Assembly (NCBI GenBank): GCA_023229865.1
Contig: JALNYL010000009.1
Coordinates: 1 to 40,374, forward strand
Direction of reading: 5' to 3'
DNA length: 40,374 nucleotides
Origin: Minisyncoccota bacterium
GTDB lineage: Bacteria > Patescibacteriota > Minisyncoccia > Phycocordibacterales > UBA1550
In this document: one piece after another, positions 1-40,374 of the stretch
Position numbering within the stretch: the first letter of the stretch is position 1
Layout of the letters: each line of letters starts with the position of its first letter
The notes under the pieces: model-generated
Database searches by the model: none
Told to the model about the DNA's origin: nothing
Seen by the model: only the letters and a program-made list of their open reading frames with translations
Position numbers and translations under genes: made by a program

Positions 1-510
1 GTGCTCCGCTGTCTTGAAGTGGACGATATGAAGCGAATCAGTCTCGGGCAAATATTCGATCCAGTCCACGAGGCCATTCAAGATGATGTTGTGCTCCTCG
101 CTCAAGTAGAAATTGCACGGCATCTTGTCCTGTGGAAGCTTGATGCATTTATTAGGCAAGAAGCGTGGGTCGTTCATCACCTTCTCGATCATCGTCTTGC
201 CACGCGCTTTAAACTCCGCCTCTTCTTCGTCACTCAAAAATCCACCCTTCTTGCCAGAAACTTTTTCCCAGCTCATTTCAAAGAGTTCGAGCAAGTCTCT
301 ATCCATTCGTTCCTCCGACGGGAACTCCGCGAGACCTTCGAGGACTTGATGCACGGCGATACCGAGCGACATGTGCGGTGTCACGAGCGAGACCTTGTGC
401 CCCGTCTTGGGATCCTTGTACATATTGTGCAAGTAGTACGAACGAGGACACTTGAGGAAATCCCCCATCGACGAATGCGAAACCCATACTGCGGTATATT
501 TATCAGCCAT
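1..510 (-). CDS. PD-(D/E)XK nuclease family protein (RecB/AddB-like), 3' part outside window
   Basis: Manual minus-strand translation from ATG at 510: MADKYTAVWVSHSSMGDFLKCPRSYYL...LGIAVHQVLE...LNGLVDWIE...IVHFKT. It has the S.S......CP, G...H and G..D motifs. Not in the ORF track because it runs off the edge. Confidence 0.8.
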   Translation of the reverse strand, partial: MADKYTAVWVSHSSMGDFLKCPRSYYLHNMYKDPKTGHKVSLVTPHMSLGIAVHQVLEGLAEFPSEERMDRDLLELFEMSWEKVSGKKGGFLSDEEEAEFKARGKTMIEKVMNDPRFLPNKCIKLPQDKMPCNFYLSEEHNIILNGLVDWIEYLPETDSLHIVHFKTAEH

Positions 511-532
511 AATTGTTCCTACAATTTACCAC

Positions 533-576
533 AAAAAAGCGCGCAATGGAGGAGCCCCTCCATTGCGCGCTTTTTT
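533..576. terminator. Intrinsic terminator hairpin after pyrG
   Basis: AAAAAAGCGCGCAATGGAGG-agcc-CCTCCATTGCGCGCTTTTTT, a perfect inverted repeat with A/T tracts. Confidence 0.85.
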
Positions 577-582
577 AATGAG

Positions 583-2241
583 TTATTTTGATTTTCCTCT
601 GGTAATCGCTGCCTTCACAAACGCTGAGAAAATAGGGTGCGGAGCAAGTGGTCGCGCCTCAAACTCTGGGTGGAACTGCGTCCCCAAGAAAAATGGGTGC
701 ACACTCGTTGGTAGCTCGGCTATCTCCATCAAGGTTCCATTGGGGGACTTACCCGAGAACACAAGGCCTTCCGCTTCTATCATATTGATGTACTCAGGAT
801 TCACTTCGAAGCGATGACGGTGACGCTCGATCACCTTATCAGCACCGTACGCCTTCTGTGCGATTGTTCCCTTCTTGAGCACTGCAGGGTATGCACCAAG
901 ACGCATACTGCCGCCGAGATTACCCTTCTCAATATTTTCTTTTTGGCCTTCCATAATATCTATCACGAGGTGCTTCGACTTCGGATCAATCTCACGCGAT
1001 GTCGCATCCTTGAGTCCGAGCACGTTGCGCGCGTACTCAATAACAGCAAGCTGCATACCATAACAAATACCAAAGTAAGGAATCTTGTGCTCGCGTGCAA
1101 AACGAATCACATTAAGTATCCCCTCGATACCACGCGACCCGAATCCTCCCGGCACAAGGATGCCATCGAACCCAATAAGCTCTGTAAGGGGCGCCTTCTT
1201 CCCCTCAAAGGTGCTTGCGGTGAGCCATACAAGCTTCGCTTTTTTCCCTTGTGCGATTGCAGAATATTTAATTGCCTCAATAATGGAGAGGTACGAATCC
1301 GAGAGGACAAAGTCTCCTGTATCAAAATACTTCCCCACAACACCGATGCGTACTTCATCTTTCACCCTGTCAGCCTTCCTTGCGAAAGCTTCCCATTCCT
1401 TCCACTTTGCATTTTTGCCACGAGTCTTGAGTTTGAGGCGCTTCAAGATTTTTTCGCCAAGCTTATCCTTTTCGAAGTTACCTGGAATATCATAAATACT
1501 ATCCACGTCAGGCGCCGAGATAACGCTCTCGGGAATCACGTTACAGAAAAGTGCGAGCTTCTCTTTGCGCTTTGCATCGAGGGCCACATCACTGCGGGCA
1601 ATAATAAAGTCTGGCTGAATCCCCGCACTGTTGAGCGCGCGTACGGCGTGCTGTGTCGGTTTGGTCTTCATCTCCCCCACCTTTGACGGTGTTGGTAAAT
1701 AACTCACGATAGCAAAAAGTACATCGACAGGATTTTTAATCTTGAGCATTCTCGCTGTCTCAAGGAAGAGAATGTTTTCGTACTCACCTACTGTACCACC
1801 GACTTCGATGACGACGATTTCCGCATTCGCCTTGTTGCACGCACTGTTGATACGATCAATAACTTCGTAAGGGATATGGGGCACCACCTGCACGCATTTA
1901 CCCTTGTACGCAAGCGCGCGTTCTTTTTGAATAACTGACTGGTACACACGCCCTGTCGTCATATAGTTGTCGCGCGAAAGCGAGGTGCCGAGGAAGCGCT
2001 CGTAGTTCCCCATGTCCTGATCCGTCTCATCACCATCCTTGGTCACAAACACCTCTCCGTGCTCCGTCGGGTTCATCGTGCCCGCATCCACGTTTACATA
2101 CGGATCAATCTTCATCGCCGTCACACGATAACCATGCGACTGAAGGAGCAAACCAATCGAGGATGTCGTCACCCCCTTACCGACTCCAGAAATAACACCT
2201 CCCACTACAAAAATATACTTGCGTGTTTTCCCTTTGGTCAT
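583..2241 (-). CDS. pyrG: CTP synthase
   Basis: KYIFVVGGVISGVGKG, KIDPYVNVDAGTMNPTEHGEVFV, GICYGMQ and QFHPEF motifs; 552 aa. Confidence 0.99.
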   Translation of the reverse strand: MTKGKTRKYIFVVGGVISGVGKGVTTSSIGLLLQSHGYRVTAMKIDPYVNVDAGTMNPTEHGEVFVTKDGDETDQDMGNYERFLGTSLSRDNYMTTGRVYQSVIQKERALAYKGKCVQVVPHIPYEVIDRINSACNKANAEIVVIEVGGTVGEYENILFLETARMLKIKNPVDVLFAIVSYLPTPSKVGEMKTKPTQHAVRALNSAGIQPDFIIARSDVALDAKRKEKLALFCNVIPESVISAPDVDSIYDIPGNFEKDKLGEKILKRLKLKTRGKNAKWKEWEAFARKADRVKDEVRIGVVGKYFDTGDFVLSDSYLSIIEAIKYSAIAQGKKAKLVWLTASTFEGKKAPLTELIGFDGILVPGGFGSRGIEGILNVIRFAREHKIPYFGICYGMQLAVIEYARNVLGLKDATSREIDPKSKHLVIDIMEGQKENIEKGNLGGSMRLGAYPAVLKKGTIAQKAYGADKVIERHRHRFEVNPEYINMIEAEGLVFSGKSPNGTLMEIAELPTSVHPFFLGTQFHPEFEARPLAPHPIFSAFVKAAITRGKSK

Positions 2242-2280
2242 ATTGTTGGTTTATGTTGATCTTTTATTATTAAATTTACG

Positions 2281-3207
2281 TTACTTCAAATACTTACGAA
2301 CCGCTAAATAACTCGACACCGCACCAAGCGCAATCCCCGAGAACACAATGATGAGAAAAATCTGTACAAAGTTTGCGACGAAATAATGGAGTAGATCCAC
2401 GCCGCCATAAAATACCTGCGTTGCATTTTTGAGCCAATACGTGATCGGATAGAAGAGAATGAGTGTGAGGAACGCAGCCACGAGGCCATAGAGGACACCC
2501 TCTACCACAAACGGCATACGGATATACTCGTTGCTTCCTCCCACGAGGCGCATCACGTTGATCTCATCACGCGCGATGAAGATAGCGAGACGAATCGTAT
2601 TGAAGGTAATCAAAACAGAAATACCAATCATAATCGCCGTAATAATACTACCGAGGCGCTTCACTCCTGAAATGATTTTTGAAAGACGCTCAATGGCGAC
2701 CTTGTTGTCGTTGTAATTGACCTTGCTGACGATTGAAAGATTGCTCCCTTCTGAAAGCTCTGATTTATTGGAAAGGAAATTTGCAATACTCTCGTACTGT
2801 GATGGCTCTTTTGCTTTTACCGTGAGAGCTGCAGGGAGTGGATTGTCGCCGATCTCATCAAGCGCCTGGATGATGCGGTGATCGTTTTCGTGGCGTGTAC
2901 GGAAATCCTCAAGCGCCTGAGTGCGTGAAATATAAGTAACTTCTTTTACATCAGGGAGAGACTCGATTTGCTTCTTCAAACTGAGGATAGATTCTTCAGA
3001 AGCTTTTGCATCTACATAAATATTGATATCGATTTTGTCCTGGAGGTCCTTGAGTGCGGTGCCGAGAAATGCGGTAAGGAGAAGCGTAGACGCAATCATA
3101 AAGAGTGCGACGATCATCACAAAGACTGCCGAGAGCGAGACGCTACCATTGCGCCAAAAATTGATGAACCCTGATTTAATAACTCGCTTAGTCGTTGTCC
3201 AAATCAT
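2281..3207 (-). CDS. ftsX: Cell division permease FtsX
   Basis: NFWRN start, NPLPA, NTIRLAI..R..EI.VMRLVG motif, four TM segments; follows ftsE. Confidence 0.95.
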   Translation of the reverse strand: MIWTTTKRVIKSGFINFWRNGSVSLSAVFVMIVALFMIASTLLLTAFLGTALKDLQDKIDINIYVDAKASEESILSLKKQIESLPDVKEVTYISRTQALEDFRTRHENDHRIIQALDEIGDNPLPAALTVKAKEPSQYESIANFLSNKSELSEGSNLSIVSKVNYNDNKVAIERLSKIISGVKRLGSIITAIMIGISVLITFNTIRLAIFIARDEINVMRLVGGSNEYIRMPFVVEGVLYGLVAAFLTLILFYPITYWLKNATQVFYGGVDLLHYFVANFVQIFLIIVFSGIALGAVSSYLAVRKYLK

Positions 3208-3247
3208 AATGTTGTTTGTATTGTAACACGGGTTTCTTTAATTCCCA

Positions 3248-3370
3248 TAGGTCCGACAAAATTGGATGAAATACAAGGCAAAATCAAAGTTTTGACTGAG
3301 ACGTACTTGTCTGTACGTTGAAGAAAAACTTTGATTTTAACGACGTAGTTCGCCGATTTTGTCGGGCTTA
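3248..3370. repeat. ~123 bp imperfect palindrome with TA ends (ERIC/IRU-like unit) between ftsE and ftsX
   Basis: Paired blocks TAGGTCCGACAAAAT/ATTTTGTCGGGCTTA, AAAATCAAAGTTTT/AAAACTTTGATTTT and ACGTAC/GTACGT; the right end overlaps the ftsE stop codon. Confidence 0.75.
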
Positions 3371-4048
3371 CAACGCGTACTTCCCCGTCGAATCATCGCG
3401 AATAATACGTCCATGATCCATCGTAATCACGCGCTTCCCGAGCGCCTCCACCACCCCTTTGTTGTGCGTTGTGAGGATCACGGTCGTCCCCATGTCGTTA
3501 ATCTTCTTCAAAATCTGCACGATTTCGTAGGTGTTGATAGGGTCGAGGTTCCCCGTTGGTTCATCCGCAATGATGAGGTCGGGATGATTCACAATAGCGC
3601 GCGCGATAGCGACACGCTGGAGCTCTCCTCCAGAAAGCTGGCGTGGGAAATTCCACATTTTCTTTGTGAGATCAACGAGCTCAAGCACGTGAGGCACATC
3701 CGAAGCGATTTCTTCATCAGTCTTCCCTGCTACCTCCATAGCGAAGGCGACGTTTTCGTATGCGGTCTTATTGGGAAGAAGGCGGAAATCCTGAAAGATA
3801 ACACCAATGCGGCGGCGGAGCTCTGGCATATCCTTCTTCTTCATTTTCTTGAGGTTTACTGAGTCAAAAGAAACACTTCCTGTCGTTGGATGGTCTTCTC
3901 CCAAGAGAAGCTTCATCAAAGTCGTCTTGCCTGCGCCCGAGTGTCCAACAATGGAAACAAATTCCCCCTGCTTCACCGAGAGTGTGACACCATTGAGGGC
4001 CACGGTCCCATCGGGGTAAGATTTTGAAACATTGTCGAAGTAAATCAT
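3368..4048 (-). CDS. ftsE: Cell division ATP-binding protein FtsE
   Basis: GHSGAGKTT Walker A, LRRRIGVIFQDFRLL, LSGGELQRVAIARA, ADEPTGNLD. Confidence 0.96.
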   Translation of the reverse strand: MIYFDNVSKSYPDGTVALNGVTLSVKQGEFVSIVGHSGAGKTTLMKLLLGEDHPTTGSVSFDSVNLKKMKKKDMPELRRRIGVIFQDFRLLPNKTAYENVAFAMEVAGKTDEEIASDVPHVLELVDLTKKMWNFPRQLSGGELQRVAIARAIVNHPDLIIADEPTGNLDPINTYEIVQILKKINDMGTTVILTTHNKGVVEALGKRVITMDHGRIIRDDSTGKYAL

Positions 4049-4060
4049 TGAGACATTATA

Positions 4061-4945
4061 TTACAATTCACGCTCTGCTTCAATGAATTCCATAATCTCA
4101 CCATCCTCAAGCACCGCGTCAACGTTTGAAGTCTCCACATCCGTGCGATGATCCTTCACCATTTTGTAAGGATGGAGCACGTAGGAACGGATTTGATTCC
4201 CCCATTCAATCTCCGTGGTCTTGGAAATATACATTCCACTCTCTGCCGCCTTCCTCTCGTCATCCTGTTTTTTGAAAAGTTTACCCTTGAGAATCTGGAT
4301 GGCCTTCTCGCGGTTCTGCTCCTGCGAGCGTTCTGTCTCGACATGTACCGCAAGGTTGGTCGGGATATGCACCACGCGCACCGCTGTCTCGCGCTTGTTT
4401 ACGTTTTGCCCCCCAGGGCCCGATGAGCGACTAAATTCGATTCTAATATCATCTGCAGGAATAACGATATCATCACTCCCCTCATCTTTAAAATCAGGAA
4501 TAACCTCCACCATTGAGAACGAGGTATGGCGAAGACTCTTCGCGTTAAAAGGCGAGATGCGCACAAGGCGATGCACACCTGATTCGTTCTTGAGCATGCC
4601 GTACGCGTTTTTGCCGTGAATTTCGAGCGTGATATTGCGATATCCACCGTGATCGTTTTTGTTCTCGTGCAAAAGTTTCACTTCGAAGTTTTGCTTCTCA
4701 AAAAACTTGAGGTACATACGCACGAGCATCCCCGAGAAGTCCTCCGCATCATCGCCACCCGCCCCTGAGAAAATAGTCATCACGGCATTACCACGATCAT
4801 ACTTGCCCACGCCAGCGATTTTTTCTTTGAGCTCGGCGATTTCCTTGATGACCGCCTGCGCGCGCACCTTGTCAGACCAAAAGTCCACCGAGGCCATCTC
4901 TGCCTCAAGTTCTGCTACTTTTGCCTGCATTTCTTCTTTAGACAT
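4061..4945 (-). CDS. prfB: Peptide chain release factor 2 with shortened N-terminal domain
   Basis: ESGVHRLVRISPF (SPF anticodon motif), GPGGQNVNK, WGNQIRSYVLHPYKMVKDHRT; 294 aa. Confidence 0.95.
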   Translation of the reverse strand: MSKEEMQAKVAELEAEMASVDFWSDKVRAQAVIKEIAELKEKIAGVGKYDRGNAVMTIFSGAGGDDAEDFSGMLVRMYLKFFEKQNFEVKLLHENKNDHGGYRNITLEIHGKNAYGMLKNESGVHRLVRISPFNAKSLRHTSFSMVEVIPDFKDEGSDDIVIPADDIRIEFSRSSGPGGQNVNKRETAVRVVHIPTNLAVHVETERSQEQNREKAIQILKGKLFKKQDDERKAAESGMYISKTTEIEWGNQIRSYVLHPYKMVKDHRTDVETSNVDAVLEDGEIMEFIEAEREL

Positions 4946-5063
4946 TTATGACAAGATAATACCAAAATATGGGCCCGATTGACTATTGACAAGTTGTGTT
5001 AATCCTGCTACTATTTATCTTAGTCACTGTATCTTTTGCAACAAAAAAACTTAGGAGAGTATC

Positions 5064-5519
5064 TTGGAAAACGACAAAAACAACACCCTCCCCGACCCTA
5101 AAAAGGGTACGGCGGTTGGGATAGTTATCAACCGCCACACTGGCCAATTTCATCTCGTTTTCAACATCGCTCACAAAAACCCCAAGGCGAAAATCCCGGG
5201 TGGCAGAATGAAACATCGCGAAACAGCGATGACAGCATTCATCCGGGAAATTTGGGAAGAACTAGGACTGAAACTTGAGCCCGAAGATGTCATGACTCTT
5301 TTCAGTCTCCTTGCGGACAATAAGAAGCACTACTATCACGTGTTTGCGGCGCTTGTCGACAACTTTGACGGCGTTCACAAAGAGCCAGTCAAAGACGGCA
5401 AAGACCTTCTCGAGAACAAACTGTACAACGAAATAACAGTAGCAAAAGCGCCACTACTTCTCCAACATTACGTCATTCTGAAAAATATCATCCGAATGAT
5501 CAGAAAGAAAGAAGAGTAA
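5064..5519 (+). CDS. NUDIX hydrolase
   Basis: Nudix box PGGRMKHRETAMTAFIREIWEELGL; TTG start with AGGAGA SD; TTGACA...TGcTACTAT promoter upstream. Confidence 0.85.
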   Translation: MENDKNNTLPDPKKGTAVGIVINRHTGQFHLVFNIAHKNPKAKIPGGRMKHRETAMTAFIREIWEELGLKLEPEDVMTLFSLLADNKKHYYHVFAALVDNFDGVHKEPVKDGKDLLENKLYNEITVAKAPLLLQHYVILKNIIRMIRKKEE

Positions 5520-5522
5520 CGC

Positions 5523-5553
5523 AGGAGCTGGGACACCCCCAGCTCCTTTTTTT
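5523..5553 (+). terminator. Intrinsic terminator of NUDIX gene
   Basis: AGGAGCTGGG-acacc-CCCAGCTCCT followed by a T run. Confidence 0.8.
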
Positions 5554-5614
5554 ATTCAATCCCGGCCTCTAAGAAAAGAAAATGCTCACTAGATGTGAGC
5601 ATTTTCTTTTCTTG

Positions 5615-5687
5615 AGCCAGAGGCCGGGATTGAACCGGCGACCTTCTCGTTACGAGTGAGATGCTCTACCAACTGAGCTACTCTGGC
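5615..5687 (-). tRNA. tRNA-Thr(CGU)
   Basis: GCCAGAGTAGCTCAGTTGGTAGAGCATCTCACT-CGT-AACGAGAAGGTCGCCGGTTCAATCCCGGCCTCTGGCT cloverleaf; no encoded CCA. Confidence 0.93.
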
Positions 5688-5716
5688 TTACCCGGGTAAA
5701 ATACTTTACCCAATTG

Positions 5717-5789
5717 AGCCGATGACCAGGATTGAACTGGTGACCTCGTCCTTACCAAGGACGCACTCTACCAACTGAGCTACATCGGC
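5717..5789 (-). tRNA. tRNA-Thr(GGU)
   Basis: GCCGATGTAGCTCAGTTGGTAGAGTGCGTCCTT-GGT-AAGGACGAGGTCACCAGTTCAATCCTGGTCATCGGCT. Confidence 0.95.
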
Positions 5790-5949
5790 TTATTACTTCT
5801 AGACATAGACTATTGCGGTATTCTTGCAAACCTACCGAAGTTTATGTCCGAGACACGAATCTGGTGATTCGGCTACATCGGCTTATTCTCCTTTCTGGAC
5901 ACTCGGACACAATACACTATTCAAGGGGTTTTTTCAATAAAAGCGGTAT

Positions 5950-6085
5950 TTACCCCGGGGCAAATGTGTAAGCGAAGCGAACACATTTACCGCCCCAGAG
6001 GGGCGGGGTATTATACCCTTGTATTAGCTCCTCGGCTCGGAAATGAGAAAGTGCTCTTTTTCATTTCTCTCGCTCTACGTCGCCA
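5950..6085. repeat. REP-like GC-rich hairpin cluster
   Basis: TACCCCG...CGGGGTA encloses GGCAAATGTGT-aagcgaagcga-ACACATTTACC and GCCCC-aga-GGGGC; a second hairpin GAAATGAGAAAG/CTTTTTCATTTC follows. Confidence 0.6.
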
Positions 6086-6127
6086 ATAAACAAAAGGCCC
6101 CGTTTTGTCGAGGCCTTAAACTATCCT

Positions 6128-6337
6128 TTATTTATTTCGTAAAGCAAAATCAAATCTTTTCATTCGCGCCGCCGCTAAACGGTTTGCTTCCACGAACGCT
6201 GGATTTGATTTCTCTTTTGAGGCACGTCTTGCAAGGGCCTTTCCCAGCTCGCCCTCAAGAAGTTCTTTCCACCGCCTCATTCTGATCCCAGCACGACGAT
6301 TAGCTTCGGCAAAAACTTTTTCGATCCCGTCCATCAC
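6128..6337 (-). CDS. Small basic hypothetical protein
   Basis: 69 aa ORF with AGGGGG SD-like site and a downstream hairpin (6092-6118); internal duplication FAEANR/FVEANR. Confidence 0.6.
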   Translation of the reverse strand: MMDGIEKVFAEANRRAGIRMRRWKELLEGELGKALARRASKEKSNPAFVEANRLAAARMKRFDFALRNK

Positions 6338-6433
6338 ACATCCCCCTATAAAAGAACTTATATAAAGGGTATCACAATTGCATTAAAAACAAAAAAGGCC
6401 GGGGAATTCCCGACCTTGCCACTACTGCTTGTT

Positions 6434-6661
6434 TTATTGCTGATAAACGGGAAACGTTCCCGTCTTGTTCACTTGCCCCCAAGAGGCAGTCTTCGGGCCC
6501 TGGAAGCCGCGATATTTACCGCCCACAGCTTGCGCCAGCTCGGCATTAATATTCGGATCCTGCGCCTTCCCCGATCCATGACAACAAGGGCAAACGGCCC
6601 TGTTCATAGAACCCTTGGAAAGGGCCTTACCGGAACCACCACATTGCGTACATCTCGGCAT
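6434..6661 (-). CDS. Small zinc-finger protein (two DnaJ-type CxxCxGxG repeats)
   Basis: CTQCGGSGK and CPCCHGSGK; GAGGAG SD, TTGACA...TGcTAAAAT promoter, hairpin at about 6391-6417. Confidence 0.75.
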   Translation of the reverse strand: MPRCTQCGGSGKALSKGSMNRAVCPCCHGSGKAQDPNINAELAQAVGGKYRGFQGPKTASWGQVNKTGTFPVYQQ

Positions 6662-6913
6662 AAACTACTCCTCTTTTGTATTAACGATAAAGAACAACTT
6701 CGAACGGCATTTTAGCATATTATAGAAATATGTCAATGCCCCGTTCCCCTACCCAGAATAGGCGAATGGGACTTGGTCACGAGTTACTAAGTCTGCTCGG
6801 ATGATTACATCCTGCGCGGACTAAGTACTCTCGACCCCGGCTCGGCGACAAGCACTCGCTTCGCTCGTCTTGTATACCGCCTGCGCCTTTCAAGTCCCGA
6901 AGCCACAGCAGGG

Positions 6914-6958
6914 ATAAACAAATCCCCCCAATGCGGGGCATTGGGGGGATTTGTTTAT
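6914..6958 (-). terminator. Terminator of the tRNA fMet-Met-Asp cluster
   Basis: ATAAACAAATCCCCCCAATGC-ggg-GCATTGGGGGGATTTGTTTAT, perfect 21 bp stem. Confidence 0.8.
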
Positions 6959-6961
6959 TTG

Positions 6962-7035
6962 CGCGGCGAATGGGACTTGAACCCACGACCTCCCGCGTGA
7001 CAGGCGGGCGCTCTAACCAGCTGAGCTACCACCGC
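6962..7035 (-). tRNA. tRNA-Asp(GUC)
   Basis: GCGGTGGTAGCTCAGCTGGTTAGAGCGCCCGCCT-GTC-ACGCGGGAGGTCGTGGGTTCAAGTCCCATTCGCCGCG; G73 discriminator. Confidence 0.96.
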
Positions 7036-7094
7036 AAATATACTACTTGTGCATTCTAGCAGAAATTTGGAATATTCCAAATTTCAAAACTAGG

Positions 7095-7168
7095 TGTCGA
7101 CGGGAGGGATCGAACCTCCGACCTTATCTTTATGAGTGATATGCTCTAACCAACTGAGCTACGCCGAC
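7095..7168 (-). tRNA. tRNA with CAU anticodon (probably elongator Met; Ile2 not excluded)
   Basis: GTCGGCGTAGCTCAGTTGGTTAGAGCATATCACT-CAT-AAAGATAAGGTCGGAGGTTCGATCCCTCCCGTCGACA; paired 1:72, A31:A39 mismatch. Confidence 0.88.
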
Positions 7169-7269
7169 ATATATTTAATTATCCCCCAGAAAACAATACT
7201 ACCCAATTTTACCCCTTTTTGCAAAAATGCCGACAGGTTGCCGGCATTTTTGCTGTTTTGTACTCCGTG

Positions 7270-7340
7270 TTGCGGGGGCCCGAATCGAACGGGCGTCTTC
7301 AGGTTATGAGCCTGATGAGATACCGCTTCTCTACCCCGCT
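7270..7340 (-). tRNA. Initiator tRNA-fMet(CAU)
   Basis: AGCGGGGTAGAGAAGCGGTATCTCATCAGGCT-CAT-AACCTGAAGACGCCCGTTCGATTCGGGCCCCCGCAA; unpaired 1:72 and purine-11 D-stem typical of initiators. Confidence 0.9.
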
Positions 7341-7537
7341 ATGTTTACTTTCTTACAAACATTAACTGATGTGTCCACACAGCGATAAGATGACGCTTCT
7401 GAACCAGCTGGTTCACCCCGGGTCATACCCGCTATGTTTAATCAGCTTTTTGGGAACTTTTGAACTATACCACTTTCAGCATTTTTTGCAACCCTAAAAA
7501 CAAAAACTGCTGCGGGGGCAGCAGTTCCTAAAGACTT

Positions 7538-7618
7538 CTAGAAAGGAACCTTGATGACACAAGCGGTCAACATTAAAACCAAAATCCCCAAACAAAAGAC
7601 AATCAAAGTTTTTTTCAT
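7538..7618 (-). CDS. 26 aa mini-lipoprotein (signal peptide + lipobox + 7-residue mature peptide)
   Basis: Manual translation MKKTLIVFCLGILVLMLTACVIKVPF*; AAGGAG SD, TTGATT-16-TACCAT promoter, terminator hairpin at 7502-7526. Confidence 0.65.
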   Translation of the reverse strand: MKKTLIVFCLGILVLMLTACVIKVPF

Positions 7619-7693
7619 TTTCAATCTCCTTGAAAATAGAGAAAGGTACCCCTAATAATGGTACCTTTTTGCCATTTTAAATCAATCCCCTCC

Positions 7694-8359
7694 CTAGAGA
7701 TATCCCAACTCCTTAAACGCATTCTCAAATTTCGCGATCGTATCACGCGCGAGCTTTGGCGTAAGATCCATATCAAGTGTTTCTCCGTGAGCGATTTTAT
7801 TGCGGAGCTTGTGTGCCTCCCAGATATCATCATATGAGGCAATCTTTGTGCGGCTCATTCCTTTCAACTTCTCCGCGACAGTCTCCCCCTTGTATCCCAT
7901 ATCCTCAAGCACTTCATCAAGGATATTATCTGCTTCAAGAATAGCAAGCTTCCACTCTGCGGGATTCTCTGAATTCATATGATTCGTAATGACTTGCCAT
8001 GGAATAGACTTCGCTCCAGAAAGAGAATCCACTTCTGGTTTTATTGGCTTATATTTTTCTTCTTCGTGATGATGAATCTCGCGAATCTTTAATGTTGCCC
8101 AAAAAGCACCTGCCATAAAAAGAAGTCCTAAAAATGCGAGACCGTTCTGTATTGAAAAAATGAAATTCTGGATTGTCGCAAGAGGGACTTTCCCCAAAAC
8201 AAAAGAGAGCATTGTTGCAGGAGCTTCTCCTGAAGCAATGGTGTCGACATTTACGGGGACGATATTATCACTCACATACACAAGGAGAATAAAACTCAGA
8301 ACAATCACTACATCACGAATGAGTGTGTCGGGGGCTGGAGCTGGTGCGTCGTGTGCCAT
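7694..8359 (-). CDS. Conserved-looking membrane-anchored hypothetical protein
   Basis: Two hydrophobic segments, then W..I...W+LAILEAD..LD...G.T..E+L...W.AH+.RN.IAH; downstream of gatA. Confidence 0.8.
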   Translation of the reverse strand: MAHDAPAPAPDTLIRDVVIVLSFILLVYVSDNIVPVNVDTIASGEAPATMLSFVLGKVPLATIQNFIFSIQNGLAFLGLLFMAGAFWATLKIREIHHHEEEKYKPIKPEVDSLSGAKSIPWQVITNHMNSENPAEWKLAILEADNILDEVLEDMGYKGETVAEKLKGMSRTKIASYDDIWEAHKLRNKIAHGETLDMDLTPKLARDTIAKFENAFKELGYL

Positions 8360-8373
8360 ATCTAAATGATATT

Positions 8374-9798
8374 CTATTTCTGAGTTTCCTCAAAATCCTT
8401 TCCTGCCGCAAAAAGCGAGCTCTCAGCGAAATGAGGTGCGATAAATTGCATACCGAGCGGGAGCTTTGACCCATCTTCTTCTACAAAACCACAAGGGATT
8501 GAGATTGCAGGGACGCCCGCAATGTTGACCGGCACGGTAAAAATATCCGCGAGGTACATTGAGAGAGGGTCACTCGATTTTTCTCCGATTTTAAAAGCTG
8601 GCGTTGGGGCTGTCGGTGTAGCAATAATATCCACTTCTTTGAAAGCCTCTGCGAGATCGCGCTTGAGCATTTCTTGTACAGCGCGCGCACGTCCATAGTA
8701 CGCATCGTAATAGCCTGACGAAAGCACGTAGGTACCAAGGAGGATACGGCGACGTACTTCTCGACCAAACCCTTCCCCGCGCGACTTCATATAGTCCTCA
8801 AGGAGATTTGCACCATCTGCGTGGTATCCATAGCGCACACCATCGAGACGTGCGAGGTTTGATGAAACCTCTGCGGGCATCAAAATATAATACACGGAAA
8901 GGCCGTGTGCGAGGGTTGGCAAAGAAATTTCTTTTACTTCGTACCCTGCTTTTTTCATAGCCTCGAGAGACTCTTCAAAATTTTTCAAAACACGAGGGTC
9001 CACTCCTTTTGCGCGCACAAAATCCACCGGTACGCCAATCACTTTTGGCTTCTTGAATTCTTTTTGATTTACAAGTTCATCGGGGTACGAGGTGCTGTCC
9101 ATGGGATCATGGCCCTTGATACAGTCAAAAATAATTTCTGTATCTTCAACTGTCTTCGCAAAAGGACCTGCTTGATCAAGCGAGCTCGCCATCGCCATAA
9201 GTCCAGAACGCGACACACTACCGTAAGTAGGCTTGAGCCCCACCACTCCGCAGAAAGATGCTGGCTGGCGAATAGAACCTCCTGTGTCCGTACCAAGAGC
9301 ACCGAGGCAGGCATTGGCCGCAAGGGCCGCAGCTGATCCGCCCGATGAGCCACCAGGCACACGTGTGATGTCGTGAGGATTTTTCGTTACTCCAAATGCT
9401 GAGGTCTCCGTCGAACCCCCCATCGCAAATTCATCCATGTTGGTGCGTCCAACAAAGATCGCGCCTGCTTCACGAAGTTTCTTGGTCACGCCCGCATCAT
9501 ATGTCGCGCGATAATTCTCAAGCATTTTTGATGATGCGCTCACGATACGACCCTTGATCAAGATGTTGTCCTTCATTGCAACAGGAATACCCGTCATCAT
9601 CGTAGCACGACCTTCGTCAATCATCTTCTGGGCAACTTCTGCTTGTGCACGTACGTCGTCAAAAATTTCGAGGTACGCATTGAGATCTTTTGTGTCTTCT
9701 GCAATTTTTAAAACAGCCTCCGCAAGCTCAAGGACACTCATCTTTTTACTGATAAGCATTTCGTGCGCCTCTTTGATTGTGAGATTTTTAATATCCAT
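8374..9798 (-). CDS. gatA: Asp/Glu-tRNA amidotransferase subunit A
   Basis: Amidase signature KDN, NMDEFAMG, GGSSGGS, GTDTGGSIRQPA; SSNLARLDGVRYG. Confidence 0.98.
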   Translation of the reverse strand: MDIKNLTIKEAHEMLISKKMSVLELAEAVLKIAEDTKDLNAYLEIFDDVRAQAEVAQKMIDEGRATMMTGIPVAMKDNILIKGRIVSASSKMLENYRATYDAGVTKKLREAGAIFVGRTNMDEFAMGGSTETSAFGVTKNPHDITRVPGGSSGGSAAALAANACLGALGTDTGGSIRQPASFCGVVGLKPTYGSVSRSGLMAMASSLDQAGPFAKTVEDTEIIFDCIKGHDPMDSTSYPDELVNQKEFKKPKVIGVPVDFVRAKGVDPRVLKNFEESLEAMKKAGYEVKEISLPTLAHGLSVYYILMPAEVSSNLARLDGVRYGYHADGANLLEDYMKSRGEGFGREVRRRILLGTYVLSSGYYDAYYGRARAVQEMLKRDLAEAFKEVDIIATPTAPTPAFKIGEKSSDPLSMYLADIFTVPVNIAGVPAISIPCGFVEEDGSKLPLGMQFIAPHFAESSLFAAGKDFEETQK

Positions 9799-9803
9799 AA
9801 TAA

Positions 9804-10088
9804 TTACAAAATTTTCTTCACGGAAAGACGATTACCCTCGCGAGCTGGTGCCTGATTCAAAATATCCTCCGTGAATACTCCTCCTTCGTGAGCACCCTCA
9901 TCCTCGCGCATCACATTACGAAGCTCCCCCTCCTTTGGGGCCCCCATCTCAGCAGCAACCTCCTTTACCTGCGATACATACTCCAAAATATCCTCCAAAT
10001 CCTTACGGAGGACTTCCTTTTCACTATCTGAAACCGCAATACGGGCAAGTCCCGCAAGGTGCTCTACATCTTTTAGTTCAATCGACAT
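9804..10088 (-). CDS. gatC: Asp/Glu-tRNA amidotransferase subunit C
   Basis: VEHLAGLARI...ILEYV...NVMRED...LNQAP; directly upstream of gatA. Confidence 0.93.
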   Translation of the reverse strand: MSIELKDVEHLAGLARIAVSDSEKEVLRKDLEDILEYVSQVKEVAAEMGAPKEGELRNVMREDEGAHEGGVFTEDILNQAPAREGNRLSVKKIL

Positions 10089-10104
10089 CCTCCTATATTA
10101 GCAC

Positions 10105-12147
<2,043 letters not shown>

Positions 12148-12594
12148 TTAAAGACTAACCCTGAGTCCGCGCTCCACACGACGAGGGCTTACAGACCCAC
12201 ACGCATCATTGTATCCACGCGCAGTTGTTGTCGTGGCCAAAAGAGTTGTGTCCCACGCAATAACAATATTTACACAAGCACCAGAAGGGGTAGCAACCTC
12301 AAAAGTCCCCGTCTGCACCAAGGGGTCCCACACGGGGATATTGGCACCAAAACACTGTGCTGTCCCCGCGCCACCCGCGCCTGGATGAAGCAACCAGTAC
12401 AAAGCGCACTCAAGACCCGCATCTGTCGAAGCAAATGCCGTTTGTGTCTGTGACCAAAATGAGGCAAAGAGGAGCTCTCGATAAGAACGATTGTAAACAC
12501 CCAACCCAACCGCAAGAGCAACTCCACTCACGAGAATCGCAATAAGAAGAAGGGAGCCTCGTTGTTTTGTTTTTTTGTTCATCATATTTGCCAA
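12148..12594 (-). CDS. PilX-like minor pilin
   Basis: QRG|SLLLIAIL prepilin-like cleavage site lacking E5; AF..DAGLECALY motif. Confidence 0.8.
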   Translation of the reverse strand: MANMMNKKTKQRGSLLLIAILVSGVALAVGLGVYNRSYRELLFASFWSQTQTAFASTDAGLECALYWLLHPGAGGAGTAQCFGANIPVWDPLVQTGTFEVATPSGACVNIVIAWDTTLLATTTTARGYNDACGSVSPRRVERGLRVSL

Positions 12595-13163
12595 TTAAAA
12601 ATATCTACAGTAACTGTTATTGTCCCCGTTTGCCCTCCCGTCCTCCAAGTAACCGTCGATGAAACACGACGCTGGTCTGCAGGGAGCGCAAGCGGTTGGA
12701 TAGTTACAATACGCGAAAACTGCGTAAGGGTCGCCCCTGTTTCCTGTCGATACAACCCCGACGAAGCATCAAAATAAATCGGCTGAGGACCCACGGTAGT
12801 AGGGGTCCCTCGATATGTGATTACTGGTTGTGCACTGCTTAATTTCCCCATATCCACTGTATAGTCTCCGTTAGCCATCCCCGTAAGCCAAGGTGCGCCG
12901 GCGAGCTTGTTGCTATCTCGGATTTGTCGTACTGCCTCGATCCCCTCCTGAGCGAGGTTGATAGCAATCATTTCATCCTTTGCGTAATAAAGTTTATGAA
13001 GTGCATCCCCAATAAGCGAGATTGGTCCCACCACCGCAACAAGAAGAATCGAGATTGCGACAAGCGTTTCCATGAGAGTGAAGCCGCGAGAAAAACGTGT
13101 GACATTTGACGTGTGACATTTGACCGCACTGATTTGCATTTTGTTAATTGTTAATTGTTCCAT
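12582..13163 (-). CDS. PilV-like minor pilin (likely start 13163)
   Basis: RG|FTLMETLVAISIL, A..LAQEGIEAVRQIRD; GGAG SD before MEQLT. Confidence 0.85.
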   Translation of the reverse strand: MEQLTINKMQISAVKCHTSNVTRFSRGFTLMETLVAISILLVAVVGPISLIGDALHKLYYAKDEMIAINLAQEGIEAVRQIRDSNKLAGAPWLTGMANGDYTVDMGKLSSAQPVITYRGTPTTVGPQPIYFDASSGLYRQETGATLTQFSRIVTIQPLALPADQRRVSSTVTWRTGGQTGTITVTVDIFNWQI

Positions 13164-13179
13164 GTCAATTGTTCTCCGT

Positions 13180-13737
13180 CTAATTATCATACACGCGCTG
13201 AGTTACTGTCGTTTGGATTTTAAACGTAGTACTTGCTGCCCCAGCACCAAGAGTGCCGCTGATTCCAATCACCACGATTGGTTGCACAGTGTTGGGAGTC
13301 AATGCACTTCCTGAAACAAGAAATCTCAAATCTGACACATTCACCTCGGGCGATGTCACACGAATCATCGGCTCAGAACCAACTGAACGCATGATGGCGT
13401 GTGTAGCTCCATCAAGAGTGTACTTTACACGCAGGTTACTTTGATCATTGAAAAAGAGCGTATTCACCCCACCCGCGATACAATCCTGCACGGCATTGAG
13501 TGCGTCCCCTCCTGCCCCACAATAATAATTTGTCCCCGTTTTGATACGACGCGACATATCCTCGAGTGCGACATTGAGATTGTCGGCGGCGATACGCACC
13601 GAGCGTGACTTGCGGTCACTATTTACAATGGCAAGAAAACTACTCGTTGCGATAAACATAATAATCGTAAAAAGACCGAGAGAAACCGTCATCTCAACGA
13701 GTGTAAAACCTTGTGAATTATGGTTGAGAGTTTTCAT
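13180..13737 (-). CDS. PilW/GspJ-like minor pilin
   Basis: QG|FTLVEMTVSLGLF type IV prepilin motif. Confidence 0.88.
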   Translation of the reverse strand: MKTLNHNSQGFTLVEMTVSLGLFTIIMFIATSSFLAIVNSDRKSRSVRIAADNLNVALEDMSRRIKTGTNYYCGAGGDALNAVQDCIAGGVNTLFFNDQSNLRVKYTLDGATHAIMRSVGSEPMIRVTSPEVNVSDLRFLVSGSALTPNTVQPIVVIGISGTLGAGAASTTFKIQTTVTQRVYDN

Positions 13738-13738
13738 A

Positions 13739-14362
13739 TTACTGAAGTGATATCTGTCCTGTGCGTGTGACGGTTACGGTCGACGTTTTCCCCGACTTTG
13801 TGTCTGCAATAGTGATTGCGATCGCGTTATAGGGCGAAGGGAGGTTTGGGTCAAAAAGCGCAACGTCGGCGATATAAGCATCTGGGTTGGGGCGCTTAAA
13901 ACTAACACTTGCGACATTTGTAGCACAATCAACTCCACCACAAAGAAGTGTTGTTACAGAAATTGACGAGGGCCAAGTCGCACTCGCGCCCGCGATTACC
14001 GCATCTCCCACGTTATAAACGTGATTATTATTCGTATCAGCAAATACGGTTATGCCATTACTTGCGGGAGCTGCCATTGAAAAATATACACCATACGAAC
14101 AATCAAACGCCGTGAGCCCACCACAAACCCCTTCCCCACCTTTTGCCCCCGATCCATACACTTGCGCCTGACGGAGAGCGAGAACTACGTCTTCGGTGGC
14201 GTTTGCAAAGAGAGCGTTTGAGTCGTAGGTGCGATAACTTCCCAGCACCACCCCAGACATCACTGCAAAAATACCAAGAACAATGAGGAGTTCGACAAGC
14301 GTGAACCCCTTTTTAAGATTTTTACTCAAACCTTTTCTGTTCTTTTTGTTATAGAGCATCAT
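13739..14362 (-). CDS. FimT/GspH-like minor pilin
   Basis: KG|FTLVELLIVLGIF, LRQAQ, YGVYF, C-terminal V...GQI. Confidence 0.88.
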   Translation of the reverse strand: MMLYNKKNRKGLSKNLKKGFTLVELLIVLGIFAVMSGVVLGSYRTYDSNALFANATEDVVLALRQAQVYGSGAKGGEGVCGGLTAFDCSYGVYFSMAAPASNGITVFADTNNNHVYNVGDAVIAGASATWPSSISVTTLLCGGVDCATNVASVSFKRPNPDAYIADVALFDPNLPSPYNAIAITIADTKSGKTSTVTVTRTGQISLQ

Positions 14363-15177
14363 AGAAAAGCAAATAAATTGAACGACCCATCAAAAAGATT
14401 AATTCCCATAAAGAACACAATAACAACCCCAACAATAAGGAACGGCCCGAACGGGATTTCGCTTTGCATAGAAAGCTTATGTGCTACTTTTTTGTGAAGG
14501 AGAGCAGAAACTTTTTGTGCCCCCATAGCAATGAGCGCATACGCTGCTCCAATCCAAAAAGCAAGAATGACAGCAGATCCCCCGAGCGTAGCCCCGAGGA
14601 ACCACCCGATTCCGAGTGCGAGCTTGCCATCACCGAGCCCAAGCCAGCGCCCCTGCGAAATAAACCACAAGAACCAAAACGGGAAGAAGAGCATTGGCCC
14701 TGCAATAAGTGTCCACGCATGAGGGAAAGCGAATGCGCGGGCAATGTCGACCGAAAGAAAAAATTTCAGCAAACCAAGAATAGCAAAAATGGCAACAAGC
14801 CCATCGGGAATAATCTGGTGACGCAAATCGTAGACTCCAATGACAATGAGAGTTGAAAAGATACCAAGAAGGAGGGTTGTTTCGAGGGGGGTTTTATTAA
14901 GAAGGAAGATTGAAACAAACATCAAACCCGTAAGCGCCTCAACGAGCGGATACTGCCACGAGAGACGCACCCCGCACTTTGCACAACGGCCACGAGCAAC
15001 AAGGAAGCTAAAAATAGGGACGAGATCGCGCGGTGTCAAAACTTTTCCACAAGAGAAACAATGAGAGCGACCCGTGAGGGGTGAGGTGCCGCTATTGTAG
15101 CGATAAATCACCACATTCAAAAAACTACCAATGATTGTACCGAAGACAAAAACAAGAGCAAGTGCTAAAAATTCCAT
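14359..15177 (-). CDS. pilD: Prepilin peptidase (A24)
   Basis: GSFLNVVIYR, two CxxC pairs, YDLRHQIIPD, GLGDGKL, IPFGPFL. Confidence 0.96.
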   Translation of the reverse strand: MEFLALALVFVFGTIIGSFLNVVIYRYNSGTSPLTGRSHCFSCGKVLTPRDLVPIFSFLVARGRCAKCGVRLSWQYPLVEALTGLMFVSIFLLNKTPLETTLLLGIFSTLIVIGVYDLRHQIIPDGLVAIFAILGLLKFFLSVDIARAFAFPHAWTLIAGPMLFFPFWFLWFISQGRWLGLGDGKLALGIGWFLGATLGGSAVILAFWIGAAYALIAMGAQKVSALLHKKVAHKLSMQSEIPFGPFLIVGVVIVFFMGINLFDGSFNLFAFL

Positions 15178-15197
15178 ATAGACATTTTACCATAAAA

Positions 15198-15241
15198 AAG
15201 AAAATCCGCCCCTGTTCGGCTGAACAGGGGCGGATTTTCTT
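15198..15241 (-). terminator. Terminator after second major pilin
   Basis: AAGAAAATCCGCCCCTGTTC-ggct-GAACAGGGGCGGATTTTCTT. Confidence 0.8.
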
Positions 15242-15247
15242 ATGAGA

Positions 15248-15754
15248 TTAGTTATTGCAAGTATCCCCGTTAATTGCATCAACGATAGTTTCTGGCCCCA
15301 ACGCTGCGTATGTATACGCTCGAGAAGCCCCCACACTATCTACACACCACGCATCCGGAATTGTGTCTCCTGCGGTCCCTCCAGTCTTTAACTGCACCGC
15401 CACTGCCCACGCGTCTGCCAATGCAACACACTGACTCCCTGCAGCCGCACTAAAGCCTGATTGAGTAATAGCCCCTGTAATTGCTGAAAGAATCTTTGCA
15501 TCCGCAAAAATATTACCTGTCGTTGCAGAAGTTGGGCACGTACCGAGAGTAAAATCTGTAGATGCGTAAACAAACCCATTATCGTCATACCAAATACTTG
15601 CTGCGGAGCGAACTCCTGTGAGATTTGATTTAATAGCTGCATCTGCTGCGTTATTGCGCGCAGTATTGAGAGACCCCATAACTACTGACGCGAGAATACC
15701 GATGATTGCGATAACAACCAAGAGTTCAATAAGTGTAAAACCTTTTGATTTCAT
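15248..15754 (-). CDS. Type IV major pilin paralog 2 (likely start 15754)
   Basis: MKSKG|FTLIELLVVIAIIGILASVV; WCVDS motif and C-terminal Cys. Confidence 0.92.
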   Translation of the reverse strand: MKSKGFTLIELLVVIAIIGILASVVMGSLNTARNNAADAAIKSNLTGVRSAASIWYDDNGFVYASTDFTLGTCPTSATTGNIFADAKILSAITGAITQSGFSAAAGSQCVALADAWAVAVQLKTGGTAGDTIPDAWCVDSVGASRAYTYAALGPETIVDAINGDTCNN

Positions 15755-15821
15755 AAAAAAATAGTTTCTAGGGAACATTAACGGGTAGTGCTTTAATTTT
15801 ACAAGAAGATAGCAAAAAAGT

Positions 15822-15856
15822 AAACAAAAATCCGCCAGTTGGCGGATTTTTGTTTT
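15822..15856 (-). terminator. Terminator between the two major pilins
   Basis: AAACAAAAATCCGCCA-gt-TGGCGGATTTTTGTTT. Confidence 0.8.
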
Positions 15857-15885
15857 TAAATCAAATTAATGATTTTATAACACAA

Positions 15886-16383
15886 TTAAGGGCAAACAAC
15901 GGTGTTGAGAGTGAGAAGTGTAGTTGAAGCAGACTTTCCTGTGCTGTCAACACACCAAAATGATGCACCGCCAACAGATTTCAAAGGAACAGATGCTGCC
16001 CACTGATCACCGTCAGAGTTACAATGTGAGGTAGCTGAAGTTTGCGCAGCCCCAGAAAGAGTAACGGTTGAATGACCGTATGCATTTGCTGCCCCCAAAA
16101 CAAGTGGGTAAATACCAGCTGTCCCATTCACGAGACCAGTAGAACTACAAACATCAGTTGCAGTGTTGTTAGTTGAAGGACTGTCGCCTGTGTCATAGCT
16201 ACTTCCGTTTGCGTCATAGAAAAGCTCTGCTTGTGCGCGAGCGTTTGCAAGACCAGACTTAATCGCTGCGTCTGCACCCTTTGAACGTGCACTGTTGAGT
16301 GACGCCAAAACTACTGACGCAAGGATACCGATGATTGCGATAACAACCAAGAGTTCAATAAGTGTAAAACCTTTTGATTTCAT
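15886..16383 (-). CDS. Type IV major pilin paralog 1
   Basis: MKSKG|FTLIELLVVIAIIGILASVVLASLNSARSKG; FWCVDSTG; own promoter and terminator. Confidence 0.93.
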   Translation of the reverse strand: MKSKGFTLIELLVVIAIIGILASVVLASLNSARSKGADAAIKSGLANARAQAELFYDANGSSYDTGDSPSTNNTATDVCSSTGLVNGTAGIYPLVLGAANAYGHSTVTLSGAAQTSATSHCNSDGDQWAASVPLKSVGGASFWCVDSTGKSASTTLLTLNTVVCP

Positions 16384-16600
16384 ATTTTTAAATAAAAACG
16401 AATAACGAGCCTAATAAATTCTTTTGTGAGAGAGTGGCATGGCCATCGGCCACCCTCCCCCATACCGCACTTAGATATTCTACCATTTATGTTGTTTCAA
16501 GTGCAAGGAGTTTGGGCTAAATATCGAATATTGAATTAGAGGGCCGAGCCCAGTAATACCCTTTGTCCTTATTCCATATTCGACATTCAATATTTTACCC

Positions 16601-17797
16601 TTACACATTCCCCGCAATCTGATAAATAGGGATGAGCACCGAAGCGAGCACGCCACCGACACCGATACCGAGCGCTACGATCATCATTGGCTCAATCATA
16701 GAAATCACGGTGTTAATAGCGTTATTAACCTCGCGCTGATACAAAACTGAGAGCTTTTGAAGGATGTTTCCGAGTTCTCCCGTCTCCTCTCCCACCTTCA
16801 CCATCTGAATCATTACATTAGGGATCTCTGGGTGACCAACAAGTGTCGCAGAAAATGGCGCGCCACCCTTTACCGCCGCAACCGACTTTGCAAGAATTTC
16901 TTGATAAATTTCGTTATCCACAATCTTTGCAGTAATTTCAATCGAACGAACCATCGAAATACCATTACTGAGCATTACGTGCATATTGTCTGTCACGCGC
17001 GATAGATAAAGCATACGGTAAAGATTACCAATGACGGGGAACCAAAGCTTGGTATGCGCAATATAGCTCGTCCCACGCGTAAAGCGCCAAACAAAGAAAA
17101 TGACCGCAACAAGGACCATCGCAAGGAGAAGCCCGTAATTTATAAGAAGCGAACTCGCCATAATAACAACAGTCGTATAAATAGGTACTTCCTGCCCACT
17201 CTGTGTAATGATCACTGAAAGCTTGGGGATAACGAGCGTAAGCATGAGAACCATCACGATAACGAATGTCGCTACCACGAAGGTAGGATAAATGAGCGCC
17301 CCGCGCACCTTGGCCATAAGCTCAGATGAGCGCTCGAGATAATCCGAAAGCGCACCAAATGTCTCCGCGAGCTTACCCGACTCCTCTCCTCCGACAACCA
17401 TGTTCACATAAAAATCCGAGAAGAGACTTGGGTGCTTATACAGCGCACCAGAAATGGAAACACCGTTTTGAATATCATCTGATATTTGAGTAAACTTTTT
17501 TGCAATCGTAGGATTTTCTGTTTCTGCCGCGATCATACGAAATGTCTTAAGGGCCGAAACGTGCGCATCAAGGAGTGTCGCAATCTGACGAGAAATAATC
17601 GAGATTTCCTTCACGGAAACACGGTTAAAAATGTCGATATCAAAATCGAAGGCGCTCTTTTCGTCAGCAGAACGCACAGAAATAACTACGAGGCCGTTTT
17701 TTTGAAGTGTGTTAATCGCAACGTCTTGAGTTTGCGCTTCAATATTACCCGTCGTTTCTCCGCCATTTTTCGTAATTGCTTTATATACAAATAGCAT
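16601..17797 (-). CDS. pilC: Type IV pilus platform protein PilC/GspF
   Basis: GEESGKL, ALIYP, VGEETGEL, IEPMMIV; two T2SSF repeats. Confidence 0.95.
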   Translation of the reverse strand: MLFVYKAITKNGGETTGNIEAQTQDVAINTLQKNGLVVISVRSADEKSAFDFDIDIFNRVSVKEISIISRQIATLLDAHVSALKTFRMIAAETENPTIAKKFTQISDDIQNGVSISGALYKHPSLFSDFYVNMVVGGEESGKLAETFGALSDYLERSSELMAKVRGALIYPTFVVATFVIVMVLMLTLVIPKLSVIITQSGQEVPIYTTVVIMASSLLINYGLLLAMVLVAVIFFVWRFTRGTSYIAHTKLWFPVIGNLYRMLYLSRVTDNMHVMLSNGISMVRSIEITAKIVDNEIYQEILAKSVAAVKGGAPFSATLVGHPEIPNVMIQMVKVGEETGELGNILQKLSVLYQREVNNAINTVISMIEPMMIVALGIGVGGVLASVLIPIYQIAGNV

Positions 17798-17814
17798 GAT
17801 TAGTTTTGACCCTC

Positions 17815-18891
17815 TTAGAGTTGCAACATTCTTTCAAGTCCTTTTGGATTGAAAGAATAGAGGAGAGCATTTTCAGGGGTAACCTCCCCCTTCATCACAA
17901 GCTCTGACAGACTACGGTTCATGTCGATCATCCCGTCTTTCATTCCTGTTTCAATCACAATATCAACTTCGTGAGTACGACCCTCACGAATAAGGCTTGA
18001 GACCGCCGTATTGTTAATCAAAAGCTCGTATGCAGGAATGAGCCCCCCTGAGATGCGGGGCACGAGACGCTGAGAAAAGATGCCTACGAGGGACCCTGCG
18101 AGCTGTACGCGGATTTGCGACTGCTGCTCTGCGGGGAATGAGTCAATGATACGGTCAATTGTCTGTGACGCGTTGTTGGTATGGAGAGTCGAAAGCACAA
18201 GGTGTCCCGTCTCCGCAGCTGTAACCGCCGTAGAAATAGTCTCAGGGTCACGCATTTCACCAATCATAATCACATCCACATCCTGACGAAATGCAGCATT
18301 GAGGCCCGTTTTAAAGTCTCTCGTATCAATACCGACTTCGCGTTGATCAATGATTGATTTCTGTGAATTAAACAAGTATTCGATAGGATCTTCAATCGTC
18401 ACGATATGCTCAGCGCGCTCGCGGTTAATAAGCTCAACCATCGAAGCGAGCGTTGTCGACTTACCTTGACCAACGGGACCCACCACAAGGAAGAACCCTT
18501 GCTTCTTTTTGGTAAAAATCTCAAGAATAGGAGGAAGATTGAGATCACTAATCGTCTTCACTTGTGTCGGGATCGCGCGCAAAGCGATGCCCACTGCCCC
18601 CTTCTGATAAAATGCAGCGCCACGGAAACGTCCCTTATTGTAAAACTCGTACGAGAAGTCGATTTCTTTGTTCTGAAGGAAACGATTCATAAACTCCTCA
18701 GAAACAATTTCTTTGAGCATCCCCATAGTGTCCTCAGGGGTAAGAACGGCAAGATTCATGAGAGGAACCAACCCTCCTGAAGTACGAAACGTTGGGTAGT
18801 GCCCTGCCGCAATATGAACATCAGAAGCGCCATCAGTAATAGCGCGCATTATCAACACCTCAACCTCTTCTTTGTAATTACGATTGCTCAT
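17815..18891 (-). CDS. pilT: Pilus retraction ATPase PilT
   Basis: ASDVH, GPVGQGKSTT, TIEDPIE, RQDVDVIMIGEMRD, AAETGHLVLSTLH; 358 aa. Confidence 0.95.
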   Translation of the reverse strand: MSNRNYKEEVEVLIMRAITDGASDVHIAAGHYPTFRTSGGLVPLMNLAVLTPEDTMGMLKEIVSEEFMNRFLQNKEIDFSYEFYNKGRFRGAAFYQKGAVGIALRAIPTQVKTISDLNLPPILEIFTKKKQGFFLVVGPVGQGKSTTLASMVELINRERAEHIVTIEDPIEYLFNSQKSIIDQREVGIDTRDFKTGLNAAFRQDVDVIMIGEMRDPETISTAVTAAETGHLVLSTLHTNNASQTIDRIIDSFPAEQQSQIRVQLAGSLVGIFSQRLVPRISGGLIPAYELLINNTAVSSLIREGRTHEVDIVIETGMKDGMIDMNRSLSELVMKGEVTPENALLYSFNPKGLERMLQL

Positions 18892-18910
18892 TGATTTAAA
18901 TACTGAAAAA

Positions 18911-19321
18911 TTATTCTACCTGCGCAAACGACTCTCCTCCCTCCAAAACAATAGTTACCTTTTCAACAACTTCCGAAGGAGTTGCTGATGCCTTAATAAT
19001 ATATCCATGAATCCCTAGGCTGCGGCCTTTCTCGATGTCTGAAGGCTGTCCAAGATTTGAGAGCACAACGATCTTTGCTTGAGGAGCGAGATTTTCATTT
19101 TTAACAACAGCGAGGAGCTCGAGTCCATCCATATTAGGCATAACCACATCCATAAGGAGAATATCAGGGGTAATCCCCGACTTAAGCTTACTCAAAGCAT
19201 CGAGACTCCCTAGCGCCTGAATAACCTCAAATCCTTTTTCTTTAAACTTGAGGGTGTACATATCGAGAAGATATTTATCATCGTCGGTAATAAGAATCTT
19301 CTTGGGAAGTGATTGTTCCAT
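18911..19321 (-). CDS. Single-domain response regulator (receiver)
   Basis: ILITDDD, LLMDVVMPNMDG, VLSN, YIIKA. Confidence 0.93.
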   Translation of the reverse strand: MEQSLPKKILITDDDKYLLDMYTLKFKEKGFEVIQALGSLDALSKLKSGITPDILLMDVVMPNMDGLELLAVVKNENLAPQAKIVVLSNLGQPSDIEKGRSLGIHGYIIKASATPSEVVEKVTIVLEGGESFAQVE

Positions 19322-19365
19322 AGTGCTCTTATTATACTATGCAAGAGAACAAAAACACAAACGCA

Positions 19366-19420
19366 AAAGCCTCCAAAACAAAACCTCGCCTTGTAGGCGA
19401 GGTTTTGTTTTGAAGGCTTT
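19366..19420. terminator. Long hairpin after pilB
   Basis: AAAGCCTCCAAAACAAAACCTCGCCT-tgt-AGGCGAGGTTTTGTTTTGAAGGCTTT. Confidence 0.75.
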
Positions 19421-21137
19421 AAAGCGTGTTTATCTCTTGGAATGGCACGAGCTTGTCCATACTCTTCAAAATTGCATCTTCTCTCATATAAAGCATCCCC
19501 TTCTTGCGAGCAGCCTCAGAAAGACGAACTTCCGTAGGTTCAGACAAAATAATCTTTTGTGTTTCTTTGTCGATAGGAAATACCTCAAATACTGGCAAAC
19601 GTCCGCGTGTCCCCGTAGTACATTCTGGGGTTGGGATCGCCTCGTAAAGAGGGCGTGAGAGCTTAAACTTTTCTTTAAGGTCTTCTGGGTAATCCTGAAA
19701 TTGCTTATCAACAATCATTTTGATAGCTCCTTCATTGAGAATTTCTTTTGAACCTTCAGGGCAGATCTTCTTTACGAGACGCTGTGCCACCGAAAGAATG
19801 AGTGTTGGCGCGATAAGGTAGGGGTCGATTCCCATATCGACGAGACGCGGAATCGCACCAATCGCGGTGTTGGTGTGGAGGGTCGAAAGCACGAGGTGAC
19901 CAGTAAGCGCTGCCTGGATAGCAAGCTGAGCTGTCTCGGCATCACGGATTTCTCCAACCATGATAACATCAGGGTCCTGACGAAGTGTCGTGCGAAGCCC
20001 CGTAGCAAATGTGTAGCCGATTTCCGGGCGCATCTGTGACTGCGTGATTCCTGCAATATTGTACTCAACTGGGTCCTCGAGTGAAACAATGTTTTTTGTT
20101 TCCTTATCAAGCTCATTAAGCATCGAATAGAGAGTTGTCGACTTACCAGATCCCGTAGGCCCCGTGATGAGAATAATTCCATAAGGACGTTCGAGGGCAG
20201 CACGCACAAGCGCAAGATGCTCAGCGCGGAAACCGATTTCATCGAGCTTCTGAACTCCTTTTTGTGTATCCAAAATACGCATTACCACCTTCTCTCCAAA
20301 GAACGCAGGGAACGTAGAAACACGGAAGTCGATTTTGCGACCGTCGATACGTGCCGAGAAACGACCGTCTTGTGGCTTTCGTTTTTCGTCGAGCTTGAGT
20401 GAGGCAAGAATTTTAATACGTGCTACTACTGAGCTGTGCACATCAGCAGGGAGAACAAGACTCGTCGAAAGAGCTCCGTCAACGCGAAAGCGCACACGCA
20501 CCGCATCTCCCGTGTGTTCAATATGAACGTCTGAGGCACCGCCTTCTGTCGCGTGGCGCAAGATAACTGCAGTGATTTTTGCCACAGGGGCATCTGCAAT
20601 AACATTGGAATCTTTTTTAACACCCGATGGAGCAGTAGGCCCCTTTACGAGAGCGGACTTATCAACGCCCTTAATATCAACCTCGAGTTCCGAAAGTGCC
20701 TTCGTGACTTCGCCCGTGAGTCCGCGGTAATTATCAATAATAACCTGAAGGTCATCATTTGATATCAAAAAAATCTTAAACGGCATCCCGAGTTTTGTCG
20801 CAATAAACTGAAGCGCATCACGCGCTTCAATGTTTTCAGGATCAGTGATACCAATCTCAAGAACCTCATTAGCAACCCCGATCGGCGCAAAGCGATAGTA
20901 CGAAGCAGAGTCCTCGGGAATGTATTTCAAAATTTCAAAATCCACACCCTTCCCCTTGAGGTCACGTGTTGGAAGATTGTAGTAGAGCCCTCGCCCTCGC
21001 AAAACGTCTTCCTTACTTACTCCAGCAGACACGAGCACCTCTTCAAGTTTCCCGCCCTCACTCAAGCGCTTCGAAAGATCAGGGAGTGCTTCCTTTTTAA
21101 TAAGACCTTGGTTTACGAATGTATCGAGAATTGCCAT
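19419..21137 (-). CDS. pilB: Pilus assembly ATPase PilB/GspE
   Basis: ASDVHIE, RKPQDGRF, GPTGSGKSTTLY, LRQDPDVIMVGEIRD; N-terminal T2SSE_N-like region. Confidence 0.96.
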   Translation of the reverse strand: MAILDTFVNQGLIKKEALPDLSKRLSEGGKLEEVLVSAGVSKEDVLRGRGLYYNLPTRDLKGKGVDFEILKYIPEDSASYYRFAPIGVANEVLEIGITDPENIEARDALQFIATKLGMPFKIFLISNDDLQVIIDNYRGLTGEVTKALSELEVDIKGVDKSALVKGPTAPSGVKKDSNVIADAPVAKITAVILRHATEGGASDVHIEHTGDAVRVRFRVDGALSTSLVLPADVHSSVVARIKILASLKLDEKRKPQDGRFSARIDGRKIDFRVSTFPAFFGEKVVMRILDTQKGVQKLDEIGFRAEHLALVRAALERPYGIILITGPTGSGKSTTLYSMLNELDKETKNIVSLEDPVEYNIAGITQSQMRPEIGYTFATGLRTTLRQDPDVIMVGEIRDAETAQLAIQAALTGHLVLSTLHTNTAIGAIPRLVDMGIDPYLIAPTLILSVAQRLVKKICPEGSKEILNEGAIKMIVDKQFQDYPEDLKEKFKLSRPLYEAIPTPECTTGTRGRLPVFEVFPIDKETQKIILSEPTEVRLSEAARKKGMLYMREDAILKSMDKLVPFQEINTL

Positions 21138-21158
21138 AAATTAGTGAGTAAATTAAAT

Positions 21159-21656
21159 TCAAAGTCCAGTACCAACCGCACCTCCTGGAGTTTCTGTCCC
21201 CTGAAGAGCTGGTGGCAAAGATTGGGGAGTGGTTTCTGTTTGAAGAGGAGTGCTGTTTTCAATTTTAGGAGCAGGAGTAGCACTACTTCCAGAGAGTGCG
21301 TTTAGTTTCTCTTTCCATGCAGTTGGCAAAAACGGATTCGTGCGACCAACCGACTCTCCTCGAATAGGAACCGTGAAATCCTGAAGTGTCTTAAACGCAG
21401 GTAGGTCAAAAATAACATTTGAACTTTCCACTGCGCGGGCCAAATTACTGAGATCGCGCACGGTGAAATCGATCTCCGTACCAATCATCGCAGTCTCTTC
21501 TGCAATCTTTGCAACGTCCGCAACCGAAGTAGCGACTTCCCCCACCACAGAGATATCACGCTTTACAAAAACAAAGTACGCAGAAACAATAACACCAAGA
21601 ACAACAGCTCCAGTAATAATGTTCACGATAAGTGCTTTGATTTTTTCTTGTTGCAT
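21159..21656 (-). CDS. Pilus-associated membrane protein (PilP position)
   Basis: N-terminal TM, GRTNPFLP motif, located between the pilO-like gene and pilB. Confidence 0.7.
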   Translation of the reverse strand: MQQEKIKALIVNIITGAVVLGVIVSAYFVFVKRDISVVGEVATSVADVAKIAEETAMIGTEIDFTVRDLSNLARAVESSNVIFDLPAFKTLQDFTVPIRGESVGRTNPFLPTAWKEKLNALSGSSATPAPKIENSTPLQTETTPQSLPPALQGTETPGGAVGTGL

Positions 21657-21660
21657 AAAA

Positions 21661-22347
21661 TTATTTCAGTGAATACGTTTCTAGATTTAGCGTAAACTGA
21701 TAAACGGTCTGCTGTGGTACTTTCGACTTTTTCGAATCAGCTGTTTCTGCTGATGCGGGAGTAAACGAGAGTGCCGTCACATTGATAACCCCCAAACTTC
21801 TCTCAAGGTCATTGAGGAAGAGCTGGAATGTTTCATATGTAGAAGTGAAAGCAAGAGCAGCTTTGGTCGTTGCGTACCTTTTGCCTGTTGCGTCAGGGGT
21901 TCCTGGGAGTTTAGCATCATTATTTCCTGTTGCTGCCTGATTTATTTTTGTCCCAAGAGAAATAGCCCCGACAAGCCCTTGAATAGCGCCACTAGAATCA
22001 GGGGTTGTTCCCTTTGCTAAATCTTCAGAACTGTCGACCTTGAGATCAACGAGGACGATTCTATTATTCAAACTAATTGCCTGAATATTATTTGCAAAGC
22101 GAATAGGGTCAATCTTTTCAGGGAGGAAGACTTCAAAACGAGATAGCACGCTCGGTTCAATACTGTGCAAATTTTCTCTCGTCTTATCAATTAATGTTTT
22201 AATTTCCCCCGAAGTATCAAGAATTTTAGTAAGTGATTCAATGTCTCCACGGCGGGCAATATTGAGATCGTACGCAGGGATAACATAGAAAAACATCGAC
22301 ACAAGGGAGAGGAAGATTACGACGAGAGAGATAATTGGTGTAGCCAT
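21661..22347 (-). CDS. PilO-like alignment protein
   Basis: N-terminal TM, coiled coil, FLP, YETFQLFLNDLERS...V..LSF, ETYSLK end. Confidence 0.8.
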   Translation of the reverse strand: MATPIISLVVIFLSLVSMFFYVIPAYDLNIARRGDIESLTKILDTSGEIKTLIDKTRENLHSIEPSVLSRFEVFLPEKIDPIRFANNIQAISLNNRIVLVDLKVDSSEDLAKGTTPDSSGAIQGLVGAISLGTKINQAATGNNDAKLPGTPDATGKRYATTKAALAFTSTYETFQLFLNDLERSLGVINVTALSFTPASAETADSKKSKVPQQTVYQFTLNLETYSLK

Positions 22348-22356
22348 AATAGTATA

Positions 22357-23277
22357 TTACCAGAATTTAATCTTCGACCAGAGGCTCGACCACCACGACA
22401 CCTGTGTCTCTGTGGTTGTAGCACTTCCCCCTTCAGAAACAGCCCAGTTGTCAGGAAGTGTTTCTGAGACGGGCGCATCAAGAAGTGTTGTTCCTGTTGC
22501 GGTTTCGGTTGATGTTGTCGCCTCCAGGGTTGCTTCTTCGACTGCCATAGTCCCCACTTCCGTGGTTGTTGCAACGACCGTCGACGATGTTGATGTGGAT
22601 GGGGTATCAAAATCAATACCAACACCGACCGACGTTGTCGTTGATGTCGCTACTGTCTCAGCTGGCGCAACGGTAGTATCTGCACTCAAATTTTTTGTAT
22701 ACAACAAGAAATCCTTTTTAAACACCATCGTGAGGACAAACGAGATTGTTCCAAAGTTCGTAAGACGAACATCACGGACTGAGACTGCACGGAGTTCGTC
22801 TTTCTGAGCACGTAGTGTATCCATTTGGAAAGCAAGAGCAGCGTACGATGGCGCCTCTCCAGAAAGTTCAAGGACAGACCCAAGTGCTGGATCATTTTTA
22901 AAAGTAAGATGATCAAACAAGACACTACTCAATGTGTTTTTTGCAAGAAATGAAAATACCGGGGAAGTGACGGTGTGTGAGTTGAGAATCTCGCGCGCAA
23001 GATCAACGCGTGCACGAAAAACCTTGGCCTCCCCCACCTCAGGTGCGTCACTAAATTCTTTTTGTGCCTTTTTAATCTCCGTCGTTTTTTCTGCTACAAC
23101 CTGGTTGAGCTTGTCGTTGTAGTAATAGAACCCCGCATAGGCACTAAACGTCAACACAAAAAGAGTGCTCGCAATAACCCCCATCACGCTGCGCGGACGG
23201 CTTCTCTCCAAAAAAGATTCCTCGCGGACGAGTGACCCCTTCGGGATGAACGAAACTTTGGGGTTAGCATTATCCAT
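22357..23277 (-). CDS. PilN-like protein with Thr-rich C-terminal tail
   Basis: SFIPK start, TM, coiled coil, LSGEAPSY..LA.Q; follows pilM. Confidence 0.75.
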   Translation of the reverse strand: MDNANPKVSFIPKGSLVREESFLERSRPRSVMGVIASTLFVLTFSAYAGFYYYNDKLNQVVAEKTTEIKKAQKEFSDAPEVGEAKVFRARVDLAREILNSHTVTSPVFSFLAKNTLSSVLFDHLTFKNDPALGSVLELSGEAPSYAALAFQMDTLRAQKDELRAVSVRDVRLTNFGTISFVLTMVFKKDFLLYTKNLSADTTVAPAETVATSTTTSVGVGIDFDTPSTSTSSTVVATTTEVGTMAVEEATLEATTSTETATGTTLLDAPVSETLPDNWAVSEGGSATTTETQVSWWSSLWSKIKFW

Positions 23278-23302
23278 ACTATAAGTATACTACAATAGAT
23301 GC

Positions 23303-24430
23303 TTATTCTTCTAGTCCTTTTAGTGCTAAACCAACAGCAACAGCAAAATCAGGACTGAGTTCTTTCAACGTGGGAGCAAGAAATGCAGGGGTGTCGAGGC
23401 GCGCAAACGGATCCCCTATCACAATCGACGTATTCGGGAAATTCTTTTCGACGATTTTTTCAATTCCCTTGAGGCGTGCGCCACCACCAACCAAAATAAC
23501 TTTCGTTATTTTGGTATTGTACTTGTTCTCATAATTTTCTACGAAGCGCTTTGCTTCGTTCATGATATTCGAAAGAAGAAGCTCGGCAACAACAAACACA
23601 TCACGCCCCTCAGCATCACCCGTTACCCCCACGCGACACTTAAGCTCTTCTGCTTTTTCAAAAGAAATTGCCTGTGAGCGCGAGAGTGCGATGGAAATGT
23701 CTTGACTTCCCATTGAAATAACATGAGATCCACGCACCACACCCTCGTCCACAAGTGCGAGCTTGGTGCTTCCTGCTCCAATATCTGCCACGAGAACAGG
23801 AGAGAGATCGCGACCCACTACTGCACGAAGGGTACTAAAGATTTCGATTTCAAAATGAGAACCCTCGCCAGGAATCTGCGCATTACGCTTAATCGATTCG
23901 TATTTGCTAATAACTTCATTGTGAATAGCAGCAATAATGACTTCAATTTTGCCAAGCACTTTTTCCCCCGAAGCTGCCGCTGCGGGAACTTTTTCTCCCG
24001 CCTTACGCTTTGGCAAAATCCACCAATCAAGAGAGACTTCACTAATGGGCACAGGAATATAACGACGTGCCTCAATAGGGATCATCGAATCAAGTTCTTT
24101 CTTCCCCACCTCAGGAAGTTCAACAACCGTAAGAAGACTTGCGCTAAAAGGAATCGCAAGAAGTGTGTGCTGTGCAGTGATCCCCGCCTCTTTCAAAAGA
24201 TCATGAAGAGTCTCAGCAATCTTTTCTGGGGGGAGATTGGTTGCCTGCCCTGCCGAAGCGCCCGCGCGCGGACCAAGAGCAATCTCGCCATAGTTTTTCA
24301 AAACTACTTTCTCTCCCACCTTCTCAACGAGAACAACCTTAATAAACGAAGACCCGATATCAATACCGAGGATTGCGCCTTTGTGTCCACCACCGAAAAG
24401 TTTTGTAATTGGATCTAAAAATGAGGCCAT
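23303..24430 (-). CDS. pilM: Type IV pilus assembly protein PilM
   Basis: LGIDIGSSFIKVV, EARRYIPVP, DIGAGST, LVGGGARLKG, AVAVGLALK. Confidence 0.95.
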   Translation of the reverse strand: MASFLDPITKLFGGGHKGAILGIDIGSSFIKVVLVEKVGEKVVLKNYGEIALGPRAGASAGQATNLPPEKIAETLHDLLKEAGITAQHTLLAIPFSASLLTVVELPEVGKKELDSMIPIEARRYIPVPISEVSLDWWILPKRKAGEKVPAAAASGEKVLGKIEVIIAAIHNEVISKYESIKRNAQIPGEGSHFEIEIFSTLRAVVGRDLSPVLVADIGAGSTKLALVDEGVVRGSHVISMGSQDISIALSRSQAISFEKAEELKCRVGVTGDAEGRDVFVVAELLLSNIMNEAKRFVENYENKYNTKITKVILVGGGARLKGIEKIVEKNFPNTSIVIGDPFARLDTPAFLAPTLKELSPDFAVAVGLALKGLEE

Positions 24431-24495
24431 GTTTGCTATATACTATATTAGTATACCACGTGCGGTATATTTATGCTGGTATTTTACACGATAAG

Positions 24496-24504
24496 TTATC
24501 CACA
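24496..24504 (+). promoter_or_regulatory. Perfect DnaA-box consensus overlapping the comF start codon
   Basis: TTATCCACA; its last A is the A of the comF ATG. Confidence 0.45.
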
Positions 24505-25163
24505 TGCACTCCCTCATCTCAATTTTCAAACATCTTGTTAATCTCATCTTCCCTCAAACATGTATACGGTGCGGAGTAGCTGGTGTGCCACTGTGCAAAG
24601 ATTGCATTACAAAACTCCCTCAAGCGCGCGAAGCTGAACATTCATTCATAACAGCCATCTTTGACTACCGTGATCCGAGTGTCCGCCAAGCGATTTGGCA
24701 ATTCAAATATCGTAATGCGCGCAAGGTTGCAGAATCTTTTGGGGAAAAGCTTTATGAAGAACTCCTTGGTGACCTCGGAGACAGTTTGCACATTTCTAAA
24801 AATGAATCTTTTTTGCTCATCCCCATCCCCCTTCACAAAAAGAGATTACAAGAACGCGGGTACAATCAGAGCGAGCTTCTTGCGCGAGAGATTCTGAAAT
24901 ATGACACAGAGGGAATATTTGAACTCACCTCGCACGCGCTCATTCGCACACGCGCAACCAACGCTCAGGCAAAAAAGGAGAAGCGCGCGGCGCGTCTCGA
25001 AAATCTCCGTGGGGCATTTTCCGCAAACCCCGAACTCGTGTGCAAGAAAAATATTATTCTCATTGATGATGTGACAACAACTGGCGCAACCCTCGCAGAG
25101 GCAAGAAAGGTCCTCCTGAAAGCGGGTGCGCGGAGCGTGAGAGCTCTGACCGTGGCGCACTAG
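24504..25163 (+). CDS. comF: ComF family competence protein (Zn ribbon + PRTase)
   Basis: FPQTCIRCG..LCKDC, IPIPLH, RGYNQSELLA, LIDDVTTTGATL. Confidence 0.93.
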   Translation: MHSLISIFKHLVNLIFPQTCIRCGVAGVPLCKDCITKLPQAREAEHSFITAIFDYRDPSVRQAIWQFKYRNARKVAESFGEKLYEELLGDLGDSLHISKNESFLLIPIPLHKKRLQERGYNQSELLAREILKYDTEGIFELTSHALIRTRATNAQAKKEKRAARLENLRGAFSANPELVCKKNIILIDDVTTTGATLAEARKVLLKAGARSVRALTVAH

Positions 25164-25222
25164 AGAAAACGAAACAAATATGATAAAGTGGTGGGGTTCA
25201 AGAAGTACAAAAGAGGACACTT

Positions 25223-25310
25223 GGAGATGTGGCTGAGCTGGCCGAAGGCACCTCACTGCTAACGAGGCAGGGTAGCAATACTCTCGTGGGTTCGAATCCC
25301 ACCGTCTCCG
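25223..25310 (+). tRNA. tRNA-Ser(GCU)
   Basis: GGAGATG...CCTCACT-GCT-AACGAGG, long variable arm, GGTTCGAATCCCACCGTCTCCG; G73. Confidence 0.95.
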
Positions 25311-25369
25311 CAAAAGAAAAAACACCCAACGGGTGTTTTTTCTTTTGCGGAGACGGTGGGATTCGAACC
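25289..25369. repeat. Perfect 39 bp inverted repeat containing the tRNA-Ser 3' end
   Basis: 25289-25327 is the exact reverse complement of 25331-25369 (loop AAC). Confidence 0.95.
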
Positions 25370-25540
25370 GGAGGCCCACCATTTTAAAGGAGTGCAACGA
25401 CTATTAAAATGGATGGTCTCGACCGAAGGGAGAGGCGAATCCCACAATTTTTATCATCAGAAGTTTTTGATTTGCACGAGGGGATGGGATTCGAAAATAA
25501 TAAAACCCCGAGTTTCCTCGGGGTTTGTGCTGCTTTTTGT

Positions 25541-25843
25541 TTAGCGCGGCAGGTGGCGCGCTTTCATGCGTTTGCGACCATGCTTACCGTGCGAACGGCA
25601 AAGCACCAACTTCTTGACACGTTCACCAAAACGGTCGACCGTCTTGGTGAACGTGTGATATTTCGCAAACTCGGTCTCGCTTGCGCTCTCGCGGAAAATA
25701 GAGCTCTGTATACAGTGACGAGCATTTACCCCCGTCTCCTCATACTGTTTCTTGGAAGTCGATTTCTTTACGCTTCCCATCTCGGGCTCGCCGCCGAAGA
25801 ATTGATAACCATTGTCAGTTGCTACCGCTGCGTATGCAGGCAT
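25541..25843 (-). CDS. Basic hypothetical protein
   Basis: 100 aa ORF with AAGGAG SD, TGcTATACT promoter, terminator hairpin at 25503-25526. Confidence 0.6.
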   Translation of the reverse strand: MPAYAAVATDNGYQFFGGEPEMGSVKKSTSKKQYEETGVNARHCIQSSIFRESASETEFAKYHTFTKTVDRFGERVKKLVLCRSHGKHGRKRMKARHLPR

Positions 25844-25986
25844 TTGATTCTCCTTGTGGATTAAGGTTGTCAGAAATTTAGGGAACTACTCACTTCGCTA
25901 AAACCAGTATAGCATATATGGTGCAAAAAGTCAATAGCGCAGAACTGACCTATTTGTAGCACTTTTTGTATATAATGATAGTGACA

Positions 25987-26559
25987 ATGTCACACAAACT
26001 GACCATTACGGATAGAATCCTCGCAAAGACGCTTCTTCCTCTTATCCCCCACTGGATAACCCCCAACTACATCTCGTGGATGCGTCTTTGTAGTGTCCCC
26101 TTTGTTGGATATTTTCTCTGGATTGCAGATTACTCAATTGCTCTCCCCCTCTTCTTTGTTTCTGCGTTCTCTGACGCAGTCGACGGTTCCCTTGCGCGCA
26201 CCCGCGACCTTGTAACTCACTTTGGCAAAATGTTTGACCCCCTCGCTGACAAACTCCTTATCGCAACAGCTGCAGTCATTCTCATCCCCAACTATATCGG
26301 CTGGTCAATCGTACTTACTATGGTTTCGATAGACCTTGTCCTCATCTTATCCGCGTATTACCGCAAACACTTTTACGGGACAATCGTTCAAGCAGAAAAC
26401 ACAGGGAAGGCAAAGATGGTCATGCAGTCAATTGGAATTGGCTCACTTTTGATTTACGCAATTTCAGGCGTCGCGATCTTCCTCGCGATTGCTACCTATT
26501 CTTTTTATTTGGCAATCTTTTTTGCCCTCCTTTCGCTCGTCGTCTATCGGGCGGTGTAG
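25987..26559 (+). CDS. CDP-alcohol phosphatidyltransferase (PgsA-like; likely start 25987)
   Basis: TPNYISWMR and SDAVDGSLARTRDLVTHFGKMFDPLADK signature. Confidence 0.92.
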   Translation: MSHKLTITDRILAKTLLPLIPHWITPNYISWMRLCSVPFVGYFLWIADYSIALPLFFVSAFSDAVDGSLARTRDLVTHFGKMFDPLADKLLIATAAVILIPNYIGWSIVLTMVSIDLVLILSAYYRKHFYGTIVQAENTGKAKMVMQSIGIGSLLIYAISGVAIFLAIATYSFYLAIFFALLSLVVYRAV

Positions 26560-26607
26560 GAGTGGGATTTAGAATATAGGATTTGGAATATGGTATATTT
26601 AAATACT

Positions 26608-28602
26608 ATGCAAAGAATACCCTACACGCCGAAGGATTTTAATTGGACCAAGTGGACCGCGACAGACATTAAAGCGCTCGTGCTGCAAATTATTTCTGAG
26701 AAGAAGGCACGTCTCGCTGCGATAAAAAACGAAAAATCTCCTCGCAACTTTGAGAACACTATTTATGCGCTCGAGGCATCGAGTTATGGGCTCACGGAAA
26801 CAATTTTAAAGATTGATCTACTTCAGAATGTTTCTACGGAAAAATCTATTCGTGATACAGCAAAAAAGGCAGTTGAGGATTTTGAAAAGCAAATGATTCG
26901 CGTTGAGCGTGACCCAAAGATCTGGGGTGCTATCAAGGAATATGAACAAGGTTTGTGGAAAAAGGAAAAGACTCATCTCTCAATTGAAGACAAAAAACTT
27001 TTTCGTGATACCTATCTCGCTTACAAGCGTATGGGTTTTGACCTCACGCCAGCAAAGCAAAAGCGTGTAAAGGAGATAGAGGAACGACTTACGAAAGTTG
27101 GGAGTGACTTTCAGAGCAACATCACAAACTACAAAGATCATATCGTTGTCTCAAAAGAAGAGGCCATGGGGCTCCCCGAGCGCTATCTATCTGGACTCAA
27201 GCAAGATAAAAAAGGTAACTATCTTGTATCCCTTGATTACCCAGACCTTATTCCCTTTATGGAGCTCTGCACCAATGAAGCGAAAAGAAAGGAGCTTAAC
27301 AGTAAAAATTTTCAGAAGGGCGGCGCAAAAAACATGAAGGTGCTCGCTGAAATGCTCAAGCTACGAGCCGAACGTGCGTCGCTCCTCGGATACAAACACC
27401 ACGCAGACTATCAGACAGAACTTCGCATGGCAAAAAGCGGGAAAGTCGCGTTTGATTTTGAGCTTAACCTTTTAAATAAAGTTGCAAAGAGTGGCAGGAG
27501 TGATCTCGATGAACTTCGCGACCTTAAACGCGAACTAACCAAAAATCCTAAAGCTGAAATATTTTCTCACGACGTCGCATATTACGGCAACGAACTTCAG
27601 AAACGCCGCTTTAACTTTAGTAACGAAGAGATGCGTGAGTACTTCCCTATTGAACGTGCGCTTGGTGGGGCGTTCAATATTTACGCGACACTCTTTGGAG
27701 TAAAGTTTGAGAAACAAGATGGGTTCCCTCTTTGGCACCCAGATGCAGAACTCTACGCAGTGAAAACGGCAAAAGGCGATATTGTTTCCTATTTCGCAAT
27801 CGACCTCCATCCTCGCGAAGGGAAGCGCGGACACGCATCAGCGCATGGCGTTATTGATGGTCATTTAACTACTCTTACTCAAGGAAACTACGTTGTTCCC
27901 TTTGCAACTATTATTTGCAACTTTACAAAACCAACTAAAAAGACTCCTTCTCTCCTCTCTCATGGCGAGGTCGAAACTTTCCTTCATGAGTTTGGACATA
28001 TCATGCACTTCACGCTTACGTCAGCACGTTATGCGTCGCAAGCTGGATACAATACCGCGTGGGATTTTGTTGAAGCACCATCGCAGATGCTCGAACACTG
28101 GGCATGGAACAAAAAATCATTGGCACTTCTCTCTTCTCACTACAAAACGGGCAAACCGATTCCAGAAAAACTTTTGAAAAACCTTATCGCGAGCGAGGAC
28201 CATCTTCTTCGCTATTCAACACTGCGTCAAACATTACTTGGGATATTTGACCTCACCCTTCACACGTCGAAGAAAAAGTTAGAGCCCGCAAAACTCTGGC
28301 GCGATATGATTAAAAAATACACAGGAATGACGCTCCCCAAGGATGCCATCTTCCCTGCAGGGTTTGGACACCTCAATGACTATGGCGCTGGATACTATAG
28401 CTATCTCTGGTCAAAGGTATATGCAGCAGATATGTTCACTCGATTTGAGAAAGAAGGAATCTTGAACAAGAAAACAGGAGCGGACTACAAGAAATGGATT
28501 CTCGAGAAGGGTGGAAGTATGGAAGAGATTGAACTCGTAAAAGGATTCCTTGGACGAAAGCCATCAAATAAGGCGTTCTTGAAGGAGATAGGAATTAAGT
28601 AA
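26608..28602 (+). CDS. M3 family metallopeptidase (thimet oligopeptidase-like; likely start 26608)
   Basis: FLHEFGHIMH, WDFVEAPSQMLE, FGHL..YGAGYYSYLWS. Confidence 0.95.
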   Translation: MQRIPYTPKDFNWTKWTATDIKALVLQIISEKKARLAAIKNEKSPRNFENTIYALEASSYGLTETILKIDLLQNVSTEKSIRDTAKKAVEDFEKQMIRVERDPKIWGAIKEYEQGLWKKEKTHLSIEDKKLFRDTYLAYKRMGFDLTPAKQKRVKEIEERLTKVGSDFQSNITNYKDHIVVSKEEAMGLPERYLSGLKQDKKGNYLVSLDYPDLIPFMELCTNEAKRKELNSKNFQKGGAKNMKVLAEMLKLRAERASLLGYKHHADYQTELRMAKSGKVAFDFELNLLNKVAKSGRSDLDELRDLKRELTKNPKAEIFSHDVAYYGNELQKRRFNFSNEEMREYFPIERALGGAFNIYATLFGVKFEKQDGFPLWHPDAELYAVKTAKGDIVSYFAIDLHPREGKRGHASAHGVIDGHLTTLTQGNYVVPFATIICNFTKPTKKTPSLLSHGEVETFLHEFGHIMHFTLTSARYASQAGYNTAWDFVEAPSQMLEHWAWNKKSLALLSSHYKTGKPIPEKLLKNLIASEDHLLRYSTLRQTLLGIFDLTLHTSKKKLEPAKLWRDMIKKYTGMTLPKDAIFPAGFGHLNDYGAGYYSYLWSKVYAADMFTRFEKEGILNKKTGADYKKWILEKGGSMEEIELVKGFLGRKPSNKAFLKEIGIK

Positions 28603-28607
28603 TTTGG

Positions 28608-28648
28608 AGAACAGGGGGCGAAGCGCGGAGCGCTTCGCCCCCTGTTCT
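28608..28648. repeat. Perfect 19 bp GC-rich hairpin without U-tract (REP-like)
   Basis: AGAACAGGGGGCGAAGCGC-gga-GCGCTTCGCCCCCTGTTCT. Confidence 0.75.
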
Positions 28649-28667
28649 GTGGTAAAATTACTAAACT

Positions 28668-30848
28668 ATGGCGGTTAAGAAAACTACTGAGGCAATCCTC
28701 CCCACTACGCCCCTCGCGGATGTTTTTCGTCTCACCGAGCCACAGAAAAAAGGGCTTGCGAAGATCGGAATCGTGACGGCATATGACCTCCTCTATTACT
28801 TCCCCACACGCTACACAAGCACAGCAGAGATCAAGCACATTGCCAATCTTATCAAAGGCGAGGATGCCACCATTTACGGGCGTGTCGTGTCTTCAAAAAC
28901 ATCAAAGGGGTTCAAATCGAAGATTCCCATGACGGAAGCGGTTATTGAGGATAGCACAGGGCATATCAAATGTGTGTGGTTTCATCAGGCATACATTTCC
29001 AAAATGCTGATTGAAGGCTCGATGGTCAAACTCTCAGGGCACGTCGAGGAACGAAGTGGCTCGCCTTACCTTGCCAACCCTGACCTCGCGCGCACTAAAG
29101 AGCTTCCTATTGGCTCCACTGATTCACTCTTTCAAAGCGAAGATGAAACTATTTTTTATCCCGTATACCCCGAGACCAGAGGCATCACTTCACGTTTCAT
29201 CTATCATCATATTCAAAAACTTTTTAGTAAGGGTATTCTCGAAAACATTGTCGATGCGATTCCTGCGGACATCCTCGCTCGCTATCACCTCCCCACACTG
29301 ACGACGTCACTTGTATGGATACACACTCCACAAAAAGAGGCTGATGCATTGTCTGCGCGTAAGCGTTTTGCTTTTGAGGAAGTGTTTATGATTCAACTCG
29401 CGCGACAACAAGAACGTGCGCTCACGAAAGAGCACAGTGGTTTCAAAATAGTTCCCGAGAAAAATGCACTCGCAGATTTTACGGCGCGATTCCCTTTTAA
29501 GCCAACCGCTTCACAAGAACACGCTCTCAAAGATATTTTTGCTGATTTTAAAAAAGGTATTCCGATGGGACGCCTCCTTGAGGGAGACGTAGGATCGGGT
29601 AAAACATTTGTCGCAGCGACTGCTGCATATGCGACCGTGACCACAGCGCCACTCGATAACAAGTTTGGGAATCTTCAGGTGGCCTACATGGCACCAACGG
29701 AAATCCTCGCGGAACAACATTTCAAAAGCTTTATTGAGTACTTCAAAGATACAAACATTGAGATAGGTCTTCTCACGGGGAGTGGTGCAAAAAAGTTCCC
29801 TTCCAAATCTGACCCAAACGGAGCAACGTCAATTTCTCGTGCACAGCTTCTCAAGTGGGTCGCGGAAGGAAACCTCCCTATTCTCATCGGCACACACGCA
29901 CTCATCCAAAAGAGTGTGCAGTTCAAAAATCTTGGACTGGCTATTGTCGATGAGCAACACCGCTTCGGCACCGCACAACGTAGCAAACTCGCAAAGAAAG
30001 ACGAGGTTCTTCCTCATTTCCTCTCAATGACCGCGACGCCGATTCCTCGCACCCTTGCGCTCACCATCTATGGCAACCTCGACCTCACACTCCTCGATGA
30101 GATGCCCGCGGGACGCCTCCCTATCAAAACAGAGCTTGTTACAAAAACAAATCGCTCAAGAATGGAGGAGCATATTCGTGCCGAAATAAATAACGGTCGC
30201 CAAGCATATGTCATCTGTCCTCGTATCGACGAACCTGACCCAACCAAGGAAGCTGCGCTCAATGCAAAGTCAGTGATTGCCGAAGCGGATCGTATCGCAA
30301 CCGATGTGTTCCCTGAATTCAACGTCGGTATCCTCCATGGCAAAATGAAGCCTGATGAAAAAGAATGGGTAATGGAAGAGTTTAAAAAAGGTGCGATCAA
30401 CATCCTTGTCGCAACCTCAGTCATCGAAGTCGGTGTGAATGTTCCCAACGCAACCATCATCGTGATTGAAGGAGCAGAGCGTTTTGGACTCTCACAACTT
30501 CACCAGCTTCGTGGACGCGTCATCCGTAGCAACCATCAAGCCTATTGCTATGTACTCACGGACAGCACAAACGAGGTTTCACAGAAGCGTCTCAAGGCAC
30601 TTACCACAGCGAAGAACGGTTTCGAGCTCTCCGAGCTCGACCTCACCCTCCGTGGTGCAGGTGAACTTTCTGGGCGCAAACAATGGGGCATCTCCGACCT
30701 CGGCATGGAAGCAATAAAAAATATTAAAATGGTCGAAGCCGCGCGGACTGAAGCGGCACGACTCATCGCGGAGGACACTTCTCTTTCAAACTACCCCCTC
30801 CTTCTCGACACAATCCTAAAAAACCACCGCGATACGCATTGGGAATAA
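28668..30848 (+). CDS. recG: ATP-dependent DNA helicase RecG
   Basis: RLLEGDVGSGKT, APTEILAEQH, DEQHRFG, MTATPIPRTL, QLHQLRGRV; N-terminal wedge/OB. Confidence 0.98.
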   Translation: MAVKKTTEAILPTTPLADVFRLTEPQKKGLAKIGIVTAYDLLYYFPTRYTSTAEIKHIANLIKGEDATIYGRVVSSKTSKGFKSKIPMTEAVIEDSTGHIKCVWFHQAYISKMLIEGSMVKLSGHVEERSGSPYLANPDLARTKELPIGSTDSLFQSEDETIFYPVYPETRGITSRFIYHHIQKLFSKGILENIVDAIPADILARYHLPTLTTSLVWIHTPQKEADALSARKRFAFEEVFMIQLARQQERALTKEHSGFKIVPEKNALADFTARFPFKPTASQEHALKDIFADFKKGIPMGRLLEGDVGSGKTFVAATAAYATVTTAPLDNKFGNLQVAYMAPTEILAEQHFKSFIEYFKDTNIEIGLLTGSGAKKFPSKSDPNGATSISRAQLLKWVAEGNLPILIGTHALIQKSVQFKNLGLAIVDEQHRFGTAQRSKLAKKDEVLPHFLSMTATPIPRTLALTIYGNLDLTLLDEMPAGRLPIKTELVTKTNRSRMEEHIRAEINNGRQAYVICPRIDEPDPTKEAALNAKSVIAEADRIATDVFPEFNVGILHGKMKPDEKEWVMEEFKKGAINILVATSVIEVGVNVPNATIIVIEGAERFGLSQLHQLRGRVIRSNHQAYCYVLTDSTNEVSQKRLKALTTAKNGFELSELDLTLRGAGELSGRKQWGISDLGMEAIKNIKMVEAARTEAARLIAEDTSLSNYPLLLDTILKNHRDTHWE

Positions 30849-30891
30849 AAGAAAACAGACGACTTTTGGTCACCTGTTTTTGTTCCACAAC

Positions 30892-31422
30892 TCAAGTTGC
30901 TTTAGCATCGATAAGTGCCACGAGCGCCTTGGTGGTTGGTTCGTCAATCAATTTATAGTTTCGCCCAAGTCGTCCATTCAATGTGACATTTTTGTGAACA
31001 CCGGGGCGATATCCAATTTCTGGATTTATTAATTGAGCTATCTCAAATGTAATCAGGAGAGCAAAATCAATGAGTCGCGATTGCTTCATGTCGGCATGGA
31101 CTATCGGACTTTCTTCTTCCCCTGATTTGCGCAGAACAGAGAAGTAACCGATGAGGTACTGATTCCCTCGCCATAACGTTCTAAAGAAAAGCACGTCTCG
31201 TGGTTGAATCGCCTTTCGGAGACCGCAGTGACAACGACTATATGTCCCGTCATCAAAATTTGGATCTTTCTTGATGTAGTAGTCTTGTTCAGGGATTTCA
31301 TCAATGCGGAGAAGTCTGCGAATCGGTTCATCGGTTTTTTTGCCGTTCCGTATCCGCAACACACCACGCTGAAATGTCTCTTTCGTCCAATCACTAAAAC
31401 AATACGTCACGAAGCCTTTCAT
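30892..31422 (-). CDS. Hypothetical protein resembling nucleotide-modification-associated domain (Nmad2/Nmad3-like); likely start 31422
   Basis: DPNF..GTY..C...LR..I...DVLFF......YLIGYFSV pattern recognised by eye; GGAGGT SD before MKGFVTY. Confidence 0.5.
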   Translation of the reverse strand: MKGFVTYCFSDWTKETFQRGVLRIRNGKKTDEPIRRLLRIDEIPEQDYYIKKDPNFDDGTYSRCHCGLRKAIQPRDVLFFRTLWRGNQYLIGYFSVLRKSGEEESPIVHADMKQSRLIDFALLITFEIAQLINPEIGYRPGVHKNVTLNGRLGRNYKLIDEPTTKALVALIDAKAT

Positions 31423-31549
31423 TGCCCACCTCCAATAAAAGAAAGAATCTTTCCCCATACTAGCTTAGTTTAAATTTAAATCAAGCCAGCAATCGCTATC
31501 GATGTATCTCATTTAGGACAAACAAAAAAAGCGGCAAAATCTGCCGCTT

Positions 31550-31954
31550 TTACACAACACACACCCAAAGGTTGAGCATTCGCTTTCTCCCTTGCTCCTT
31601 AGAAATGAGCGAGAAACCGATGTGTTCGTAAAACTTATTTGAAGCATTATCCACAGGACACTTCAACTGAATTGGTTTTGGTATTTGTGCTAAGAGAAGT
31701 TTCCCAATGCCGTCGCGTCGGGAATCATTTCTCACGCAAATCTCATACACCGTATTCCATTCGTCGCGACGATGGTGCCACCTCACAAACCCAACTATTT
31801 CACCATTCAACTTGCACGCAACAAATAATTCTTGATTCTGTATAGATTCCTCAAAAATGGGTCTTACGATGAAGCCAATCTCCTTTTTATTAGCATCGGC
31901 AATTTTCTTTATTGCGGGCAAATCCTCAGGGTAAGCAATGCGCACGTTGACCAT
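31550..31954 (-). CDS. GNAT family N-acetyltransferase
   Basis: VRIA...DL..I, IVGFV, ICV...RRDGIGKLLL (acetyl-CoA motif A), SNKFYEHIGF; AAGGAG SD; hairpin at 31527-31550. Confidence 0.9.
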   Translation of the reverse strand: MVNVRIAYPEDLPAIKKIADANKKEIGFIVRPIFEESIQNQELFVACKLNGEIVGFVRWHHRRDEWNTVYEICVRNDSRRDGIGKLLLAQIPKPIQLKCPVDNASNKFYEHIGFSLISKEQGRKRMLNLWVCVV

Positions 31955-32047
31955 CTTATTTCTCCTTTAGTTACAAATCTTTCCCCATCCTATGCTAATT
32001 TTGCATAAAATCAAGACCGAACAAGAACCAAGATATTTGATGTTTAC

Positions 32048-32393
32048 TGTCCCTCCACCAGGACTAGCATCCAAGACATGACCTACTTTTGTTTATGTCC
32101 AAGACACGTGCCCAGGACACAGCTCTGCTGACCTACCAGCTGGTTCGGAACCGGACCCGCGGAGATATACGAGTACGTATAATGTCGTCGCTCGCCCGAA
32201 CTGCAATTCTTTGTCCACCCACTTGGACTTGAACCAAGGACCGCGGAGATATAAGCTCCGTGCTCTAACCAACTGAGCTATGGGTGGACAAAAAATTTCA
32301 ATCGGGGCTCGCTAGACATTATAAGCTCCGTGGTTGATTTAGCAAAATCATGCCTTGGGCCTAACCAACTGAGCTATGGGTGGACAAAAAATT
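32048..32393 (-). pseudogene. Fragmented outer copy of tRNA-Ile(UAU) surrounding the intact gene
   Basis: 32361-32393 = 32265-32297 (33 bp exact); 32320-32332 = 32250-32262; 32157-32169 = 32241-32253; 32048-32065 matches 32212-32229 at 14/18; fragments are collinear. Confidence 0.75.
32214..32287 (-). tRNA. tRNA-Ile(UAU)
   Basis: CCACCCATAGCTCAGTTGGTTAGAGCACGGAGCT-TAT-ATCTCCGCGGTCCTTGGTTCAAGTCCAAGTGGGTGGA; all four stems pair. Confidence 0.9.
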
Positions 32394-32485
32394 CTAAAGA
32401 AACGCTATTTAGCCCCCATATTATACCAAAATAAGGAAAACTAAAACTTTTAAAAGTGCCACTTGCATTATGCTATAATAATCGC

Positions 32486-33439
32486 GTGGAAACCCCAACC
32501 CCTATTTGGACAAAGATTTTGTTTGCTCTCGCAATAACGGGAGCTTTGAGCGCAGCTGGGTACGCTGGATATACTGGCTACGAAAATTACAGAACTCTCA
32601 AACAGGCAAAAATCTCCCTCGAGCAGGAGCTTGAAAAAACAAAACGAGAGGCTGTATCTATGTCTGAAAAATTTGCTTCTACGACAGCTGAGCTTACAAC
32701 CAACATCGAAGATCTTAAGCAACTTCTTTCAGCTACTAATGTCGACAGGACAAATGCCCTACAAGACCTTCTCCATCAACAAGAAGTCCTCGATGCAATG
32801 TCAAAAACGCTCGGCGTGTATGAAAAAATTGTAACCACCGACAAGGAACTTCTCGTCAAATATTCTCGCGTATATTTTTTGAGCGAAAACTACAGCCCAA
32901 GACATTCAGTCACCATTCCCCCTTCGTACACACAAGAACCGCTAACAGAAAAACTCTACCTCGCCGAAGCGTGGCCATTCCTCAAGCAGATGCTCGATGA
33001 CGCTGCCGCACAAAATGTTGATTTAAAAATCCTTTCCGCATATCGATCTTTTGACACGCAAAACAAACTCAAAAACACATACACCGTCACCTACGGCACA
33101 AGTGCAAATAAGTTTTCTGCTGATCAAGGATATTCAGAGCACCAGCTCGGCACTGCAATAGACTTTACCACCGGAGCCCTCGGCACAAAATTTAGCACAT
33201 TTGAAAAAACTACGAGCTACGTGTGGCTCACTGAGAACGCCTACAAATACGGCTTTGTGATTTCTTATCCAAAGAAAAACGCTTATTATATTTTTGAACC
33301 TTGGCACTGGAGATTTGTTGGTAAAGCCCTCGCCCTCAAGCTTCACAACGAAAACAAAAATTTCGTTGACCTCTCTCAACGCGAGCTCAACGAATTTCTG
33401 TCTACCCTTTTTGATAGCACCCCTGAAGTTACTAAATAG
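32486..33439 (+). CDS. Membrane-anchored D,D-carboxypeptidase (VanY/M15B) with coiled-coil stalk; likely GTG start 32486
   Basis: SAYRS, SEHQLGTAID, EPWHWRF; N-terminal TM plus coiled coil. Confidence 0.9.
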   Translation: METPTPIWTKILFALAITGALSAAGYAGYTGYENYRTLKQAKISLEQELEKTKREAVSMSEKFASTTAELTTNIEDLKQLLSATNVDRTNALQDLLHQQEVLDAMSKTLGVYEKIVTTDKELLVKYSRVYFLSENYSPRHSVTIPPSYTQEPLTEKLYLAEAWPFLKQMLDDAAAQNVDLKILSAYRSFDTQNKLKNTYTVTYGTSANKFSADQGYSEHQLGTAIDFTTGALGTKFSTFEKTTSYVWLTENAYKYGFVISYPKKNAYYIFEPWHWRFVGKALALKLHNENKNFVDLSQRELNEFLSTLFDSTPEVTK

Positions 33440-33442
33440 TAA

Positions 33443-33841
33443 TTAAAGTACGAAACGCACCGTAGCCATCCCCCACGTAAGAAACGCCGAGAGTGTGCAC
33501 CAGAAACACCATGCGCAAATAACACGCGCTTCAAGGTACACGAAGTAACACGAGAGGAGCGCCCCGCCGAGGAGGACCATGTACTCAATAGGAATTAGAT
33601 ACGAGAATGTACACCCCGCGAGAAATGCGAGCTCAATGATTCCCACGAGAGTATAGAAAATTATTCCAAGAATATCATTCCCGACGCCGCAAGTTTTACT
33701 ATACGGGCTTTCCCAAACAACCGAGCACCCATCTCCAATGGGGCACACTGGTGGACGCTTTTTTGTACGCTCAGCAAAGAGATAGATGGTTACCATCTCG
33801 CCAATAATCGCCAAAATCAAAACAATGAGGTGTATGTTCAT
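33443..33841 (-). CDS. Vitamin K epoxide reductase (VKOR) family protein
   Basis: CPIGDGCSVVWESPYS, CFWC, four TM segments. Confidence 0.88.
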   Translation of the reverse strand: MNIHLIVLILAIIGEMVTIYLFAERTKKRPPVCPIGDGCSVVWESPYSKTCGVGNDILGIIFYTLVGIIELAFLAGCTFSYLIPIEYMVLLGGALLSCYFVYLEARVICAWCFWCTLSAFLTWGMATVRFVL

Positions 33842-33843
33842 AA

Positions 33844-35805
33844 TTATGCAGTTATTTCTTTGTTCAACTTCTTTGGTGTAATACCATTTGCAATGAGGAG
33901 TTTTTCAAATTCTTCGCGTTCGATTGATTCCTGGACAATGAGTTCGCTTGCGATACTGTCGAGTGCTTTGCGATGCTCTTTGCAAACCTCGCGGGCACGA
34001 GCAAATGCATCGTTCATAATCTTTGAGACCTCGGCATCAATCTTTGCAGACACATCTTCTGAGTAATCACGACTGTCCACTCCGCGTCCACCAAAGAGTG
34101 CGCGACCACCTGTCCCCTCGAGGGCAACGGGACCAAGCTTTTCTGACATACCATACTTGGTCACCATGTCGCGCGCGAGTGCTGTTGAAACCTGAAGGTC
34201 ATTTGAAGGGCCTGTCGTCACATCACCAAACACCATCTCTTCCGCAACGTACCCACCGAGCGACATTGCAATATCATCCAAAAATTCTTTGCGCGACTGG
34301 AGGCGGTTTTCTTCAAGAGGAAGCTTGAGTGTGTACCCCCCTGCTCTTCCGCGTGCGATGATAGAAATCTTGTGCACAGGATCAGCATGAGGAAGTACTG
34401 AGGCAACGAGTGCATGCCCTGCTTCGTGATATGCGGTAACTTTCTTCTCTTCTTTTGAAAGAATGTGGCTCTTGCGCTCAGGCCCCATCATCACTTTCTC
34501 AATAGAGCGGATGAAGTCAAACTGAGCAACCGTCTTGCGCTCTTCGCGCGCAGCGAGAATAGCACCTTCGTTCATAAGAGAGAAGAGGTCTGCTCCCGAG
34601 AATCCCGGTGTACGCTCAGCAATCACCTTCAAATTGACATCCTCCGCGAGTGGCTTCTTGCGCGCGTGAATATTCAAAATCTCTTCACGTCCTTCACGAT
34701 CAGGAAGATCGAGTGTCACACGACGATCGAAGCGACCCGGGCGAAGAAGTGCTGGATCAAGTACGTCAGGACGGTTTGTCGCTGCCATCACAATAACTTT
34801 TTCTGATGGCTCAAATCCATCCATCTCCACGAGAATCTGATTGAGTGTCTGCTCGCGTTCATCATTGCCACCCCCCACGCCGCCACCACGCGCACGTCCT
34901 ACCGCGTCGATTTCGTCGACGAAAATAATTGCGGGCGCTGCTTTCTTTGCCATCTTGAAAAGATCACGAACGCGCGACGCACCAACACCGACAAACATCT
35001 CCACAAACTCTGAACCAGAGAGATAGAAGAACGGCACCGCAGCCTCCCCTGCTACTGCACGTGCGAGAAGTGTCTTCCCCGTACCTGGGGCACCCATGAG
35101 AAGCACACCTTTGGGAATACGCGCACCAATGTCCAAAAACTTTTGCGGGTTGCGAAGGAAATCTACGATTTCAATAAGCTCCTCCTTTGCCTCCTTTGCT
35201 CCTGCAACATCTTTGAAGGTAACTTTCTGCGCTGTGTCGCTTGGGTCGATGATGCGCGCCTTTGATTGACCAAAGTTAAGCGCTTGCATACCTGCGCCTT
35301 TGACCTGACGGGTGAGCATCCAAAATACCAACACGATAAGAATTATCGGGAGGAGGAATGGGAGCATATTGAGGAAGTAGTAACCGAAACCACTTTCGTT
35401 TTTTACCTCAACCTCAACTCCAGAAAGTTTCTCTGCGGGGACGCCGTAATTCACGAGCGTTTGAGAAAGAGACGATTCGACTTCTTTCTTTGATTTCTTT
35501 TTTGAACCATCAACATACTCTGCGTTGATCATTCCACCCTCAACAACAACTTTTTTCACCGAGCCGGCTGAAATATCTTGAGCAATTTTTGAAACAGAAA
35601 CTTCTTCCACCTTACTCTTGTTGCCAATGATTGCAGAGTAGAGTGTCGAGAGAATAAGGAACACCAAAACTGCGGTGAAAAAATTAGAGAGAAACTGTCC
35701 CATGGGGGGCATCGCAGGGAGCCCGGGGATTTTCCCCTTGTCTCCTTTATTCTGCGAATTCTTCCCTTTTCCCTTGGTTCCTTTTTTGTTGTTTAAACTA
35801 TTCAT
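33844..35805 (-). CDS. ftsH: ATP-dependent zinc metalloprotease FtsH (likely start 35805)
   Basis: Two TM segments, [30 protein letters not shown]. Confidence 0.98.
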
Positions 35806-35876
35806 AATGAGGTCATTATAGCACACGCCCCTTGCTACCAAAAAGAAAAGGCTTGCGTGGGGCAAGCCTTTGTTTT

Positions 35877-35993
35877 TTACTTTTTCTCCTTGCGAGTGTC
35901 ACGTCGCCATATCAGAAAGCGAAACACACCTCCTATAAAAATCCCCACGAAGAGGATTGTTCCCATCGCATTCAAAACGTCCATCGTCGTCAT
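35877..35993 (-). CDS. 38 aa single-TM small protein
   Basis: Manual translation MTTMDVLNAMGTILFVGIFIGGVFRFLIWRRDTRKEKK*; GGAGG SD, TTGACA promoter, hairpin at 35847-35876. Confidence 0.6.
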   Translation of the reverse strand: MTTMDVLNAMGTILFVGIFIGGVFRFLIWRRDTRKEKK

Positions 35994-36124
35994 AGTGGCC
36001 TCCGTTTAAAACATTGAGAGAACAGCTACCCACAAGCCTACTCTTATTTAAAAGACTGTCAACGGAGCGACCAAATTAAAAAGGCGGCTTCACGTAAGTG
36101 AAACCGCCCATACTTCTTGTATTG

Positions 36125-36268
36125 TTACTTCGCACGCACCATCGATGCGACAAACAGCAGACCGCGTCCAACTTCCCACAGAAAGCGCAGGAGGAAGTAC
36201 GTGCCGATGCCCGCGAGAGCGAGGCCTGACAGCGCGGAAACTCCGAGCCAAAACAGGGGGTCTTCCAT
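36125..36268 (-). CDS. 47 aa hydrophobic small protein
   Basis: MEDPLFWLGVSALSGLALAGIGTYFLLRFLW...; AGGAG SD, TTGACA-17-TAGCAT promoter, hairpin at about 36078-36108. Confidence 0.6.
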   Translation of the reverse strand: MEDPLFWLGVSALSGLALAGIGTYFLLRFLWEVGRGLLFVASMVRAK

Positions 36269-36366
36269 GATTTTTCTCCTAAAATGGTTACTGGATATTT
36301 CTGGTACAATGCTAGCATAAATATATATATTTGTCAATAACCCCTTCCCCCTGCTATTATTAGCCC

Positions 36367-36813
36367 GTGGCCCTTATTTCGAACAAAAAAGCACACTTCA
36401 ATTACGAGGTACTCGAGCGCTACCAGGCGGGTATCGAGCTTTCGGGTTCTGAAGTAAAGGCGCTACGCGCAATGCATGGATCCCTCGATGGCTCACACGT
36501 AACCGTGCGCGGCGGTGAGGCGTTTTTAATCGGAATGACGGTAAACCCCTACCAGCCTGGGAACATGCCAAAAGGCTACGATGCGACACGCAATCGTCGC
36601 CTCCTTCTCACAAAGGAAGAGATCGCTGAGCTCGGCGCGCAGGAGTCCAAGAAGGGATTGACAATAGTGCCACTTTCAGTGTATAATAAAGGCCACAAAC
36701 TCAAGGTAGAAATCGCAATTGTACGTGGCAAAAAAGAGCACGACAAGCGCGAAACGATTAAAAAACGTGAAGCCACAAGGGATGTGATGCGTGATATCAA
36801 GGACCTCCGTTAG
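36367..36813 (+). CDS. smpB: SsrA-binding protein
   Basis: NKKAHFNY, AGIELSGSEVKALR, RRLLL, RGKKEHDKRE. Confidence 0.97.
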   Translation: MALISNKKAHFNYEVLERYQAGIELSGSEVKALRAMHGSLDGSHVTVRGGEAFLIGMTVNPYQPGNMPKGYDATRNRRLLLTKEEIAELGAQESKKGLTIVPLSVYNKGHKLKVEIAIVRGKKEHDKRETIKKREATRDVMRDIKDLR

Positions 36814-36862
36814 GAAGTCCGCACGCAAGAGAACTTTGAAAATTTAGTTCGCATTTTAATAC

Positions 36863-37284
36863 GGGGATGACCGGCCTAGACAGGCGGTTCCCTCTTCTAA
36901 GTGCTATGCCGAGAATGCTCGAGATCTCGTAAACTTTCGAGCACCAACCTAGTTGCAAAAAACAACCTCGTTGCAAAAGCCAAGGCTATCGTATCACCAT
37001 ACTTTGGTGCTAACGCCTTCGCTCCTGCTTACGCTCTCGTAGCCTAAACAGCATGCGCCCTCGACACGCCCACAAGGCGAGATGCGCGTGATATACAAAA
37101 GTGGGCTCATTGCTTTGAATGTCTCTACAAAGTGAAACACCATAGAGAATCGACAGTGTATAATTTTGAATACTTTATATATACATTGTTCAAATGAGAT
37201 TTCGGTCTTAACATAAGTATTCTATGCATAGTAGACTCTCCGAAGAGCATCGTCTGCACGGGAGTTCGATTCTCCCCATCTCCA
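36863..37284 (+). ncRNA. ssrA: tmRNA
   Basis: GGGGATG.../CATCTCCA acceptor stem with G3:U70, T-arm GGGAGTTCGATTCTCC, internal tag ORF 36955-37047 ending YALVA*; directly after smpB. Confidence 0.95.
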
Positions 37285-37292
37285 CAGAATAC

Positions 37293-37332
37293 AAAAACCG
37301 CCATCGAGTCTCCTCGATGGCGGTTGTGTTTT
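37293..37332. terminator. Bidirectional terminator after ssrA
   Basis: AACCGCCATCGAG-tctc-CTCGATGGCGGTT with flanking A/T tracts. Confidence 0.8.
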
Positions 37333-37765
37333 AGTAGTCGACGTACCCACAGGTGGTGCACACGGACTTGTAGTCCGACTCACGCTGACGGAATACACCA
37401 GGGCAATTCTTGCTGATATTAAGCGAGCCCATAAAATTGTAGCGATTTTCCTCGAAAACCTTCTGGGTGGGCTCAAGGAGACTTCCAGAAACATATCCCC
37501 GCTTTTCTGCCTCCCATTCCGCCGAGGTCTTGGACCAGATGCCATACCTCAAGCTTCTCAATCCGAGCGGCCACGACGCCACCTTCATCGGCTCTCCTTT
37601 TACATAGAGGTCGCCTTTGGGTAACCCTGCCTCCTTTTCGAGATTGCGGAGGCACTCATCCCGACTCGCACCAAATGCGTCAAAACGAAGATGTTGCGGT
37701 GGGTTGAAGGCAGTGTGGACATCCTTGGCAACTTTCCCGAAAAAACTGAGAACTTTCTCAAACAT
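37331..37765 (-). CDS. Hypothetical protein with C-terminal Cys motif
   Basis: 144 aa; GAGGAG SD; NCPG...CTTCG end. Confidence 0.7.
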   Translation of the reverse strand: MFEKVLSFFGKVAKDVHTAFNPPQHLRFDAFGASRDECLRNLEKEAGLPKGDLYVKGEPMKVASWPLGLRSLRYGIWSKTSAEWEAEKRGYVSGSLLEPTQKVFEENRYNFMGSLNISKNCPGVFRQRESDYKSVCTTCGYVDY

Positions 37766-37926
37766 TTTCTTCTCCTCAATGTGTGCTACGTTTTAGAAAG
37801 TAACTTCTCTCGGCAGTCTGCCAGAAACAACAATGGGTGTCAACGTTTCCCGTTGCTAAGCATAAACTTCTGTGTTAGATTCAAAACAGCAAACAGGTAG
37901 TCCTTTTAACCAAACGGAGGTGGCAC

Positions 37927-38595
37927 ATGCCAAAACTCAACGTGAGCGCAAGGTCAAATGACTGGCGCGCAAAAGCACTTAGCAACTTCACCTACTTCCC
38001 TTTTACTCTCGACGGTGAAGTACTCGCGTCGGCGGAGGGGTTCATTCAAGGAATCAAATTCCCGCCGAAGCACCAAATGCGAGAGATTGCGTTTCTGTCT
38101 GCTGGTAAGTACGCAAAAGATTTCGGAGCGGAAGCGGAACGAAAGTTTGTGTGGTGGGAAAATCAGGTCATCCCCTACGGCACCCCCGCACACCACAGGC
38201 TCATTGAGCGTGCCATCCGTGCGAAGTTTGAGCAAAATGCTGACGCAATGAACGCACTTCTCTCGACAGCGGGGATGCAAATCACTCACGACATCGGAGC
38301 CCCCGAGTCGCCAACAACTTCACTTCCCGCAGTCGTCTTTTGCGACATCCTCATCAGGATTCGCGAGGAAGCTTTGAAGATTGAACGACCAGCACCATTG
38401 TTCATCGCTGGGCATTACTATCGGCTCAAAGAAAAACCGAACGGATGCGAGTCACAGCATTTACCACTCGCTATCGGAAAGTATTACAAGTTTCTCGAAT
38501 GGAGTGGGTCGAACGTGATGATCGAAACTGGCGTCAAAGGCGAAACAGCGAGTATCCACTACTCACGACTTGAGCCTCACGACAGCGAAGCGTAG
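37927..38595 (+). CDS. NADAR superfamily protein (T4 gp30.3-like) with C-terminal extension
   Basis: LSNF..PF.LDG....SAEGFIQGIKF, G..AK..G, VWW, AKFEQN.....LLST, THDIG, IL..IRE; GGAGGT SD. Confidence 0.75.
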   Translation: MPKLNVSARSNDWRAKALSNFTYFPFTLDGEVLASAEGFIQGIKFPPKHQMREIAFLSAGKYAKDFGAEAERKFVWWENQVIPYGTPAHHRLIERAIRAKFEQNADAMNALLSTAGMQITHDIGAPESPTTSLPAVVFCDILIRIREEALKIERPAPLFIAGHYYRLKEKPNGCESQHLPLAIGKYYKFLEWSGSNVMIETGVKGETASIHYSRLEPHDSEA

Positions 38596-38711
38596 TTCTC
38601 CCTCACCAACCGCAAGGTTGGTGAGGGATTTTCTTTACAATCCTCTCGGATGTGCTAGATTCAAATTAGGAACACCGAGGTCTTTTTAATCAAGAGAAAA
38701 GGAGGTCCATT

Positions 38712-39485
38712 ATGAAATGGCCAAACACTTTTACACTCATCCGTCACGGGCAATCCGAATACAACATTTTGCGCGCAAAGAAGGAGGCGAGCTCGCTATA
38801 TCAGGAATTCAAAAAATCCTTTGAACAGGATCCGGAGGGCGAAAAAACGCGCAAGCTTGCGCTCGAAGTGCAGAATGAATTTGCCCTCGACACGAGCGAT
38901 TACGAAACACGTCTCACCGACGAAGGTATGCGCCAAGCGCGGGAAACGGGGAAAAAACTTTCTACCCTTATTGCGGTCCCCGATGTCGTGTTCGTCTCCC
39001 CATATCTTCGCACCAGAAACACGTTTGAGTGTATCGCGGAGGAGTGGCCTGCGCTTGCGGATGTAAAAATTGTCTACGACGATCGCATCCGTGAACAAGA
39101 ACATGGATTATCACTTCTTTATAACGACTGGCGTGTATTCCACGCCCTGCACCCTGAGCAAAGAAAATTTTTTGAACTCATGGGGCCGTACTGGTATCGA
39201 TATCCACAAGGTGAATCAGTTTCGGACACGCGCGACCGAGAACGAGAGTTTGCGGGGATGCTCATTCGTGAGTATTCAGAAGCAGACGTTCTCGCAATCA
39301 CGCACCATCTGACTATCCTCTCGACACGAGCAAACCACGAGCGCCTCACCCCTGAGCAATTTATCCATCTAGATGAAAACGAGAAGCCAGTCAACTGTGG
39401 AGTGACTACTTACAAGGGCAACTCCTATCTGGGGACGAACGGCAAACTTGAGCTTGTTGTTTACAACAAACAGCTTTGGGAATAA
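38712..39485 (+). CDS. Histidine phosphatase (phosphoglycerate mutase-like)
   Basis: LIRHGQS, LTDEG..QA, SPYLRT, RIREQ, GES, ITHH; AGGAGGT SD; hairpin at 39503-39535. Confidence 0.93.
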   Translation: MKWPNTFTLIRHGQSEYNILRAKKEASSLYQEFKKSFEQDPEGEKTRKLALEVQNEFALDTSDYETRLTDEGMRQARETGKKLSTLIAVPDVVFVSPYLRTRNTFECIAEEWPALADVKIVYDDRIREQEHGLSLLYNDWRVFHALHPEQRKFFELMGPYWYRYPQGESVSDTRDREREFAGMLIREYSEADVLAITHHLTILSTRANHERLTPEQFIHLDENEKPVNCGVTTYKGNSYLGTNGKLELVVYNKQLWE

Positions 39486-39544
39486 TTTCTCGAGTAAACA
39501 AAATCCCCGAACCAGCGCTCTGGTTCGGGGATATTTTTTTGAAA

Positions 39545-39916
39545 CTATCTCGGGATCTGCCACACGAGCGGATATTTCTGGGCAGCTGCCAAGACTTCTC
39601 GCCGGTACTTACCGAAGACAGTCACGCCGTGCGGCAAAAAGGTGCGTTCTTCGAAAATATTGAGCAGGCGACCGAGCGTGATACGCGGTTTGCCGTACCC
39701 ATATTTCTCGAGCACATTCCATACCCCCCAGAGATTGAAGCCGACGATAGGCTCGTTCTCAGAGGTCGGATTGGCATTCTCGAGAATATCGAAGCCATTT
39801 TCCACCTTAACAACATCTACCGCGCGGTCAAGAAAAATGACCTGAAGCATCCCTACATCCCCGTGATATACGAGGTGCGGCTCGAACTGCTCGATTTTGT
39901 CAGAGAGTGTGTCCAT
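39545..39916 (-). CDS. Hypothetical protein
   Basis: 123 aa ORF, AAGGAGGT SD, TGgTACTGT extended -10. Confidence 0.7.
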   Translation of the reverse strand: MDTLSDKIEQFEPHLVYHGDVGMLQVIFLDRAVDVVKVENGFDILENANPTSENEPIVGFNLWGVWNVLEKYGYGKPRITLGRLLNIFEERTFLPHGVTVFGKYRREVLAAAQKYPLVWQIPR

Positions 39917-40036
39917 TTCAACCTCCTTTGGTGAAGTCTGGTTTTAAAAAACTACCTCTCACTACAGTACCACACCCAAGCAAAAATGCCATTCAAGCCT
40001 AGACGTTACGAGGGTGTGGGGGTATACTATTAACTA

Positions 40037-40374
40037 ATGAAGAACGACAACAAACCTGGAGTATATTTTGGAACCCCCGAATCCCCTCTTTCAAATCTCG
40101 CCGAGAACAAAATCATTTCTGACGGCAATGCTCACACGATGAAGGACGACATCGCGGAAGCGAAGAAGCATCCCGAGAACTTCGTTACTCCACAAGTAGC
40201 TCCTAAGGAAAACATCTTTTCACGCGCTTGGGGGAATATCTCTGGTAAAACAAAACGTGAACAATCAGAAGCGGCCGCGCGTGCAAAAAAAGAAGAGGAG
40301 CGCCTTAAGGCAGAAGCTGAGAAAAAAGCTGCAGAAGAAAAAATCCAAGCAGAAGAACTCGCAAAGGTAAAAGC
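40037..40374 (+). CDS. Hypothetical protein, N-terminal fragment (runs off window)
   Basis: ATG 8 nt after TATACT; MKNDNKPGVYFG...HTMKDDIAEA...K/E/A-rich coiled coil, open to the end. Confidence 0.7.
   Translation, partial: MKNDNKPGVYFGTPESPLSNLAENKIISDGNAHTMKDDIAEAKKHPENFVTPQVAPKENIFSRAWGNISGKTKREQSEAAARAKKEEERLKAEAEKKAAEEKIQAEELAKVK

Follow-up and report, generated by a model that had tools for sequence, protein, structure and literature searches.

A putative stack of tRNA-Ile(UAU) genes built by repeated insertion of hairpin cassettes into the anticodon loop in a Minisyncoccota bacterium

Integration into tRNA genes with delivery of a replacement 3′ part is a classical pattern of integrative elements. 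These elements resemble the locus described here in that a tRNA gene is the target, often at its anticodon loop, the incoming DNA restores the interrupted gene, the displaced piece is left as a direct repeat, and repeated events produce a series of such repeats. The present locus differs from them in the size of the insert (~150–190 nt), with no integrase encoded in it or nearby, in the delivery of a whole tRNA gene with both old halves left in place, and in that the insert is a hairpin bounded by TATA. A second group for comparison comprises MITEs (such as Correia), REP/REPIN sequences with RAYT, and palindromes derived from IS200/IS605, which, as their traits are generally known, are short, dispersed, patchily distributed hairpins with copy bursts, nesting and TA-rich junctions. 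The hairpins considered here, named E1, share all of these features; however, their terminal stem covaries and has no conserved terminal inverted repeat, they carry cargo in the loop, including a complete essential gene, and they are unlike the IS200 ends resident in the genome and the repeats located beside its Y1 genes.

Mobile introns and split or permuted tRNAs of archaea and red algae are similar in the position of the inserts (the D-loop, after position 37 and the T-loop), in the presence of related inserts in several tRNA genes, and in half-genes with complementary leaders. In those systems, a splicing endonuclease and a ligase are needed and the interrupted gene works, whereas here the work falls to an intact copy, the interrupted one being dead. 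Group I introns in the anticodon loops of bacterial tRNA genes are comparable in site, in orientation relative to the gene, and in the pattern of invaded, decaying and clean loci that characterizes a homing cycle; in contrast, the present locus contains no ribozyme core according to Rfam and no homing endonuclease gene, and rescue is provided by a second gene copy and not by splicing. Published work (PMC10714607) deals with tRNA introns in archaea and with rRNA introns in bacteria of the candidate phyla. A full-text literature search, at the level of its listings and abstracts, revealed no description of such nested or interrupted tRNA genes in bacteria.

The window, i.e., the whole stretch of DNA that was analyzed, comprised 40,374 nucleotides (contig JALNYL010000009.1 of assembly GCA_023229865.1). 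The tRNA-Ile locus has genes encoding RecG, an unnamed 188-aa ORF, a GNAT acetyltransferase, VanY, VKOR and FtsH as its neighbors in the window. All nine elements listed in the initial annotation were found on the minus strand, in the order of which they are given below. The sequence TGnTATAAT at 32420..32428 may serve as an extended −10-like promoter box of the resident outermost tRNA-Ile gene; this box and the surrounding block were also present upstream of the tRNA-Ile locus in relatives and aligned with the ortholog of genome G026, the promoter scan did not list it, since a −35 match is lacking there. The outermost 5′ piece (32361..32393) combined 10 nt of flank with tRNA positions 1–23 and was an exact 33-nt direct repeat of 32265–32297, as had been noted initially (100% against the inner tRNA in blastn-short). 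It was followed by a 28-nt hairpin insert (32333..32360) in the D-loop of this dead outer 5′ half, and a similar insert occupied the equal D-loop place at seven other loci of the genus (G016, G010, G015, G017, G011, G012 and G026). The outer anticodon-arm 5′ fragment (32320..32332; tRNA positions 26–38, TATA at its end) was an exact 13-nt repeat of 32250–32262. The D-loop insert and the insertion junction together created a promoter-like site at 32318..32345 (TTGCTA, 16 nt, TATAAT), which matched the consensus as a pattern at 10 of 12 positions in the promoter scan; a like arrangement was found in G010 and, nearly, in G026.

The inserted cassette occupied positions 32177..32324 and consisted of an E1-family hairpin whose apical loop houses the tRNA gene. 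Its 5′ arm (32288..32319) paired in the minimum-energy fold with its 3′ arm (32182..32212). Between the arms lay the intact tRNA-Ile(UAU) (32213..32287, ARAGORN), the only tRNA with the anticodon UAU called in the genome. Next, a mini-hairpin of the kind that follows E1 units (TATA, 8 nt, TATA) was read at 32166..32181; similar mini-hairpins, with stems changed on both sides, trailed the E1 hairpins of relatives both at tRNA-Ile loci and elsewhere. The outer anticodon-arm 3′ fragment (32157..32169; tRNA positions 35–47, TATA at its start) was an exact 13-nt repeat of 32241–32253. It overlapped the outer 5′ fragment on TATA, in agreement with the initial annotation, and every junction was located at the anticodon TATA. 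An insert of ~83 nt (~32065..32147, boundaries approximate and set by eye) lay within the T-loop of the outer 3′ half, which is likewise dead. An insert of ~90 nt with repeated CC-AAG/AGG-ACA units had been proposed for this place; the insert is there, and its units represent one copy (32090–32150) of a ~55-nt dispersed repeat. Another copy with 93% identity was detected in the same genome (C41:10964–11003), and copies were aligned at 19 of the 21 other loci examined (that of C41 and 20 of relatives), the remaining two matching the repeat only over a 15–16-nt end piece.

The inner gene scored 67.5 bits with the Rfam tRNA model (RF00005; 32214–32287; gathering score 29) in a scan of the region, while it was not listed in the gathering scan of the whole window. 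Its acceptor stem paired at 7 of 7 positions. Pairing of the arms extended over 28 nt at 82% (32194–32221 with 32281–32308) and over 9 nt at 100% (32178–32186 with 32315–32323). Sixteen 12-mer positions were common to the tRNA and its flanks, whereas any common 12-mer was found in only 3 of 2000 dinucleotide-preserving shuffles, with a maximum of 2; the flanking tRNA pieces are far beyond chance, and so the collinear fragments withstood the shuffle check. Folding of 32040–32400 gave −139.3 kcal/mol (z = −6.2), and none of 100 shuffles was as low. In an independent assembly (Logan contigs) of the public run X1, which possibly derives from the source sample, contigs tiled 31700–32260, 32268–32393 and 32364–32700 with zero mismatches at depths of 10.8, 12 and 10.4, respectively. 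These contigs broke only at repeats. The region was tiled at even depth, although no single contig covered the entire nest. In another groundwater run, X6, one contig contained a 5′ half, an arm of 28 nt and the complete tRNA in identical form; for runs X2 and X23, matches were confined to the tRNA body. No Rfam family besides tRNA was detected at the locus (window at the gathering score; 31800–32650 at E ≤ 10). The plastid ycf2 leader was matched on the other strand, but this hit was rejected as the tRNA read backwards.

The arms of the cassette belong to a previously undescribed family of structured hairpins, which is named E1 here. Sixteen E1 hairpins of relatives that are empty were used to build covariance model R1, which matched the locus sequence L001:1638–1785(−), corresponding to window 32177–32324, over model positions 1–69 (35.4 bits, E = 4.3 × 10−7 in 92 kb), with the tRNA placed as an insertion in the apical loop of E1. 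The features captured by R1 were a basal stem, a conserved internal loop with tandem G-A, and an upper stem. In 85 distinct E1 copies, 94.7% of the pairs were formed, and 22 of 24 pairs were changed on both sides, a level reached in none of 500 shuffles; it should be noted that this alignment was fitted to the model, which favors pairing. In an RNAalifold fold of the 16 seeds, 15 of 24 pairs were compensated. The terminal stem columns covaried as well, one pair occurring as UA in 46, AU in 24, GC in 5 and CG in 4 copies. The conserved parts of E1 were two different unpaired strands of the internal loop; these subterminal strands were not inverted copies of each other.

No Rfam family matched the E1 hairpins. 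Their distribution was patchy: within the genus, 27 of 29 genomes contained E1; within the order, 56 of 151 did, with 1 to 31 copies per genome (31 in G088); and among 149 genomes sampled from the rest of the phylum, none did. E1 units were flanked by TATA on both sides at tRNA-Ile and by 8–9 repeated nt at other sites. Other tRNA genes conformed to the rule seen at tRNA-Ile. At tRNA-Trp, the initial 9 nt of the tRNA were duplicated next to an E1 unit. The tRNA-Pro gene had an E1-containing insert with a displaced 3′ part of that tRNA behind it, and here the empty site was provided by the genome of the window itself. A clean empty site was also sought in the genus for the simple E1 copy C42:98874, and the sole full-length ortholog likewise held E1.

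Comparison of the locus in relatives showed that such fragments recur. Among the 24 loci of the genus with an intact gene, 19 carried at least one fragment ending or starting at the anticodon, on the 5′ side in 10, on the 3′ side in 16 and on both sides in 7; in other families of the order, such fragments were present at 4 of 14 loci. The genomes of one genus are not independent, so that fewer events underlie these figures than the counts suggest. Of the 40 tRNA-Ile(UAU) loci fetched, 38 had a copy called as intact, while those of G019 and G013 consisted of fragments and E1 cut by a contig end. Plain tRNA-Ile genes without a nest occurred in the genus in G023, G028 and G008. The site of G023 was empty, with a promoter, the plain tRNA and then the downstream gene, while G025, G010 and G011 had a promoter block of the G023 type and the same downstream gene with the nest between them, in the order of 5′ half, E1 hairpin, armed tRNA, TATA and 3′ half. 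In G018 and G012, the nesting was mirrored, with up to three or four shells per side, and in G004 and G018, the 3′ halves formed a tandem series. Insertion at the DNA level is supported by these empty and filled orthologous sites, by the two-sided nesting in relatives, and by the covariance model, which treats the arms and the tRNA as one unit.

The origin of the outer halves was assessed from the alleles. In several genomes, the outer halves were mutually compatible but unlike the inner gene. Those of G025 scored best against the gene of G010, near or at the maximum (74 of 76 and 82 of 82), compared with 61 and 47 against its own inner gene; G018 and G012 displayed the same foreign-allele pattern, and the outer allele of G056 had a different acceptor stem. 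The initial annotation had regarded the nest as an insertion into a fragmented copy of the tRNA itself and had listed the outermost 3′ piece as a degenerate 3′ acceptor. The former view was not supported as worded, and this piece did not arise from the end of the inner gene by decay. Only 13 of 17 positions of this piece aligned with the window's own inner gene, and the outer acceptor strands paired at only 5 of 7 positions, whereas 32035–32064 was identical at 29 of 30 positions to the 3′ end of the intact tRNA and its flank in G026 and in G017. G026 is the syntenic ortholog of the locus, with a promoter and a downstream GNAT gene as in the window. Positions 32049..32064 accordingly represent the 3′ strands of both T-stem and acceptor from an older allele of tRNA-Ile(UAU), and 32035..32048 the truncated 3′ arm of an older cassette. 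The same 14 nt trailed the intact tRNA of G026, truncated at the equal point and with the GNAT gene downstream in both genomes, while in G017 the arm continued and was complete. The outer 3′ piece of the window is the 3′ end of an older allele, which G026 retains in intact form at its orthologous site, and the window contains the remains of at least three generations. The proposed placement of a tRNA between inverted arms into the anticodon loop of a tRNA-Ile(UAU) gene was therefore retained, while the idea of a self-copy made in one generation was abandoned.

Taken as a whole, the locus is probably a stack of tRNA-Ile(UAU) genes built at the DNA level by repeated cassette insertion, with shells that decay. 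A cassette of ~150 nt, consisting of an E1 hairpin with a complete tRNA-Ile(UAU) in its apical loop and then a mini-hairpin, has inserted at TATA in the anticodon loop of the resident tRNA-Ile(UAU), in the same orientation as the gene. The resident gene was thereby split, and the tRNA of the cassette would take over, presumably read from the resident promoter and matured by the ordinary tRNA end-processing enzymes. The E1 units may travel in folded, single-stranded form and enter TAT(A) sites that lie in exposed loops. Old shells are lost or eroded by direct-repeat deletion, point mutation and the landing of small dispersed hairpin repeats in the D- and T-loops. In the window, generation 1 would correspond to the outermost 5′ half with the D-loop insert, generation 2 to the 3′ half of the middle allele with the stump of its own cassette arm, and generation 3 to the live inner gene. 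The exact 33-nt identity of the outer 5′ piece and the inner gene needs an extra event, e.g., gene conversion or a recent common origin. No match to TilS (PF01171) was found in the 97%-complete genome (control positive in 14 of 14 genomes), and the genome tRNAs included two with CAU and one with UAU; since TilS was not detected and only two CAU tRNAs were present, AUA codons are probably read by tRNA-Ile(UAU) alone. An insertion at this site would consequently survive only if it brought a replacement and, once in, would not be simply lost, which would account for the finding of loaded cassettes only at this locus. Neither a circular or excised cassette intermediate nor an insertion polymorphism within one population was seen.

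Among the other explanations, the one that survives best, although we regard it as unlikely, is that the nest is kept for a purpose at the RNA level, the stem and the E1 internal loop acting as a scaffold for processing or regulation of the precursor and the half-genes as a part of it, for example by pairing alternatively with the tRNA. The strong covariation of E1 with conserved unpaired bases agrees with such a role. E1 stems covaried even between orthologous copies (G026 versus the window's genome), which speaks for a function at the host or RNA level as much as for a mobility signal. On the sense strand of the 85 distinct copies, which are related and were aligned by an RNA model, G-U pairs numbered 92 against 42 A-C; this excess would fit RNA as well as single-stranded DNA that is folded. 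E1 shared the orientation of tRNA-Ile and, in the window's genome, that of 16S rRNA, being located at the latter between the promoter and the gene. In the basal stem, two pairings are open to the 3′ strand, one with its 5′ partner and one with the few bases that come next downstream, in a switch-like manner, and the junction bears the promoter-like site described above. However, E1 was antisense to tRNA-Trp and tRNA-Pro, its occurrence was patchy with widely differing copy numbers (1–31), and the plain tRNA-Ile genes of G023, G028 and G008 lack the nest altogether. The outer pieces are decayed, differ in allele and have been invaded by repeats, and a scaffold accounts for neither the half-gene copies nor the foreign alleles nor the empty and filled sites.

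It is improbable, too, that the fragments are scars of larger integrative elements (a phage, island or plasmid) that used the anticodon loop for attachment, carried a part of the tRNA and later shrank by deletion to a few hundred nt. The replacement 3′ part is the classical sign of such integration, the arrangement at tRNA-Pro (intact gene, insert and then displaced 3′ part) conforms to it, as do the tandem 3′ halves in G004 and G018, and the direct repeat of the displaced part was present in the genus on the 3′ side (16 of 24 loci). The genome encodes two large serine recombinases and one tyrosine recombinase. On the other hand, these genes lie on contigs other than that of the window (the only PF00589 match was on contig C6), no recombinase was found among the neighbors of the locus in the window, and no integrase at the site. 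The 5′ halves were duplicated too (10 of 24 loci), in mirrored order, the inserts measured ~150–190 nt in many species with one hairpin anatomy, and no kilobase-sized insert between tRNA and half was found among 38 loci (650 nt on each side).

Far less probable, and close to refuted, is the explanation that the outer copy is a genuine tRNA gene with several interruptions, whose transcript is spliced or assembled from halves. Its inserts do occupy the places of archaeal and algal tRNA introns (D-loop, position 37/38 and T-loop), and the anticodon insert starts after position 37. The machinery was nevertheless not detected: PF01974 (EndA) gave no match at E ≤ 1 in the 97%-complete genome (control positive in 6 of 14 genomes, including four archaea), RtcB (PF01139) gave none (control positive in 10 of 14), and Rfam gave no match to a group I intron. 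The acceptor strands of the outer gene form 5 of 7 pairs (7 of 7 in the inner gene) and derive from different alleles, the 3′ strand of the D-stem is, by eye, partly missing, 38 of the 40 loci have an intact copy, and the host is a bacterium, with tmRNA detected at 107 bits. Finally, an assembly artefact, i.e., a collapse or chimera of the tRNA-Ile genes of several strains in a metagenome, is hardly credible, for although the genome is metagenome-assembled in 51 contigs, its probable source run is a groundwater metagenome, and tRNA sequences are common to many organisms of the sample (depth of the tRNA body up to 2251), the unique arms, inserts and junctions were recovered without mismatch in the Logan contigs at flank-like depths (10.4 to 12), and a like anatomy was present in the contig of run X6 and at 19 of 24 genus loci from separate assemblies.

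Several candidates for the mobilizing enzyme of E1 were considered and rejected. The repeats flanking the Y1 (HUH) transposase genes and the IS200 ends are unlike E1. Two Y1 genes were present in the window's genome; within the genus, 26 of 29 genomes had such genes, and within the order, 89 of 151 had them; their association with E1 was weak (41 of 56 genomes with E1 versus 48 of 95 without it, tallied by hand), and E1-rich genomes without a Y1 gene occurred, e.g., G164 with 12 copies. The recombinase of IS110-family elements, which use a guide RNA, (PF01548) was detected in 7 of 151 genomes of the order, of which only G055 contained E1. For a retro-element (SINE-like) route, the reverse transcriptase PF00078 had no match in the window's genome, with the control positive in only 3 of 14 genomes. 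A gene family of 231 aa beside the E1 copies in G010 had an N-terminus resembling a signal or pilin sequence, and Pfam gave no match for it.

More tentatively, and with slightly less than even confidence, E1 may be interpreted as a family of new non-autonomous mobile hairpin cassettes, confined to one order among the genomes searched, which would enter, as folded single strands, TAT(A) sites exposed in the loops of other hairpins, chiefly in tRNA genes. The form carrying a complete tRNA-Ile(UAU) gene would destroy the sole AUA-decoding tRNA gene of the host and put its own in that place, and would hence be a self-addicting replacement that can move alleles between species, and an internal stretch complementary to the flanking target may guide the choice of site.

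As a new, strongly covarying structured motif, E1 provides a basis on which a partner protein can be sought, and the insertion of a hairpin into a hairpin would become testable. If stacked cassette insertion is true, an essential gene of translation has been repeatedly overwritten by a tiny selfish cassette with its own copy of that gene. This would be a bacterial case of "replace what you break" by an element without an integrase gene, and it would provide a concrete route by which tRNA alleles turn over horizontally in bacteria whose genomes are very small. The half-tRNA debris and structured hairpins located near tRNA and rRNA genes in such lineages would then be relics of insertion and not introns, a caution for annotation.

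The nest, in which an intact tRNA-Ile(UAU) gene lies between inverted arms inside fragments of other copies of such a gene, occupied positions 32035–32428 of the minus strand. Read along this strand, a conserved extended −10 box (32420–32428) was followed by an exact 33-nt copy of the inner gene's 5′ flank and positions 1–23 (32361–32393), a 28-nt insert in the D-loop (32333–32360), an exact 13-nt copy of tRNA positions 26–38 with TATA at its end (32320–32332), a 32-nt arm (32288–32319), the intact tRNA (32213–32287), the complementary arm (32182–32212), TATA, 8 nt and again TATA (32166–32181), an exact 13-nt copy of tRNA positions 35–47 (32157–32169), an insert of approximately 83 nt in the T-loop (about 32065–32147), 16 nt of the T-stem and acceptor 3′ strand (32049–32064), and 14 further nt (32035–32048). 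The tRNA and its flanks had 16 12-mer positions in common, whereas only 3 of 2000 dinucleotide-preserving shuffles had any (maximum 2); the collinearity of the fragments proposed in the initial annotation thus exceeded chance, and the folding it had called for gave z = −6.2. It should be noted that TTGCTA, 16 nt and TATAAT at 32318–32345 (minus), contributed by the D-loop insert and the insertion junction, matched 10 of 12 consensus positions; this arrangement, also found in the relative G010, could, judging by its sequence, serve the inner tRNA as a second promoter. On one side, the neighboring genes encoded RecG, an unnamed ORF product and a GNAT acetyltransferase; those on the opposite side encoded VanY, VKOR and FtsH, in agreement with the recG–vanY setting described earlier. 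Contigs assembled independently from the public sequencing run X1, probably the source sample, tiled the nest region with zero mismatch at depths of 10.8, 12 and 10.4 and broke only at repeats; the nest-bearing loop of the assembly graph therefore occurs once per genome. No single X1 contig covered the whole of the nest.

The genome carrying the nest (950 kb in 51 contigs, 97% complete, the window being contig C38) is within the range of approximately 0.4–1.2 Mb found in the sampled genomes of the order and phylum, sizes that would suit candidate-phyla (Patescibacteria-like) bacteria, and its tmRNA (107 bits) identifies it as that of a bacterium. The tmRNA, located at 36863–37285 (plus) of the window, encodes an unusually long tag peptide of 30 residues. 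ARAGORN detected 40 tRNAs; Ile(UAU) and Ile(GAU) were represented once each, and the anticodon CAU only twice. Since, in addition, the TilS PP-loop family was not found in this 97% complete genome (the control was positive in 14 of 14 genomes), AUA is probably read by tRNA-Ile(UAU) alone, and this tRNA would be essential.

With the 361-nt nest region as the query, the tRNA was found in 57 of 61 genomes, in many cases with adjoining extra partial matches; no tRNA-Ile(UAU) locus was found in G003, G021 and G022. Forty loci were fetched, and ARAGORN identified an intact gene in 38, the other two (G019 and G013) having E1 hairpins, the family characterized below, and fragments at contig ends. Fragments were counted if they ended at positions 36–39 or started at positions 34–37 of the local gene no more than 650 nt away. 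At least one was present in 19 of the 24 loci of the genus (5′ side in 10, 3′ side in 16, both in 7) and in four of the 14 loci of other families of the order (G049, G054, G056 and G058; 5′ side in 4, 3′ side in 3, both in 3). The sequence of G006 stops 10 nt after the gene. G007 was scored as fragment-free, yet carries a 5′ fragment together with an E1 hairpin on the other strand relative to its tRNA. This layout is an inversion: at this locus (L030, G007:C17:10300–11700), the live tRNA-Ile is inverted relative to the adjoining 5′ fragment, E1 hairpin and arm, as rearrangement between the inverted arms of a cassette would give. All junctions read in the relatives' loci were at TATA or TAT.

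In G023, a plain tRNA stands between a promoter block and a downstream gene. The same block and gene frame the locus in G025, G010 and G011, where they enclose a 5′ half, an E1 hairpin, a tRNA flanked by inverted arms of 17–22 nt, TATA and a 3′ half; as judged from this sequence comparison, the arrangement is an insertion. The outer halves of G025 scored best against the intact gene of G010 (74/76 and 82/82, near or at the maximum) and only 61 and 47 against its own inner gene, those of G018 and G012 matched an allele carried as the live gene by other species, and G056, from another family, had an outer allele with a different acceptor stem. Consequently, the incoming gene was not a local copy. 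Insertion at the anticodon, as first proposed, held up. In G018 and G012, three to four shells on one side mirrored those on the other, which is the pattern expected from repeated insertion into whichever gene was live at the time. G020, G002 and G001 retained the 3′ side alone, the promoter lying directly 5′ of the live gene, presumably because the outer and inner 5′ halves acted as direct repeats between which a deletion occurred. A second deletion of this kind would restore a plain gene, and plain sites may therefore be either unvisited or cleaned.

In the relatives, a 67-nt hairpin (E1) separated the 5′ half from the armed tRNA, and similar hairpins were found elsewhere in their genomes. 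Sixteen aligned copies had a mean column identity of 84%, with invariant unpaired bases and variable stems, and of the 24 pairs predicted by RNAalifold, 15 had changes on both sides. The covariance model built from these copies gave 86 matches in the 83 loci searched and was matched in 27 of 29 genomes of the genus (1–7 matches each), 56 of 151 of the order (1–31 each) and 2 of 151 of a phylum sample, both within the order, with none in the 149 sampled genomes outside it (E ≤ 1 × 10−6); E1 is absent from Rfam 15. Among 85 distinct matches, 94.7% of cells were paired and 22 of 24 pairs had changes on both sides, in an alignment that, being fitted to the model, favors pairing; shuffles and slid registers all fell far short. 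G-U pairs on the sense strand outnumbered A-C mismatches (92 vs. 42), which favors a fold formed by one strand (DNA or RNA) over a double-stranded palindrome. The basal stem's 3′ strand can, in all copies read, pair either with the 5′ strand or with bases past a short loop. The latter bases start with TATA or TAT and at some sites repeat 8–9 nt of the 5′ strand, a pattern that resembles a duplicated target or one selected through pairing.

The E1 model matched window positions 32177–32324 end to end (35.4 bits, E = 4.3 × 10−7), treating the tRNA as an apical-loop insertion, and it matched the G056 locus likewise. Two forms of the cassette were distinguished by eye, with the tRNA either in the apical loop of the main hairpin (the window, G016, G024, G017, G027, G018, G009 and G026) or in the loop of a mini-hairpin after an empty main hairpin (G014, G011, G012, G015, G010, G025 and G005). 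Some matches were 84–102 nt long instead of 69, with an apical loop larger by approximately 20–30 nt (e.g., G058:C11:34357–34446 and G015:C3:11357–11457), indicating that the loop accepts cargo besides tRNA.

The syntenic ortholog in G026 has the same upstream promoter block and the same downstream flank and GNAT gene as the window. Between them are a 5′-truncated outermost fragment with a homologous D-loop insert, an E1 hairpin with a mini-hairpin, a 5′ arm, an intact tRNA representing a different allele and a truncated 3′ arm. Positions 32035–32064 were identical at 29 of 30 sites to the 3′ end and truncated arm of the G026 tRNA, and likewise in G017, whereas this older-allele 3′ end was alignable with the inner gene at only 13 of 17 positions; the degenerate 3′ acceptor, initially taken for a copy of the inner gene, is thus better assigned to the G026/G017 allele. 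The outer acceptor strands paired at 5 of 7 positions. From a G026-like state, the cassette (32177–32324) with its mini-hairpin would have entered the anticodon of the G026-type gene, the 5′ side of the middle shell would then have been lost by deletion between repeated anticodon fragments, and a dispersed repeat would have entered the T-loop of the dead 3′ half. Gene conversion would most simply explain why the outermost 5′ piece matches the inner gene exactly over 33 nt. The T-loop insert holds a copy (32090–32150) of a dispersed repeat of approximately 55 nt that comprises two or three small hairpins. In the same genome, this repeat also lies upstream of a DnaE-like gene (C41:10964–11003), many relatives have it in intergenic places, and copies could be aligned at 19 of the 21 other loci inspected. 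The D-loop insert occurred at the same place in seven other loci of the genus; thus, dead shells gather small hairpin repeats in their loops.

E1 also occurred at other sites. In the window's genome, a copy (C48:333–401, minus; 89.2 bits) separated a sigma-70-like promoter from the 16S rRNA gene (start near C48:56), a second hairpin after it using a strand of its basal stem, and C42 carried two more. Directly upstream of tRNA-Trp in this genome, G026 and G022 (C29:78450–78713, L074 and L081), an antisense E1 abuts the tRNA 5′ end, its basal stem using the complement of the first 9 nt of the tRNA, a second copy of which is located farther upstream; the C29 copy is degenerate, with an extra insert. 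Downstream of tRNA-Pro(UGG) in G009 and G010 (L070 and L079) come a terminator-like hairpin, then an antisense E1 with approximately 100 further nt, a displaced copy of the 3′ part of the tRNA and the original flank, the uninterrupted site being represented by C6:35463–35534 of the window's genome. The 0.7-Mb genome G088 (family f61; loci L144–L163) had 31 matches in several subfamilies differing in the basal stem, some in tandem with boundary bases in common. Locus L083 (G010:C2:41500–50500) contained three paralogous genes of approximately 230 aa for secreted or pilin-like proteins without a Pfam match, two with an antisense E1 in the upstream region.

The best guess for E1 insertion is a single-stranded DNA mechanism because of the strand asymmetry and the preference of inserts for hairpin loops (anticodon, D, T and E1's own). 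Y1 HUH transposases were present in 26 of 29 genomes of the genus and 89 of 151 of the order (41 of 56 with E1 vs. 48 of 95 without it), and were rejected as the E1 mover, since their own flanking repeats and IS200 ends are unlike E1. Short palindromic repeats of their own, unrelated to E1, border the two Y1-like genes in the window's genome (C40:24000–25000 and C31:38400–39300; open frames of approximately 230 aa), as is seen with REP-associated transposases. One tyrosine and two serine recombinases in this genome were all on contigs other than the window's, and an IS110 recombinase was found in 7 of 151 genomes, one overlapping with those carrying E1. The searches found neither a reverse transcriptase for retro-transposition nor the splicing enzymes EndA and RtcB in the window's genome, nor a group I core in the window.

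The nest resembles tRNA-targeting integrative elements in that a tRNA gene is interrupted and its replacement supplied, small palindromic repeats in size, hairpin form and patchy copy numbers, and archaeal and algal tRNA introns in insert positions, but it lacks defining features of each of the three. The literature listings, abstracts and passages of one meeting report that were consulted described no nested bacterial tRNA genes of this kind, which is not proof of their absence. There is a fair chance that the nested cassette will represent a new class once its enzyme is known.
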